Made by a program: the position numbers and the translations under genes. From Candidatus Entotheonellaceae bacterium (GTDB lineage: Bacteria; Tectomicrobia; Entotheonellia; Entotheonellales; Entotheonellaceae): DNA of 64,000 bases. Below, one piece after another: positions 1 through 64,000 of the stretch; within the stretch, counting starts at the first letter, position 1; each line of letters opens with the position of its first letter. Below the pieces are notes generated by a model that saw only the letters and a list, made by a program, of their open reading frames with translations, was not told where the DNA came from and made no database searches. The stretch is taken from positions 1,568,001 to 1,632,000 of the forward strand of contig OZ250173.1 in assembly GCA_965238075.1 (NCBI GenBank). The letters run 5' to 3'.

Positions 1-427
1 GCACGAACGTCAGCCCGGCAACGCCGCCCCACATCAGCAACAGCCACGCCGCCAAAGCCGCGACCCACGCCTCGGCCAGCCGCAGGCCCCAGGCGTTGCG
101 GTTGCAACTGACGCCGATCATACCCACCAGCAGGACCAGGCCGAGCAGCGGACGCCATTGCTCCGCGTACGGGTAGCGCCCGAACAGGATGAGGCGATAC
201 TTTTCGTGGATCACCGCCCAGCAGGCGCCGCTGGCCGCCTTGCAGACGTCGGGGTCGGCGGCGCCCCAGACGGCGTGCGCCACGCCCCAATCGAACAGCG
301 GCGGCAGCGCCCTGACGAGCAGGAACAGCGCCAGCAGCGTCAGGATCGTATTGGACCAGCTGCTGAACAGGTTGGCCCGCAGCCAGGCAACGGCGCCGAG
401 CCGCGGCGGGGCGGGTGCGGCGGCCAT
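1..427 (-). CDS. aapM: Amino acid ABC transporter permease, AapM/BztC-like (5' part; runs off window)
   Basis: Manual translation from ATG at 427: MAAAPAPPRLGAVAWLRANLFSSWSNTILTL. The WLRxNLFSS...N motif is typical of AapM; lies 2 nt downstream of the aapQ stop. Confidence 0.85.
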   Translation of the reverse strand, partial: MAAAPAPPRLGAVAWLRANLFSSWSNTILTLLALFLLVRALPPLFDWGVAHAVWGAADPDVCKAASGACWAVIHEKYRLILFGRYPYAEQWRPLLGLVLLVGMIGVSCNRNAWGLRLAEAWVAALAAWLLLMWGGVAGLTFV

Positions 428-429
428 GC

Positions 430-1605
430 TCAGCGCTCCACCAGGGCAACGGTGCGGTCGTACACGTTCATCACCACGGAAATGGACAGGCTGATGGTCA
501 GGTAAACGCCCATCATGATCGCGATGCACTCGATGGCCTGGCCGTTCTGGTTCAGTGACGTGTTGGTTATCGCCACCAGATCGGGATAGCCGATGGCCAC
601 GGCCAGGGAGCTGTTCTTCGCCAGGTTGAGGTACTGGTTGGTGGTGGGCGGAATGACGATGCGCAGGGCCTGCGGCAGGATGACCAGGCGCAGGGCAGTG
701 CCGCGGCGCAGCCCCAAGGCAGCGGCCGCCTCGCTCTGGCCGTGCGGCACCGCCTGAATGCCGCCGCGCACGTTTTCGGCAATGAAGGCGGCGGTGTACA
801 GGACCAGCCCCGCCAGCAGCGAGAGAAATTCCGGCGTGATGCTGCTGCCGCCGCGAAAGGTGAAGCGCGTAAAGGCGGGCACGTCCAGCGCCGTCGGGGC
901 GCCGCTGACCAGCCACACCAGCAGCGGCAGGCCGAGGACCAATCCCAGCGATGGCAGAATTAGTTTGGGCACCTGTCCGGTGGCTTCCTGGCGTCGTTTC
1001 GCCCAACCCCGGTAGCCCCACGCCAAGCCGCAGCCAATCACAAGCGCCGCCGCCATGTACGGGTGGCCGGGGTGCGGCACCGGCAACGGGAACATCAGCC
1101 CGCTCTTGCTCAGGTACACCCCCGGCAGCAGCTGCACCGCCTGGCGCACCGAGGGCAGCAGGCCGGTGATCATCGTGTACCAGAAGAAAAGCTGCAAAAG
1201 CAGCGGCACGTTGCGCACCATCTCGACGTACAGCGACGCCAGCCGTACCACCAGCCAGTTACGCGACAGCCGGGCCATGCCCACCAACACGCCAATGAGC
1301 GTGGCGAGCACGATGCCCAACACGGACACCCGCAGCGTGTTCAGGATGCCGACAACGTAGGCGCGTCCGTAGCTACTCGAGGCATCGTAGGGGATGACGC
1401 TCTCGCCGATGCGGAAGCCCGCCTCACGGCTCAGGAACCCGAAGCCGGTGCGGATCGAGCGCTCCTCCAGATTGGCCAGGGTGTTGGAGACGAGGTACGC
1501 CCCGATGGCGATGACAAGCAGCAGCGCAGCGGCCTGGTACAGCACCAGCCGGAAGCGCTGGTTACGCCAGATCGCGGCGGGCGCGGGTGTCGCTGGAGAA
1601 ATCAT
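430..1605 (-). CDS. aapQ: Amino acid ABC transporter permease AapQ/BztB
   Basis: GFGFL..AGF.IGE N-terminus, RNVPLLLQL, EAA motif (GQSEAAAALGL), LNLAKNSSLAVAIGYPDL. Confidence 0.92.
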   Translation of the reverse strand: MISPATPAPAAIWRNQRFRLVLYQAAALLLVIAIGAYLVSNTLANLEERSIRTGFGFLSREAGFRIGESVIPYDASSSYGRAYVVGILNTLRVSVLGIVLATLIGVLVGMARLSRNWLVVRLASLYVEMVRNVPLLLQLFFWYTMITGLLPSVRQAVQLLPGVYLSKSGLMFPLPVPHPGHPYMAAALVIGCGLAWGYRGWAKRRQEATGQVPKLILPSLGLVLGLPLLVWLVSGAPTALDVPAFTRFTFRGGSSITPEFLSLLAGLVLYTAAFIAENVRGGIQAVPHGQSEAAAALGLRRGTALRLVILPQALRIVIPPTTNQYLNLAKNSSLAVAIGYPDLVAITNTSLNQNGQAIECIAIMMGVYLTISLSISVVMNVYDRTVALVER

Positions 1606-1639
1606 CGCGTGCGGTTTCCAGGGCGCGTGCGGAGCGGAT

Positions 1640-2662
1640 TCAGCGCAGCGGCATGGCGTACATCAGGCCGCCCTGCGTCCACAGGCGGTTGGAACCCGTG
1701 CGCGCCAGGCCGATCGGCAGCACGTTGCGGCGGTAGATCTCGCCGTAGTTGCCAACGGCCTGGATCGCCTGCACCGCCCAGGCATTGCCGAGCCCGAGTT
1801 TCGTGCCCATGTCGCCCGAGACACCCAGCAGACGCTTCACCACTGGGTCTTGGCTGTCCATCATGGACGCCACGTTGGCCTGCGTCACGCCCTTCTCTTC
1901 CGCCTCGATCAGCGCGTAGACGAGCCACTTGACGATGGTGAACCAATCGTCGTCACCGCGCCGCACCACTGGGCCCAGGGGCTCCTTGGAGATGGTTTCG
2001 GGCAGGATCACATAGTCGTCGGGGTTCGGCGCATCGACCGCCTGGATGGCGGCGAGGCCGGAGCGGTCGGCGGTGTAGACCTGGCAACGGCCGTTGAAGA
2101 ACGTCGATATGGATTCCTCCAGGCTCTCGAAGACGACGGGCTTGAACTCCATGTTGTTGGCGCGGAAGTAATCGGCCAGGTTGAGCTCCGTCGTGGTGCC
2201 GGCTTGCACGCACACCTCGGCGCCGTCGAGCTCGGTAGCGCTCTGCACGCCGAGGTCGGCGGGCACCATGAAGCCCTGGCCGTCGTAGAACGTCACGCCG
2301 GCGAACATCAGGCCGAGGGAGGCATCACGCGTCAGCGTCCAGGTGGTATTGCGGCTGAGCAGGTCGACCTCGCCCGATTGCAGGGCGGTGAAGCGCTGCT
2401 GGGCGGAAAGGGGCACGAAGGTCACCTTTGCGGCGTCACCGAGCACCGCGGCGGCCAGGCCGCGGCAGAAATCGGCGTCGAGGCCGCTCCAGTTGCCGGC
2501 GCTGTCGGCGATGGCAAAGCCGGCAACGCCGGTGCTGACGCCGCAGCGTACGTCGCCGCGCGCCCTGACGGCATCGAGGGTTTTGCCCGCGTGTGCTGAG
2601 CCGGTCAGCACGGCCACCGTGAAGGCGATGAGCAGACAAGCGTAGAGAGTCCTGTTACGCAT
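1640..2662 (-). CDS. aapJ: General L-amino acid ABC transporter substrate-binding protein
   Basis: Start reassigned to MRNRTLY (signal peptide); RFTALQSGEVDLLSRNTTWT, YDGQGF, ISKEPLGP, VGNYGEI motifs. Confidence 0.93.
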   Translation of the reverse strand: MRNRTLYACLLIAFTVAVLTGSAHAGKTLDAVRARGDVRCGVSTGVAGFAIADSAGNWSGLDADFCRGLAAAVLGDAAKVTFVPLSAQQRFTALQSGEVDLLSRNTTWTLTRDASLGLMFAGVTFYDGQGFMVPADLGVQSATELDGAEVCVQAGTTTELNLADYFRANNMEFKPVVFESLEESISTFFNGRCQVYTADRSGLAAIQAVDAPNPDDYVILPETISKEPLGPVVRRGDDDWFTIVKWLVYALIEAEEKGVTQANVASMMDSQDPVVKRLLGVSGDMGTKLGLGNAWAVQAIQAVGNYGEIYRRNVLPIGLARTGSNRLWTQGGLMYAMPLR

Positions 2663-2763
2663 TGCGATCCTTCCAGTGAATGTTGCTCGAAATGTTCGGA
2701 TGGATAAAGCCGGGCTTCGTGGAGTTCCTTCACTGTGAATAAGGCGGGGTGTGAAGTCAACCG

Positions 2764-4032
2764 CTAAAGTGGTCGGAGCCGATTGCGCCGCGGCGCCGCC
2801 AGCCATAGCCCCAGGCAGCCGAGCGCGCAGATGAGGACGGTGAGCACGAAGGCGCCGTGGTAGCCGCCGTGCTGGTCGTACCAGTAGCCACCGAGCCACA
2901 CGCCGCCAAAACCGCCGACGCCCCAGCCCAGTTCCAGGACGCCCAGGATCGTGCCTAGATGGCGCGCCGGAAACAGGTCCGCAGTGGCCGCCGCCTGTAC
3001 TGAGCCGTGTACGCCGTAGCCGAGTCCGAAGCCGATGGCATAGCCGTAAAGCCACCATAGCGCGGCGGGTGGGTGCAGGCCCGCCAGGCAGCCGATGCCG
3101 GCCATACACAGCACGGTGCCAACGGTGTAAATCGGCTCGCGTCCCAAACGGTCGGACAGGTTACCCCACAGGGTGCTACTGATCGCCCGCAGCAGGCCGG
3201 TGAGGCCGATCACAGAAGCGGCCAGCAAGTCGGCGAAGCCGTTGTCCACCATGTGGGCGAGCTGGTGCACGCTGGTGATGTTCGACAACCAGCCGATGCT
3301 GCATACCGAAACGAACAGGTACCAGAAGCGGGCGGTACGCAGGGTGTCCAGCAGATGCGAGATGCCAAAGAGCGCCGGGGCGGGCGTTGCGGCAAGCGGC
3401 GGGTCTGCGGCGGCGCCCTCGGGATGCAGGCCGATATCCTGCGGGCGATGACGCTGACAGAGTGCGTTCAGTGGGGCCAGAATCAGGATCGTCGCCACGC
3501 CAAGGGCGGTGTAGGTCCAGCGCCAGCCGTGCAGATCGACGAGATACTGCGTCAGCGGCACGATGACCAGAGCCCCCAGGCTGGCGCCGCCGAGGACCAG
3601 GCCAGCGGCGGTGCCGCGGCGCCGTTCGAACCATAGGGAGACCAGTGCCAGATGCGGCGCGAATCCCGCCAGATTGAACCCTTGTGCCGCCAGCAGGCCC
3701 CAGCCGAGGCACAGGTGCCACGCCGTCGTCGCCTGCGCGGTAACGATGAGGCCGGTGCCCATGAACAAGGCGCCAAGCGGAAACAGCCAGCGCGGCCCGT
3801 AGGCGTCGAACAGCCGCCCGGCCAGCCAAGCAGTGACGGCGTAGCTGATCAGGCCGATGGAAAAAGGCAGGGAGGCGGTCGTGCGGCTCCAGCCGAACTC
3901 CGAGACGATGGCGGCGAAAAGCACGCCGGAGGCGAAGTAGATGCCGACGATGATCATCATGGTAAAACTGGCAATGGCGACGATGATCCAGCCGTAGTAG
4001 AAGCGGGACGCGCGTTGCATAGAGGGTTCCAT
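2764..4032 (-). CDS. MFS transporter (OFA-like)
   Basis: About 12 hydrophobic segments; GRLFDAYGPR and GNLSDRLGRE motif-A loops; WFERRRGTAAG. Confidence 0.88.
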   Translation of the reverse strand: MEPSMQRASRFYYGWIIVAIASFTMMIIVGIYFASGVLFAAIVSEFGWSRTTASLPFSIGLISYAVTAWLAGRLFDAYGPRWLFPLGALFMGTGLIVTAQATTAWHLCLGWGLLAAQGFNLAGFAPHLALVSLWFERRRGTAAGLVLGGASLGALVIVPLTQYLVDLHGWRWTYTALGVATILILAPLNALCQRHRPQDIGLHPEGAAADPPLAATPAPALFGISHLLDTLRTARFWYLFVSVCSIGWLSNITSVHQLAHMVDNGFADLLAASVIGLTGLLRAISSTLWGNLSDRLGREPIYTVGTVLCMAGIGCLAGLHPPAALWWLYGYAIGFGLGYGVHGSVQAAATADLFPARHLGTILGVLELGWGVGGFGGVWLGGYWYDQHGGYHGAFVLTVLICALGCLGLWLAAPRRNRLRPL

Positions 4033-4104
4033 CGAATAGAATAGGAAAGGACAACGGGCTACCTAAGGAAGCACGAAATCTACCAAGGTCACGAAGGAAC
4101 AGAT

Positions 4105-5106
4105 ATGGGCGTTGAACGTCGCTACATGGTGTATGGCATCGGCAATGGCATTGTCGACCGGCAGGTTAAGGTGACGGACGATGAGCTGCAAGCCTTGCAA
4201 CTCAGCAAGGGCCGTATGGAACTGACCGACGCGCGGAAGCAGGCGGGCATTCTGGCGCACCTCGGCAACCGGGAAGGCGAACTGCACGCCGGCGGCTCGG
4301 CGGCCAACACGATTGTGGGCATCGCCCAGATGGGCGGCAAGGCGGCGTATGCGTGCTCGCTGGCCGAGGACGATGCCGGGCAGCACTACCGGTCGGAGTT
4401 CGCGCAGTTCGGCATTCACTTGACCGGTACCGACAAGCCGGACGACACCACCGGCCTGTGCCTCGTGCTGGTGACGCCCGACGGCGAGCGCACCATGAAG
4501 ACCTGCCTCGGCGCCTCGGCCCAACTGGGTCCCGACGATGTCGACGAAGCCACCGTAGCGGCGTCTCAGTGGGTGTATCTGGAGGGTTACCTGCTGGCGG
4601 GCGAGGCCACGCGGGCGGCGAGCTTTCACGCCATGGACCTGGCACGGCGGCACGGCACCCGCATCGCCTTTTCGTTCTCCGACCGATTCGTGGTGGAGGC
4701 GTTCGGCGATGACCTGAAGAAGATCGTCTCGACATACGCCGACTTGGTTTTCGCTAACGAATCCGAGACTGAGGCGTATACCGGGGTGAACGATCCGCAG
4801 GCGTCGCTCGCGGCGTTGCTGGACGAGTGCGCCAACGTCTGTGTGACGTGCAGCGAACGCGGTTCCTACGTGCATCTGAACGGCGAACGACACTACGTGC
4901 CGGCGTTGAAAACACAGGCCATCGACATGACCGGTGCCGGCGACATCTACGCCGCCGGCGTCCTGTACGGCATTTCAAGCGGCGGCGCGCCTGAGCGAGC
5001 GGCACGTCTGGGAGCGCGGGTGGCTTACGACGTTGTCCGCCAGATGGGCGCCCGTCTGGAAGGCGACCTCACCGGCATCGCCAACGACATCCTGTCCGGC
5101 TCCTGA
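4105..5106 (+). CDS. PfkB-family carbohydrate/adenosine kinase
   Basis: GIGNGIVD, AGGSAANT, ERTM.T.LGA, FANESE, DMTGAGD signature. Confidence 0.9.
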   Translation: MGVERRYMVYGIGNGIVDRQVKVTDDELQALQLSKGRMELTDARKQAGILAHLGNREGELHAGGSAANTIVGIAQMGGKAAYACSLAEDDAGQHYRSEFAQFGIHLTGTDKPDDTTGLCLVLVTPDGERTMKTCLGASAQLGPDDVDEATVAASQWVYLEGYLLAGEATRAASFHAMDLARRHGTRIAFSFSDRFVVEAFGDDLKKIVSTYADLVFANESETEAYTGVNDPQASLAALLDECANVCVTCSERGSYVHLNGERHYVPALKTQAIDMTGAGDIYAAGVLYGISSGGAPERAARLGARVAYDVVRQMGARLEGDLTGIANDILSGS

Positions 5107-5133
5107 GCCACTCTGCATCCAGTTTGGCAAAAT

Positions 5134-5163
5134 GTCGGATTACGCTTCGCTGATCCGACCTAC
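5134..5163 (-). repeat. GTAG-type REP palindrome (unoccupied copy)
   Basis: gtcggattacgcttcgctgatccgacctac hairpin with GTAG foot on the minus strand. The same repeat at 40430-40659 is split by a MITE. Confidence 0.75.
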
Positions 5164-6281
5164 ACCGGCTTTTCATACAACCGATACCGCTTGTATGCTC
5201 GCGCCCCCAACTCCTCCATCACCCGGATGATCAGCGTGTTGTCCTCCAACACCCACGCCGCCTCGCCGTGCAGCAGGCCGAGCTTCGCCCCCTGCTCCCA
5301 CAACTCCCCGTACAGCAGCAGGTCGATGCCAAGCCGCCGGTGTTTCTTCCGCACGCCGGCGAGGGCGATGCGGACGGTATTGGTGCGGCGCCGGGCGATG
5401 AGGAAGCGCGCCAGGCCCCACGGCGTCAGGTGACCGTTCATGTGCCGGAGACCGCGGTTGAGGTCGGGAATGGCGACCAGACAGCCGACTGCCTTGCCAT
5501 CGATTTCGGCCAGCAGGGTGAGTTCGGGAATGACCGCCAGCTTCAGTTCCTTGGCCATGTGCCGCGCCTCGGCGTCGGTGGTCGGCACGAAGCCCCAGTT
5601 GTCGCTCCAGGCGTCGTTGTACACCTCGGTGATGCGCCGCACGTCGGCGGCAAAGTCCTTCATGTTGGCGTGACGGACGGTAATGTTGCCGCGGCGCTGG
5701 CGGCGGGCGATAGCCTCCCGCACGCGCGGGTCGGGGTCGGGCCAGCGGTGGCGATAGAAGGCCAGCAGGTCCTTACACTTGCTGAACCCGGCGGCCTCGA
5801 TGAAAGCGGCGTAGCACGGCGGATTGTACGCCGAGTGGAAGATGGGCGAGGCACCGAAACCCTCGACCAGCAGGCCCATGTCCAGCTCGTTGCTGGATAG
5901 GTTCACCGGACCGCGCATGAAGGTTGCGCCGCGTTCGCGCACCCATGCAGCGGCGGCGTCGAGCAGAGCGGCGGCGGCGCCTGGGCAATCCGGCATGCAC
6001 TCGAAGAACCCGAAAAATCCCGCTTTTTCGTTGTGGTACTGATCGTGCGCCTCGTTGATCACGGCGGCGACGCGGCCCACCGGACGGCTGCCGTCGTGTG
6101 CCAGGAACAACTGCACCTGGGCGTGTTGGAAAAAGGGATTCTTGCGCGGATTGAGGAACGCCTTGCGATCCATGATGAGCGGCGGCACCCAGAAGTGGTC
6201 GCCGGCGTAGACCTGCCACGGGAATTTGATGAAAGCCTTGGTATCGCCAGGTTGCAGCGGCGTGATGGTGATGGACGGCAT
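5160..6281 (-). CDS. GNAT-fold N-acyltransferase, bacterial ceramide synthase (bCerS)-like
   Basis: FIKFPWQVY..D..WVPPL, GRVAA, GFFGFFEC, GLLVEGF, YNPP.Y, YNDAWSDNWGFVP, WVLEDN, YKRYRLY; directly downstream of spt. Confidence 0.75.
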   Translation of the reverse strand: MPSITITPLQPGDTKAFIKFPWQVYAGDHFWVPPLIMDRKAFLNPRKNPFFQHAQVQLFLAHDGSRPVGRVAAVINEAHDQYHNEKAGFFGFFECMPDCPGAAAALLDAAAAWVRERGATFMRGPVNLSSNELDMGLLVEGFGASPIFHSAYNPPCYAAFIEAAGFSKCKDLLAFYRHRWPDPDPRVREAIARRQRRGNITVRHANMKDFAADVRRITEVYNDAWSDNWGFVPTTDAEARHMAKELKLAVIPELTLLAEIDGKAVGCLVAIPDLNRGLRHMNGHLTPWGLARFLIARRRTNTVRIALAGVRKKHRRLGIDLLLYGELWEQGAKLGLLHGEAAWVLEDNTLIIRVMEELGARAYKRYRLYEKPV

Positions 6282-6319
6282 GAGTCGCCTTCAGCGCATC
6301 AGAACAGTGAGCGGGTGTG

Positions 6320-7504
6320 TCAGGGGATGACGCACAACTCGCGGCCCACGTCGGCGAAGACCTCCAGGACGTGGTCGAGCTGTGGGGGGGTGTGCGTGGC
6401 GATGACGCTGGTGCGCAGCAGCGCGCCGCCCGGCGCCACGGCTTGGCGGACGGCGGCGTTGGTGAACACGCCGCGCTCGAACAGGGCCTTCCAGAAGCGG
6501 AACGTCAGGCCGTCGTCGCCGAGGATGACCGGGATCACCGGCGTGGCGCTCCTGCCGGTGTTGAAGCCGAGGTCTTGCAAGCCGTTTCGCAGGTGGTGGG
6601 TGTTGCGCCATAGCACCTCGCGGCGTTCGGGTTCCTGCTCGATGATGTCGAGGGCGGCGATGACGGCGGCGACGGTGGCCGGGGCCATGCTGGCGCTGAA
6701 CATCAAGGCGCGGGCGTGGTGCTTGACGTAATCGACGACGTCAAAGTCGGCGGCGATGAAGCCGCCCATGGACGCGAACGATTTGCTGAAGGTGCCGACG
6801 CTGATGTCAACGCTCTGTTCAATGCCGAAGTGCTCGCCGGTGCCGCGGCCGTTGTCGCCCAGGACGCCGATGGCGTGCGCGTCGTCCACCACCAGTACGG
6901 CGCCGTACGACTGGCACAGTTTGGCGACTTCCGGCAGGCTGACGATGCTACCCTCCATGCTGAAGACGCCGTCCACCACCACCATGCGGCCGCAATCGGG
7001 GTCGAGCTGGCTGAGAACACGCTCCAGGTCTGACATGTCGTTGTGGCGGAATTTGAGGGTTTTGCCGAAGGACAGGCGGCAGCCGTCGAAAATGCTGGCG
7101 TGGTCCTGGCGGTCGGTAATGACGTAATCGCCCTTGCCGACGAGGGAAGCGATGGTGCCGAGGTTGGTTTGGTAGCCGGTGCTGAACAGCAGGGCGGCCT
7201 CGCGCTGCATGAATTCGGCCAACCGCTCCTCGGCTTCCACGTGGATGGTTAGCGTGCCGTTGAGGTAGCGCGAGCCGGTGCAGCCAGTGCCGTATTGCTT
7301 CACGGCTTTGACGGCTGCTTCTTTGACTTTGGGATGGTTGGTCAGGCCGAGGTAGTTGTTGGAGCCGACCATGATCATTTTCTTGCCATCGACGACGGCT
7401 TCGGCGCCTTGTTCGGATTCGACCACCTTGAAATAAGGATGCCAGCCCATCTTGCGGGCGATCTTGGCTTCCTCAAAGTTGTAGCATTTTTCAAGAAGGT
7501 TCAT
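6320..7504 (-). CDS. spt: Serine palmitoyltransferase (alpha-oxoamine synthase family)
   Basis: HPYF N-terminal motif, GSNNYLGLT, GTGCTGSRYLNGT, DHASI, DGVFSMEG, DDAH, GTFSKS (PLP lysine); resembles Bacteroides/Sphingobacterium-type SPT more than BioF/Kbl. Confidence 0.75.
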   Translation of the reverse strand: MNLLEKCYNFEEAKIARKMGWHPYFKVVESEQGAEAVVDGKKMIMVGSNNYLGLTNHPKVKEAAVKAVKQYGTGCTGSRYLNGTLTIHVEAEERLAEFMQREAALLFSTGYQTNLGTIASLVGKGDYVITDRQDHASIFDGCRLSFGKTLKFRHNDMSDLERVLSQLDPDCGRMVVVDGVFSMEGSIVSLPEVAKLCQSYGAVLVVDDAHAIGVLGDNGRGTGEHFGIEQSVDISVGTFSKSFASMGGFIAADFDVVDYVKHHARALMFSASMAPATVAAVIAALDIIEQEPERREVLWRNTHHLRNGLQDLGFNTGRSATPVIPVILGDDGLTFRFWKALFERGVFTNAAVRQAVAPGGALLRTSVIATHTPPQLDHVLEVFADVGRELCVIP

Positions 7505-7542
7505 GTCTGCTCCATGACAAATCGGTGACCTTGGCGGCGCGT

Positions 7543-7571
7543 ATGATAGGTACTCGGCTTGAGCTTGTCAA
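7543..7571 (-). promoter_or_regulatory. Sigma70-type promoter of the spt operon
   Basis: TTGACA-N17-TATCAT on the minus strand, about 40 nt upstream of the spt ATG. Confidence 0.7.
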
Positions 7572-7591
7572 TTTGCCAAGGTCGGGACCGG

Positions 7592-7619
7592 TTGATGGCG
7601 ATACTGAATGCAGTATCAT
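7592..7619 (+). promoter_or_regulatory. hicAB promoter with palindromic operator
   Basis: TTGATG-N16-TATCAT overlapping the inverted repeat GATACTG-aatg-CAGTATC (7600-7617). Confidence 0.6.
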
Positions 7620-7626
7620 ATCGGCC

Positions 7627-7859
7627 ATGGCAAGAACGGACAGGCTATTGGAGGCCATGCGGGCCAATTCCAAAGCTGATTGGACGCCCCGGAACGTCAG
7701 AACGGTGGCGCGGGTGCACGGCTTAACCGTGCGTCAGCGTGGAACCAGTCATGCCGTGCTCACCAACGCTCTCGGCCAGCATCTCACGGTCCCCATGCAC
7801 AAACCCATCAAGCCGTATACATCAGACGTTTGGTGGCATTGATTGAGGCAGCGCCATGA
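7627..7859 (+). pseudogene. hicA: HicA toxin with C-terminal frameshift
   Basis: MARTDRLLEAMRAN...GTSH...LTVPMHKPIKP. One extra base near 7815 restores VYIRRLVALIEAAP* ending in an ATGA overlap with hicB. Confidence 0.8.
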
Positions 7860-8149
7860 GATTTGAAGATTATCCGATCAACATCCACCCCATCCCCGAC
7901 GACGAAGGGGGTGGTTATCTGGTCACCTTTTCCGATTTGCCGGGATGCGTCGCCGACGGCGAGACCATCGATGAGGCTATGGCCGAAGCCCGAGATGCCT
8001 TTGCGGCCTGGACAATGGCCGAACAGGCAGACACGGGCGCATTGCCCCAGCCAAAGACCTATAGCGGTCAGTTCATCTTGCGCGTTTCCAAAACCCTGCA
8101 CATGCAACTCGCCGCAACCCTCCTTGCTCAAGGTTTAGCCGAGCGCTGA
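7856..8149 (+). CDS. hicB: HicB antitoxin (C-terminal DNA-binding domain appears internally shortened)
   Basis: GGGYLVTFSDLPGCVADGETIDEA..EARDA and YSGQFILRV motifs. Confidence 0.88.
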   Translation: MRFEDYPINIHPIPDDEGGGYLVTFSDLPGCVADGETIDEAMAEARDAFAAWTMAEQADTGALPQPKTYSGQFILRVSKTLHMQLAATLLAQGLAER

Positions 8150-8162
8150 GAAGGCCCGCCGG

Positions 8163-9479
8163 TTACGTTTTCTTTCCGGCCTCGTAGGCGGCCGCCAACA
8201 ACTCGATGGGATGGACGACGGGGGCGTCAAGCCCGGCGAGGCGAGCGCCGGTGCGGAGTTGCATCATGCAGCCGGGGTTGCCGGTGGCGATGACGTCGGG
8301 CTGGGCAGCGGCGAGGTGCTCCATTTTACGTTCGAGGATGCGGCGCGACATGTCCTGGTGGGTGAAGTTGTAGATACCGGCGGCGCCGCAGCAGAAATCG
8401 GCGTCGGTGACGGGCGCCAGCTCCAGGCCGGGGATTTGTTGCAACAGGTCGCGTGGCTGCTGGCGAATGCGCTGGGCGTGCAGCAGGTGGCAGGGATCGT
8501 CGTAGGCCACACGCTTGGGCACGGCACCCAACGGCCCGCGCAGGGGCTCCTGCGCGAGACATTCCGAAACGTCCTGCACGCGCTCGCTGAAGCGGTGGGC
8601 GCGGTCGGCGAACTGGGGATCGTCGGCCAGCAGTTCGGCATAGTTCTTGAGCTGTGCGCCGCAGCCGGCGGCGTTGTTGACGATGACATCAATGTCCTGC
8701 CGCTCGAACACGGCGATGTTGCGCCGGGCCAGCGCCTTGGCCTGCTCGCGGTCGCCGGCGTGCATGTGCAGGGCGCCGCAGCACACCTGGTCGCGCGGGG
8801 TGCGAACGCCGCAGCCGTTAGCTTGCAGGACCCGCATGGTGGCGTTGTGCACGTCGACGAACAGCCCGTCCATGACGCAGCCGGCGAAGAACCCCACGGT
8901 GCGCGTGGCCGGTTCCTGTCCGGGCACAAATTCCGGCACGCTGCGGCTGAAGGGCCGCGGCGGCAGGTCGGGCAGCATGGCCTCCATGTCCTTGAGGCGC
9001 GCCGGCAGCACACTGAACACGCCCACCGCATGCAGCAGCCGTTGCAAGCCGCTGCGCTGATAGAGGCGCAGCAGGCGAAACAGCCCGCGCAGGCGACGGG
9101 GATGCGGGAACAGCCCGCGAAACACCAGCCAGCGCAGCAATCGCCCGGCCAAGGGGCGCGGCGCCTGCCGCTCGATCTGGCCGCGCGCACGTTCCATCAG
9201 GTCGCCAAACTCCACGTGCGACGGGCAGGCCGTCTCGCAGGCGCGGCAATCGAGGCACAGGTACATGTGCTCGATGAAATTCGGCGTCATGCCCAGGCGC
9301 CCCTCGTCCACCGCCTTGATGAGATACACGCGCCCGCGCGGCGAGTCCATTTCCGTGCCCAGCGTGCGGTAGGTGGGGCACTTGTCCAGACAAAGCCCGC
9401 AATGAATGCACGTGCTGATCTTCTCCTGCTGCGGGCGATCCACCTGATCGAAACCGGGTAACGACGCCTTCACGTTCAC
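8163..9479 (-). CDS. glcF: Glycolate oxidase-type Fe-S subunit
   Basis: CIHCGLCLDKCPTY, DSPRGR, CLDCRACETACPS, two CCG domains. Confidence 0.9.
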   Translation of the reverse strand: MNVKASLPGFDQVDRPQQEKISTCIHCGLCLDKCPTYRTLGTEMDSPRGRVYLIKAVDEGRLGMTPNFIEHMYLCLDCRACETACPSHVEFGDLMERARGQIERQAPRPLAGRLLRWLVFRGLFPHPRRLRGLFRLLRLYQRSGLQRLLHAVGVFSVLPARLKDMEAMLPDLPPRPFSRSVPEFVPGQEPATRTVGFFAGCVMDGLFVDVHNATMRVLQANGCGVRTPRDQVCCGALHMHAGDREQAKALARRNIAVFERQDIDVIVNNAAGCGAQLKNYAELLADDPQFADRAHRFSERVQDVSECLAQEPLRGPLGAVPKRVAYDDPCHLLHAQRIRQQPRDLLQQIPGLELAPVTDADFCCGAAGIYNFTHQDMSRRILERKMEHLAAAQPDVIATGNPGCMMQLRTGARLAGLDAPVVHPIELLAAAYEAGKKT

Positions 9480-9482
9480 GTC

Positions 9483-10823
9483 TTACAGTCCTCCTATGAA
9501 ACGCCCGGGATTGAGCCGGCGCTTGGGGTCATACGACGCCTTGAGCGCCTGCATGACGGCAAAGTTGTCGCCCACCGGCCCCCACACCTCGCAGTGCCGC
9601 TTGACGGCTGCCGGCGCCCGCTCGATGACCCGATGGCCGTTGAGACGTGCGACGCGGATGTCGAGGGCGCGTATCTGAGCGAGCAGCAAGTTTTCCGTAC
9701 CGGCGGCGGAAATCTGAACGGATACGATGCCGTTGCCGGCATGGGCGTGCAGCAGCCAGGGCGGGTCGGAAGGCACGCCCTCGACAGCGGCGCAGAAGGC
9801 GGCGAGGTCGGTGATGCGCAGACTGACTTTGGTGGTTATATGGTCAGGCAGGAATGCCTGACTCCCCATGCAGGACCACAGGCGTTGCTGCGCCTCGGGC
9901 GGCCAGTTGTGCGTGGTGGCGGGCGCGCTGAACGACAGCCCGTGCAGGGCCTCTTCGATGCGCTGTTTCTGGCTGTCGGTCACCGCCGCGTCGCCTTCCA
10001 GCCGTGCCAGGAACAGATACGGAGAAGACGGCATAGCCACGCCGCTGCTGTTCTGCAGCATCGCCAGCGCCGTGCTGTTCAGCAATTCCAGGCTGTTGAG
10101 ACGCAAGGGCAACCGCATGAGGGTGTTCAGCAGCGGCTGCATGTCGGCGTGGCCGGCGCAGGCAATTCCCAGGGTCTGCTCGCCGGGCGGCAGGGGGTGA
10201 ACCTTGCAGGTGAGTTCAACGATCACGGCCAACGTACCCAGCGAACCGATGTACAGCTTGACCAGATCGTAACCGGTGACGTTCTTGACCACGCGCCCGC
10301 CCGCCTTGCTGCGGGTGCCGTCGGCGGTGACGACGCTGATGCCGAGCACCGCGTCGCGCGCCGTGCCGTACAGCAGGCGCCGCGGCCCGCTGGCGTTGGT
10401 GGCGATCACCCCGCCGATCGTGGTTGCCGCGGTGGCCGGCGGATCTAGCGCCAAGAACTGGCCCTGCGCCTTCAAAACGCCCTGCAATTCGCCCAGCGGC
10501 ATGCCCGCCTGCACGGTCGTGGTCATGTCGCCGGGTTCATAGGCCAATTGGTGCCGCAGCCGCTCGACGCTCAGCACCACATCCACGCGCTCCGGCGTCC
10601 CGCCCAGCGGCACGTGACTGCCCCCACCGCGCGGAAACACCGTGGCGCCGTGCTCGTCGGCCAGGCGCAAGACATCGGCGACCTGGGCCTCATCTTCGGG
10701 GAGAGCGACGAGACCGGGCAGCACGTCGTCCACGGCGTAGGGGGCCGCGGCGGCGTCCGTGAGCAGGTGATTTTCGCCCACCACGGATTGCAGGGCGGTT
10801 ACCAAAGCGTCAAGCGCGGACAT
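9483..10823 (-). CDS. glcE: Glycolate oxidase-type FAD-binding subunit
   Basis: Start MSALDAL; ATIGGVIATNASGPRRLLYG, GGRVVKNVTGYDL, DPKRRLNPG. Confidence 0.88.
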   Translation of the reverse strand: MSALDALVTALQSVVGENHLLTDAAAAPYAVDDVLPGLVALPEDEAQVADVLRLADEHGATVFPRGGGSHVPLGGTPERVDVVLSVERLRHQLAYEPGDMTTTVQAGMPLGELQGVLKAQGQFLALDPPATAATTIGGVIATNASGPRRLLYGTARDAVLGISVVTADGTRSKAGGRVVKNVTGYDLVKLYIGSLGTLAVIVELTCKVHPLPPGEQTLGIACAGHADMQPLLNTLMRLPLRLNSLELLNSTALAMLQNSSGVAMPSSPYLFLARLEGDAAVTDSQKQRIEEALHGLSFSAPATTHNWPPEAQQRLWSCMGSQAFLPDHITTKVSLRITDLAAFCAAVEGVPSDPPWLLHAHAGNGIVSVQISAAGTENLLLAQIRALDIRVARLNGHRVIERAPAAVKRHCEVWGPVGDNFAVMQALKASYDPKRRLNPGRFIGGL

Positions 10824-12288
10824 GGGCTTCCTGCATCGCCGTGGCCACCGCCTCGCGGGTTTCCTGGTCGGGCGTGTCGTCGCCGGTGACCGCGCCACAA
10901 CGGCAGCGGCCGCGCAGCGGGATGACCTTGCTGGGGTTGCACAACTCCTGCGGGTTGAACACCTGACGCACGCGGCGCATGACGTCGAGGTCGGCCTCGC
11001 TGAACAGCCACGGCATGCAGTTCTTCTTCTCCAGGCCGATGCCGTGCTCGCCGCTCAGTACGCCGCCGAGATCGACGCAGGCCTGCAGGATGTCGTGCCC
11101 GGCCTTGAGGACGCGCTCGACCTCCTCGCTGTCGCGTTCGTCGTACAGCACCAGCGGGTGCAGGTTGCCGTCGCCGGCGTGAAAGACGTTGGCGATGCGC
11201 AAACCGTACCGGTGGCTGATGGCTTGCAGGCGCGTCAGGGCTTCGGGCAAGCGGGTACGGGGGATGACGCCGTCGTGGGTGTAGTAGTTGGGCGTCAGGC
11301 GTCCGATGGCACCGAACGCCTCCTTGCGGCCCTTCCACAGCAGGGCGCGCTCAGCGTCGTCCTGAGCGACACGCACGGCCTGACAATCGTTCTGCTGGCA
11401 GATGTCGGAAATGCGCTGCGCGTCGGTTTCCATGCCGTCCTCGATGCCGTCGAGCTCGATGAGCAGAAGGGCGCCGGCGTCCAGCGGCAGGCCGGCCTGG
11501 ATGGCGGCTTCCACCGCCTGGATGGTCAGATTGTCCATCATTTCCAGGGCGGCGGGAATGATGCCGGCGCCAATGATGCCGCTCACCGCGTTGCTGGCCG
11601 CCTCGACGGTTTCGAAGAAGGCCAGCAGCGTTTTGACCGCCTGCGGCTTGCGCATAATTCGCACGGTGACGCTGGTGATGATGCCGAAAGTGCCTTCGGA
11701 GCCGACGAACAGGCCGGTGAGGTCATAGCCGGGGGTGTCGAGAACCGCGCCGCCGAAATGCACCAGGTCGCCGTTTGGCAGCACGACTTCCAGGCCCAGC
11801 ACGTGGTTGGTGGTGACGCCGTACTTGAGGGTGTGCGGGCCGCCGGAGTTTTCCGCCACGTTGCCGCCGATGGTGCACGAACCCTGGCTCGACGGGTCCG
11901 GCGCGTAGTAGAAGCCGGCGTCGGACACGGCCAGCGACAGGTGCAGGTTCACCAGGCCCGGCTGCACCACGGCGCGCTGGTTGCCGTAATCGATTTCCAG
12001 GATTTTGTTCATGCGGCACATCTCGATGACGATGCCGCCCTCGAGCGCCAGGGCGCCGCCGCTCAGCCCGGTGCCGGCGCCGCGCGCCACGAACGGGATG
12101 TCGTGCCGACTGGCCAGCTTGACGATGTCCATCACCTGCTCGGTGTTGGTCGGGAAGACGACCACGTCGGGCGGCGCTTTGTCGAGCGTATGGCCATCGC
12201 ACTCGTACACCAGCATGTCCTCCGGCAGGGTCAGCAACGGCTGCGGCGCGACGATGGCGGCGAGTTCCTGTAAAACCGATTGTTCCAT
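10810..12288 (-). CDS. glcD: Glycolate oxidase-type FAD-linked subunit
   Basis: Start MEQSVLQ; RGAGTGLSGGA, APDPSSQ..CTIGGNVAENSGG, HAGDGNLHP, GEHGIG. Confidence 0.92.
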   Translation of the reverse strand: MEQSVLQELAAIVAPQPLLTLPEDMLVYECDGHTLDKAPPDVVVFPTNTEQVMDIVKLASRHDIPFVARGAGTGLSGGALALEGGIVIEMCRMNKILEIDYGNQRAVVQPGLVNLHLSLAVSDAGFYYAPDPSSQGSCTIGGNVAENSGGPHTLKYGVTTNHVLGLEVVLPNGDLVHFGGAVLDTPGYDLTGLFVGSEGTFGIITSVTVRIMRKPQAVKTLLAFFETVEAASNAVSGIIGAGIIPAALEMMDNLTIQAVEAAIQAGLPLDAGALLLIELDGIEDGMETDAQRISDICQQNDCQAVRVAQDDAERALLWKGRKEAFGAIGRLTPNYYTHDGVIPRTRLPEALTRLQAISHRYGLRIANVFHAGDGNLHPLVLYDERDSEEVERVLKAGHDILQACVDLGGVLSGEHGIGLEKKNCMPWLFSEADLDVMRRVRQVFNPQELCNPSKVIPLRGRCRCGAVTGDDTPDQETREAVATAMQEAHVRA

Positions 12289-12480
12289 GGCGTATCTCCC
12301 TGCCAAATGCCGCAGGGCGGCTGGGTTGGAAGGCTCCGTGGCTGCAAGGAGTGCAATCATAGGATAGAAGGGGGTGAAGGGTCAATTGCGACGCCGGCTT
12401 CGTTGCCACGCGCCGCGGGGCTGTGTCATGATTCAGCGTTCACCCGATGTTCCCAGATTTCAGAAGGCGGAGAATTCACC

Positions 12481-14262
12481 ATGCGCATGAGCCGATTGTT
12501 CAGCCAGACGCTGCGAGACGTGCCCGGCGAAGCCGAGCTGCCGAGTCATCAACTGCTGCTCAAGGCCGGTCTGGTGCGACCCCTGTCGGCGGGCAGCTAC
12601 AGCTATTTGCCCCTGGCGCGCCGGGCCCTCACGAAGATCGAGAACATCATCCGCGACGAGATCGATGCCATCGGCGGCCAGGAGATCACCATGCCGGTGG
12701 TGCATCCGGCGTCGCTGTGGCAGGAGACGGGGCGGTGGTATCAAGTCGGGCCGGAAATGGCACGGTTCAAGGACCGGGCCGAACGCGACATGGTACTGGG
12801 CATGACGCATGAGGAAGTGATCGCCGATCTGGTGCGGCAGGAGGTGCGCTCGTACCGACAGTTACCGTGCCTGCTGTACCAGATCCAGACGAAGTACCGC
12901 GACGAGCCGCGGGCGCGCGGCGGGCTGATTCGCGTGCGCGAGTTCACCATGAAGGACAGCTACAGCCTGGATGCCGACTGGGAGGGCCTGGACGCGCAGT
13001 ACCGGGCGCATTATCAAGCGTACTTCAACATTTTCCAGCGCTGTCACCTGCCGGTGATCGCGGTGCGCTCGGACGTGGGCATGATGGGCGGCCAGATGGC
13101 GCACGAATACATGTATCTCAATCCCATCGGCGAGGACACTCTGGTGCTGTGCGACGGCTGCGGCTACGCGGCGAATCGTCAGGTGGCGGCGGTGCGGCTG
13201 CCGGCGGCCGAGGCGGAGGAGGCGTTGCCGAGCGAGGCGGTGGCAACACCGGACACGGCGACAATCCAAGCTCTGGCCGAGCTTCTGCAAGTGCCGACGG
13301 CCCGCACCGCCAAGGCCGTTTTCTTCATGGCTACGATTGCCGGCGGGGAAGCCGGGGAAGACCGGGAGCGGTTCGTGTTTGCCGTGGTGCGCGGCGACAG
13401 CGAGCTGAACGAGACGAAGCTCACAAACGCCATCGGCGCGCGCGACCTGCGGCCGGCGCGCGAGGAGGAGATTCGCGCCGTTGGGGCGGAGCCGGGATAC
13501 GCCTCGCCGGTCGGGCTGCGGGGGGACGACGTGCTGGTGGTGGTGGACGAGTTGATCCCCCAGTCGCCCAACCTGGTCGCCGGCGCCAACAAGCCCGGCT
13601 ATCACCTGCGGCACACCAACTACGGACGCGACTACACCGCCGAGCACGTGGCGGACCTCGTGCTGGCGCGCGATGGTGGCGCCTGCGCACAGTGTGGCGG
13701 GACGCTGCGCACCTCGCGCGGCGTCGAGGTTGGCAACATTTTCAAGCTGGGAACGCGCTACACCGAGGCGCTGGGGGCCGTGTTCCTGGACAGCGACGGC
13801 AGCAGCAAGCCGGTCATCATGGGCTCGTACGGCATCGGCAGCGGGCGGCTGTTGTCCTGCGTCATCGAGGAACACCATGACGAGCGCGGCATCCGATTCC
13901 CGATCAGCGTGGCGCCGTACCACGTGTCGTGCGTGGCGCTGTTGCAACGGGCGCCGGAAGTCGCTGAGGCCGCGGAAAGACTGTACCAAGAGGCATGGTC
14001 GCAAGGTGTGGAGATGCTGCTGGACGACCGCGACGCCACGCCGGGCGTGAAATTCAACGATGCGGACCTCATTGGCCTGCCGCTGCGCCTCACCCTCGGG
14101 GCACGCTCGCTGCGCCAGGGCGGCGCGGAACTGAAACTGCGCAACAGCGAGGAGAGCCGCATCGTGCCGCTGGACCAAGTGGTGCCCACGCTGCGGGCTG
14201 AGGTGGACCGCCTGCTGGCGGAAAGCCGGGGGCGGGTGTCAACGGTGCCGTATGCGGATTAG
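12481..14262 (+). CDS. proS: Proline--tRNA ligase (bacterial type with editing domain)
   Basis: MRMSRLF, THEE, RDEPRARGGLIRVREFTMKDSYS, EVGNIFKLG, MGSYGIG. Confidence 0.97.
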   Translation: MRMSRLFSQTLRDVPGEAELPSHQLLLKAGLVRPLSAGSYSYLPLARRALTKIENIIRDEIDAIGGQEITMPVVHPASLWQETGRWYQVGPEMARFKDRAERDMVLGMTHEEVIADLVRQEVRSYRQLPCLLYQIQTKYRDEPRARGGLIRVREFTMKDSYSLDADWEGLDAQYRAHYQAYFNIFQRCHLPVIAVRSDVGMMGGQMAHEYMYLNPIGEDTLVLCDGCGYAANRQVAAVRLPAAEAEEALPSEAVATPDTATIQALAELLQVPTARTAKAVFFMATIAGGEAGEDRERFVFAVVRGDSELNETKLTNAIGARDLRPAREEEIRAVGAEPGYASPVGLRGDDVLVVVDELIPQSPNLVAGANKPGYHLRHTNYGRDYTAEHVADLVLARDGGACAQCGGTLRTSRGVEVGNIFKLGTRYTEALGAVFLDSDGSSKPVIMGSYGIGSGRLLSCVIEEHHDERGIRFPISVAPYHVSCVALLQRAPEVAEAAERLYQEAWSQGVEMLLDDRDATPGVKFNDADLIGLPLRLTLGARSLRQGGAELKLRNSEESRIVPLDQVVPTLRAEVDRLLAESRGRVSTVPYAD

Positions 14263-14348
14263 GGAAGGGCTGAACAATCCGCCACAATGCCGATATTGTC
14301 CTATTGTTCATTACCATGAACATAGCCTGCGCAACGCCCCCGACCGTC

Positions 14349-14642
14349 GTAGGAGCACCCCTTGTGGGTGCCCATGGTCCCGTGCAGGCGGGCATCCACA
14401 GGGCGGGCACGAGGCCCGCCTGGGGGAAACATGTAACCCCCCAACCCCCCTTGTCAGGGGGACGGCGGTCGCTCCGGGAGCCATTTTCAGGGCTCCTGAT
14501 GTGGCCTTGGCGAGGCCATAGGAAATTCCCATGAAAATAGGCCGCCCAAAGCCCACATAATCATCATTCCGGCGAAAGCCGGAACCCAGCGACCGTTGTA
14601 CGATCAAAAATCTTCTGGAGCCCGGCTTCCGCCGGGGTGACG
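14349..14642. repeat. Mosaic of REP-like palindromes
   Basis: GTAGGAGCACCC-cttgt-GGGTGCCC (14349), gggcgggc..gcccgcc (14401), CCCCCCAACCCCCCTT..AGGGGG (14435), ATTTTCA..TGAAAAT (14488-14538), inverted pair CATCATTCCGGCGAAAGCCGGAACCCAG/CTGGAGCCCGGC..GGTGACG (14562-14642). Confidence 0.7.
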
Positions 14643-14692
14643 GGCGTTTGTCAGGCAGGCGATGAGAAGCGGCGGGCTGAATCGGACTTTCC

Positions 14693-15220
14693 TTAGCGCG
14701 TTGGCTCGTTCTCGGGTTCGACGGGGCGCTGGCGGCGCAGGTAGTCGTTGAATGTCCGTTGCAGGTCCGACGGCAGCAGGTCGTCGACGCCTTCCAGGCC
14801 GAGGGTGTGTTCGAATTTGACCAGCGCTTCCTCATGCTTGCCGAGGCGGGCCAAAGCGGCCCCCCAGTTGTAGAGGGCAGCGACGTTGTCCGGTTCCAGT
14901 GCCAGGACCTGCTGGAAATGGCCCAGGGCTTCCAGCGGCCGGCCGCCGCGCGACAGGCTGGCGCCCCAGTTAATCCTGGCCTTCAGGCGCTGCGGGTCGG
15001 CGTTGGCAACGCGGGCGAAATGCCCGGCGGCTTCGTCGTAGCGCCCGGCCAGATAAGCCGCCCGGCCGTCCTGATAAACCTGCTCCAGTTGCTCCGCATC
15101 CTGCACGTTGAGCGGTACTGGCTGCTCGTCCTTGGATGCGCAGGCCGCCAGCATCGCCACAAGGGCCAGGAGCGCGGCCCATTTCGCACACCAACCCGTT
15201 CTTGCACCTCCCCTACACAT
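14693..15220 (-). CDS. TPR-repeat lipoprotein
   Basis: Signal peptide with lipobox MLAAC; about 3 TPR motifs (NWGASL..G...EA, YNWGAALARLG..EEA); start uncertain. Confidence 0.75.
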   Translation of the reverse strand: MCRGGARTGWCAKWAALLALVAMLAACASKDEQPVPLNVQDAEQLEQVYQDGRAAYLAGRYDEAAGHFARVANADPQRLKARINWGASLSRGGRPLEALGHFQQVLALEPDNVAALYNWGAALARLGKHEEALVKFEHTLGLEGVDDLLPSDLQRTFNDYLRRQRPVEPENEPTR

Positions 15221-16505
15221 AGTGCACCGTGCCGAACCGCTGACGCAGGGCGTGTACGGCGTCCTTGACGGCTTTGTTGTAGATGGCGTCGGCAATCAGC
15301 CCGGCGAGGTCCTGCATATCCGCCTCGCGCATGCCGTAACGGGTCATTTCCTGCACGCCGATGCGCAGGCCGGAAGGGTTGCGCGGCTCCGTGTCAGTGG
15401 GCAGCAGGTTGTAATTGACGATGATGTCATTGGCCTCCAGGCGCTGCGCCACGGCCACACCGCCGCCGTGCGACGCCACGTTGACGGCGAGCTGGTGGCT
15501 CCGGGTATAGCCGAACTCACGCGCTTCCACGGCAATGCCGGCGTCGTCCAGGGCGCGCCCGAGGGCCTGGGCATTGGCGACGACCTGGGCAGCATAGGCG
15601 GGCGCGTGCTGTTTCATCTCGCGGATGGCGACGAGCAGGCCCGGCAGGCTGTGCAGGTGGTGATTGCTGGAGGAGCCGGGGAAAACGCCGCGATTGGCCG
15701 CCGGCCAGTAGCGCTTCTCGTCAGCCTCGTCGAGATCGGCGAGGATGATGCCGCGCTGCGGGCCGGGAAAGGTTTTGTGCGTGCTGGCGGTAACCCAAGT
15801 GGCGCCCTCTCGCCAGGGATCCTGGAACTGGCCGCCGAGGATCAAGCCGAGCACGTGGGCGGCGTCGTACAGGATGGGGATGCCTTTGTCCCGGCACAGG
15901 GCGGCGAGCTCGCGCACCGGCTCGGGAAACAGAAAGAGGCTCTTGCCCAGCACCACCAGGCGCGGCGCGGCGCGCTCAATGAGATCGAGGCTTTGCGGCA
16001 CGTCGACGTGGTAGTGGTCTTCGCTAAGCGGCAGATAGCTCAGGGGGATGGCCTGCGCCGATTCGAGGTTCAGGGAGGCGCCGCGCGTCTGGATGCGCCT
16101 GCCGAAGACGCCGATGGTGTTGTGGCTGATGTGGCCGCCGGCAGGTGTCGAGTTGACGACGACGGGGTCGCCGGCGCGCAGGTAGCCGAGGGCGATGGCG
16201 GTATTGGCGGCATTGCCGCTGATGGGCCGCACGTCCGCCTGACGGCAGCGGGCCAGCGCCAGCAATTCCGCCCGCGCCATGGTTTCAAGGCAGTCGATGT
16301 ATTGGGTGCCCTGGTAATAGCGGTTGACCTGATCGCCCTGGTTGGGGTGCCCCTCGGCATAGCGGGCCATGAAATCCGAGTTCTGGATGTCGCGCACCGC
16401 CGCGCTCTGGACGTTCTCACTGGCGATGAGGTTGATCGTCTGCCGCTGGCGCCAGTCGTCCTGAGACGCCACGAGGCTGCGGATATCGCTGATGTCGACC
16501 GGCAT
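15213..16505 (-). CDS. glyA: Serine hydroxymethyltransferase (archaeal-like subtype)
   Basis: INLIASEN, RYAEG, RYYQG, GGHISH, YDAAHVLGLI, STHKTFPGPQRG, PSGLRIG. Confidence 0.9.
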   Translation of the reverse strand: MPVDISDIRSLVASQDDWRQRQTINLIASENVQSAAVRDIQNSDFMARYAEGHPNQGDQVNRYYQGTQYIDCLETMARAELLALARCRQADVRPISGNAANTAIALGYLRAGDPVVVNSTPAGGHISHNTIGVFGRRIQTRGASLNLESAQAIPLSYLPLSEDHYHVDVPQSLDLIERAAPRLVVLGKSLFLFPEPVRELAALCRDKGIPILYDAAHVLGLILGGQFQDPWREGATWVTASTHKTFPGPQRGIILADLDEADEKRYWPAANRGVFPGSSSNHHLHSLPGLLVAIREMKQHAPAYAAQVVANAQALGRALDDAGIAVEAREFGYTRSHQLAVNVASHGGGVAVAQRLEANDIIVNYNLLPTDTEPRNPSGLRIGVQEMTRYGMREADMQDLAGLIADAIYNKAVKDAVHALRQRFGTVHYV

Positions 16506-16529
16506 GCGGGATTCCTCCTCATAAAGGCA

Positions 16530-16797
16530 GTGGATAGCGACGAGCGGTTAGTGGACAGTGATGAAAAGCAGTTCCCCGACCACTAGAGCACTTTCGGATC
16601 AAGACGGCTTGCATCTGGGACGCGTCTCACCTCGGCTTTCCCCCTCACCCCAACCCTCTCCCTCCAGGGGAGAGGGAGCAGCAATCCCCTCCCCCCTCCG
16701 CGGGGGAGGGTCAGGGAGAGGGGGAGTATAGGCCGGCGGATATCTTCCTGATGCAATCAGATACGGAAATGCACTAGCCACTGTTAACTGACCACTG
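16530..16797. repeat. Heptamer-based (AGTGGYT/ACCACT) inverted repeat hosting a MITE
   Basis: agtggatagcgacgagcggttagtggacagtgatgaaaagcagttccccgaccacTA[MITE]TAgccactgttaactgaccactg; related copies at 52890-52927 and 56295-56339. Confidence 0.55.
16584..16776 (+). mobile_element. MITE (~190 bp, TA target duplication)
   Basis: Terminal IRs ctagagcactttcggatc / gatacggaaatgcactag; internal CCCTCACCCCAACCCTCTCC..GGGAGAGGG hairpins; homologous to 40447-40648. Confidence 0.8.
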
Positions 16798-16800
16798 TTT

Positions 16801-18420
16801 TCAATGCGGTTCCGTGGTGGACGGCGGCTTGCCGGTCACCTCAACGAAGACGCGCACGAAGCGGGTGCCGTCGCTCATGGTTATTTCGTTGGTGAGACGC
16901 CGTGCCGCCTCTTGCAGGAAAGCCGCCGAAAAGTCGAAGGCGCTGACCGTGACATAGCTCTCGCGGTCGTGGGTGGTGACGCCGCGAATGACCCAGGCGT
17001 AGCCGTAAACGCGGTCATCGCCCATCAGGCCGCAGGAGGCCAGGGGAGCGAGGGCCAGGTAGTACTGCGTTGGGCGCTGCTGCGGCTCGGGGTAATGCTG
17101 GCACACCAGTTCTTCGAAAATGCGTGTGCCGCGGCGCAGGGCATCGACTTTCGAGCGCGTCACGGGTCCCCACATACGGATGGCCAAACCTGGGCCGGGT
17201 GAGGGCTGGCGGTGCACGACCTCCTCGGGCAGGCCGAGATAGGCGGCGAGCTGGCGGATTTCAAACTTGAACAGGCCGGCGATGGGCTCAATGACCTGCA
17301 CATCGAGCTGGGCCGGCAAGCCGCCGACGTTGTGGTGCGCCTTCAGGTTGGTAATCGATTCGATGATGTCGGCGTAGTTGGTGCCCTGCACGAGGGCGAC
17401 CGGCTGGCGGCCCTGCTGGCGGGCGTGGCGCACGAAGGTGTCGATGAAACGCGCGCCGATGGTCCGCCGCACTTGGTCGTAGTAGTGCGCCTCGCCCTGT
17501 GGGTCGGGGCCGGTATAAGGCAGTGCCTCGATGTCGGGCAGAAAGTCGTCGGTGGCCTCGACGTACGAGATGCCCGCATCGCCGAACACCTGCCGCACCT
17601 CGGCCAGCTCGCCTTGACGCAGAAAGCCGGTGTCCACGCAAGTGGCGCGCAGGCGCGCTCCGTAGGCGCGCTGGGCGAGCTTGAAGGCGACGGCGGAATC
17701 CACGCCGCCGGACAGCCCCAGTTCCACGTCGCCGTGCGGCGCGGCCTGGCGCAGCCAGTCGGTGCATGTATCGACGTACGTGGCCAGATCGTACGTGTAG
17801 TCGCGCTCGCAGCCGGCGAGGGTGAAGGCGACATGCGCCAGGAAGGCGTCGCCGTTCTCGGTGTGATCGACCTCCGGGTGGAACACCACGGCGTACACGT
17901 CGTCGGCGCCGACCAGGGCGTGCCGGCAATGAGCGGTACTGCCCAGGACCTTCCAACCGGCGGGCAAGACGGTGATCTCGTCGCTGTGGTTCATCACCAC
18001 CGTGCCGCCGGCGTATTCGCCGAAGGGCGCCGCGACGTCGACCTGCACTTCCCCGAACTCCGGCACCGCCGCCGACGCCACCGTGCCGCCCAGCTTGGCG
18101 GCCAGGAGTTGGGCGCCGTAGCAGATGCCCAGAACCACGCCGCCTTGGCGCAGCGCCGTCAGGTCGGCGTCGGCGATGGTGGGAGCGCCAGGGTTACCGA
18201 TGCGATCATCGCCGCCGGAAAGGATCGTCAGCTTGGCGCCGTAGCCGGCGGCGACCGCCTCCGGCACCTCGGCGGCGTGAATGACGCGGCTGCGCACGCC
18301 GATCTGGCGCAGCTGCTGGGCGATCATCGGCGTCGATTTCGAGCCGAAATGCACGATCAGGACCTGGGCGTCGTCCCGCGTGCCCCAGGCAAAACGTTGG
18401 ATGCGATTTCCGTCCGGCAT
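16801..18420 (-). CDS. guaA: Glutamine-hydrolysing GMP synthase (divergent)
   Basis: GICYGAQ and FHPEV (GATase triad), LSGGVDS (PP-loop), HHNVGGLP, PSPGPGLAIR, KPPSTTE; RBS before MPDGN. Confidence 0.8.
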   Translation of the reverse strand: MPDGNRIQRFAWGTRDDAQVLIVHFGSKSTPMIAQQLRQIGVRSRVIHAAEVPEAVAAGYGAKLTILSGGDDRIGNPGAPTIADADLTALRQGGVVLGICYGAQLLAAKLGGTVASAAVPEFGEVQVDVAAPFGEYAGGTVVMNHSDEITVLPAGWKVLGSTAHCRHALVGADDVYAVVFHPEVDHTENGDAFLAHVAFTLAGCERDYTYDLATYVDTCTDWLRQAAPHGDVELGLSGGVDSAVAFKLAQRAYGARLRATCVDTGFLRQGELAEVRQVFGDAGISYVEATDDFLPDIEALPYTGPDPQGEAHYYDQVRRTIGARFIDTFVRHARQQGRQPVALVQGTNYADIIESITNLKAHHNVGGLPAQLDVQVIEPIAGLFKFEIRQLAAYLGLPEEVVHRQPSPGPGLAIRMWGPVTRSKVDALRRGTRIFEELVCQHYPEPQQRPTQYYLALAPLASCGLMGDDRVYGYAWVIRGVTTHDRESYVTVSAFDFSAAFLQEAARRLTNEITMSDGTRFVRVFVEVTGKPPSTTEPH

Positions 18421-18449
18421 GATCTCCGACCTTACGGTTTGGCTCAGCA

Positions 18450-18490
18450 TACTCCCTCTCCTCTGGTGGGAGAGGGTTGGGGTGAGGGGA
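18450..18490 (-). repeat. Isolated internal hairpin of the MITE family
   Basis: tactccctctcctctggtgggagagggttggggtgagggga matches 40568-40608. Confidence 0.75.
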
Positions 18491-18640
18491 TTTTTATTTC
18501 TCTTGGCACGCCGCGGCTACCATCATATGATCATCATACAAAGAGCCTGAGGGTGCTGTCTATGGAAGGTGCGAGGCGCCCCGAAGCGTCGGCGGTTCCC
18601 GGCGACGTGAATGCTTCCATGAGCGGATAAAGGAAACGTG

Positions 18641-18949
18641 ATGGCGGAAACCCGTGCCATAATGCGAGAAATCTCACCGAAATTGGCGGACCTGACCGCG
18701 GACGTGCTGTTTGGCGACGTTTGGGAACAGCCCGATCTGTCGAAACGCGACCGCAGCCTGATTACCGTGGCGACACTGACGGCGCTGTACCGCACCGATC
18801 AGTTGCGCGGCCACATCCGGCGGGCGCTGGACAACGGGGTGACGAAGGCCGAGATCAGCGCCGTGATTACCCACATGGCCTTCTACGCCGGCTGGCCCAC
18901 CGCGGCCAACGCGGTGCGGGTGGCCAAAGAGGTGTTCGATTCGGAATAG
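18641..18949 (+). CDS. Carboxymuconolactone decarboxylase family protein
   Basis: LFGDVW..PDLSKRDRSLITVA, HIRRALDNGVT..EI...ITHMAFYAGWP. Confidence 0.9.
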   Translation: MAETRAIMREISPKLADLTADVLFGDVWEQPDLSKRDRSLITVATLTALYRTDQLRGHIRRALDNGVTKAEISAVITHMAFYAGWPTAANAVRVAKEVFDSE

Positions 18950-18972
18950 CCAGGGACGCCGGAGGGGCCGGC

Positions 18973-19425
18973 TTGGCGTCACGGCCGGGAACCTATGCCC
19001 TGGTCCTCGCCTCGACTGAAACCCGCTGCCAGCGCATCGGGCGGCTTGGCGACCTGGCGCTGCGGCCCGGCTGGTACGTTTACGTCGGCAGCGCCTTCGG
19101 CCCCGGCGGCGTTCACGCGCGGCTGGCGCATCACCGCAAGCGGGCAGTGCGGCCGCACTGGCACATCGACCATCTACGTCTGCACACCCAACTGGAGCGC
19201 GTGTGGTTCACGCACGACTCGATCCGCCGGGAGCATCAGTGGGCGCAGGTGATGCAGCGATTGCCGGGTGCCGAGATGCCGCTCTCCGGTTTCGGGTCCT
19301 CGGACTGCGCGTGCGCGTCGCACTTGGTTCGCTTTGCTCGCCGACCGTCCTTTCGCCGCTTCCAGCGTGAAATCCGTTCTGTGTCCCCGGAGCACGCCCC
19401 CATTCGCTCGACCGTTACCGCATAG
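18973..19425 (+). CDS. DUF123 GIY-YIG nuclease family protein
   Basis: TTG start after GGAGGGG; GTYAL..GWYVYVGSA.GPGG..ARL..H, HWHIDHL, GFGSSDCACASHL. Confidence 0.8.
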   Translation: MASRPGTYALVLASTETRCQRIGRLGDLALRPGWYVYVGSAFGPGGVHARLAHHRKRAVRPHWHIDHLRLHTQLERVWFTHDSIRREHQWAQVMQRLPGAEMPLSGFGSSDCACASHLVRFARRPSFRRFQREIRSVSPEHAPIRSTVTA

Positions 19426-19435
19426 AAAGGTTGTC

Positions 19436-20236
19436 ATGCGCAGCTTCGACGCTCTGGGTTGCAAGAAAGTCGTCATCGGTCTCGTCCACCTGCTGCCGCT
19501 GCCTGGCACGCCGTTTTACGAACCGGGCAGCACCGAGCGGGCGCTGGACAAGGCCGTGCGCGACGCCGACGCCCTGTCGCACGGCGGCGCCGACGGCTGC
19601 CTCATCCAGACGGTAGACCGCGTGTACCCCACCGGTGACGAGGCTGATTACGCCCGCGTCGCAGCCATGGCGGCCATTACCCGGGCGGTTGCCGAGGCCA
19701 CGCCGCCGGACTTCCAGATCGGCGTGCAGATCATGGTCAATGCGCTCAAAGCCTCCGCCGCGGTCGCCACCGTGTGCGGCGGCTCGTTCCTGCGCTGCAC
19801 GGCGCTCGTCGGCGCCACCGTGACGCCCTCGGGCATTGTCGAGGCCAACCCGCTCGATTTTCTCACCTACCGCGCCCGCATCGGCGGCGACCGGCTGAAG
19901 CTGATCGCCGAGGTGGACAGCATGCACTTCCACTGGATGGGCGACAAGCCCACCGCCGACGTGGCCCGCGCCGCAGCCCGCATGGGCGCCAACGCGGTCG
20001 AGGTGGCGCACCCCGACGAGGCTATCAGCAACCGCCTGGTGCGCGACATCAAGCGCGCTCACCCCCACCTGCCCGTCATTCTCGGCGGCCACACCAACCA
20101 CGAAAACGCCGCCCGCCGCCTCGCCGAGGCCGACGGCGCCTTCGTTGGCTCCTGCCTCAAATCCGGCGCCTGGGACAGCGATATCGATGTCGAACGCGTG
20201 CGGGAGTATGTGGAGATCGTTGCCGGTCTGTCTTAA
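19436..20236 (+). CDS. BtpA/SgcQ family TIM-barrel protein
   Basis: VIGLVHLLPLPGTPFY, A.RDA.AL..GGADG, ADGAFVGS. Confidence 0.85.
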   Translation: MRSFDALGCKKVVIGLVHLLPLPGTPFYEPGSTERALDKAVRDADALSHGGADGCLIQTVDRVYPTGDEADYARVAAMAAITRAVAEATPPDFQIGVQIMVNALKASAAVATVCGGSFLRCTALVGATVTPSGIVEANPLDFLTYRARIGGDRLKLIAEVDSMHFHWMGDKPTADVARAAARMGANAVEVAHPDEAISNRLVRDIKRAHPHLPVILGGHTNHENAARRLAEADGAFVGSCLKSGAWDSDIDVERVREYVEIVAGLS

Positions 20237-20258
20237 TGGCGACAACTGCGGCGGCGAT

Positions 20259-22175
20259 TCACCAGTTTACATTCAGCCCAAGTGACGCGCGGGTTGCCCG
20301 TTCGTTACTGAATTCGGCGTGCAGGGCGAAGCGCTTGGTCAGCGAAACCTCCAATTTTCCTCCCCACACGGCCCGGAAATCACCGCGGTAGCCGACTGAC
20401 TCGGTGCCCACGTAGGCCCAAGTACGAAGACCTGCCAAATGCGCGCTCAGACCCAGATGGGGGCGTAATCGCGCATGGGGAGACAGCGTGTGAACCGCCA
20501 GGTCGGCCATGGCGTATCCGATAAACCTGGACTGCAACGATGTGGCATACCCGATGCCAAAGCTTGCTGCGCTATCGTAGACAAGCTTTCTTCTGTTTTC
20601 GACGCGAACGGCACCGACGCGCAACTGCCAGGACAACGGATTTTCCCCGACGAGCGGTACGGGCAGTGTGTTAAGGCTGGATACGCGAATGAGGTCGAGT
20701 TGATCGAGAAAAATCTCGCGCCCACCTTCGAAAAGCCCCACTGCAACGTCCAAGAGCACCAGTTCGCCGCCTTCCATGCTGTTGCGGCCAACCCGTTCCA
20801 ATTTGAAAGGCGACCATGTCAGTCGCAGAAAGGGGTTCTCATGTGCGGTGTCGCTGGCCACACTGACCCCAAACGCCATCGGGTGTGATGCGTCGGCAGG
20901 AGAGGGCAGGACCGGTATGTCGGGGGTGAGCCTTGGCTGCGCCGGCAGTTGCAAACGGGCCAGCAACGTCTTTCTCTTGAGGTGTTGGAGTGCCGAGTCG
21001 TCAGTTGGCTTGCGGGACATGAACCGGTATTTGTGGTAGGCAAGCAGACTGTCCAAGACGACGATCTTGCGCTCGTTACTGAGCCCCTTCAAGCGGGTGT
21101 CAAGAGAAGACGGCCCGTCTCGAAGAATGACATTCATAGCCCTGATTTCCTGCTTTGTCAGCAGTTGCATCCGGTGCGCAAGCGTACGCTTGCTGGAAGG
21201 AATAAACCGGACGGCCTCCACGAGATTGCCGTTCCCTGAGTGTTGCCTCGCCGAGTCGATTGCGTTCAGCCTGTGGAACAACTGAACGGGTAGGTACCAC
21301 AACCGCGCTCGTTCAATGATCAGGTCATCTATGACGAGGTCCACCAATTCCGCCAAGCGGAGCGCGCAGTTCCGGGTAAGGAAATAGTAGACGAATTTCC
21401 TGCCGATGATTTCCCAGATATGCAGAATCAGCAAAGTGCGCTGATGGTTCGACAGGTCGAGCCTATAGTCCCATATGTCGCGAAACTCCGTGTGAGAATA
21501 GACGAGGTCCTGGGTGTAGAAATAACGGTCGGAGAAGCCGGCCTCATAGCCGCCGAGAAGTCCCCGTACAACATAGCGGAGCGCGCTTTCGTTCTCGGGA
21601 ATCAAGGCGCCGTAATTGAGGGTGAGATCGAACAGGCCGTAATCGTCGTCAGATGAATCGGTATTGAGCTTGAGAAGCGCGTGTCCGAAGGTGGAGGCGG
21701 GGTTGCCCAGGTAGCCGCTGACCAGAAGCAGGCTGACGGACTTAACGCGGTCAAGAAGCGCCCAGTTTGACAGGCGCCGGCAGCGGGGCTCCATCAAAAC
21801 GTAGCCAGGCAGCGGAAGTTGACGGGAAGGCCAGTAGTACCGAGCTGGAAATCGGCAGCGGGGGTGTTCGTCAGTGTCTTGCTGCCAAGGCAGGAAGTAA
21901 GCCTCAAGCGTGGCGTGCAATTCGGCTTGTGGATTGCTTCTGCCTTCAGGCGAAAGGAAGAAGTCGTCAGTTAAAACAACGCTTTGGGGCAGGCGCCCCT
22001 CATAATGCAACAGCTTGAGCCAAGTGGGGTGGCGGGCCAAATCAAGACTGGCGGCAACCTGGAGTGCCTCCGCCAGCGGGGAGGCATGTGCAGGGAATGC
22101 GCACGGGAAGAGCACAAAACAAAACAGCAGCGAGCCTGCTGCATAACGCCGCAAGCCCACTGCTGATGGAGACAC
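20259..22175 (-). CDS. DUF4105 (Lnb N-terminal-like) domain protein with probable C-terminal beta-barrel
   Basis: Signal peptide, WLKLLHY, CRFPARY, NPASTFGHALL, E.RDIWDY.L, YYFLTRNCA; amphipathic beta C-terminus ending in W. Confidence 0.8.
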   Translation of the reverse strand: MSPSAVGLRRYAAGSLLFCFVLFPCAFPAHASPLAEALQVAASLDLARHPTWLKLLHYEGRLPQSVVLTDDFFLSPEGRSNPQAELHATLEAYFLPWQQDTDEHPRCRFPARYYWPSRQLPLPGYVLMEPRCRRLSNWALLDRVKSVSLLLVSGYLGNPASTFGHALLKLNTDSSDDDYGLFDLTLNYGALIPENESALRYVVRGLLGGYEAGFSDRYFYTQDLVYSHTEFRDIWDYRLDLSNHQRTLLILHIWEIIGRKFVYYFLTRNCALRLAELVDLVIDDLIIERARLWYLPVQLFHRLNAIDSARQHSGNGNLVEAVRFIPSSKRTLAHRMQLLTKQEIRAMNVILRDGPSSLDTRLKGLSNERKIVVLDSLLAYHKYRFMSRKPTDDSALQHLKRKTLLARLQLPAQPRLTPDIPVLPSPADASHPMAFGVSVASDTAHENPFLRLTWSPFKLERVGRNSMEGGELVLLDVAVGLFEGGREIFLDQLDLIRVSSLNTLPVPLVGENPLSWQLRVGAVRVENRRKLVYDSAASFGIGYATSLQSRFIGYAMADLAVHTLSPHARLRPHLGLSAHLAGLRTWAYVGTESVGYRGDFRAVWGGKLEVSLTKRFALHAEFSNERATRASLGLNVNW

Positions 22176-22188
22176 CGAAAAAGAGGGG

Positions 22189-22698
22189 TTAGCCGTTATT
22201 TATGGGTGTCGTCGATTCTGTGAGACCCCCGGACTGCTGGTTGACCAGATTGTACAGAGCCTCCGCTTTGGCGAAACGGTTTTGTTCGTGGTAGTCGGGT
22301 GCCGCCACGAGCTTGGCAAAACCGGCGCGGACCACTGTAATAAAACGCTGCTGCGCTTGTCCTTCATGTCCCGCCAGAGCCGCCAGTGCATCCAGGTAGG
22401 TGCCGTGGCCACTGGCGAGGTCCAATTCCAGTGCGTCGTACGAGTCGTGAATGAAGGCCGCCTTCTCGGCTTGCCCACCGGAGCACGAATCTGGCGAGGA
22501 GATGTTCGAAGAGATAGCCGTCGTGCCGAAGTCCCAGGTGACGTTCGTTACCGCTGCAACAGCATCGCTGCGTGGCGCGATCATGCCGCCGATACCGCAG
22601 TCGGTGTATATTTCTGCAAATTCCCGGGCCATGCCGATTTGCGGCAGCGCCAACGTCACTACCAGAATCGGAAGGAATATCTTGAGCATCCTGATCAT
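22189..22698 (-). CDS. DUF3015 family secreted protein
   Basis: AGGAGG RBS, signal peptide, DCGIGGMI...NVTWD.GTTA.SS...SC, L..DLA.G.G.YLDAL. Confidence 0.8.
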   Translation of the reverse strand: MIRMLKIFLPILVVTLALPQIGMAREFAEIYTDCGIGGMIAPRSDAVAAVTNVTWDFGTTAISSNISSPDSCSGGQAEKAAFIHDSYDALELDLASGHGTYLDALAALAGHEGQAQQRFITVVRAGFAKLVAAPDYHEQNRFAKAEALYNLVNQQSGGLTESTTPINNG

Positions 22699-22811
22699 CA
22701 AGCGCCTCCTCTGTACCCTATGATTGTCGGCGGATAGCAATAGCGGATAGCAATATCCGAGTAAAGAGCAGCGATTCTAAGTCACAGTTTGCAGACGCGT
22801 CAAGATTGGGT

Positions 22812-22888
22812 TGCAGGCCACAACGAACTTGGATAAGGAGACTTGGATATTGGGTGCTGCAGGCCACAACGAACTTGGATAAGGAGAC
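22812..22888 (+). repeat. Perfect 31-bp direct repeat containing an RBS (46-bp period)
   Basis: tgcaggccacaacgaacttggataaggagac at 22812-22842 and 22858-22888. Confidence 0.9.
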
Positions 22889-22892
22889 CCCC

Positions 22893-23309
22893 ATGTTCAT
22901 CACCCTCCTCATCGTCACCTTGCTCATCGCGCTGGCGACCAGTCTGCTGGTGCTCCGGCTGTTCGACAGGCTGATCCGCAAGATCCTGGACCGCGTGGTG
23001 TCGGCGGAGTTGAGCGAGGCGTGGAACCGGTATCTGAGCTTTGCGGTGGTGGTGGTCGGGGTGTCCGGTGGCGTGCGCATCTGGAGCCTAGAGAAATACA
23101 TCACGGCGCGCGCGGACGACGGCGAACCCATCGTGCTGAACGCCGACCGCTGGATACTCGAGGTGTATCGCACGCTCATCGGCACGCTGCAGAGCGTCGC
23201 CTGGATTTTGCTGGTGTTCTTCGTCTTTGCCCTCATCGCCTACGTCATCATGCGGGGCTTTGAACTGCGGCGCCAGGGCAGGCCGCCGGAGGGCGAACAG
23301 GCGAATTGA
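22893..23309 (+). CDS. Small membrane protein (3 TM), hypothetical
   Basis: AAGGAG RBS, three hydrophobic segments, GC3-rich codons. Confidence 0.75.
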   Translation: MFITLLIVTLLIALATSLLVLRLFDRLIRKILDRVVSAELSEAWNRYLSFAVVVVGVSGGVRIWSLEKYITARADDGEPIVLNADRWILEVYRTLIGTLQSVAWILLVFFVFALIAYVIMRGFELRRQGRPPEGEQAN

Positions 23310-23397
23310 CAGGGGGAAAGGGAACACTATACTAGCCGCAACGCCACTCCGAGGTCGTTACCGGACCCACCCTTTACCCATTGAGCGGAGGCTATCC

Positions 23398-25728
23398 ATG
23401 CTCGAGTACGAACCCAACATCGTCTTGTCCAATGCGGAGTACAACGAGGTGGGCAAGCGGCCCATCCGCCACGACGGGGCAGAGAAGGTCACCGGCCAGG
23501 CGTGCTACGGCGCCGACATCCGGTTGCCGGGCATGTTGTGCGGCAAGGTGTTGCGCAGCCCGCACGGCCACGCGCGCATCAAGTCGATCGACACCCGGCA
23601 CGCCGAGGAATTGCCGGGCGTGCACGCGGTGGTAACGGCCGGGGACTTGGCGCAACCCTCCAGCCGCGTGGTTGACCTTGCCGAGGGCGTGCTGCACAAC
23701 ATGCGGTTTCTGAGCAACAACATCCTGGCCGCCGACAAGGCGTTGTACAAAGGGCACGCCATCGCCGCCGTCGCCGCCACCAGCCCACACATCGCCGATC
23801 AGGCGCTGGACCTCATTCAAGTCGAATACGAAGAACTGCCCGCGGTGCTCAGCGCCGCGGAGGCGTTGAAGCCCGGCGCACCGCTGCTGCACGAGCGCCT
23901 CGCCACCATGTCCAATGCGAATCTGCGCCCTGGCGGCACCCTGGACGACGACGATCCCACCGACGGCTCGAACCTGGCCAATCAATTCGAGTTTCGCCTC
24001 GGCGATGTGGAGCAGGGCTTCCGCGAGGCCGCTGTCATCATCGAGCACGAAACGGCAACCGCAGCCATCCACCAGGGCTACATCGAGCCGCACGCCGCCA
24101 CCGCGCGGTGGAACAGCGACGGCACCTTGACGCTGTGGTCCAGCAGTCAGGGGCACTTCAACGTGCGCGATCAGACGGCACGCCTGATGGACGTGCCGGT
24201 GTCGAAAGTCAAGGCCATCCCGATGGAGATCGGCGGTGGTTTCGGCGCCAAGACGCTGGTGTATCTGGAGCCGGTGGCCGCGGCGCTGGCCCGCAAGGCG
24301 GGTCATCCGGTGAAGGTGATGATGTCGCGCACCGAGGTTTTCGAGGGCACCGGTCCCACCTCCGGCACGCAGATTCAGGTGAAATTGGGCGCCACCAAGG
24401 ACGGCCGTCTGGTCGCCGCCGAGGCGCACCTGACCTACGAAGCCGGCGCCTTTCCGGGATCGCCGGTATCGCCCGCCTGCCAGTGCATGATGTCCCCGTA
24501 CGACATCCCGAACGCCTGGATCGAGGGGTTTGACGTGGTGGTCAATAAGCCCAAGTCGGCGGCTTACCGGGCGCCCGGCGTGCCGGCCGCGGCGTTTGCC
24601 ATGGAAACCGCGATTGACCTGCTGTGCGAAAAACTGGGCGTGGACCCGCTGGAGTTTCGCCTGCGCAACAGCGCCAAGGAGGGCACGCGGGCGCCGACCG
24701 GGCCGGTGTGGCCGCGCGTCGGGTTTGCCGAGACCGTGCAGGCAGCCAAGGATCACCCGCACTACGCCACGCCGCTCGAAGGCCCTTATCGCGGCCGGGG
24801 CGTGGCCAGCGGCTTCTGGCGCAACAACACCGGGCCAGCCAGCGCGACCGCGATCATTCACAACGACGGCACCGTGAAGCTGATCGAGGGCTCGCCCGAC
24901 ATCGGCGGCACGCGCACCTCGGTGTCGCAGCAATTTGCCGAGGTACTGGGCATTCCGGTCACGGACGTCAGCCCCGCCGTCGGCGATACGGATTCGGTCG
25001 GCTTCACCTCCGTTACCGGCGGCAGTGGCGTGACCTTCAAGACGGGTTGGGCGGCCTACGAGGTGGCCCAAGAGATCAAGCGCAAGCTGATCGAGCGCGC
25101 CGCCCGCATCTGGGACTGTGAAGTGGGCGAGGTGGAATACGACAACGGTGTCCTGCAGCACGCCAAGGACCCCGAGCAGCGCCTCACCTTCAAGCAACTG
25201 GCGGCGCGCCAGAACCCCACCGGCGGGCCGATCACGGCCAGCGCGGGCGTCAACCCCGGCGGCGCCGGCCCGTCCTTGGGCACCCACATCGTGGACGTCG
25301 AGGTGGACCCGGAAACCGGCAAGGTGACCATCCTGCGCTACACGGCCGTCCAGGACGCCGGCAAGGCGATTCACCCCAGCTACGTGGAGGGGCAGATTCA
25401 GGGCGGCGCGGTGCAAGGCATCGGCTGGGCGCTAAACGAGGAATACTTTTTCAATGACAAAGGGCACATGCTGAACTCCAGCTTCTTGGATTACCGCATG
25501 CCGACCAGCCTCGACCTGCCGATGATCGACACGGTGATCGTCGAGGTTGCCAATCCGACCCATCCGTACGGCGTGCGCGGCGTTGGCGAGACGCCGATTA
25601 TCCCGCCGCTGGCGGCGGTCGCCAACGCCATTTCCCACGCCATCGGCGTGCGCGTCAATCAACTCCCCATGTCGCCGGGCCGCATTCTGGGGGCGCTGTG
25701 GGATGAACAATCCCGGAACGGAGGGTAG
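23398..25728 (+). CDS. Xanthine dehydrogenase family molybdopterin-binding subunit
   Basis: KVTG.A.Y, LRSPHGHARI, GYIEPH, IGGGFGAK, AYRAPG, EGQIQGGAVQGIG, RGVGE. Confidence 0.93.
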   Translation: MLEYEPNIVLSNAEYNEVGKRPIRHDGAEKVTGQACYGADIRLPGMLCGKVLRSPHGHARIKSIDTRHAEELPGVHAVVTAGDLAQPSSRVVDLAEGVLHNMRFLSNNILAADKALYKGHAIAAVAATSPHIADQALDLIQVEYEELPAVLSAAEALKPGAPLLHERLATMSNANLRPGGTLDDDDPTDGSNLANQFEFRLGDVEQGFREAAVIIEHETATAAIHQGYIEPHAATARWNSDGTLTLWSSSQGHFNVRDQTARLMDVPVSKVKAIPMEIGGGFGAKTLVYLEPVAAALARKAGHPVKVMMSRTEVFEGTGPTSGTQIQVKLGATKDGRLVAAEAHLTYEAGAFPGSPVSPACQCMMSPYDIPNAWIEGFDVVVNKPKSAAYRAPGVPAAAFAMETAIDLLCEKLGVDPLEFRLRNSAKEGTRAPTGPVWPRVGFAETVQAAKDHPHYATPLEGPYRGRGVASGFWRNNTGPASATAIIHNDGTVKLIEGSPDIGGTRTSVSQQFAEVLGIPVTDVSPAVGDTDSVGFTSVTGGSGVTFKTGWAAYEVAQEIKRKLIERAARIWDCEVGEVEYDNGVLQHAKDPEQRLTFKQLAARQNPTGGPITASAGVNPGGAGPSLGTHIVDVEVDPETGKVTILRYTAVQDAGKAIHPSYVEGQIQGGAVQGIGWALNEEYFFNDKGHMLNSSFLDYRMPTSLDLPMIDTVIVEVANPTHPYGVRGVGETPIIPPLAAVANAISHAIGVRVNQLPMSPGRILGALWDEQSRNGG

Positions 25729-25734
25729 GACGGC

Positions 25735-26007
25735 GTGCCGGAAGTGTGGCTTCCTCCCAGAATGCAGCGTCTGACCGGCGGGGCGCAGCGGGTGACGGCG
25801 TCGGGCCGCAACGTGCGGCAATTGGTGGAGAGCCTGGAGCGCGCCTATCCGGGGCTCAAGGCCGAGCTGTACGACGACGAGGAAGACATTCTGATGCCCG
25901 GCATTGCCGTCATCGTCGATGGCGAAACCAGCCAGCTTGGCTTGCTGGAGCGCGTCGGCGAAAACAGTGAGGTGCACTTTCTGCCGGCTTTGGGCGGCGG
26001 CGTGTAG
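25735..26007 (+). CDS. MoaD/ThiS family sulfur carrier
   Basis: 90-aa ubiquitin-like size, EVHFLPALGGGV C-terminus. Confidence 0.85.
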   Translation: MPEVWLPPRMQRLTGGAQRVTASGRNVRQLVESLERAYPGLKAELYDDEEDILMPGIAVIVDGETSQLGLLERVGENSEVHFLPALGGGV

Positions 26008-26043
26008 CCGGTCATTCCAAACTGAGCCACTATGGATAACCCC

Positions 26044-26075
26044 TGCCAGGCGCATCGACGCGCCTGGCATTTTTT
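26044..26075 (+). terminator. Intrinsic terminator
   Basis: 10-bp perfect stem tgccaggcgc/gcgcctggca followed by T6. Confidence 0.75.
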
Positions 26076-26089
26076 ATTGGAGTCAAACG

Positions 26090-27799
26090 ATGGCGATTCG
26101 TGAAAAACCGTACCGCAGCCGCGCCTGGTTCGACACCCCGGAACTGTACGGCTGGCTGCGGCAGGCGGCGTTTCGCGCCCAGGGGTTCGGGGAGCCGGCG
26201 TACGAGGGGCGCCCCGTTATCGGCATTTGTAATTCGTGGAGCGAGCTGACGCACTGCAACTCCCACCTGCGGCAGTTGGCCGAGGCGGTGAAGCGCGGTG
26301 TCTGGCAGGCGGGGGGCTTTCCGCTGGAGTTTCCGGTGATGTCGCTGGGTGAGTACAACATGCGGCCCACCACCATGCTGTACCGCAACCTGATGAGCAT
26401 GGACGTGGAAGAATCCATCACCGCCAATCCGCTCGACGGCGTGGTGCTGCTGGGCGGCTGCGACAAGACGACGCCGGCGCTGCTGATGGGGGCGGCGAGC
26501 GCCGACGTGCCGGCGATTCTGGTCACCGGCGGGCCGCAGCTCAAGGGTAACTGGCGCGGCGAGGAACTGGGGTCGTGCACCGACTGCCGGCGGTATCACC
26601 AGGAACTGCGCGCCGAACGGATTACCGAAGAAGATTGGGCCGAGCTGCAGAGCTGCATCGTGCGTAGCCCGGGGCACTGCATGGTGATGGGCACAGCCTC
26701 GACCATGGCGGCCGTCAGTGAAGCGCTGGGTATGGCGTTGCCCGGCAATGCGGCCATTCCGGCGGTCGATTCGCGCCGCTTGCAACTGTCCGAGGCGGCC
26801 GGGCGGCAGATCATACGGCTGGTGGAACAGGGGCTGCGGCCCTCCGACATACTGACGCCGACGGCCTTCGACAACGCCATCCGCACCCTGCACGCCGTCG
26901 GCGGCTCGACGAACGCCATCGTACACCTGGTGGCCATCGCCGGCCGCGTCGGCATCGACCTGCCGTTGAGCCGCTTCGACGACCTGTCGCGCACGACGCC
27001 GTTCATCCTCAACCTCAAGCCGTCCGGCGAGTTTCTGATGGAGGATTTCTACTACGCCGGCGGCGTTCCCGCCTTGCTCAACGCCCTGGCGCCGTTGCTC
27101 AATCTGGAGGCGCAAACCGTGACCGGCGACAGCCTGGGCGCCAGCATTGCCGGGGCGCAATCGCACAACCCGGCGCTGATCCGAAGCCTGGAGGAACCAT
27201 TGGACGCCGAAGGCGGCTTGGCGGTGCTGCACGGCTCGCTGGCGCCCGACGGTGCCATCATCAAACCCACGGCGGCTTCGCCTGAACTGCTGCGCCATCG
27301 CGGCCGGGCGGTGGTGTTCGAGGATCACGACGACATGGACCGGCGCATCGACGACCCCGACCTGGACGTGCGCCCGGACGACGTGCTGGTGATGCGCAAC
27401 GCCGGGCCGCTGGGCGGCCCGGGCATGCCGGAGTGGGGATTTCTGCCGCTGCCGAAAAAGCTGTTGCGGCAGGGCGTGCGAGACATGGTGCGCATCAGCG
27501 ACGCGCGCATGAGCGGCACCGCCTTCGGCACCGTGGTGGTGCACGCGACGCCGGAATCGGCGGCGGGCGGGCCGCTGGCCGCGGTGCGCAGCGGCGACGT
27601 GATCGAGCTCAACGTGCCCGAACGCCGCCTGGACTTGCTGGTCGAGCCGGCCGAGATGGCCCGCCGCCTGGCGGCGGCTCCACGGCTGCCGGCGCCGTAT
27701 CGGCGCGGCTACGGCTGGCTGTTTACCCAGCACATCTTGCAGGCGGACAAGGGCTGCGATTTCGACTTTCTGCGTGCCGAGGCGCTGCACGCGGCGTGA
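26090..27799 (+). CDS. IlvD/Edd family sugar-acid dehydratase (L-arabinonate dehydratase-like)
   Basis: SELTHCNSHL, RPTTMLYRNL, GCDKTTPA, GHCMVMGTASTM, GGSTNA, SDARMSGT. Confidence 0.88.
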   Translation: MAIREKPYRSRAWFDTPELYGWLRQAAFRAQGFGEPAYEGRPVIGICNSWSELTHCNSHLRQLAEAVKRGVWQAGGFPLEFPVMSLGEYNMRPTTMLYRNLMSMDVEESITANPLDGVVLLGGCDKTTPALLMGAASADVPAILVTGGPQLKGNWRGEELGSCTDCRRYHQELRAERITEEDWAELQSCIVRSPGHCMVMGTASTMAAVSEALGMALPGNAAIPAVDSRRLQLSEAAGRQIIRLVEQGLRPSDILTPTAFDNAIRTLHAVGGSTNAIVHLVAIAGRVGIDLPLSRFDDLSRTTPFILNLKPSGEFLMEDFYYAGGVPALLNALAPLLNLEAQTVTGDSLGASIAGAQSHNPALIRSLEEPLDAEGGLAVLHGSLAPDGAIIKPTAASPELLRHRGRAVVFEDHDDMDRRIDDPDLDVRPDDVLVMRNAGPLGGPGMPEWGFLPLPKKLLRQGVRDMVRISDARMSGTAFGTVVVHATPESAAGGPLAAVRSGDVIELNVPERRLDLLVEPAEMARRLAAAPRLPAPYRRGYGWLFTQHILQADKGCDFDFLRAEALHAA

Positions 27800-27866
27800 C
27801 GGGCCGGCCGCATGAACCGTTGGTGATTGCTATGACAATAACCCGTTCAATTTCAATGTCCCGAAT

Positions 27867-27960
27867 CGTCATTGCCGCGCACGTGGGAATCCACCTCACA
27901 ACCCCCCAACCCCCCTTCTCAGGGGGGCGTCATTGCCGCGCATGCGGGAATCCAGCGACC
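27867..27960 (+). repeat. CGTC-type REP pair flanking a CCCCCCAACCCCCC hairpin
   Basis: cgtcattgccgcgca(c/t)g(t/c)gggaatcca at 27867 and 27928; shares units with 14435 and 14562. Confidence 0.7.
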
Positions 27961-27997
27961 CCGGCTTGAACACGGGGGCCATGGTGATTCCTGCCTT

Positions 27998-29089
27998 CTA
28001 CAAGGTCTGCAACGGCGGCAGGTCGAGTTCGGCGGTGATGCTGTTGAACCACGCGATGACTTCCTGGTGCAGCGGAATGCCGTGGGCGCGCCGCGTGAGG
28101 GTTTCCTCGTGCTCGGACAGGCCGGGGTAGAGGACGCGCTCGTGGCCCTCGGCGGGTTGGGCGGTGCGCAGCGTTTCGAGCATTTCGTCCATGGTGTCCA
28201 GGTAGCGCTCGAGGTCGGTGAAGGCTTCGATGTTGTATGCCGCGAAGTGGTTCTTGGAGCCGCCGGCAGGGTCGAGCATGCTCGGCAGGGCGCCTGACAG
28301 CAACGTGGCCAGAACCTCCGCCATCAGCGCGAAGCCGTAGCCCTTGTGCGAACCTTGCTCCCGCGTGCCGCCCAACGGCAGTTGCAGAAACTCGCTGCGG
28401 TCGTGCACCAGCGTATCCTCGCTGAGCGGGCGGCCTTCCTTGTCGGCAACCCAGCCGGGCAGCAGCGGCGCGCCGACACGCATGGCGAGGCGGATTTTAT
28501 TGCCGGCGATGGCCGAGGTGGCCACGTCAAAAAGGATGGGCGCCTCGTTGCGGGCCGGGGCGGCGATGGCGATCGGATTGGTGCCGATGAGCGGCCTGGA
28601 AGCAAAGGTCGGCACGACGCTGAGGCCGGCGCCGGTGAAGCAGACGCCCACCATGTTGTGTTCAGCGGCGAGCAGGGCGTGGTGGCCAATGGCGCCGAAG
28701 TGGCCGCTGTTGTGAACGTTCACCACGCCGACGCCGACAGTGCGGGCTTTGTCCATGGCCAGCCGCATGGCTCGAGGCCCGGTGATGAGGCCGAGGCGGC
28801 GTTCGCCGTCGATCACCGCGGTGCCGGGCGTTTCGCGCTCCAGCCGCCAGCCGGGCGCCGGGTTGAGCTTGCCGTCGCGGTAGTCGCGCACGTAGGCGCG
28901 CAGCATGTTGGAGACGCCGTGCGTTTCCACGGCCCGCAGGTCGGTCATCACCAGCACGTCGGTGGCCTCAGCCGCCTCGTCGGGCGTGACGCCCATGCGT
29001 TCAAAAATTGCCTGCGCAGTCTGCCGCAGCGCGGCTTCCGGCACCCGCACGACGTCGGCCTGCGGCACCTTGAATCGGTCGAGAATCAT
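27998..29089 (-). CDS. Ldh_2 (AllD/ComC-type) oxidoreductase
   Basis: DLR.VETHGV, NSGHFGAIG, GTNPIAIAAP, DVATS, GSHKGYG, LYPG. Confidence 0.9.
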   Translation of the reverse strand: MILDRFKVPQADVVRVPEAALRQTAQAIFERMGVTPDEAAEATDVLVMTDLRAVETHGVSNMLRAYVRDYRDGKLNPAPGWRLERETPGTAVIDGERRLGLITGPRAMRLAMDKARTVGVGVVNVHNSGHFGAIGHHALLAAEHNMVGVCFTGAGLSVVPTFASRPLIGTNPIAIAAPARNEAPILFDVATSAIAGNKIRLAMRVGAPLLPGWVADKEGRPLSEDTLVHDRSEFLQLPLGGTREQGSHKGYGFALMAEVLATLLSGALPSMLDPAGGSKNHFAAYNIEAFTDLERYLDTMDEMLETLRTAQPAEGHERVLYPGLSEHEETLTRRAHGIPLHQEVIAWFNSITAELDLPPLQTL

Positions 29090-29164
29090 TGGGTTGCTCC
29101 CTGTGGATAAGGATGTGAAGAGAATGTTGACAACCGGTGTTTAACCAACATTTTCTTGCCCGTG

Positions 29165-29464
29165 CTATGTGACTTTGACACGTCACCCCGGCGACCTGTC
29201 CGGCATCGCGGAGCGCGCGGTCGGGCGTAGGGAGCGGCATCCGCAGCCGTATTGCGAGTTCGAGGTACATCGCGTCGTAGACGGAAAGCTTGTGGGCATG
29301 AGCGAGATCAAGCGCCGTACCCGAGGTTCGGGCTATGGGCAGGATCAATCCCGATGGGCAACGCTTGGAGGTGTGCTCGAATCTGCGGCCATTCGCCTGC
29401 TCGAGTCCGGCCCCGCCGGCGAAAGCCATGCCATGGTAACCGAGCAATCAAGAACGAGCGCCAT
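29165..29464 (-). pseudogene. vapC: VapC (PIN) toxin remnant
   Basis: MALVLDCSVTMAW start overlaps the antitoxin stop; fragments EWPQIRAHLQALPI and LSVYDAMYLELA..D.AL lie in different frames; middle section missing. Confidence 0.8.
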
Positions 29465-29706
29465 CAGTGCTTGCGTCCTTCCTCGATCATCCGGCGAACC
29501 GACAATCCCTCCAGACGATGCGTCTCCTGAAACGCTTTGAGACCAGCGATTGCCTCACGCACATTGTGGGAATTACACGGCTGAAACGGGATCAACTCGG
29601 CTACGGGATGACTGTGCCTGGTGATGACGAATCGCTCCCCTGCCTCTACGCGCTGGAGCAACGGTGGCAACTGAGTTTTGGCTTCGAGTGCACCGATTTC
29701 AGGCAT
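29464..29706 (-). CDS. Phd/YefM family antitoxin
   Basis: IGALEAKTQLP.LL.RVEAGE.FVITRH..PVAELIP ... MIEEGRK. Confidence 0.88.
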   Translation of the reverse strand: MPEIGALEAKTQLPPLLQRVEAGERFVITRHSHPVAELIPFQPCNSHNVREAIAGLKAFQETHRLEGLSVRRMIEEGRKH

Positions 29707-29889
29707 GGGATAAGCCGCCAGATTGTAGCCGAATCATGTTTGAACCAGATGCACACGCTAGTCTAATCATGCTGTGTGGTCAAGCGGCCGTCAGAACTGC
29801 GCCACATGGTCGAAACCGTGAAGCGTCCTTCGCCCGCGTTGTCCCCGAAACGAGCTTCGACGACCATCCCTCTCGCAGGCCGCCAGGGC

Positions 29890-31632
29890 TTAGGGCCCTA
29901 TTCGCCGGTACTCGACCAATGCGGACCGGCCTTCAATGTGGATGATGCGCGCATCTAATTCATTGGCATCGGCGTCCGTCAATCTCAGACGCTCACCGAA
30001 TGCGAAGCGCACCGGCTGTGCCTGGCCTTGGTTGATCACGACGTTGGAAGCGTACAGATACGTGCGTCCGTGACTGTCCAGGATCGGATTCAGTCTGCCG
30101 TTCAGCCCTGGGAGGTGCCCCGTCGCTTCGGGGAATATGACAGCGCCGCCGCCAGGGAGTTCTTCAAGATCGAGAGCGAGCCCGCGGTCGGCGGGGGTCC
30201 ATGCGCGCTCCACGCGAGCCGAAAAACCCATGGCGGCCACGAATACCGTCATGGGCAGATGGGTGGTGTGCAAGTCGAGTTGCGCCTCCCCGTACTCGTC
30301 GGTCGAAGCACGCTTCCACGTCTTGTTCGGGAAGAGCGCTAACATGTCAACCGCAGCCAAGGGTTTGCCTGCGCCGTATACGGCAACGGTGGCGCGTGCC
30401 GGACTCGGCTCCAGATTCGCGGCGGGAATGATGAGCAGGACCTCCGTTCCATCGATCAGCCGGTATTCGGGCAGCCTGCCGCAGAGTTCCTGGGTTTCGC
30501 GTTGGATGATCGGAACCCCGTCGCCACGACGCTCCATGAAAAACTGCCGGTCCTGGGAGCCTTGCGTCTGGCCGACCGGCATGCGTCCGAGAATCGAGGT
30601 CAATGCCTCGTTGCGGGTCGCCTGCCGCGCCGCCATGCTTTCTATGGTCAGATTGTTCGGCAAAGCGCCCGGAGACTGTATCTCCAGACGGTCATCGAAC
30701 ATCGACAGGCGGATTTTGCTGGCTCGAATCGAGTAGTCACGATGCACCACGGCATTGACCAGCGCCTCAAACAGCGCCTTGTCGCTGTATTGTGGCAGGT
30801 TGACGCGCGCCGGCTCCTTGCGCGCTGCAACCTGCATGTTTCGCACCGCAAAGGCTACCGCATCGGCAATTTGCCGGTTCAACGGACCGGTAATTTCCTG
30901 TGTGTCAATTTGACCGGAAGCCCGGTCTCTTCCCCGGTAGCGGGTTGCCGTAATGCAGGCGTTCGGGAGCCATTGCTCGGGATTTCGGGTGCACAGCAAC
31001 ACGCCAGCTACCGTGGCGCGTGGGGTGCCGGTCTCATCGGGCAACAGTAGGGCCAGCTTGCCTAGCGCTGATTCAGGCTCTGCGGCGCCCTCTGCGCTCA
31101 GCAGGGGCTTCCAAAGCGATTCGTCCAGCGTGTTGAATCCGGTTTGTGGGATGGTTTGTTCGTCGAATGACACGAATCTCGTCTGTCCACGTCGTTGCGC
31201 CAAACGCAGCCGCTCGTCACTCGTCATTTCTCGCTTCGATCCGCCGACGCGGATGTAGCTGCCGCCGGGGCTGTCGTGCTGCGCATCGCCCTGCGGGATC
31301 TCAACGACCAGGAAGCGTTTGCCATCCGGGGTTTGCCTGTGCTGGGTACGAATGCGAACGGCTGGCTTAATGGAGTCCGTACTGACCTCGACAAGGAAAG
31401 CATCGATCGCGACGAGTTGTTCACGCGACAAGTCCTGCACGCCGCCTGTATCTGTGACGCCGCAGAGCAGAACACCGCCCTCCGCATTGGCAAATGCGGC
31501 GATCTCATCCGCCAAATCGTTGCGGCTTGGACTTCTTGGACGAGTCCCGGAGAAGACGATTTCCTTGAACTCCCACCGGCTGTCCTCACCCAATTGCAGT
31601 TGAAGCACGATGTCTTCGTCACTGTATGTCAT
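29890..31632 (-). CDS. Schlafen/AlbA_2 domain + HATPase_c_4-like domain + unknown beta-rich C-terminal domain
   Basis: GEDSRWEFKE, AFANAEGG.LL.GVTD; EALVNAVVHRDY, RLEIQSPG, RN, MERRGDGV; about 170-aa tail without an obvious HTH. Confidence 0.85.
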   Translation of the reverse strand: MTYSDEDIVLQLQLGEDSRWEFKEIVFSGTRPRSPSRNDLADEIAAFANAEGGVLLCGVTDTGGVQDLSREQLVAIDAFLVEVSTDSIKPAVRIRTQHRQTPDGKRFLVVEIPQGDAQHDSPGGSYIRVGGSKREMTSDERLRLAQRRGQTRFVSFDEQTIPQTGFNTLDESLWKPLLSAEGAAEPESALGKLALLLPDETGTPRATVAGVLLCTRNPEQWLPNACITATRYRGRDRASGQIDTQEITGPLNRQIADAVAFAVRNMQVAARKEPARVNLPQYSDKALFEALVNAVVHRDYSIRASKIRLSMFDDRLEIQSPGALPNNLTIESMAARQATRNEALTSILGRMPVGQTQGSQDRQFFMERRGDGVPIIQRETQELCGRLPEYRLIDGTEVLLIIPAANLEPSPARATVAVYGAGKPLAAVDMLALFPNKTWKRASTDEYGEAQLDLHTTHLPMTVFVAAMGFSARVERAWTPADRGLALDLEELPGGGAVIFPEATGHLPGLNGRLNPILDSHGRTYLYASNVVINQGQAQPVRFAFGERLRLTDADANELDARIIHIEGRSALVEYRRIGP

Positions 31633-31677
31633 GGATTGCTCCCGAATCCGAGCGCCATGCGTCGCCCTTCTCACAGA

Positions 31678-32016
31678 TCAATACAGCAGAAGCCTCCAGA
31701 CACCGTTCAGCACCGTCAAGGCCACGGCGCCGATCAGCGTGGTGGTCAGGCTCTCGATTTCAAACCCCTCAAGCAGCTTGTCGGTGAGGAACAGCACAAA
31801 GGCGTTGATCACGAAGACGAACAGGCCGAAGGTGAGCAGCATCGGGATGAAGGCGATGAAGCCGAGAATGCCCGACAGCAGGGTTTGCAGCACGCCGTAG
31901 ACGACGGCGGCGAGCACGGCGTGTCCGAAATTTCGGAAGTGGAAGCCCGGCAGGAACCTTGCAATGGCAGTGAGCGAACCGGCGGACAGAAGCAGGTAAA
32001 TGAGCCAGCGTATCAT
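31678..32016 (-). CDS. 4-TM phage holin family (superfamily IV/YvlD-like) membrane protein
   Basis: LPGF..F..A.LAA, P..LLTFGLF.FVINA.VL, GFEI.S. Confidence 0.8.
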   Translation of the reverse strand: MIRWLIYLLLSAGSLTAIARFLPGFHFRNFGHAVLAAVVYGVLQTLLSGILGFIAFIPMLLTFGLFVFVINAFVLFLTDKLLEGFEIESLTTTLIGAVALTVLNGVWRLLLY

Positions 32017-32247
32017 CCTCAACTCCCGCGGCGAGGGGTGGATATCGGCGAAGCGATTCGACGTTGTAAGCCCGCATCGTCCCGGCGGTCAAGACCAAAC
32101 CCACCGGCGCGGGGCTTGACGGGCGGCGGCGTTGGCACTTCTCACGGCTGCCGACTTATAATAGACTCTACCGTATCATCATGCCTCAGCAACGCGCCCG
32201 TCCGGTCCTTGGCGCGCGTTTAACCCTTCGATAACGGAATCCATACT

Positions 32248-33516
32248 GTGGCACAAGAAGGCATGTCTGTGGAAGCGCAGGTTGACCTGCTGATGCGCGG
32301 CACCCGCTTCGCCGACGAGGCCGATTACTGGGGCGCCGAGAGGCCCGAGGGCGGCGAGTTGCGGGGCCGCATGCATTCCGAGCTGCGCGACAAGCTGCGG
32401 CTTGGGCGGCCGTTGCGCGTTTATCTGGGCGTCGATCCCACCAGCACCGAACTCCACGTCGGGCACTTCGTCCCCCTGCAAAAGCTGCGCAGGTTCCAGG
32501 ACCAGGGCCACCAGGTGGTCTTTCTGATCGGCGATTACACCGCCACCATCGGCGACCCCAGCGAGCAGACGAGCGAGCGCAAGCGCCTGACGCACGAGCA
32601 CGTGCTGGAGCTGGCCGGCAGCTATACCGAGCAGGCCTACCGCATCCTGGACCCCTCCAGGACCGAGGTGCGTTACAACGGCGATTGGCTGGGGAAGCTC
32701 TCCTTTGCCGACATCATCGAGCTGGCCAGCATCTTTCCGATGAAGCAGATCGTCGCCCGCCGGGATTTCCAGCGTCGCATGGAGCAGGGCGAGTCGCTGC
32801 GCTTCCACGAATCGCTGTACGCGCTGATGCAGGGCTACGACGCCTACATGCTGAAGTGCGACGTGCAGGTAGGCGGCTACGACCAGCATTTCAACATGCT
32901 GGCCGGGCGCGCGATTCAGGAGCACTTTGGCGATAAGCCGCACGTCATGCTGACCAATCCGCTGCTCATCGGCACCGACGGGCGCAAGATGTCGAAGAGT
33001 TACGGCAACGTCATCAACGTGCACGACGCGCCGTTCGACATGTACGGCAAGACGATGCGCATGGCCGACGCGCACATTCCGGCATACCTGGAACTCGCCA
33101 GCTCGCTGGACGCCGATGACATCGACACCGAGGTGCAGCAACTGCAGGACGGCGCCAACCCGATGGAGGTAAAGAAGCGGCTGGCTTTCGACCTGGTGCG
33201 GCAGTATCACGGCGAGGCAGCGGCGGGCGAGGCAGCGGAAACGTTCCGGCGTGTCGTGCAGCGCCAGCAAGCGCCGGACGAGGTGCCGGAAGTGATCGTG
33301 CCGCCGCATCTGTTGGGGGCGACGTGGGTCGACCTGTGCGCCGGCCTCAAGTTGAGCCCGTCGAAAGCCGAAGCGCGCCGCCTGATGCGCCAAGGCGGCT
33401 TTTACATTGAACAGACGCCGGTGAAGGATACCGAGGCCCGCGCGGAGGTGCCGCCGGCGGGCATCCTGGTGCGGCTGGGCAAGCGGCGCTACTACCGCCT
33501 GCTGCCCGGTGCCTGA
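32248..33516 (+). CDS. tyrS: Tyrosine--tRNA ligase
   Basis: YLGVDPT..ELHVGH, Y.LMQGYD, GG.DQ.FN, KMSKS, C-terminal S4-like domain. Confidence 0.95.
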   Translation: MAQEGMSVEAQVDLLMRGTRFADEADYWGAERPEGGELRGRMHSELRDKLRLGRPLRVYLGVDPTSTELHVGHFVPLQKLRRFQDQGHQVVFLIGDYTATIGDPSEQTSERKRLTHEHVLELAGSYTEQAYRILDPSRTEVRYNGDWLGKLSFADIIELASIFPMKQIVARRDFQRRMEQGESLRFHESLYALMQGYDAYMLKCDVQVGGYDQHFNMLAGRAIQEHFGDKPHVMLTNPLLIGTDGRKMSKSYGNVINVHDAPFDMYGKTMRMADAHIPAYLELASSLDADDIDTEVQQLQDGANPMEVKKRLAFDLVRQYHGEAAAGEAAETFRRVVQRQQAPDEVPEVIVPPHLLGATWVDLCAGLKLSPSKAEARRLMRQGGFYIEQTPVKDTEARAEVPPAGILVRLGKRRYYRLLPGA

Positions 33517-33615
33517 GCCCGGTACAGGCGAGCATTTCCCCTTGGTAAGCAGGGGGCCATTTTCCGGTTAGGCCGCTTCGCGCGGTTTGTGTGTGTTTTT
33601 GGAGGAGAAAAAGAC

Positions 33616-34416
33616 GTGGATATTATTGTCACCCTCAAGCAGGTGCCGGACCCGGAGGCGCCGAAGGAGACCTTTCGGATTGACGAGTCGGCGATGAAGA
33701 TCGTCAATCCGCCCAATATCGATCCGGTCATTAACGGGTATGACGAAAACGCCATCGAGGCGGCGCTGCAGCTCAAAGAGGCCGCCGGCGGCAAGGTGGT
33801 CGCGGTGTCGATGGGCGAGGCGAGCGCGAACCGCGCCCTCAAGCAGGCGATGGCGATGGGGGTGGACGAGGGTATTCTGCTGCAGGATGAATCGTTTGCG
33901 GGCGCCGACGCCGCCTCGACGGCTTACGTACTGGCGCGGGCTATCGAGAAGATCGGCTCGTACGGGCTGATCCTGTGCGGTCGCCAGGCGTCGGATTGGG
34001 ACCAGTCGCAGGTGCCTTCCGGCATTGCCGAGCTGCTCGGACTGCCGAGCGTGACCGCCGTGCAGAAGGTGGCGTTGCAAGACGATGCGGTGCGGGTCGA
34101 GCGCATCCTCGAGGACGGCTACGAGGTGCTGGATATTCGCGGGCCGTGCGTGGTGACGGTGAGCAATGAGGCCAACAAGCCGCGTTACCCGACGCTGAAG
34201 GGCATCATGACGGCGGGCAAGAAGCAGGTTCCGGTCTGGGATGCGGCGGCGTTGGGCGTCGATGCGGCACAGGTCGGCAACGCCGGGGCGCTGACCCGCG
34301 TCAGCAAGCTGTACGTGCCGAGTTTCGACGGCGACTGCGAATTCATCGCCGGCGAGACGCCGGAGGAGATGGGCGCGAATCTGGCCCTGCGCTTGCGGGA
34401 GTTGAAGATCATCTAA
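33616..34416 (+). CDS. etfB: Electron transfer flavoprotein beta subunit
   Basis: GTG start after GGAGG; IIV.LKQVPD, D.NAIEAALQLKE, LCGRQASD.D, PRYPTLKGIM. Confidence 0.93.
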   Translation: MDIIVTLKQVPDPEAPKETFRIDESAMKIVNPPNIDPVINGYDENAIEAALQLKEAAGGKVVAVSMGEASANRALKQAMAMGVDEGILLQDESFAGADAASTAYVLARAIEKIGSYGLILCGRQASDWDQSQVPSGIAELLGLPSVTAVQKVALQDDAVRVERILEDGYEVLDIRGPCVVTVSNEANKPRYPTLKGIMTAGKKQVPVWDAAALGVDAAQVGNAGALTRVSKLYVPSFDGDCEFIAGETPEEMGANLALRLRELKII

Positions 34417-34459
34417 ACACCGGAACGCCTCATAGAATTGAACGATGGAGGATAGCAGC

Positions 34460-35455
34460 ATGACCCAGGGCGTAATGATTTTCGCGGAAACGAGCGGCGC
34501 CGCGCTGGCGCCGATTGCCAAGGAGATGTGCGGCGTCGGACGCCGCCTTGCCGATGCGCTCGGTGAGCCACTGGTCGCCGCGGTGGTCGGCTGCGGCGTC
34601 GGCGACATGGCCCAGGAAGCCATCGCGCACGGCGCCGACCGCGTTTACCTGGCGGACGCCGACGTGCTGCAGACCTACCAGACGGCGTCGTATTGCACGG
34701 TGGTGGGACAGATTGCCGAGCAGGCGGAGCCGGAAGTTTTGCTGGTGGGGATGAGCGACAACGGCCGCGACCTCGGCCCGCGGCTGGCGTTCCGGCTGCG
34801 CACCGGGCTGGCCTCGGATTGCGTCGACTTGGCCATCAACGCCGAGACACGCCTGCTGGAAGCGACCCGTCCGGTGTCGGGCGGCAATGCCATGGCGACC
34901 GTGGTGATCGAGAAGACGCGGCCGCAGATGGCCACGGTGCGCGCCAAGACGATGCCGGCCGCCGAACCGGACACTGGGCGGCAGGGCGAGGTCATCGCCG
35001 TTGACGTTTCGCTGGACGCCGCCTCGCTGCCGGTAACCGTCGTTGAGCGCGTCAAGGCCGAATCCGAAGGCGTGCGGCTGGAAGACGCCGACATCGTCAT
35101 CTCCGGCGGACGCGGCTTGAAGGGGCCGGACGATTTCTACGCCATCCTGGAACCCTGCGCCAAAGCGCTCGGCGGCACCATCGGCGCCTCGCGCGCGGCG
35201 GTGGACGAGGGCTGGGTGCCCACACAACTGCAGGTGGGGCTGACCGGCAAGATCGTCAGCCCGAAGCTGTACGTCGCCTGCGCCATCTCCGGCGCGGCGC
35301 AGCACATGGCGGGCTGCGGCTATTCGAAAACTATCGTGGCGGTGAACCGCGACCCCGACGCCCCGATCTACCAGCGCGCCAATATCGGCATCGTGGGCGA
35401 TTACAAGAAAGTCATCCCGGCCTTCCAGGCCAAATGCGCCGAGCTGCTTGGCTAG
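34460..35455 (+). CDS. etfA: Electron transfer flavoprotein alpha subunit
   Basis: [36 protein letters not shown]. Confidence 0.95.
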
Positions 35456-35565
35456 CGCCGGTCTTGCCGGCGCGCCCGAACCTTCCCGCCTCGCCGGGCG
35501 TGCCGGCGGATTGCAGTCCGTCCCGTCAACACACCCTTCCGAGAACACCGCAAAGGAGACCTATC

Positions 35566-36048
35566 ATGACCGTAGAGGAAATCGCCAAGCGATTGCTGGC
35601 TCAGAGCAGACGGGTGTCGGTGGCGGAAGCCGATACCTGTGGACTGGTCGGCTATCTGCTGAGCACGGTGCCGGGCAGCTCGAAGTACTTTCCCGGCGGC
35701 GTTATTGCCTACACCGGTGGCCTCAAGCAGAGCATCCTGGGCGTGCCCGACGACCTGTACGCCGCCAAGGGCAGCGTCAGTCCCGAGGTGGCGAGCGCCA
35801 TGGCCAGGGGCGTGCGCGATCTGACGGGCACCGACTACGGCCTGTCGGTGACGGGGGTGGCCGGTCCGGCTGGCGGCCAGCCCGGCGTGCCCATCGGCAC
35901 CTTTTATGTGGCGGTGGCCGGCCCCGACGGCCTTGACGTAGCGGAGCGCATTCAGGCGGACGCAGCCGACCGCGACGGCAATAAGCATCAGGCGGCGCAG
36001 GCCGTCCTGGATTTGCTCGGCCGCCATCTGCCGGCGGCCTCTGGCTAG
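35566..36048 (+). CDS. CinA C-terminal/PncC family protein
   Basis: PGSSKYF.GG..AY, G.VS.EVA.AMA.G, SVTGVAGP.GG. Confidence 0.85.
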   Translation: MTVEEIAKRLLAQSRRVSVAEADTCGLVGYLLSTVPGSSKYFPGGVIAYTGGLKQSILGVPDDLYAAKGSVSPEVASAMARGVRDLTGTDYGLSVTGVAGPAGGQPGVPIGTFYVAVAGPDGLDVAERIQADAADRDGNKHQAAQAVLDLLGRHLPAASG

Positions 36049-36130
36049 AGCATTTCCGTGGCCCTCTGCCTGGGCGGAGAAACCGCTACTCCCTCTCCCC
36101 TGGCGGGAGAAGGTTGGGGTGAGGGGGAAG
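36045..36130 (-). mobile_element. Partial MITE copy at the cinA stop codon
   Basis: Begins ctagagcatttccg (terminal IR); contains actccctctcccc..gggagaaggttggggtgagggggaag. Confidence 0.65.
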
Positions 36131-36155
36131 TCGCGCCCGCCCTTGTCGGTTCCGG

Positions 36156-36497
36156 CTACCAGTTCACCAGATGCGGCTTTTGCTGCCGCCAGCCGGCGTC
36201 GGACGGGAAGACGGTGGTCAGCGGAATGGCCTGCGTGTCGCCGTCGAACCAGTCCTGCACGGTCTCCCGCCATTTGATGTAGTGGGGCGCGTTGCGGTGG
36301 GCAGTCATGTGGTCGTCCTGCGTTTCGTACACCTCATACAGATAGAACGTATTGGGGTTGGACGGGCTCTGGTGAATGTCGAACCGCAGGCAGCCGGGCT
36401 CATCGCGCACCGACCCCTGGGCGTCCCCCAGGCTGGCCTCCTTGAACTGCTCTGAAAATCCCGGCTTGATCTTAATGGTCACGAAGATGGCGTACAT
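36156..36497 (-). CDS. ABM/LsrG-like cofactor-free monooxygenase/isomerase
   Basis: S..DEPGCLRFDI, FYLYEVY, AH...PHY..W. Confidence 0.85.
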   Translation of the reverse strand: MYAIFVTIKIKPGFSEQFKEASLGDAQGSVRDEPGCLRFDIHQSPSNPNTFYLYEVYETQDDHMTAHRNAPHYIKWRETVQDWFDGDTQAIPLTTVFPSDAGWRQQKPHLVNW

Positions 36498-36646
36498 GGC
36501 TGGTCCCTTCTTTCTCTGTGGCGCGGTTAACCGGCTGGTTGAAACCCGGTGTTGCGGTGGTGTGAAGCCGTTGAGCGGCTGGCCATTATAGGGAGGGCCC
36601 GGTGCCCGGACAAGCGACGGCGTGGACTTGCCCCCAAGAAGAGGGA

Positions 36647-37684
36647 CTACTCGACTCCCTCCGCCTCGAAGAGCTTGACAATCTCGTCGCGCGCGAAGCT
36701 TGGCAATTGCCGTGTGGCTTCCTGGCTACATAAGAACAAGCCTTCGTCGGGCGTTACGACCCTGCCGATGTCATAGCAGACGATGCCTGCGGCGCCGCAG
36801 GCTTGTACGGCCCTGGCGGCTTGCGCCGCCGGCACAGTAGCCAGCAGGGCGCCGGAGGCGATAACGCCCAAGGGATCGAGCCCGAAGGCGCTGCAGAGCG
36901 CCCGGCCTTCCGGCAGCAGCGGCAGTCGCTCGGCTTGCAGACGCAGCCCGACGCTGGAAGCGCTGGCTAACTCCCGCAGGCCGGTCGCCACGCCGCCTTC
37001 GGTCGGGTCGTGCATGGCGTGCACCTCAACCGCCTGTTGCAGCACCGCGGCGTCCCTGACCACGCTGATTCCCGGATCGAACAACAGCCCCTGCCAGCGG
37101 GCGATGTCGTGCGCCGCGAAGCCCTGAGCGGCCAATTGCGCCGCCCGTTCGCGGGCAATGATGGCGCTGCCCTCCAACGGATAGCCTTTGGTGAGCAGGA
37201 CGGCGTCGCCGACTTGCGCCCCGGCGCTGGTGACCAAGTCTTGGCGCGTCGTCTCCCCCAGCATGTGGCCGCAGACGAGCGGGCGGTCCAGTCCCAGCGT
37301 GATCTCCGTATGCCCGCCGACGAGCGTCACCTGCAGAGCCCGGCACGCCTCGCGTATCTGCGCAAAAATGTCCCGCACCAAGTCCGGGGTGGTGCCCTTT
37401 TCCGGCAGCAGCAGGGTGGCCAGGAACCAGCGCGGCGTGCCGCCCATGCTGGCGATGTCGTTGGCGTTGACGTTGACGGCGTAATAGCCGATGGCGTCCG
37501 TGGCGAAGGTAATCGGGTCGGACTTGGCGATCAGCAGCCGATCGCCAAAGTCGATCACCGCGGCGTCCTCGCCGGGGCGCGGGCCGATGAGCAGCCGCGG
37601 GTCGGCGGGCGTTTCCTGCTGCTGCAAGAGCTCTTCCAGCAGCGCTGCGGGAAGCTTGCCGGGTGGGAGAATTGGCTGCGCCAT
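36647..37684 (-). CDS. AIR synthase-related (HypE/ThiL/PurM superfamily) protein
   Basis: GKLP, GEDAAVID, SDPITFA, NANDIA, GGHTE, MHDPTEGG. Confidence 0.85.
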   Translation of the reverse strand: MAQPILPPGKLPAALLEELLQQQETPADPRLLIGPRPGEDAAVIDFGDRLLIAKSDPITFATDAIGYYAVNVNANDIASMGGTPRWFLATLLLPEKGTTPDLVRDIFAQIREACRALQVTLVGGHTEITLGLDRPLVCGHMLGETTRQDLVTSAGAQVGDAVLLTKGYPLEGSAIIARERAAQLAAQGFAAHDIARWQGLLFDPGISVVRDAAVLQQAVEVHAMHDPTEGGVATGLRELASASSVGLRLQAERLPLLPEGRALCSAFGLDPLGVIASGALLATVPAAQAARAVQACGAAGIVCYDIGRVVTPDEGLFLCSQEATRQLPSFARDEIVKLFEAEGVE

Positions 37685-37791
37685 GACTCTTCTTTCTCTG
37701 TGCGGAATGATACGACCGGCCCGCCGCAAGCCAGCTGCCGTCTCTCGGTGCGTCGTACTTAAACACGCGCCGGGTTACAGGGCAAGCTTGC

Positions 37792-37821
37792 TTGCACTCG
37801 TCGCGGCGATGCTGGTATAAA
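37792..37821 (+). promoter_or_regulatory. Candidate sigma70 promoter of leuS
   Basis: TTGCAC-N18-TATAAA with an extended -10 TG. Confidence 0.45.
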
Positions 37822-37917
37822 GGGCGCGCCAACCACGCCTATCTTGATGAATTCCCTACTTAAAACTATCGGTTAACGAAGCCCGGCGAGCGCCGGGGCC
37901 ATGAGGTGCAACGAGTA

Positions 37918-40389
37918 ATGAGCAGCGAGGTCTATACCCCCGCAGAGATCGAAGGCAAGTGGCGGCGGCGTTGGGAAGAAAGCGGCGTGCACCGCGTGTG
38001 CGACGATGACCCGCGGCCCAAGTATTACTGCCTGGATATGTTTCCGTACCCGTCCGGCTCGGGGTTGCACGTCGGGCACTGGCGCGGCTACGTGCTGTCC
38101 GACGTCTGGACCCGCTACAAAACACTGCAAGGCTACTCCGTGCTGCATCCCATGGGGTGGGACGCCTTCGGGTTGCCGGCCGAGAACGACGCGATCAAAA
38201 AGGGGGTACACCCACGCCTTGGCACCGACCAGAACATCAAGACCTTCCGCCGCCAACTCGACGAAATCGGCGCCATGTACGACTGGTCGCGCGAGATCGA
38301 CACCACCGATCCGACCTATTACCGCTGGACGCAGTGGATCTTCCTGCAGATGCACGAGCGCGGCCTGGCCTACAAAGCCTCCATGCCGATCAATTGGTGC
38401 CCTAGCTGCAAGTGCGGCCTGGCCAACGAGGAAGTGGTGGACGGCGCCTGCGAGCGCTGCGGCACGCTGGTGACGGAGAAGGAGATGCGCCAGTGGATGC
38501 TGCGCATCACGCATTACGCCGAACGCCTGCTGCGCGATCTCGACAAGCTCGACTGGCCGGAGAAAGTCAAGACGATGCAGGCCAACTGGATCGGCCGCAG
38601 CGAGGGCGCCACCATCCGGTTCACGGCCGTATCGGCGCAGGACGGCAGCGAGCACGAGTTGCCGGTCTTCACCACCCGTCCCGATACCCTCTTCGGCGCC
38701 ACCTACATGGTGCTGGCCCCCGAGCATCCGCTCGTCCACACCCTATGTGCGCCGGAGCGGGCCAAGGCCGTCAAGCAATACATCGACAAGACCCGCCAGC
38801 AGAGCGACGTCGAGCGTACCAACGCGAAGCAGGACAAGACCGGCGTCGATCTCGGCGCCGTCGCCATCAACCCGGTCAACAGCGCCCGCATCCCTATCTG
38901 GATCGCCGATTACGTCCTCATGGGCTACGGCACCGGCGCCATCATGGCGGTGCCGGCGCACGACGAGCGAGATTTCGAGTTTGCTACCGTCTTCGGCCTG
39001 CTGATTATCGAGGTAATCGCCCACCCGGATAGCCCGAAGGATGCCGTCGGCCAACTGACCGAGGCCTACGTCGGCCCCGGCAACATGGTCAACTCGGGCG
39101 AATTCGACGGCCTGCCGTGGGAGGAAGGCAAGCGCCGCGTGGTGGACTGGCTCGCCGAGCGCGGCCAAGCCGAGGCGACGGTCAACTACCGCATGCGCGA
39201 CTGGATCTTCTCCCGCCAGCGCTACTGGGGCGAGCCGATCCCGATCATCCACTGCGACGCCTGCGGCGAGGTGCGGGTGCCCGAGGCCGACCTGCCGGTG
39301 CTGCTGCCGCACGTCGAGCGCTACGAGCCGACCGGAACCGGCGATTCGCCCCTGGCGGCGATCGCCGAATGGCTGCAGGTGGCATGCCCCACCTGCGGCG
39401 GCCCGGCAACCCGCGAAACCGACACCATGCCGCAATGGGCCGGCTCCTGCTGGTACTTCCTGCGCTACGCCTCGCCGGACTGCGACACCGCCCTGGTGGC
39501 CCCCGATGCGGTACGCGACTGGCTGCCGGTCGATCTGTACGTCGGCGGCATCGAGCACGCCATCCTGCACCTGCTGTACGCCCGCTTCTTCGTCAAGTTC
39601 CTCCACGACATCGACGCCGTCCCGTTCGACGAGCCGTTCGCCCGCCTGTTCAATCAGGGCATGATCGTGCGACGCTCCGAAATCACCGGCAAGCTGGAGA
39701 AGATGTCCAAATCCAAGGGCAACGTGGTCAATCCCGACGATCTGGTCGGCAGTTACGGCACCGATTCGGTACGCCTCTACGAACTGTTCATCGGGCCGCC
39801 GGAGGAGAGCTCGGAGTGGAGCGACAGGGGCATCGAGGGGATGTACCGCTTCCTGCGCCGCGCCTGGAACTGGGTGCTGGGCGCGGCGCCGGATGCCGCC
39901 GGCACAATCGCCTCCGAGGTCGCGCAGCCGCTGCACATCATGCTCAAAAACGTCGGCGAGCGGCTGGAGAGTTTCCGCTTCAATACCGCCATCAGCGCCA
40001 TGATGGAGTTTCTCAACGCCGTCACCAAGCCGGAGGTCGCCGACAAGCCCATCGGGCGCGACACCCTGCGAGCCTTTCTGATCGCCCTGGCGCCGTTCGC
40101 GCCGCACACGGCGGAGGAGCTATGGGAGCGGCTTGGCGAGGATGGCAGCATTTTCCGGCAGCGCTTTCCCGCCTACGACGAAGCGCTGACGCAAGTGAGC
40201 GAGACGGTGCTCGCGGTGCAGATCAACGGCAAGGTACGCGGCACCGTTACCGTGGCGACCGACAGCCTCGAGGCGGCCGTGCAGGAAGCCGCCCTGGCGG
40301 ACGCCAGGCTGCAGCGGCACGTCGCCGACAAGTCGATCGTCAAGACCATTTTCGTGCCGAACCGCATCCTCAATCTCATCGTGCGGTAG
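37918..40389 (+). CDS. leuS: Leucine--tRNA ligase
   Basis: MFPYPSG.GLHVGH, GWDAFGLPAEN, FTTRPDT, GTGAIMAVPAHD, SRQRYWG, KMSKS. Confidence 0.98.
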   Translation: MSSEVYTPAEIEGKWRRRWEESGVHRVCDDDPRPKYYCLDMFPYPSGSGLHVGHWRGYVLSDVWTRYKTLQGYSVLHPMGWDAFGLPAENDAIKKGVHPRLGTDQNIKTFRRQLDEIGAMYDWSREIDTTDPTYYRWTQWIFLQMHERGLAYKASMPINWCPSCKCGLANEEVVDGACERCGTLVTEKEMRQWMLRITHYAERLLRDLDKLDWPEKVKTMQANWIGRSEGATIRFTAVSAQDGSEHELPVFTTRPDTLFGATYMVLAPEHPLVHTLCAPERAKAVKQYIDKTRQQSDVERTNAKQDKTGVDLGAVAINPVNSARIPIWIADYVLMGYGTGAIMAVPAHDERDFEFATVFGLLIIEVIAHPDSPKDAVGQLTEAYVGPGNMVNSGEFDGLPWEEGKRRVVDWLAERGQAEATVNYRMRDWIFSRQRYWGEPIPIIHCDACGEVRVPEADLPVLLPHVERYEPTGTGDSPLAAIAEWLQVACPTCGGPATRETDTMPQWAGSCWYFLRYASPDCDTALVAPDAVRDWLPVDLYVGGIEHAILHLLYARFFVKFLHDIDAVPFDEPFARLFNQGMIVRRSEITGKLEKMSKSKGNVVNPDDLVGSYGTDSVRLYELFIGPPEESSEWSDRGIEGMYRFLRRAWNWVLGAAPDAAGTIASEVAQPLHIMLKNVGERLESFRFNTAISAMMEFLNAVTKPEVADKPIGRDTLRAFLIALAPFAPHTAEELWERLGEDGSIFRQRFPAYDEALTQVSETVLAVQINGKVRGTVTVATDSLEAAVQEAALADARLQRHVADKSIVKTIFVPNRILNLIVR

Positions 40390-40446
40390 TCTTCGCGGGC
40401 CTATTTTCAAGAAAACTCCACAGAGGAGCGTCGGATTACGCTTCGC

Positions 40447-40648
40447 TAGAGCATTTCCGCATCGGATTGCAACGAAAGCCATCAGGGACCTAAAGCCCCC
40501 TCTCCCTAGCCCTCCCCCGCGGAGGGGGGAGGGGAACCCAAAGTAACCCGCCAACGCAAAGGGGTTTACTCCCTCTCCCTTGGTGGGAGAGGGTTGGGGT
40601 GAGGGGGAAGCGCCGGCTATCAAGCCATTTTGATCCGGAAGTGCTTTA
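40447..40648 (-). mobile_element. MITE (~200 bp) inserted in a REP palindrome
   Basis: gtcggattacgcttcgc-TA[gagcatttccgcatc...gatccggaagtgctt]TA-atccgacctac; reverse-orientation homolog of 16584-16776. Confidence 0.85.
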
Positions 40649-40667
40649 ATCCGACCTACATCCAATC

Positions 40668-41708
40668 ATGATGGTTCGTGAGCTCGGGGAATTTGCGCTG
40701 CTGGCGCGCTTGCAGCGGCGTCTGAAGCAGGCCGATGCGACGCCGGTCGTGCGCGGCATTGGCGACGACTGCGCGGTGCTGCGCCCCACCGACGGGCACG
40801 ACCTGCTGGTCACGACGGACACCCAGGAAGAGGGCGTGCACTTTCGACGCGACTGGTCAACGCCGGAGGATATCGGCTGGCGCTGTCTGGCGGTTAACGT
40901 CAGCGACATCGCGGCTATGGGTGGTGTGCCGTTGGGGGCGGTTGTCGCACTGTCGCTGCCGGAAACGCTGGCGGTGGCGTTCGTCGAGGCCCTGTACGAC
41001 GGCATGAACGACTTGGCCGAGGCTTACGACTGCCCGATCATCGGCGGCAACATCAGCAAGTCCGCCGAACGGCTGTCGGTGACCATCACCGTGCTTGGCT
41101 CGACACCGCAGGGCACCGCCGCGTTCCGAGCCTCGGCCCGCGCCGGCGATGCCATCTGGGCGACCGGCCACCTCGGCGGCGCCAAGGCCGGGCTGGAAGC
41201 CCTGATCCATCCGCAAGCAGTAGCCGGATTGCCCACTGACGCGGTGCTGTCTCGTTACCGGCGTCCCCTCCCCCGGTTGCAGGAAGCACTGTATCTGTGC
41301 CAGCATGGCGTGCACAGTCTGATCGATCTCAGCGACGGCTTGTCGAGCGACTTGGCGCACATTTGCGAGGCTAGCGGCGTGGGCGCACAACTCTACGCCG
41401 AACGCATCCCGGTCAGCGATGAAACCCGCCGGGTGGCCCGCGCCCTCGGCCTGGACGCCCTCACGATGGCCCTGCACGGCGGCGAGGATTTCGAGTTGTG
41501 CCTGACGGCACCACCCGACGCCGCGGCGCCGTTGGAACAAGGCTTCCGCGGCCAATTCGACTGTTTGCTGACCCGTATCGGCACCATCCAGGCCGGCGCC
41601 GGCGTGACGCTCCGCCACCCGGACGGCAGCCAGGAGTCCCTGGCCGCCGGCGGTTACGATCATTTCCGACCATCCCAACCCGACGCGAGGAATGCAACCC
41701 AGCCATGA
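40668..41708 (+). CDS. thiL: Thiamine-monophosphate kinase
   Basis: GEF.L, GIGDDCAV, EGVHF, VNVSDIAAMGG, IDLSDGL, GGEDFEL, GYDHF. Confidence 0.95.
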   Translation: MMVRELGEFALLARLQRRLKQADATPVVRGIGDDCAVLRPTDGHDLLVTTDTQEEGVHFRRDWSTPEDIGWRCLAVNVSDIAAMGGVPLGAVVALSLPETLAVAFVEALYDGMNDLAEAYDCPIIGGNISKSAERLSVTITVLGSTPQGTAAFRASARAGDAIWATGHLGGAKAGLEALIHPQAVAGLPTDAVLSRYRRPLPRLQEALYLCQHGVHSLIDLSDGLSSDLAHICEASGVGAQLYAERIPVSDETRRVARALGLDALTMALHGGEDFELCLTAPPDAAAPLEQGFRGQFDCLLTRIGTIQAGAGVTLRHPDGSQESLAAGGYDHFRPSQPDARNATQP

Positions 41709-43156
41709 ACGCCCATCACGTACCCCTGGAACGCATCGACAGTCACCGCTGGCGTATCCCGCGTCACGGCGGCATGAACGTGGACGGCCTAGTGTTCGCC
41801 AGCGATGCCATGATGCAAACCATCCGCGGCGACCAGAGCCTGCAGCAGGTGGTCAACGTCGCGCATCTGCCGGGCATCGTCGGGCACTCCATCGCCATGC
41901 CGGACATCCACTGGGGCTACGGGTTTCCCATCGGCGGGGTGGCGGCGTTCGACGTCCGCGACGGCGTCATTTCGCCCGGCGGCATCGGCTACGACATCAA
42001 TTGCGGCGTGCGGCTGCTGGGCTCAGGTCTGAGCCGACAAGACGTGCAGGGCCGCATGCGCGAGGTGGCTGAGGGCCTATTTCGCAACATCCCTTCCGGC
42101 GTTGGGGCGCGCCAGCAGGCGGTGCGTCTGTCGCACGCCGATCTGCAGGGCGTGCTCAAACGCGGTGCCGGCTGGGCGGTGTCGCAGGGCTACGGCACAC
42201 CGCGCGACCTGGAGCACACCGAAGAGAACGGCTGTTTGGCAGAAGCCGAGCCGCAATACGTCAGTCAGCGCGCCCTTGAGCGCGGACGCCCGCAGCTCGG
42301 CAGCATCGGTTCGGGCAACCACTTTGTGGAAGTCGATTACGTCGCCGAGGTCTACGACGAACAGGTGGCCGGCGCCCTGGGATTGTTCAAGGACCAGCTC
42401 GCCATCACCATCCACACCGGCTCGCGCGGACTGGGCTATCAGGTGTGTGACGACTTCATCAAGACCATGCAGCGTACCGCGCAGCAATACGGTATCGCCA
42501 TCCCGGATCGGCAGTTGTGCTGCGCCCCCCTGAAGTCCCCGCCGGCGCGCGAATACATCGGCGCCATGTACAGCGCCGCCAATTTTGCCTTCGCCAACCG
42601 ACAGCTCATCACCCACACGGTGCGCCAGACCTTTGCCGAGGTGCTGCAACGCTCGGCGCCGGACCTGCGGATCGAGGTGATCTACGACGTGTGCCACAAC
42701 ATCGGCAAGTTCGAGACGCACACTGTTAACGGGCAGGCGCGCCGCTTGTGCGTGCACCGCAAAGGCGCCACCCGCGCCTTGGCGCCGGGGCATCCGCAGT
42801 TGCCGGCGGTGTATCGCGATCTGGGCCAGCCAGTGCTCATTCCGGGCGACATGGGCCGATACTCCTACGTGCTGATCGGCACCCAACAGGGCGGCGAGGA
42901 GACGTTTGCCAGCAGTTGCCACGGCGCCGGCCGCCTCATGAGCCGTACGCAGGCGAAGAAAAGAGCGCGCGGACGGCCCATCGTGCAGGAACTGGAGGCC
43001 CAGGGTATTTACGTGCGCTCGGCCGGACGCGCCACCCTGATGGAGGAAATCCCGGAAGCCTACAAGGACGTTCGGGATGTGGTGGACATCGTGCACGGCG
43101 CCGGCATCAGCCGGAAAGTCGTGCAGTTGCGGCCTCTCGGCGTGATCAAGGGCTAG
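41705..43156 (+). CDS. rtcB: RtcB RNA ligase (archaeal/eukaryotic-like long form)
   Basis: MPDIHWGYGFPIGG, PGGIGYDINCG, GSGNHF, HTGSRG, HRKGATRA, PGDMG, SCHGAGR, EE.PEAYKDV; ATGA overlap with thiL. Confidence 0.95.
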   Translation: MNAHHVPLERIDSHRWRIPRHGGMNVDGLVFASDAMMQTIRGDQSLQQVVNVAHLPGIVGHSIAMPDIHWGYGFPIGGVAAFDVRDGVISPGGIGYDINCGVRLLGSGLSRQDVQGRMREVAEGLFRNIPSGVGARQQAVRLSHADLQGVLKRGAGWAVSQGYGTPRDLEHTEENGCLAEAEPQYVSQRALERGRPQLGSIGSGNHFVEVDYVAEVYDEQVAGALGLFKDQLAITIHTGSRGLGYQVCDDFIKTMQRTAQQYGIAIPDRQLCCAPLKSPPAREYIGAMYSAANFAFANRQLITHTVRQTFAEVLQRSAPDLRIEVIYDVCHNIGKFETHTVNGQARRLCVHRKGATRALAPGHPQLPAVYRDLGQPVLIPGDMGRYSYVLIGTQQGGEETFASSCHGAGRLMSRTQAKKRARGRPIVQELEAQGIYVRSAGRATLMEEIPEAYKDVRDVVDIVHGAGISRKVVQLRPLGVIKG

Positions 43157-43341
43157 GGCACTTTCGGATCAAGACGGCTTGCAGCGTGTCTCATTTCGGC
43201 TTTCCCCCTCACCCCAACCCTCTCCCACCAGGGGAGAGGGAGCAAACCCTCTCGACGTCGCCCGGGCAGTTGATCCAGGTATGCGGGCGGTACCTCGGTC
43301 GTCTCGCGGCCGCTCGGAAATCCCCACTTGGTGCCAAAAAG

Positions 43342-43825
43342 CGGCGTTATCAACCCAATCAGCTTGCCGTGGTGGTGCCTGGCAAGCCGCATGGCTTCGG
43401 CAATGTCGCTGTCGTTGCTGACCACAACCGCGCAGTCGTAGACGTCCAGCCAACTGTCGTTCAGGAGATGCACGGCGAGATTGACGTCCGAGCCTTTTTC
43501 CTCGGTCTTGATCACCTGTGCCGCGTGCTGGTTCCCGGCCACGCGAGCGGCATTCGGACCGGATGGCTCAGAAAATACCCGAAATACGCCTCGACCTCGG
43601 GCCGATAGTGGCGTAGCGCGCGAAGATACACGTCTTGCCGTTGAGGCTTCGACTGCTCAGCGGGCGTGCTTGACACTCTCGCCGTGAAGTACTTGACGGT
43701 CAGGATGTCGTGGTGGGGTTGCAGGACTTTCGCGAACAGGGCAGGCAGGTCCAGCCATTCCGGGCGGTTCCCTTGAGCGCTCCGTCGTAGAGATTGAACC
43801 CGTCTACATAGATGAAGGTGCGCAT
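43342..43825 (-). pseudogene. NYN/LabA-DUF88 (PIN-like RNase) pseudogene
   Basis: MRTFIYVDGFNLY / WLDL..VKYFTARV..RQ.VYLRAL / EEKGSDVNLAVHLLND..VVSNDSD over three frames; 3' end lost after IGLITP. Confidence 0.85.
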
Positions 43826-43836
43826 CAATCCCCGCC

Positions 43837-43898
43837 AAAAAAGCAGGGACCTCCGAAAAGAGGCCCCGCGCCCTGCGGTCGAAACCGCAAGGGGTGTT
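43837..43898 (-). ncRNA. Candidate structured leader/small RNA upstream of the NYN gene
   Basis: Sense strand: CCCUUGCGGU-UUCG-ACCGCAGGG, then GCGGGGCCUCU-UUUC-GGAGGUCCCUGC, then U6, 11 nt before the ATG. Confidence 0.5.
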
Positions 43899-44081
43899 GC
43901 CAATAATCTAGACGATGTAAGCGATCAAGGTTAAGTGAGCGTAGCGCACCTTCGATTGGCGCTAAACGGGCCCACCTTGTTTTCATTCTCCAGCCCAGCA
44001 GGCGTCCACGACCATCGAGGGAGGGGCTTTAGGGCCGATATCTCAACCGGTGCAATCGGATACGGGAATGATCCAGGCAGG

Positions 44082-44975
44082 TTACGATGCAGCCACACCG
44101 CTCGCCACCGGCTCGCGCAGACCGGCGAACAGGTCCCATTCGGGGCTGCTGTGGGGTACGTGCGACGCCACGCAGACGAAGCATTCGTGGGCGAATTTGT
44201 CGCGCTGCACCTCGGGCGGGATGCGCCTGAACCACCAATCCGGCGCGATCTGGCTGCGGTGGCAGCGCAGCGCCTCCATCTTGAGCGCGAGATAATCGCG
44301 CACCTCGATACGCGTCGTGATGTCTTCGTCCGCTGTGCCGCCCACCTTCTGCGGGTCGAAATCCGGCCGGTCCATCGGTGACTCGACGCCCATCGAGCGC
44401 ATAACCTCGTAGCGCATCAGGATGTAGGAGCGCGGGTAAGACGTGTAATAGAGCTTCTGCGGCTGCCACGGCGCCAGCCCGTCCTCGGAGTATTGCGCGG
44501 GGTCCCCGGCAGCATGAAAGGCCGCGACGGTCGCGCGGTTGACTTGAATGTGATCCGGGTGGCCGTAGCCGCCGTTTTCGTTGTAGCAGGTCACCACGTG
44601 CGGGCGGCACTGCCGCATCAGGCGCACCAGCCGTCCGGTTGCCTCATGCAGGTCGGCCTGGTGGAAACAGTCGGGGTGGTTGTTGGCCGGCGTTCCGGCC
44701 ATGCCGGAATCGCGGTAATTGAGCAGGTGCGACTCCCCGATCTGCAAGTGTTGGCACGCCTTTTCGAGTTCCGCCACGCGCACGTCGGCGAGTTTCGGCC
44801 GCACCTCGTCGGGGTCCATTTCCGGATCCACGATCTCGCCCTCCTCGCCCCGTGTGGCGGTGACCAGGATGGTGTGTACGCCCTCCTCGCGGTAGCGCGC
44901 CAGGCTGCCGCCGGTACTCATGCATTCGTCGTCCGGATGGGCATGCACCGCCATCAGGGTCAGTCGTTCGGTCAT
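44082..44975 (-). CDS. PIG-L family deacetylase/amidase, MshB/Mca-like
   Basis: VHAHPDDE, T.GEEGEI, YRDSGM, NGGYGHPDHI, ALRCHRSQ. Confidence 0.85.
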   Translation of the reverse strand: MTERLTLMAVHAHPDDECMSTGGSLARYREEGVHTILVTATRGEEGEIVDPEMDPDEVRPKLADVRVAELEKACQHLQIGESHLLNYRDSGMAGTPANNHPDCFHQADLHEATGRLVRLMRQCRPHVVTCYNENGGYGHPDHIQVNRATVAAFHAAGDPAQYSEDGLAPWQPQKLYYTSYPRSYILMRYEVMRSMGVESPMDRPDFDPQKVGGTADEDITTRIEVRDYLALKMEALRCHRSQIAPDWWFRRIPPEVQRDKFAHECFVCVASHVPHSSPEWDLFAGLREPVASGVAAS

Positions 44976-45148
44976 TCATTCTCTCCTTGAACTAGGGTCG
45001 TTTCCAAGCGGGGGATTAGGGTTGGAAGTTTAACAGGTCCGTCGAAAAAATGCGCCCGGCGTTCCCTTTCACAGGCGGGTTGAGTACAATAGCCGCGGCC
45101 AAAAAAGGCCATCGGCGCAATCATCGACAGGACGGAACCCCGCACGCC

Positions 45149-45712
45149 ATGGAACACGTTCTCCTGCTCAACGCCTCGTTCGAACCCCTGCGCATTGTGA
45201 ACTGGAAACGCGCGCTGACGCTTTATTTCGCCGGCAAGGCGGAGATCGTCGAGGAGTACGCCCGCGAGATCCACAGCGTTACCCTCACCCTGCGCCTGCC
45301 GGCGGTTATCCGGCTGCACAAGCTGGTGCGCGCCCGGCCGCGCGGCGTCAAGTTTTCCCGCCAGAACATCTACGCCCGCGATCACTACGCCTGCCAGTAC
45401 TGCGGCGCCATGCCGCCGCCGAGCGAGTTGACCTACGACCACGTGCTGCCGCGCGTGCTCGGCGGCCTCACCGAGTGGACGAACATCGTGACCTGCTGTC
45501 TGGCCTGCAACCGCCGCAAGGGCGGCAAGACCCTGCAGAGCTGCGGCCTGCGCCTGAAGCGGCTGCCCCGCAAGCCCGCCTGGCAGCCCCACGTCACCAT
45601 GGCGGCGAGCCTGCGCAATCCGCCTGAGAGCTGGCATGACTACCTGAAGTGGTACGCCGCCTCCGAAAGAGACGCGCCGGCGGCCTCTCAAGCAGTTCTC
45701 GGGGCATCCTGA
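45149..45712 (+). CDS. HNH endonuclease (McrA-like)
   Basis: VLLLNASFEPL, FSRQNIYARD..CQYCG, TYDHVLPR..GG..W.N.V.CC..CN..KG. Confidence 0.9.
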   Translation: MEHVLLLNASFEPLRIVNWKRALTLYFAGKAEIVEEYAREIHSVTLTLRLPAVIRLHKLVRARPRGVKFSRQNIYARDHYACQYCGAMPPPSELTYDHVLPRVLGGLTEWTNIVTCCLACNRRKGGKTLQSCGLRLKRLPRKPAWQPHVTMAASLRNPPESWHDYLKWYAASERDAPAASQAVLGAS

Positions 45713-45738
45713 CGACAACTGATTTTGCAACCGCGTTC

Positions 45739-45768
45739 TTGACAAAAGAGGCCCCGCCCGTTTATCGT
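45739..45768 (+). promoter_or_regulatory. Sigma70-type promoter of groESL
   Basis: TTGACA-N18-TATCGT directly upstream of CIRCE. Confidence 0.6.
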
Positions 45769-45795
45769 TTGGCACTCAACTTCCTAGAGTGCTAA
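45769..45795. promoter_or_regulatory. CIRCE element (HrcA operator)
   Basis: TTGGCACTC-N9-GAGTGCTAA, one mismatch to consensus. Confidence 0.93.
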
Positions 45796-45921
45796 TAATC
45801 GCAAACGTAACATACGCGGTCTCGGCTACCTCGTTTCCGCAGGGCGCCAGCCCTGTGCAGGAAGCGATGGCACGCCGCTTACCACTGCCTCAAACACGAA
45901 GAGAAGAGGAGAGCTTTAGTT

Positions 45922-47876
<1,955 letters not shown>

Positions 47877-47898
47877 CCCTAAGCCATCGTGCCAGGAG

Positions 47899-47931
47899 AA
47901 GGGAGGGGCGGTTCAGCCGTCCCTCCCTTTT
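47899..47931 (+). terminator. Hairpin/intrinsic terminator after groEL
   Basis: aagggaggggcgg-ttcag-ccgtccctccctttt; short T tract. Confidence 0.6.
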
Positions 47932-47970
47932 CGCCCTCCGCAAGGCTGTCCACCCACAGGAGAGCGTCCC

Positions 47971-49452
47971 ATGCTAAACACGACCCCGTTGCCCCGCCGG
48001 GCCAGTACCCTTGCCGCCGGGGTATTTGCTGCGCTGTTGCTCACCTGCACCGTGTGTCTGGAACCGCTGGCGGCAGCACAGCTTTGGAAGGAGGGCAGCG
48101 GCGTTGAGTTTGAGCAGCCGCAGGTGCCGTCCTTCACCGAGGCGGCCAAAGCCCTGAAACCCGCCGTCGTCAACATCAGCAGCCGCAGAACCGCCGCTCC
48201 CGCCGAACGACACTCACGACGCAGAAGGCCGTTTCCCTTCGGCGGCGAGGACCCCTTCCAGGAATTCTTCGACCGCTTCTTCGGCGAACAGCGCCGTCCA
48301 CGCCATCGCCCCAGCCTGGGCACTGGCTTCATTATCAACACCAACGGCTACATCGTGACCAATAACCACGTGGTGGAAGAAGCGGGCGAAATCACCGTGA
48401 CGCTGGCCTCGAAGGAGGAATTCGAGGCGACCCTGATCGGGCGCGACCCCAAGACGGACCTGGCACTCCTGCGCGTTGACAGCTCGCTGCCCCTGCCTAC
48501 CGTGCCGTTCGGTGATTCGGAAAACCTGGAGGTCGGCGAATGGGTGTTGGCCATCGGCAACCCCTTCGGCCTGGGCCACACTGTTACCGCGGGCATCGTC
48601 AGCGCCAAGGGCCGCACCATCGGCGCCGGGCCGTACGACGACTTCATCCAGACCGACGCCTCGATCAACCCGGGCAACAGCGGTGGCCCGCTCTTCAACA
48701 TGCGCGGCGAGGTCATCGGCATTAACACGGCCATCATGCGCAGCGGCCAGGGCATCGGCTTTGCCATCCCGATCAACATGGCCAAGAACGTCCTCAGCCA
48801 ACTGTACGACAAGGGCAACGTGACGCGCGGCTGGCTGGGCGTGGCCATTCAGAGCATCTCGCCTGAAATGCTTAATGCTTTCAAGCTCGACGACGCCAGC
48901 GGCGCTCTGGTGTCCGGCATCGTCAGCGATGCGCCGGCAGACAACGCCGGCCTGCAGCAGGGTGACGTGATCGTCGGCTTTCACGGCAGCGAGGTGGAGG
49001 ATTCCAGCACCTTGCCGGGTCTGGTAGCCGTTGTGGCGCCGGGCACCACCGTGGACGTGGAGATCATCCGCGACGGCCAGCGAATGACCATCCCGGTCAC
49101 GCTCGGTGAACTCGAGGAAGACGAGGCCGCGCGGATCGCCAGCCTGGAGCCGTCGGGCGTGGAAGAGTTGCTGGGTATACAGGTCAAGGCGATTACCGAG
49201 GATATGGCCCGCGAGCTACGGACCGATGACGACCGCGGTGTTGTGGTGACGGACGTTGCCGACGAAAGCCCCGCCGCCAACGCCGGCATTCAGCCGGGCG
49301 ACATCGTCCGCGAAGTGAATCGGCAAACGGTTGAGGACTTGGACGCCTATGAGGCGGCCACCGCCCAGATCGAGGGCGGCGAACCCGTGCTGCTGCTCCT
49401 CGAACGCCGCGGCAACCATCTCTACGTGGCGCTCAGGCCCGAAAGGAATTAA
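47971..49452 (+). CDS. degP: Do/DegP/HtrA serine protease with two PDZ domains
   Basis: TNNHVV, DLALL, QTDASINPGNSGGPL, RGWLGV. Confidence 0.93.
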   Translation: MLNTTPLPRRASTLAAGVFAALLLTCTVCLEPLAAAQLWKEGSGVEFEQPQVPSFTEAAKALKPAVVNISSRRTAAPAERHSRRRRPFPFGGEDPFQEFFDRFFGEQRRPRHRPSLGTGFIINTNGYIVTNNHVVEEAGEITVTLASKEEFEATLIGRDPKTDLALLRVDSSLPLPTVPFGDSENLEVGEWVLAIGNPFGLGHTVTAGIVSAKGRTIGAGPYDDFIQTDASINPGNSGGPLFNMRGEVIGINTAIMRSGQGIGFAIPINMAKNVLSQLYDKGNVTRGWLGVAIQSISPEMLNAFKLDDASGALVSGIVSDAPADNAGLQQGDVIVGFHGSEVEDSSTLPGLVAVVAPGTTVDVEIIRDGQRMTIPVTLGELEEDEAARIASLEPSGVEELLGIQVKAITEDMARELRTDDDRGVVVTDVADESPAANAGIQPGDIVREVNRQTVEDLDAYEAATAQIEGGEPVLLLLERRGNHLYVALRPERN

Positions 49453-49505
49453 GGTGGGGCAACACGCTGCATTGCAATCCCGGTTGGTAAGGAGGACACC
49501 CATTG

Positions 49506-50051
49506 ATGACAAGGTCTATGCAAGTCGTGTTCGCCGTCACCCTCGGGCTGTTGGTAGCGTCGGTGACGTGGGCGGCGGACGCCAGCCCATCGATGTTGGG
49601 GAATGCCTGCGCGCCCTGCCACGGCACGGACGGCATGAGCCCCGGCGCCATCCCGGCACTGTCCGGCAAATCAGCCGACTACATCGTCCAACGCATGCTC
49701 GAATTCAAAGCCGGCGCCCGTGAAGGCACGGTGATGAACCGTATCGCCAAGGGCTACAGCGATACCGAAATCGCCGCCGTGGCGCAGCACTTTGCCGCTC
49801 TGGGGAAGACTGCCGCGGCCGGCGGGGCGACGCCGTCGGCGCTGGCCGACGCCTGCGCTGCCTGTCACGGTACGGACGGCATGAGCCCCGGCGCCATCCC
49901 GGCACTGTCCGGCAAATCGGCTGCCTACATCACGCAACGCATGCTCGAATTCAAAGCCGGCGCCCGCGAAGGCACGGTGATGAACCGCATCGCCAGAGGC
50001 TATGACGACGACGAAATCGCCGCCATCGCGCAACACTTGGGGACTCCATAG
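49506..50051 (+). CDS. fccA: Diheme cytochrome c subunit of flavocytochrome c
   Basis: Signal peptide, two CxxCH motifs each followed by a TVMNRIA.GY Met-ligand motif; adjacent to fccB. Confidence 0.85.
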   Translation: MTRSMQVVFAVTLGLLVASVTWAADASPSMLGNACAPCHGTDGMSPGAIPALSGKSADYIVQRMLEFKAGAREGTVMNRIAKGYSDTEIAAVAQHFAALGKTAAAGGATPSALADACAACHGTDGMSPGAIPALSGKSAAYITQRMLEFKAGAREGTVMNRIARGYDDDEIAAIAQHLGTP

Positions 50052-50063
50052 GAGAGGGAACCG

Positions 50064-51353
50064 ATGACGTCCGTTACACGTAGACGTTTCATCCAGTTGA
50101 TCGGGAGTGCCGGCGCTTTCTCGACGGCAGGCGTTGCGGGGTTTCCGGCCCTCAGCCGGGCGGCCACGGGCCGGGTCGTGGTGATCGGCGGCGGCTTTGG
50201 CGGCGCCACCTGCGCGAAATACCTGCGGCGCGCCGATCCGGGCATCGAGGTGACCCTCGTCGAGCGCAACCCGCGTTTCATGACCTGCCCGTTCAGCAAT
50301 ACGGTTCTGGGCGGTCTGAATGACATGGACTTCATCACCCACTCCTACGACCAGTTGAGCAGCCGTCACGGGGTGACAGTCATCCACGATACCGCGAGCG
50401 GTATCGACCCGGCACAACGCAAGGTGTCGCTGCAGAACGGTATCGACCTGTCATACGACCGTCTGGTGGTGTCGCCGGGCATCCAGTTGTTGTGGGGCGC
50501 CCTGGAAGGGTACGACGAGCAGGCGTCGCAAGCCATGCCGCACGCCTGGCAGGCGGGACCGCAGACCACCCTGCTGCGCCAGCAGCTCGAAGCCATGCCC
50601 GACGGCGGCACCGTGGTCATTGCGCCGCCGGCCAATCCGTTCCGCTGCCCGCCCGGCCCCTATGAGCGCGCCAGCCTGATCGCCTTCTACCTCAAAACGC
50701 ACAAGCCGAAATCGAAAATCATCATCCTCGACGCCAAGGAAAAGTTCTCCAAGCAACCCTTGTTCATGGAAGGCTGGGCGCAGCGTTATCCCGGCATGAT
50801 CGAATGGCACCCCGGCTCGGCCGGCGGCAGTATTGTGCAGGTCGACGCCGCCAAGATGATCCTGGAAACGGACTTCGGCCAAGTACGGGGCGACGTCGTC
50901 AACGTCATTCCGCCGCAATCAGCGGGCCGCATCGCCGTGCAGGCCGGTCTGACCAATGACGCCGGCTGGTGCCCGGTGGACCAAGGCACCTTCGAGTCTG
51001 CCATTCATCCGGGCATTCACGTCATCGGCGACGCCTGCATAGCCGGCAAGATGCCGAAATCCGGCTACAGCGCCAACAGCCAGGCCAAGGCGTGCGCCGC
51101 AGCCGTAGCAGCCATGCTGCGCGGCGAATCGCCCGGCACCGTGTCGTTCATCAACACCTGCTACAGCCTGGTGGCGCCCGACTACGGCATCTCGGTCGCG
51201 GCCGTCTACCGCCTTGCCGACGACGGCACCATCAAGGGCGTTGAAGGCGCCGGCGGCGTCAGCCCCAAGGGCGCCTCGGCCGATTTCCGCAAGCGGGAGG
51301 CCGAGTACACCGTCGGCTGGTACAAGAGCATCACCTCCGACATCTTCGGTTGA
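50064..51353 (+). CDS. fccB: Flavocytochrome c sulfide dehydrogenase flavoprotein (FccB/SoxF)
   Basis: Tat signal [48 protein letters not shown]. Confidence 0.93.
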
Positions 51354-51366
51354 TCACCCTCTCCAG

Positions 51367-51389
51367 AGTGGCTAGTGGCTAGTGGCTAG
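51367..51389 (+). repeat. Heptamer tandem repeat (AGTGGCT)x3
   Basis: Directly visible downstream of fccB. Confidence 0.8.
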
Positions 51390-51509
51390 CGATCAGTGTG
51401 AGACATTGACACCTTCATATTTGCTAAAGTCGATATGCGGTCATTAGACCGCAGCACGATCGCAATACGATAAGAGCTACTCCGCCGTTCCCCAGCAGAG
51501 GAGACTGTC

Positions 51510-52505
51510 ATGCTTCGCTTCGCCGTCCTCGCTCTGGCCTTCCTGATCACCCCTTCCTTTGCCATTGGCGCGTGTGACGGCAAGGACCACCGCGACACGC
51601 TTCCACCCGAAAGCATGATGGATATCCGCGCCGGCATCGCAGATGTTCCCTTCCGCGAAGGGATCGCCTTCGAGGCCGTGCGCGGCGACAAGCGTCTGAC
51701 GCTGTTCGGCACGATCCATACGTCCGATCCAGCTGTTTTCATTCCCGACGAGATCGCCTCACGCACCCGCACGGCTGATCTCGTCCTTGTAGAAGTGACG
51801 GAAGAGGCGGAGACGGAGATGCAGCGGCATCTGGTCGAGAATCCGTCAATGATGCTCTATCTTGACGGGCCCGGCCTGAGAACCCGCCTGACGGAGGAGG
51901 AGTGGGAAACGCTGAGTGGATCACTTTCCGAGCTTGGCATATCGCCTGAGTCGGCAGACAGAATGCGCGCAGGGTTCGTAGCCATGATGCTTGAGATACC
52001 ACCATGCGAGATGATCGCTCGGGCCTCGGGCGGCATGTCACTCGACATGCGTGTCGAGATGCTAGCCCGCGACGTCGGCGTCCCGGTCGAAGCCTTGGAT
52101 GAAAGCTTCGAGACGACTCTCGCCTTTTTCCTGGAGCCGCCGGAAGAGAAGCAACTCGATCTATTGCGAATGTCCCTTGCGGTGGGCGCTGCCGACAATG
52201 ATGTAGTCGCGACAGCCATCGGCACGTGGAGAGACGAGGAGCCCCTCGTGCTGTGGGAAATCGCCCGACAACACGCCGCTACCATGATTGAGGATGAGGA
52301 GGCGGTGGCAGCACTGTTTCGCGAGGCACACGATTCTCTCATTGTAAGACGCAATCGTGGATGGCTGGCAAGAATTCTGAACCGGCTCCACGGGGCGCAG
52401 AATATTGTCATCGCCGTCGGCGGGATGCATCTGCCGGGCGATCAAGGACTCGTGCGCATGCTGGAGGCTGAGGGATTCGTGATCCGCCGTTTAATCGTAT
52501 TCTGA
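51510..52505 (+). CDS. TraB/GumN (Tiki-like) family secreted protein
   Basis: Signal peptide, LFGTIH, ES...L, L..RRN..W, IAVG.MHLPG..GLV.ML...G. Confidence 0.85.
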   Translation: MLRFAVLALAFLITPSFAIGACDGKDHRDTLPPESMMDIRAGIADVPFREGIAFEAVRGDKRLTLFGTIHTSDPAVFIPDEIASRTRTADLVLVEVTEEAETEMQRHLVENPSMMLYLDGPGLRTRLTEEEWETLSGSLSELGISPESADRMRAGFVAMMLEIPPCEMIARASGGMSLDMRVEMLARDVGVPVEALDESFETTLAFFLEPPEEKQLDLLRMSLAVGAADNDVVATAIGTWRDEEPLVLWEIARQHAATMIEDEEAVAALFREAHDSLIVRRNRGWLARILNRLHGAQNIVIAVGGMHLPGDQGLVRMLEAEGFVIRRLIVF

Positions 52506-52753
52506 TTTATAGGCCTACATAATGGCGTCACGCTTGATGCCTTCAGACCTTGAAACCTGATCGACGACACCATCGTCAAGCTCTTCAACGGTCCATTCTG
52601 GGCCGAATACCTGAATTCTTGGTATCAAACGGGATTCACTTTAGTGCCCTGAGTCAGAAGCTCATGTACAAAATGGTTACAGGCGCGGGCGGCATTTCAT
52701 CGGCCATTTCGGGGTGTCAAACAGAACCCATGCCGCCAAGGGGTTTCGCCTTT

Positions 52754-52778
52754 GTAGGGGCGGGTTTCAAACCCGCCC
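52754..52778 (+). repeat. GTAG-type REP
   Basis: GTAGGGGCGGGTTT-c-AAACCCGCCC. Confidence 0.7.
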
Positions 52779-52924
52779 GCCTGTCATCCGTATGGTTTGT
52801 ATCCGGCAAGCTCTGTAAGCCGGGTTAGCCGGAGGCGCAACCCGATATTCCGACGACGTTCCCCGCCCTTCGGCTGATCACTCTCCAGGCAGTGGTTAGT
52901 GATGAGACCCTGTTGTCTGACCAC

Positions 52925-54172
52925 TAGTACCTGGCCCCTGTTGAATTGACTGGTTGGTGTGTTCTCTCCCGCAGCTGTTGGCAACGGACAAGGAGGGTTC
53001 ACCATGTCGGCAAAGAAATACCGGGTTCGCTTGCCCTCGGAGGAACAAATGGAACTGAAGGCGCTGGCATCCAAGGGACGGACGGCGGCGTACAGGCAGA
53101 GCCATGCGCGCATTCTACTGGCGTGCGACGAGGCGCAGGAAGGCGGGTCGTCGACGGACGAGGAGATCGCATCGGTGCTCAAGGTGGGGGTGTCCACGGT
53201 GACGCGGGTGCGACGACGCTGCGTGGAGGAAGGGCTGAGAGCGGCGCTGGGCCGCAAGAAGCAGGCGCGACGGCGACAGAGGCTCCTGGACGGCGAGGCG
53301 GAAGCGCATCTGGTAGCCCTCGCCTGCGGCAAACCGCCGCAGGGCCAGGCGAAGTGGACGATCAAGCTGCTGGCGCAACGCTTGGTGGAATGCGAGATCG
53401 TCGAGACCGTCGGGCTGGAGACGGTGCGGCGGGCGCTGAAAAAGCTTGTCCTCGTGTAAACGGGGAACGCTCTCAAGCCCTGGTTGGAGGCTTGTTGGTG
53501 TATCCCGCCGGAGGCGAATGCGGACTTCGTGTGCGCCTTGGAGGACGTGCTGGAAGTCTACCAACGCGACCGTGAGGGGAAGACGAGGTGCTGGTGTGCA
53601 TGGACGAGACGAGCCGACAGCAGCTTAGGGAGAGTCGCACGTCGCGTCCCGTGCAGCCGGGGCGCCGGCCATTTACGACTAGGACTGCGAGCGGTGCGGC
53701 GTGAGCAACCTGTTCATGCTGTTCGCGCCCCTGGAGGGGTGGCGGCGCGTCGAGGTGACGGAGCGACGGACGAAGGTCAACTGGGCGGAGTTCATCAAGA
53801 GCCTGGTGGACGAGGACTACCCAGACAAGCGCGTCGTGCTGGTGATGGACAACCTGAACACGCACGCCCCCGGCTCCCTGTACGAGGTGTTCGAGCCAGC
53901 CGAGGCGCGGCGGATTGCCGAGCGCCTGGAGATTCACGACACACCCAAGCACGGTAGCTGGCTAAACATGGCGGAGGTCGAGATCGGCGTCATGGTGCGG
54001 CAGTGCTTGGACCGGCACATCCCGGACCGCGACTTTCTGCGCAACGAGGTCAAAGCATGGCAGAATTGCCGAAACCGGGAAGCGGTGGCGGTGGACTGGC
54101 GTTTCACCACCGACGATGCGCGGATCAAGTTGAAGTCGTTGTGCCCGTCAATTCAAAGTGGGTAGAGTACTA
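52925..54172 (+). mobile_element. IS630-family insertion sequence (inactivated)
   Basis: Imperfect terminal IRs TAgtacctggcccctgttgaattgac / gtcaattcaaagtgggtagagtacTA with flanking TA. Confidence 0.9.
53004..54165 (+). pseudogene. IS630 transposase with frameshifts and an in-frame stop
   Basis: HTH part 53004-53459 (KKY.V.L, P.G.A.WT..LLA); DDE fragments MDE, VMDNLNTH, TPKHGSWLNMAE.E in broken frames. Confidence 0.9.
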
Positions 54173-54243
54173 GGAGCTGAAGCCCGCCTGAGGGAGACGT
54201 TGCAGGCCCTTCTCGCGAGAAATCACGGTTGAGGGGCGACGAG

Positions 54244-54274
54244 CCGGCGGCGGCGATTTACCGCCGCCGGTTTT
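54244..54274 (+). terminator. GC-rich hairpin with T tract
   Basis: ccggcggcgg-cgattta-ccgccgccgg-tttt. Confidence 0.55.
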
Positions 54275-54344
54275 GCGTTCGTAAAGGGGGCACTCGGCAA
54301 TTTGTCGGAGGCGACCGAGAACCAAATTGGGTAACCCAACGTTA

Positions 54345-55199
54345 TCAGGTCTTCTCTTCGCCGAAGAAGGCCAGCAACTGCTCGACAACCCATTCCGGAC
54401 GCTCTTCCGGGATCCAGTGGCCGCAATCCTCGACGACGCCACCGCGGACATCTTCGGCGATGCGGCGCCATGACTCGATCGCCAACGCGCCGCGCCCACG
54501 CCCGAGCGCGCCCCCATAGCAGAGTACCGGCATTTTCAGCCGGCCTTCCGACAGGAACGCCTGGTTGTCGGTAACGTCCTGCGGCGCCGCGCGATAAAGG
54601 TTGAAACCGGCCCGCATCGCGCCCGGTTGCCGATAGGCGCGCAGATATTCGCGTTCCGCTTCGGCCGAGATGGAATTGGGGCGGCCGCCCCAATTCCGGT
54701 AGAAAAAACCGAGATAAACGGCCTCGCGACCTGCCGTCAGAGCCTCCGGAAAATCCAGTTCCCAGTGCAGGCCGTGATGCCAGCGGCTGGCAAACATCAC
54801 GGGGGTGCCGTCGCCCGGCACGGGAACGTCGAATATCGCCAGGCGCTTGACGGCGTCACGGTGCTGCGCCGCGATGGCGAACGCCGTCGGCCCGCCCCAA
54901 TCGTGGCCCACGACGAACAGTTCGTCCTCCCCGAGAACGTCATGAACCAGACGCCAGACATCCTGCGCGAGTGTCTTCTTGTCGTAGCCCCCCACGGGAC
55001 GCGAGGAGTCGCCCAGGCCACGCAAGTCCGGGGCAATGACGCGATGGCGCCCGGCAAGCCCGGGAATCACGTCGCGCCACATGTACCAGGTCTGCGGCCA
55101 GCCATGCAGCAGGACCGCCGCGGGCCCGCGGCCTGCCGTCACGTAATGGAGTCGCACATCGCCCAGGTCGGCATAAGCATGTTGAAACGTCTCGGCCAC
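54345..55199 (-). CDS. Alpha/beta hydrolase (epoxide hydrolase/dehalogenase family)
   Basis: LLHGWPQ, APDLRGLGDS, GHDWGG nucleophile Asp, CGHWIPEE. Confidence 0.9.
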   Translation of the reverse strand: MAETFQHAYADLGDVRLHYVTAGRGPAAVLLHGWPQTWYMWRDVIPGLAGRHRVIAPDLRGLGDSSRPVGGYDKKTLAQDVWRLVHDVLGEDELFVVGHDWGGPTAFAIAAQHRDAVKRLAIFDVPVPGDGTPVMFASRWHHGLHWELDFPEALTAGREAVYLGFFYRNWGGRPNSISAEAEREYLRAYRQPGAMRAGFNLYRAAPQDVTDNQAFLSEGRLKMPVLCYGGALGRGRGALAIESWRRIAEDVRGGVVEDCGHWIPEERPEWVVEQLLAFFGEEKT

Positions 55200-55250
55200 T
55201 GATCACCCTCACGGATTGAGACAAGGAGCGACAGAATCGTGTGGCATGGC

Positions 55251-56267
55251 TCAGCCATTGAGCGCGGCAGAACGCACGGGGAGCTGGGCGCGCACGTCGC
55301 CGTTCACCACCGACATCGGCCACTGGCCGCCCAACAGGCGCGCCGTCTCCTGACCCACCTGCACCTGCACCGCCACCCGAGAGTTATCCGACGTACCCGC
55401 CGAATGCGGCGTCACCGTCACGTTGTCGAAGCGCAGCAGCGGGTTGTCGCCGGGCGTCGGCTCCACCTCGAACACGTCGATGCCGGCACCGGCAATCTCA
55501 CCGTCTTCCAGCGCCTTGATCAGCGCCGCCTCGTCCACGGTCGGCCCGCGGCAGGTGTTGATGAAATACGCCGTCGGCTTCATGGCCTTGAAAAACGCCG
55601 TGCTCACCAGCTTGCGGGTCTCGTCGTTCAGCGGCGTGTGCATGGAAACGAAGTCCGAGCGCTGCGCCAACGCCTCCAGCGACGGCAGCAGCTCGACGCG
55701 GTATTCCTTGGCGATCCACGGCTGCACGTACGGGTCGTAGGCGATGACCTCCAGGCCGAACACCTTGGCCTTGCGCGCCGTTGCCCGCGCGATGTTGCCA
55801 AAGGCCACCAGACCGAGGGTCTGGCCGTCAACCGGCGCCATCGGCGTGATTTCCAGGCGCGTGCTGGCGTCCCACTGCCCCGCCTTCACCAGTCGGTCGA
55901 GATGGGTCAGCTTCTTGGCGCAAGCCAGCAACAGCATGAGGGTGTGATTGGACACCTCCTCGGTGCAAAACCCGGCGGAGTTGACCACCATGACGCCCTG
56001 CTCGGTGGCGGCGTTGTGGTCGATGTGGTTGAAGCCGTGGCCGAAGCTGACGATGGCCTGGGCGGCGTCGATTTCCTGGATGACCTCACGCGGCATCGGC
56101 ACGCCCTGGTCAATAATCACGTCGGCGCCCTTGATGGCTTCGATAGCCTCGCCGGGGCTGCTGCACACGTACGTCTCCAAGTCGTAATTCTGACCTTGCA
56201 ACTGCTGTTCGATGATCTCGGTGTTCGGCTCCGTCCGCGAAATCATGGCAATCCTTGGCCTTGGCAT
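55251..56267 (-). CDS. D-2-hydroxyacid dehydrogenase (CtBP-like)
   Basis: C.EEVS.H, LGLVAFGNIAR, YDPY, INTCRG, DVFEVEP, TPHSA. Confidence 0.9.
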   Translation of the reverse strand: MPRPRIAMISRTEPNTEIIEQQLQGQNYDLETYVCSSPGEAIEAIKGADVIIDQGVPMPREVIQEIDAAQAIVSFGHGFNHIDHNAATEQGVMVVNSAGFCTEEVSNHTLMLLLACAKKLTHLDRLVKAGQWDASTRLEITPMAPVDGQTLGLVAFGNIARATARKAKVFGLEVIAYDPYVQPWIAKEYRVELLPSLEALAQRSDFVSMHTPLNDETRKLVSTAFFKAMKPTAYFINTCRGPTVDEAALIKALEDGEIAGAGIDVFEVEPTPGDNPLLRFDNVTVTPHSAGTSDNSRVAVQVQVGQETARLLGGQWPMSVVNGDVRAQLPVRSAALNG

Positions 56268-56505
56268 AAAAGCGTCCTCCTGTGCTGGAAAAAGCAATGG
56301 TTAGTGACCGGTGATGAGACCCTGTTCTCTGACCACCAGTTTTTCGGTTTGGCGGAAGTCGGAAAAGGCCGCATTATACGGCAATTGCCCATGCCGTCAC
56401 GGGGCCGTTGTTGATCGTCCGGGGAGACGTCGGTAGAATGGCCGCGCCCACCGAGAGGGCCGGAATCGACTGGGAATCGTAACGCCAGGGAGCAACGACG
56501 CCGAT

Positions 56506-57396
56506 ATGACCGAAGACACACCGGAAGCGCAGTACCGCGAATACGCCATGGAAGCCTTCGTGGTGCGCAGCGAGCCGTATTACCGACCGGTTGCTGACGA
56601 GGTCGAATTGTTCACCGGAGCATACAACCAGCGCATCCCGGTGCTGCTAAAGGGTCCTACCGGCTGCGGCAAGACGCGGTTCGTGGAGTACATGGCGTGG
56701 AAGCTAGCTCGGCAACTGCACGTTGCACGCGACCAGGATCAGCCGCCGTCCGGCGACATGCAACTGCCCCTCGTCACCATCGCCTGCCACGAAGACCTGA
56801 CCGCCAGCGATCTCGTCGGGCGTTACCTGCTGGACGCCACCGGCACCCGCTGGATTGACGGCCCCATGACGCGCGCCGTCAAAACCGGTGCCATCCTCTA
56901 TCTCGACGAGGTGGTCGAGGCCCGCAAGGACACCACGGTTCTGATTCACCCCCTCACCGATCACCGGCGCCTCTTGCCCGTCGAAAAACGCGGCTCCGTC
57001 ATCGAAGCAGACGACCGCTTTCTGCTCTGCGTCTCCTACAACCCGCGCTATCAGAGCAGCCTCAAGGACCTCAAGCCCAGCACCCGGCAGCGCTTTATCG
57101 CCATCGAGTTCGACTACCCGCCGCCGCACATCGAGGCCGACATCATCCAGCGCGAAAGCGGCTGCAGCGCCGCCCAGGCCGAAACCCTGGCGCGGCTTGG
57201 CGTCAAGGTGCGCAACCTGCGCGAGCACGGCCTGCAGGAAGGCGCCAGCACCCGCTTGCTGATCTACGCCGCCCGCCTCATGACCGAGGGGCTATCCGCC
57301 CGCCGCGCCTGTCAGGTGTCCTTGGTGTGGAGCCTGACCGACGACGCCGAGTTGCAACAAAGCATCGCCGAAGTCGTCGGCGCCGTCGTCGAGTAG
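56506..57396 (+). CDS. CbbQ/NirQ/NorQ family AAA+ ATPase
   Basis: GPTGCGKTRFVE, CHEDLTASDLVGR, YLDEVVEARKDT, SYNP.YQ...KDLK.STRQRF, EGASTRLL. Confidence 0.93.
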   Translation: MTEDTPEAQYREYAMEAFVVRSEPYYRPVADEVELFTGAYNQRIPVLLKGPTGCGKTRFVEYMAWKLARQLHVARDQDQPPSGDMQLPLVTIACHEDLTASDLVGRYLLDATGTRWIDGPMTRAVKTGAILYLDEVVEARKDTTVLIHPLTDHRRLLPVEKRGSVIEADDRFLLCVSYNPRYQSSLKDLKPSTRQRFIAIEFDYPPPHIEADIIQRESGCSAAQAETLARLGVKVRNLREHGLQEGASTRLLIYAARLMTEGLSARRACQVSLVWSLTDDAELQQSIAEVVGAVVE

Positions 57397-57404
57397 GGGC
57401 CGCC

Positions 57405-59303
57405 GTGCAAGTCGATCTTGAGGACGTGCAAGGCGTTCTGCGCCTCTATTGCCTTTCCCTCGCCGGCACGGACATTCAGATTGTTGACGCTGCCGACTCG
57501 CCCCGGACGCTCGGCGGCGTGACCGTCTGCCTGCCGCCCGTAACGGCGCGATACGACGACCGGCAGGACAATTTCGACTGGCTCAAGGTCATGGCGACGC
57601 ACCAGGTCGCGCACCTGGAGTTCGGCGGTATGGGCGTCGTGAAGTTTCTCGGCCGAGTTCCGCAGCCGCGCCTCGTTTACGACCTCTTCAGCATTCTCGA
57701 AGAAGGCCGTCTGGATGCTCGTATCGCGCTTGCATACCCCGGTCTGCGGCGGGCGCTGCAGCGCGCTCAGGCGGAGGCATTGGACGGTCGCAGAAGTTTT
57801 GATACAGCGTCGCCGCTCACCGCCATGCTGGAATTGCTGGTCCGCATGGGCCTTGGAGCTTTCATCGGTCTGCCCGTACCGACGGGTTGCGAAACGGTTG
57901 TCCGAGAACTCGCTGCGATTGTCCGCGCTCTGGACGACCCAAGCGCCGCGGTGCAAGACACGGCTGAGGCTGCCGTGCGGGCCTGCGACGTTCTATCCGG
58001 CCTGCTGGAAGACGGCGACGGCACCTACGACACACCCGACCCGGTCGATTACCGCGGTGCCTGCCAAGCACCCTTCTTTCGCCTTGACGCCCAAGGTGAG
58101 CAGCTCTCGGAGACGCCGACAGAGCCATCCGAACAGTCGGAAACGTCGGCGCTTACCATGTCCGTCAACGTCGAATTGGCGTCGGACACCGGACAGCGAG
58201 GCCAGCCCTTCGGCGCGTCCTCGCTGCTGCCGCAGTTCCTGCAGCAGCTTGACGGCCCGCCAGCGGCCACTCCGATGCCCGGCAACGGCGCGTCGCAGCA
58301 CGATGACAACGCCGACGAAGCGCTGCGGCCCCGAGAGCCCGGCACGTTCGTCTATCCCGAGTGGGACTACCAGGCCCGTGCCTACAAACCCCGCTGGTGC
58401 CTCGTCAAGGAACACACCCTCGACGAAGGCAACCCCGACTCCTTCAATGAAGCGCTGCGGCGGCACAGCGCCCTGCTAAGCGACGTGAAGCGCCAGTTCG
58501 AGGCCATCCTGCCGGAGGGCTTCGACAGGATCACCCGCCTCACCGACGGGGAGGACCTCGACCTCAATGCCGCCGTGGAAGCCCTCGCCGACCTGCGCAT
58601 GGGGGTGCCGCCGGACGACAAAATCTACTGGCGCCGCCACAAGGTGCGCCGCGACGTGGCCGTTCTGTTCCTCCTCGACATGAGCGCCTCGACCGCCGAA
58701 CCACTCAACATCGACGATCCAAGCCCGTCCGGACCCACGATACCCGGCCCACGGAGCGCTGCATCCCACTCCAAGCGCCGCATCATCGACCTGGAAAAGG
58801 AAAGCATCGCGCTGCTTATGCAGGCGCTCGAGGCCATCGGCGACACCTACGGCATTTACGGCTTTTCGGGCTATGGGCGGGACGGGGTGGATTTCTACGT
58901 CATCAAGGACCTGGCGGAGCGCTTCGGCGACCGCATCAAACGCCGCCTCGACCGCGTGACGCCGCGCCACGCCACCCGCATGGGGGCCGCCATCCGCCAC
59001 GCCGTCAGCAAGCTGGCCCCGCAAGCCGCCGCTACCAAAATCCTGCTGCTGCTGAGCGACGGCCGCCCCCAGGACCGCGGCTACAACCGCCAAGGCACCG
59101 AGAAAGCCTACGCCGTTCACGACACCCACATGGCGCTCATCGAGTCCCGCGCGCAGGGCATCACACCGTTCTGCCTCACCGTCGACAAAGCCGGCCACGA
59201 TTATCTGCAAGCCATGTGCGGCGATATCGGCTACGAAGTGCTGGACGACATCGCCACCCTGCCTGCCCGCCTGCCGATGCTGTACCGCGCCCTCACTACC
59301 TGA
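57405..59303 (+). CDS. CbbO/NorD-like VWA domain protein
   Basis: YPEWDY....Y...W, DGEDLDL.A, LLDMSAST (MIDAS), TRMGAAIRHA, LSDGRPQD. Confidence 0.9.
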   Translation: MQVDLEDVQGVLRLYCLSLAGTDIQIVDAADSPRTLGGVTVCLPPVTARYDDRQDNFDWLKVMATHQVAHLEFGGMGVVKFLGRVPQPRLVYDLFSILEEGRLDARIALAYPGLRRALQRAQAEALDGRRSFDTASPLTAMLELLVRMGLGAFIGLPVPTGCETVVRELAAIVRALDDPSAAVQDTAEAAVRACDVLSGLLEDGDGTYDTPDPVDYRGACQAPFFRLDAQGEQLSETPTEPSEQSETSALTMSVNVELASDTGQRGQPFGASSLLPQFLQQLDGPPAATPMPGNGASQHDDNADEALRPREPGTFVYPEWDYQARAYKPRWCLVKEHTLDEGNPDSFNEALRRHSALLSDVKRQFEAILPEGFDRITRLTDGEDLDLNAAVEALADLRMGVPPDDKIYWRRHKVRRDVAVLFLLDMSASTAEPLNIDDPSPSGPTIPGPRSAASHSKRRIIDLEKESIALLMQALEAIGDTYGIYGFSGYGRDGVDFYVIKDLAERFGDRIKRRLDRVTPRHATRMGAAIRHAVSKLAPQAAATKILLLLSDGRPQDRGYNRQGTEKAYAVHDTHMALIESRAQGITPFCLTVDKAGHDYLQAMCGDIGYEVLDDIATLPARLPMLYRALTT

Positions 59304-59313
59304 CGGCGCGGTA

Positions 59314-59422
59314 GCGTCTCACTTTGAACTTCCCCCTCACCCCAACCCTCTCCCAAGGGAGAGGGAACAGCAATTCCCCCAAGAAGAGAATTCCCCTCCC
59401 CCTGGGAGGGGTTAGGGGAGGG
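59314..59422 (+). repeat. Internal part of the MITE family without termini
   Basis: gcgtctcac..ttccccctcaccccaaccctctccc..gggagaggga and a second hairpin cccctcccc..gggagggg. Confidence 0.7.
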
Positions 59423-59626
59423 CTGGAAGACGCTCGCCGGCAGAAGTGCCGGGAGATTTGAAACTGGATACTACCGACGGCGCCCGCGCGTTGACTATAC
59501 GCCACCTTTACCGTACCCTTGCGCCTCCATTTTCCACGTCATCGACCCCTACGCAGGCCAGCCACAGCGAGCGAGGCGAGTCGGGCGTAACAGACTACAA
59601 GCAGCGCGAACGAAGGGAGCGATGCC

Positions 59627-61309
59627 ATGAGCGAACAGCCACTCAACCGGATCAGCGCCAACATCACCCAGCCCCGCTCGCAGGGTGCGTCGCAGGCCAT
59701 GTTGTACGCCACCGGGCTGACCGAGCAGGACATGCACAAGGCCCAGGTCGGCATCGCCAGCGTCTGGTACGAGGGCAACCCTTGCAACATGCACCTGAAC
59801 GATCTGGCCGCCACGGTCAGGGAGGGGGTCGCCAACACCGGTCTGGTGCCTATGCGCTTCAACACCATCGGCGTCTCCGACGGCATGTCCATGGGTACCC
59901 GCGGCATGTGCTTCTCGCTACAGTCGCGCGACCTCATCGCCGATTCGGTGGAAACCGTCATGGGCGGCCAGTGGTACGACGGCCTCATCACCATCCCCGG
60001 CTGCGACAAGAACATGCCCGGCGTCATGATGGCCATGGGGCGCGTCAACCGGCCTGCCCTGATGGTCTACGGCGGCACCATCCGGCCAGGCCACAGCGGC
60101 GGCAAAACCCTCGACATCGTCTCCGCCTTCCAGAGCTACGGCGAATACATCGCCAGTACCATCACCGACGACGAGCGTCAGGACATCGTGCGCCACGCCT
60201 GCCCCGGCGCCGGCGCCTGCGGCGGCATGTACACCGCCAACACCATGGCATCGGCCATCGAAGCCATGGGCATGTCGCTGCCCTACAGCTCCTCGACCCC
60301 CGCCACCGACCGCGCCAAGATCGCCGAGTGCCTGCAGGCCGGGCAGGCCGTCCGCGCCCTGCTGGAGAAGGACCTCAAGCCCCGCGACATCATGACCCGC
60401 GAGGCCTTCGAGAACGCCATGGTGATGGTCATGGTCCTCGGCGGCTCCACCAACGCCGTGCTGCACCTCATCGCCATCGCCCGCGCCGTCGACGTGCCGC
60501 TCACCATCGACGACTTTCAGGCCATGAGCGACCGCATTCCCTACCTGGCGGACCTAAAGCCGAGCGGCAAGTACGTCATGGAAGACCTGCACACCATCGG
60601 CGGCACCCCGGCGGTGATGAAGTACCTGCTGGACCAAAAACTGCTGAACGGCGATTGCATGACAGTAACCGGCAAGACGATCGCCGAGAACCTGCGCGAC
60701 CTGCCCGGCCTGAAGGAGGGGCAACCGATCATCCAGCCGCTGGAATCGCCCATCAAGGAAACCAGCCACCTGCGCATCCTCAAGGGCAATCTGGCGCCCG
60801 GCGGCGCGGTGGCCAAGATCACCGGCAAGGAGGGCCTGGTGTTCAGCGGCCCGGCCAAGTGTTTCGACGCCGAGGAGGACATGCTGCACGCCCTCGAGCG
60901 GCACGAGATCAATAAGGGCGACGTGGTGGTGATCCGCTACGAGGGTCCCAAGGGCGGGCCGGGCATGCCGGAAATGTTGACGCCCACCTCGGCGCTCATG
61001 GGCGCCGGGCTCGGCGGCGACGTGGCTCTGCTGACCGACGGACGTTTCTCCGGCGGCTCGCACGGCTTCATCATCGGCCATATCGTGCCGGAGGCGCAGG
61101 AGGGCGGCCCGATCTGTTTGATCCAGAACGGCGACCTGGTCACCATCGACGCCAAGCAGAACCGCCTCGAGGTGTCGCTCAGCGATGACGAACTGGCGGA
61201 ACGGCGGGCGCAGTGGACGATGCCGCCGTACAAGGCGACGCGCGGCACGCTGTACAAATACATCAAGACCGTCAAGAACGCCTCGGAGGGGTGTGTGACG
61301 GACGAGTAG
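59627..61309 (+). CDS. ilvD: Dihydroxy-acid dehydratase
   Basis: [49 protein letters not shown]. Confidence 0.96.
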
Positions 61310-61425
61310 CAGCGTGTTAGCCCCGAAAATGCACGGGCGAGCGAGGGAATGTCCACCATGCTATTAACTACTTGAGACAATTCACGCTGACGTTCGAGGA
61401 GCGGGCCCACGACAATGGGTAGCGT

Positions 61426-63404
61426 ATGAATCTTCTCGCCGAACTCCGCGCCGATGCCTATCACCGAAACTACTTCCAGCCCTGTTCGTCGGCTCGGCGC
61501 TCGGGGGCGTGCTTGTTTTTGAAGCGATCTCGATCTCTGCTCTGATCTTCTCCGGTCCGATGGCGCCGCTCGCCATTCGTGGCGTCGGGCTGCCGCTGTT
61601 CGCCGCCTTCGTTTTGTGTTTGACCATCACCCTGACCAGCGCCTACCGAGGAGCCATCTCCACCCCGCAGAGCCCGCCGTTTGCGGTGATTACCGGTATC
61701 GCGGCGGTCGCCGCAGCCAGCATGGCCGGCGTCGCCAGCGAGACAATGTTCGCCACCATTGCCGTCATCCTGATCCTGGCAACGGGGGTTGCGGGCGCAT
61801 GCGTTCTGCTGATCGGTCAGATCCGTATCGCCAACGTTTTCCGTTTCATCCCTTACCCCGTGGTGGGCGGCTATCTTGCCGGCGCCGGTTGGACCCTGGT
61901 TGTGGCGTCCTTCTCGATCATGAGCGGGGTCGCACCGACCTGGGAGACTCTGCCCCGGTTCATTGAGCCTACGATGCTTTGGAAATGATTACCCGGTGTC
62001 GTCTTCGCCGTCTTGCTGCGCCTTGCCCTGGTGCGATGGAAGAACCACTTCCTGGTCATGCCGGTGTCGATAGTCGTCGCGGCCGCGCTCTATCACGCGG
62101 GCTTGATGCTGCTCGGTATCTCCGGCGAGGACGCCCGGGCGTCGGGACTTCTGTTCGAGAGCATCGGAGAACACGGTTTGTGGCCCGCCTTCCACACCGG
62201 AGACCTGGTCCATGTGGATTGGCGCGTCGTTCTTCATCAAATGCCGAGTATTCTTGCCGTCATCCCGGCCCTACTGATTTCGCTGACCATGGGCCTCAAG
62301 GGCCTCCATGTAGGGAGCGGTGTCGATCTCGATCTGAACCGGGAATTCCGAGTGGCCGGGCTGGCCAATATGATTGCCGCTCTTGGCGGTGGCGGTCCGC
62401 CTGGCAACCATTCGGTCTCCCTTTCCCTGCCCGTCCGCATGTTCGGAGCCTGCAGCCGGCTGACGGGAATGGCCGCCGCTCTTCCGGTGGGCGCGGTCCT
62501 GTTCGGGGGCGAAGCGGTGCTGGAATGGTTCCCCGTTTCGCTGATGGGCGGCCTGTTCTTCGTGATCGGGTTCCAACTGTTGCACAGCTGGCTGATCGGA
62601 GGCCGCCTGAAACGGCTCTCCGCGGACTATGGGGTCGTTGTCCTGGTTTTCTTGACCATTGCCATTTTCGGATTCCTCCACGGCGTGGCGGTCGGTCTAC
62701 TCGTCGCGGCGTTCATCCTCGCCATCAACCTCGGTCAGGTAGATGTGATCGAGGCCGTGTATACGGCGCGCGCGCCGCAGCAACAGGATGCGCCCGGTGT
62801 CTCATCAAGCCATCCTGTTGAACCATGCCGACCGAACTCGGGTTTACCAGTTGCAGGGCTACGTATTCTTCGGAAGTGCGCAAGCGCTTGTCGACCGCCT
62901 CAAGGAGCCGCTATTGGAGGAGTCGCCGCCGTTGTGCATGTTGTTGGACTTCACGAGTGTCACCGGTTTCGACATCTCCGCCTTGGACGCGCTCGTCGGT
63001 TTCGTCAGCGATGCGGGTTCTATCGGCACGCGGGTCGTTATCGTTGCCCCGGCCGAGCTCCCGCACACCGAGCTGCGCCGCGAATTCTCCGGCGACGAGC
63101 GGGGAAATGTGATCTGGGAACAGGATCTCGATCATGGGCTGGAACGGTGCGAGGAGATCGTGCTGGCTAAGAATTCGAATGTGACCGACGTCGGCTCGGA
63201 AGGCCATAGGGCGCGAATAATCGACGATACGCTGCGCTATCTGGACAAGCTGGTTTTCTTCGAGGAATTGATAGAGCGGCTCCGGCCCTGGCTCGAAGTG
63301 CGCGAGTATGCCGCCGGAGAAACGGTTGTTGCCGCGGGCGAGAAACACGACGGCATGTTTCTGATCGTGGAAGGCCAGGTCTCCGCATTCGCCGAAAACG
63401 GGTC
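61426..63404 (+). pseudogene. SulP-family transporter with STAS and cNMP-binding domains, decayed
   Basis: RFIPYPVVGG, DLNREF..AG.AN, YQLQGYVFFGSA, DLDHGLERCE. Frameshifts near 61460 and 62770, in-frame TGA at 61986, 3' end cut by IS630. Confidence 0.85.
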
Positions 63405-64000
63405 TAAAGTGCGTTCACTTTGATACCAAGAATTTCTCGAACTCCAGGTCGAGTTCGAATCTTGGCCACAACCGCGAGACCAACCGTTGCGGATCGGCAT
63501 TGATACGATCGATGAAGGCTTTGCAGGCATCAAAGAGATGGCGCATGGAGGCATGACAGAAATTGCGCGTCACCTCTTCGCGCATCCACTTCCAGAGACC
63601 TTCAATCGGATTCAGGTCTGGGCTATAGCTTGGCAGAGCGACCAACGTGAAGCCCAATTCCGAAGCCGCCGCTTGCACACGCTTGGCCTTGTGCCACGGG
63701 GCGCCGTCCCAGATGAGTACGACCTCACCAGGCTCATCACCCATCCAAGCGGCAACGTGGTGTAAGAATTCGATCGTATGGGCTTGGTTACAGGAGCCCT
63801 CGTTCCAGATGAAACACTGGCCGCAGGAGAAATCGTAGGCGCCATACCAGTTGATGCGTTCAGCCAAAGAGGCACAGCCGCTCAGACGCCAAGCGGGTTT
63901 GCCCTCGGGCGCCCAGGTGTAGCCCAGGTCCATATCGCGGTGCAGATGGGCTTCATCGATATAGAGCAAGCGGATATCCCGGCGACAAAGCCGCGCCAAC
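63405..64000 (-). mobile_element. IS630-family element (3' part; runs off window)
   Basis: Transposase ORF ending at 63415 with YIDEAH, WDGAPWH, LPSYSPDLNPIEGLW; element end near TA at 63405. Confidence 0.9.

Follow-up and report, generated by a model that had tools for sequence, protein, structure and literature searches.

Type III toxin-antitoxin systems comprise three ToxN-related families, and their loci are defined by a repeat-terminator-toxin layout, as set out in the accessible text of PMC12283969. A short hairpin non-coding RNA also neutralises a toxic nuclease in the AbiF/RCd22 system of C. difficile, where the available portion of the report describes direct binding, in cis and in trans alike (10.1101/2025.04.15.648962). 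The accessible part of PMC3475682 describes how phage PhiTE escapes ToxIN through a pseudo-ToxI antitoxin RNA, a route that needs repeat expansion. As far as the available text of 10.1101/2024.01.29.577857 goes, the sole member tested of the HEC-09 protein family gave E. coli no protection against any phage tried.

Here we describe a conserved two-hairpin RNA associated with the HEC-09 family, starting from a single copy in a window of 64,000 nucleotides (the whole stretch of DNA analysed) from a Candidatus Entotheonellaceae bacterium. From comparative sequence evidence we give a probability of roughly 0.7 to the reading that it belongs to a type III-like toxin-antitoxin family with an NYN RNase as toxin and a non-pseudoknot RNA as antitoxin, countered by phage decoys. 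The features of the window locus are as follows.

43934-43929, minus strand: -35 box TTAACC, decayed in the window, with an 18-nt spacer to the -10 box
43910-43905, minus strand: -10 box TAGATT, read from the sequence
43897-43837, minus strand: RNA element (two hairpins and U-tract), a single copy of the conserved RNA of ~60 nt
43893..43897, minus strand: 5' single-stranded tail with a conserved A (43897) and an unpaired C (43893), from alignment A4
43892-43871, minus strand: P1 hairpin of 9 pairs with a UUCG loop, 9/9 pairs with two-sided changes
43869-43843, minus strand: P2 hairpin, built from two G-C pairs, U 43845 as a bulge, a purine-rich/pyrimidine-rich stem and a distal loop that varies
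43842-43837, minus strand: U6 tract, predicted intrinsic terminator, read from the sequence
43825, minus strand: ATG of the NYN gene, 11 nt past the last U of the U6 tract
43342..43825, minus strand: pseudogene of the PADLOC HEC-09 family (NYN domain), frameshifted twice and truncated at its 3' end

A first-pass annotation of this DNA had listed the -10 box TAGATT, the UUCG-capped hairpin, a second hairpin, the U6 tract and an ATG 11 nt further on, and all of these are present on the minus strand. Its account of the second hairpin stands and is completed here by two G-C pairs that extend P2 below a one-base bulge; its promoter likewise gains the -35 box, which it had omitted. Transcription is predicted to start at or just before the 5' tail (43893..43897). 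P2 doubles as the hairpin of the predicted intrinsic terminator, and the 62-nt RNA folded alone gives P1 and P2. The element owes its significance to conservation; its folding score (z = -2.33 for the 106-nt region) and the terminator call (P2 and the U-tract being one of 2 terminator-like sites in the region vs 1.0 expected, which alone is not significant) are by themselves modest. Covariance model R1, built without the window, recognises the window copy with 67.8 bits (E 3e-21). It finds no other match in the 3.35-Mb genome, and BLAST likewise returned no second genomic copy, which rules out the generic genomic repeat that the first-pass annotation had raised as an objection. The locus holds a single RNA unit with no tandem repeats.

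The same annotation had called the local gene dead, and so it is. Compared with intact same-genus copies, the pseudogene carries a 1-nt deletion at ~43759 and a 4-nt deletion at ~43538, and homology ends after 43342, with about 45 C-terminal codons gone. Contigs of other sequencing runs span the damage with 0 gaps (43218-43887 in X3 record 9; 43216-44300 in X6 record 20), so the damage is real, and an assembly error behind the frameshifts could be discarded. Small private changes are present in the window promoter and RNA: the -35 box is TTAACC vs TTGACC in three same-genus copies, and P2 differs from its relatives at one pair, where G-C has become G-U, and by 2 nt inserted in the loop. These are consistent with an RNA and promoter that started to decay after the toxin gene died. 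Upstream of the -35 box, similarity to two intact relatives falls off. Read depth was rejected as an indicator of expression: greater depth over the motif also appeared in a run of unrecorded kind and came partly from other organisms' copies, the runs used were contigs only, and the RNA runs appear to include DNA.

The neighbours of the NYN relic in the window are a PIG-L deacetylase gene and rtcB, neither of them a defence gene. The RtcB RNA ligase gene (41705-43156, plus strand) converges on the relic, and an HNH endonuclease gene (45149-45712, plus strand) lies 1.3 kb upstream of it; both are probably incidental neighbours, judging from two intact same-genus copies that have other upstream flanks. 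Just beyond the truncation lies a palindromic repeat (43202-43245) that is very abundant in sponge-community contigs, with similar stretches, judged from ORF translations, near 36060-36120 and 40570-40620.

Intact homologs have 207 aa and share up to 89% identity with the middle piece of the pseudogene. All three intact homologs searched (3/3) matched PADLOC HEC-09 (PDLC04163) over their full length, with E-values from 1.4e-41 to 6.1e-47, and the family is large: 3,037 clusters at 50% identity match at E<=1e-10, and 454 plasmid records carry homologs. Five acidic residues (D8, E111, D115, D140, D142) are invariant in 60/60 sequences, and the family has many conserved Lys/Arg. An AlphaFold model (pLDDT 97.4) adopts the NYN fold and shares fold and acidic active site with the NYN domain of MARF1 (Z 17.0, rmsd 2.6, 147 aligned) and with VPA0982 (Z 16.5), the next best fold reaching Z 9.1 (structures 5yaa, 6fdl and 2qip). 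The fold suggests that the protein is an RNase. Compared with MARF1 NYN and VPA0982, the model has two extra elements: a long beta-hairpin spanning residues 84-112 and a conserved C-terminal tail that ends in K203-P204-x-x-W207, both of which are candidate RNA-binding parts. Other resources were less specific: NCBIfam matched 0/3 proteins, a sequence search of the PDB gave only 2qip (E 0.026), and the ESM Atlas gave only generic NYN cluster names.

PADLOC matches (E<=1e-20) occur in 12/120 neighbouring ORFs, at 10/44 loci, a count taken without a background rate, and include HmaA/B, GajA, a CBASS-type effector and methyltransferases; 34/44 loci have none. Genes matching HmaA or HmaB adjoin 4/44 loci (L060, L071, L077 and L079) and are absent from the window. 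The accessible text of 10.1101/2024.01.29.577857 concerns this same protein family and describes the protein only, the terms 'ncRNA' and 'non-coding' occurring 0 times in its main text. The RNA partner of the HEC-09 family is an addition of the present analysis. As separate observations, one 766-aa protein (P0057, from a cluster of 70 members) fuses the NYN domain with PF13749 and PF21247, and in two loci (L265:1492-2463 and L272:1474-2430) the NYN protein has a C-terminal extension while both retain the hairpin-terminator leader. The extension is annotated as an Xre/MbcA/ParS antitoxin domain in L265 and as nicB in L272, and these fusions of NYN to an Xre/MbcA/ParS-type domain were counted against the type III-like reading.

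The upstream regions of homologs were compared in 240 NYN loci, the best 80 from each of three collections. Across many phyla they follow one plan: a promoter, a short pyrimidine-rich tail, P1, one linker base, P2 and a U-tract. Covariation was analysed in a plain MAFFT alignment of 50 sequences, which excluded the window and from which R1 was built. Two-sided changes were found in 18/19 pairs, with 182 such cells vs 55 after shuffling, and true partners paired in 91% of cases vs 40-56% for slid partners, bearing out a conserved structure upstream of homologs, the lack of which the first-pass annotation had named as a refutation. The training sequences were chosen by a pairing-based script, which inflates percent paired by construction. 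Outside training, 100 matches from 99/100 loci were 92.7% paired, these having been preselected as prior R1 hits and fitted to the model. The lower helix of P2 was 100% paired in the 50-sequence alignment and 99.6% in the matches outside training.

The junction is where conserved letters concentrate, the UUCG loop among them: an A five bases 5' of P1 (88/100), the unpaired C directly 5' of P1 (99/99) and the C-G pair beneath the P2 bulge (100/100). P1 is nearly fixed in length (about 20-23 nt) and variable in sequence, while the tip of P2 varies freely. The top APC-corrected mutual-information pairs are the nested helices, and none joins a loop to a distal strand as a pseudoknot would; nor does covariation in the RNA alignment point to an antiterminator, and no guide-like variable segment was seen outside the hairpin stems. 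Sigma70-like promoters scoring >=9 of 12 precede 105/170 RNA copies vs 8/166 control windows. The Rfam comparison proposed at the outset returned no family matching the RNA: Rfam 15 gave 0 gathering hits in the window (best local E 7), and there was no match on the motif in 20 and 11 further loci. R1 misses a CGUG-loop variant and most of the distant subfamilies, which were judged by eye.

The association of RNA and nuclease gene is close. After 9 duplicates and 28 loci with <150 nt on a side had been dropped from the 240, the RNA was found at >=20 bits in 160/169 non-duplicate loci (>=40% identity, >=150 nt in both flanks), a count that includes the training loci and is inflated by construction. 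The remaining 9/169 comprise 5 weak scores and 4 loci without a match, three of which carry the CGUG-loop variant (by eye) and one of which, L203, is a broken gene. Among 156 intact genes, 148 have the RNA, 5 score weakly and 3 carry the CGUG-loop variant (by eye), such that no intact gene without any such RNA was found among close homologs. The RNA is also kept beside 12/13 broken genes, a persistence that its small size would also lead one to expect. Below 40% identity, 1/34 loci matches R1 at >=20 bits, and many have a different two-hairpin leader (by eye).

Three gene arrangements occur. The RNA lies upstream on the same strand in 153 of the 160 loci, at a median of 12 nt from the start codon; it is downstream and convergent in 5, and divergent, upstream of the gene and pointing away, in 2 (L120, L253). 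Together with L012 and L254, which fall outside the 160, the downstream-convergent copies are L093, L113, L116, L230 and L235. In these opposite-strand copies tail, P1, bulge and promoter-like boxes are preserved, and no copy runs more than 2 nt into the coding sequence. Because they keep both the motif and promoter-like boxes of their own, the RNA is a separate gene and not only a leader: a cis leader or attenuator cannot work from a downstream or divergent position, and no single RNA could pair antisense with the mRNA in every one of the three arrangements. Recognition by the protein is most likely the requirement common to them all. In a quick tree of 126 rows (70 upstream-same loci sampled at random; broken and duplicate loci excluded), the opposite-strand loci are nested among ordinary loci; the nesting is weakly supported and cannot count independent relocations, and a single origin of the downstream arrangement may be compatible with it.

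More distant homologs show other layouts. Two distant NYN homologs, on a Thermus plasmid (L011:2280-2400) and in L135, have upstream a different two-hairpin element with a TTGACA box on the opposite strand, which was seen by eye and has no R1 match. In L134:3732-3880 and L137:2869-3020 promoter-like boxes, a single hairpin and a U-tract follow distant NYN homologs downstream on the same strand, the upstream RNA being replaced by the downstream hairpin. A Thiothrix plasmid (L270:900-2157) carries a variant two-hairpin RNA ahead of an operon of two genes, an HTH gene and the NYN gene whose start it overlaps.

Most loci hold a single unit and no array, and some hold more. In L095 a single promoter is followed by two units, of which the first lacks a U-tract; an E. 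coli plasmid locus (L009) also has two. Four hairpin units (L266, L276) or five (L274, L275) are followed by a terminator and then the gene. A 4.6-kb E. coli/Salmonella plasmid carries four CGUG-type units, a terminator and the gene, with five units in 2/3 fetched variants. Two Paracoccaceae MAGs (L032:2300-3030 and L041:2080-3030) contain three tandem copies of promoter, RNA and 5' gene stub; in the extra copies the RNA is kept while the gene stubs decay.

A search that started from the RNA and ignored the protein, consisting of five pattern scans of viral contigs, gave 134 loci. By hand tally, R1 scored >=30 bits on 46 distinct viral contigs, with an intact NYN gene within 900 nt in 10/46 and none in 36/46; the 36 include near-duplicates and two probable relics beside 5' gene stubs (L291, L384). 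The family profile matched 0/23 of the whole records searched among the 36, while the positive control (G031) did match, and in 8 CheckV-complete phage or provirus records (three with terminal repeats) both the family profile and PF01936 were absent. Solo copies follow a head scaffolding gene, separate terminase from head-tail adaptor genes, or lie near tail or terminase genes, some of them inside late operons; one (L304) has promoter-like boxes of its own. The 5' tail and P1 are retained in them. A 62-nt copy is identical in two phages whose flanks are unrelated, and another phage copy has a single-base difference over about 55 nt from an NYN-linked RNA. In two further cases (the L349:666-964 region and L370:431-809) the solo RNA stands directly before tRNA-Lys(TTT) and tRNA-Arg(TCT), with a second RNA copy nearby, possibly a hint at tRNA targets.

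Measured against ToxIN, CptIN and TenpIN, as these are described in the available text of PMC12283969, the present loci have the same order of promoter, short RNA unit or units, intrinsic terminator and RNase gene, with variable-number tandem arrays in some members and with plasmid and prophage carriage. They differ in that the toxin is of NYN/PIN fold (Pfam NYN) and not ToxN-like, the RNA consists of two stacked hairpins with no H-type pseudoknot signal, there is usually one unit, which includes the terminator stem, and the RNA gene can be downstream-convergent or divergent. With AbiF/RCd22, on the account given in the accessible part of 10.1101/2025.04.15.648962, they share a short hairpin ncRNA upstream of a nuclease gene, but AbiF is an Abi_2/AbiD/F protein linked to Cas13, in contrast to the Pfam NYN protein here. 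We propose that the system would work like ToxIN or AbiF/RCd22 but belong to neither, because of its different toxin fold, the missing pseudoknot signal and the absence of an Rfam match. The phage copies have their counterpart in PhiTE, an antitoxin RNA in a phage that lacks the toxin gene (PMC3475682, in its accessible part), and look like the same strategy; the difference is that the present RNA is found in near-perfect form across many phage records unrelated to one another, and some of these hold a non-coding cassette with several copies or two subtypes. The initial annotation knew of no characterised pairing of this kind, and our literature search, with most subscription papers outside its reach, returned, among the matches listed, no NYN protein paired with an RNA antitoxin; surveys of ncRNA-associated toxins beyond that literature may list the motif.

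Under the toxin-antitoxin reading, a small RNA gene running from promoter to terminator would be paired with an NYN-fold nuclease gene. Most transcripts would end at the terminator, leaving the RNA in excess over the nuclease mRNA; such an excess over toxin mRNA is established for type III loci. Acting as an antitoxin, the RNA would bind the predicted RNase and inhibit it, the protein recognising three features: the 5' tail, P1 with its fixed length, and the base bulged out of P2. Once infection had depleted the RNA, the nuclease would be free to cut RNA of the cell or the phage, an outcome that phages would forestall by expressing decoy copies. In the window genome the toxin gene has died, and the RNA and promoter would be in decay. 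Between the RNA antitoxin and the autoregulatory substrate that the first-pass annotation had left side by side, the opposite-strand copies, the arrays and the solo phage copies favour the antitoxin, a support that is comparative only. We also lean towards a wider statement: that these are widespread type III-like anti-phage systems, in which an NYN/PIN-fold RNase is joined to a two-hairpin, pseudoknot-free RNA able to work from any position relative to the gene, and which many unrelated phages would meet with decoys, some of them in multi-subtype cassettes.

Several other explanations deserve consideration. The RNA might serve an NYN ribonucleoprotein, itself non-toxic when free, as an obligatory subunit, as a sensor or as a cofactor that selects substrates, the phage copies acting as competitive inhibitors or as processing signals via a host nuclease. 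All the arguments for trans action fit this, the fixed length of P1 and the invariant junction suggest a structural ribonucleoprotein, and phage copies in late operons or before tRNA genes would suit a processing signal; but the stoichiometry implied by a terminator before the gene and the variable-number arrays match antitoxins, a guide-like segment is absent and close homologs yielded no RNA-less intact gene, and we regard this alternative as unlikely. Somewhat less probable still is a purely cis-acting autoregulatory leader, in which binding or cleavage of the 5' hairpins by the encoded nuclease would limit its own expression, the solo phage copies being borrowed terminators. The predominance of upstream same-strand copies (153/160) a median of 12 nt from the start codon and the quality of P2 as a terminator speak for it, as does RCd22 of AbiF, which acts in cis and in trans according to the available text of 10.1101/2025.04.15.648962. 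Opposed to it are the downstream-convergent and divergent copies, with full motif and promoter-like boxes, the lack of covariation support for an antiterminator, and the retention in phages of a 5' tail and P1 that a terminator does not need. Given the dual cis and trans action of RCd22, some cis contribution is likely under the toxin-antitoxin reading too.

There is little to recommend the idea of a small mobile or selfish element that rides along with the NYN gene, reaches phages too and is functionally unconnected to the activity of the protein. Within the genus the module does turn up at unrelated genomic sites, L032 and L041 have tandem duplications of promoter, RNA and gene stub, and identical copies stand in unrelated phage flanks; however, genomes of the window's genus have a single copy each, compensatory change runs deep across phyla, and the RNA is strictly paired with one nuclease family whose fold relatives are RNases. 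That the protein is a metabolic enzyme (HspA/NicB, 6-hydroxy-3-succinoylpyridine hydroxylase) with a riboswitch-like RNA is scarcely credible: plasmid matches bear HspA/NicB annotations and hydroxylase activity is reported for a LabA homolog in the accessible text of PMC5499597, but that text names a different domain as the possible source of the activity, the modelled protein consists of a bare NYN fold carrying an acidic nuclease site, and plasmid, prophage and defence contexts with switching orientation ill suit a riboswitch.

If the toxin-antitoxin reading is true, RNA-antitoxin systems would gain a new toxin fold and a new RNA architecture, and the large uncharacterised NYN group (3,037 clusters) would gain a function. 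The lack of defence in the protein-centred test of HEC-09 could also be explained in this way. The proposal is testable, as E. coli plasmids of 3.5-4.6 kb carry intact members, including natural 4- vs 5-repeat variants; examples are the 4.6-kb plasmid locus of CP057929.1 and the 3.5-kb plasmid NZ_CP091696.1.

The phage cassettes offer a further lead. Two phages (G035, L413:2880-3820; G037, L414:2930-3720) have non-coding cassettes of several short hairpin-plus-terminator units, in which one P2-like terminator recurs behind different 5' parts, some with promoter-like boxes; L414 has canonical and CGUG subtypes within 150 nt. Several of these units match no family tested and may mimic the antitoxins of other systems, in which case the cassettes would lead to further RNA-controlled defences and may list the antitoxins of further systems. 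Elsewhere, at L287:2-931, a solo RNA lies just after a gene resembling a DarG-type macrodomain (by eye; phrog_335 match), possibly as a relic in a defence island.
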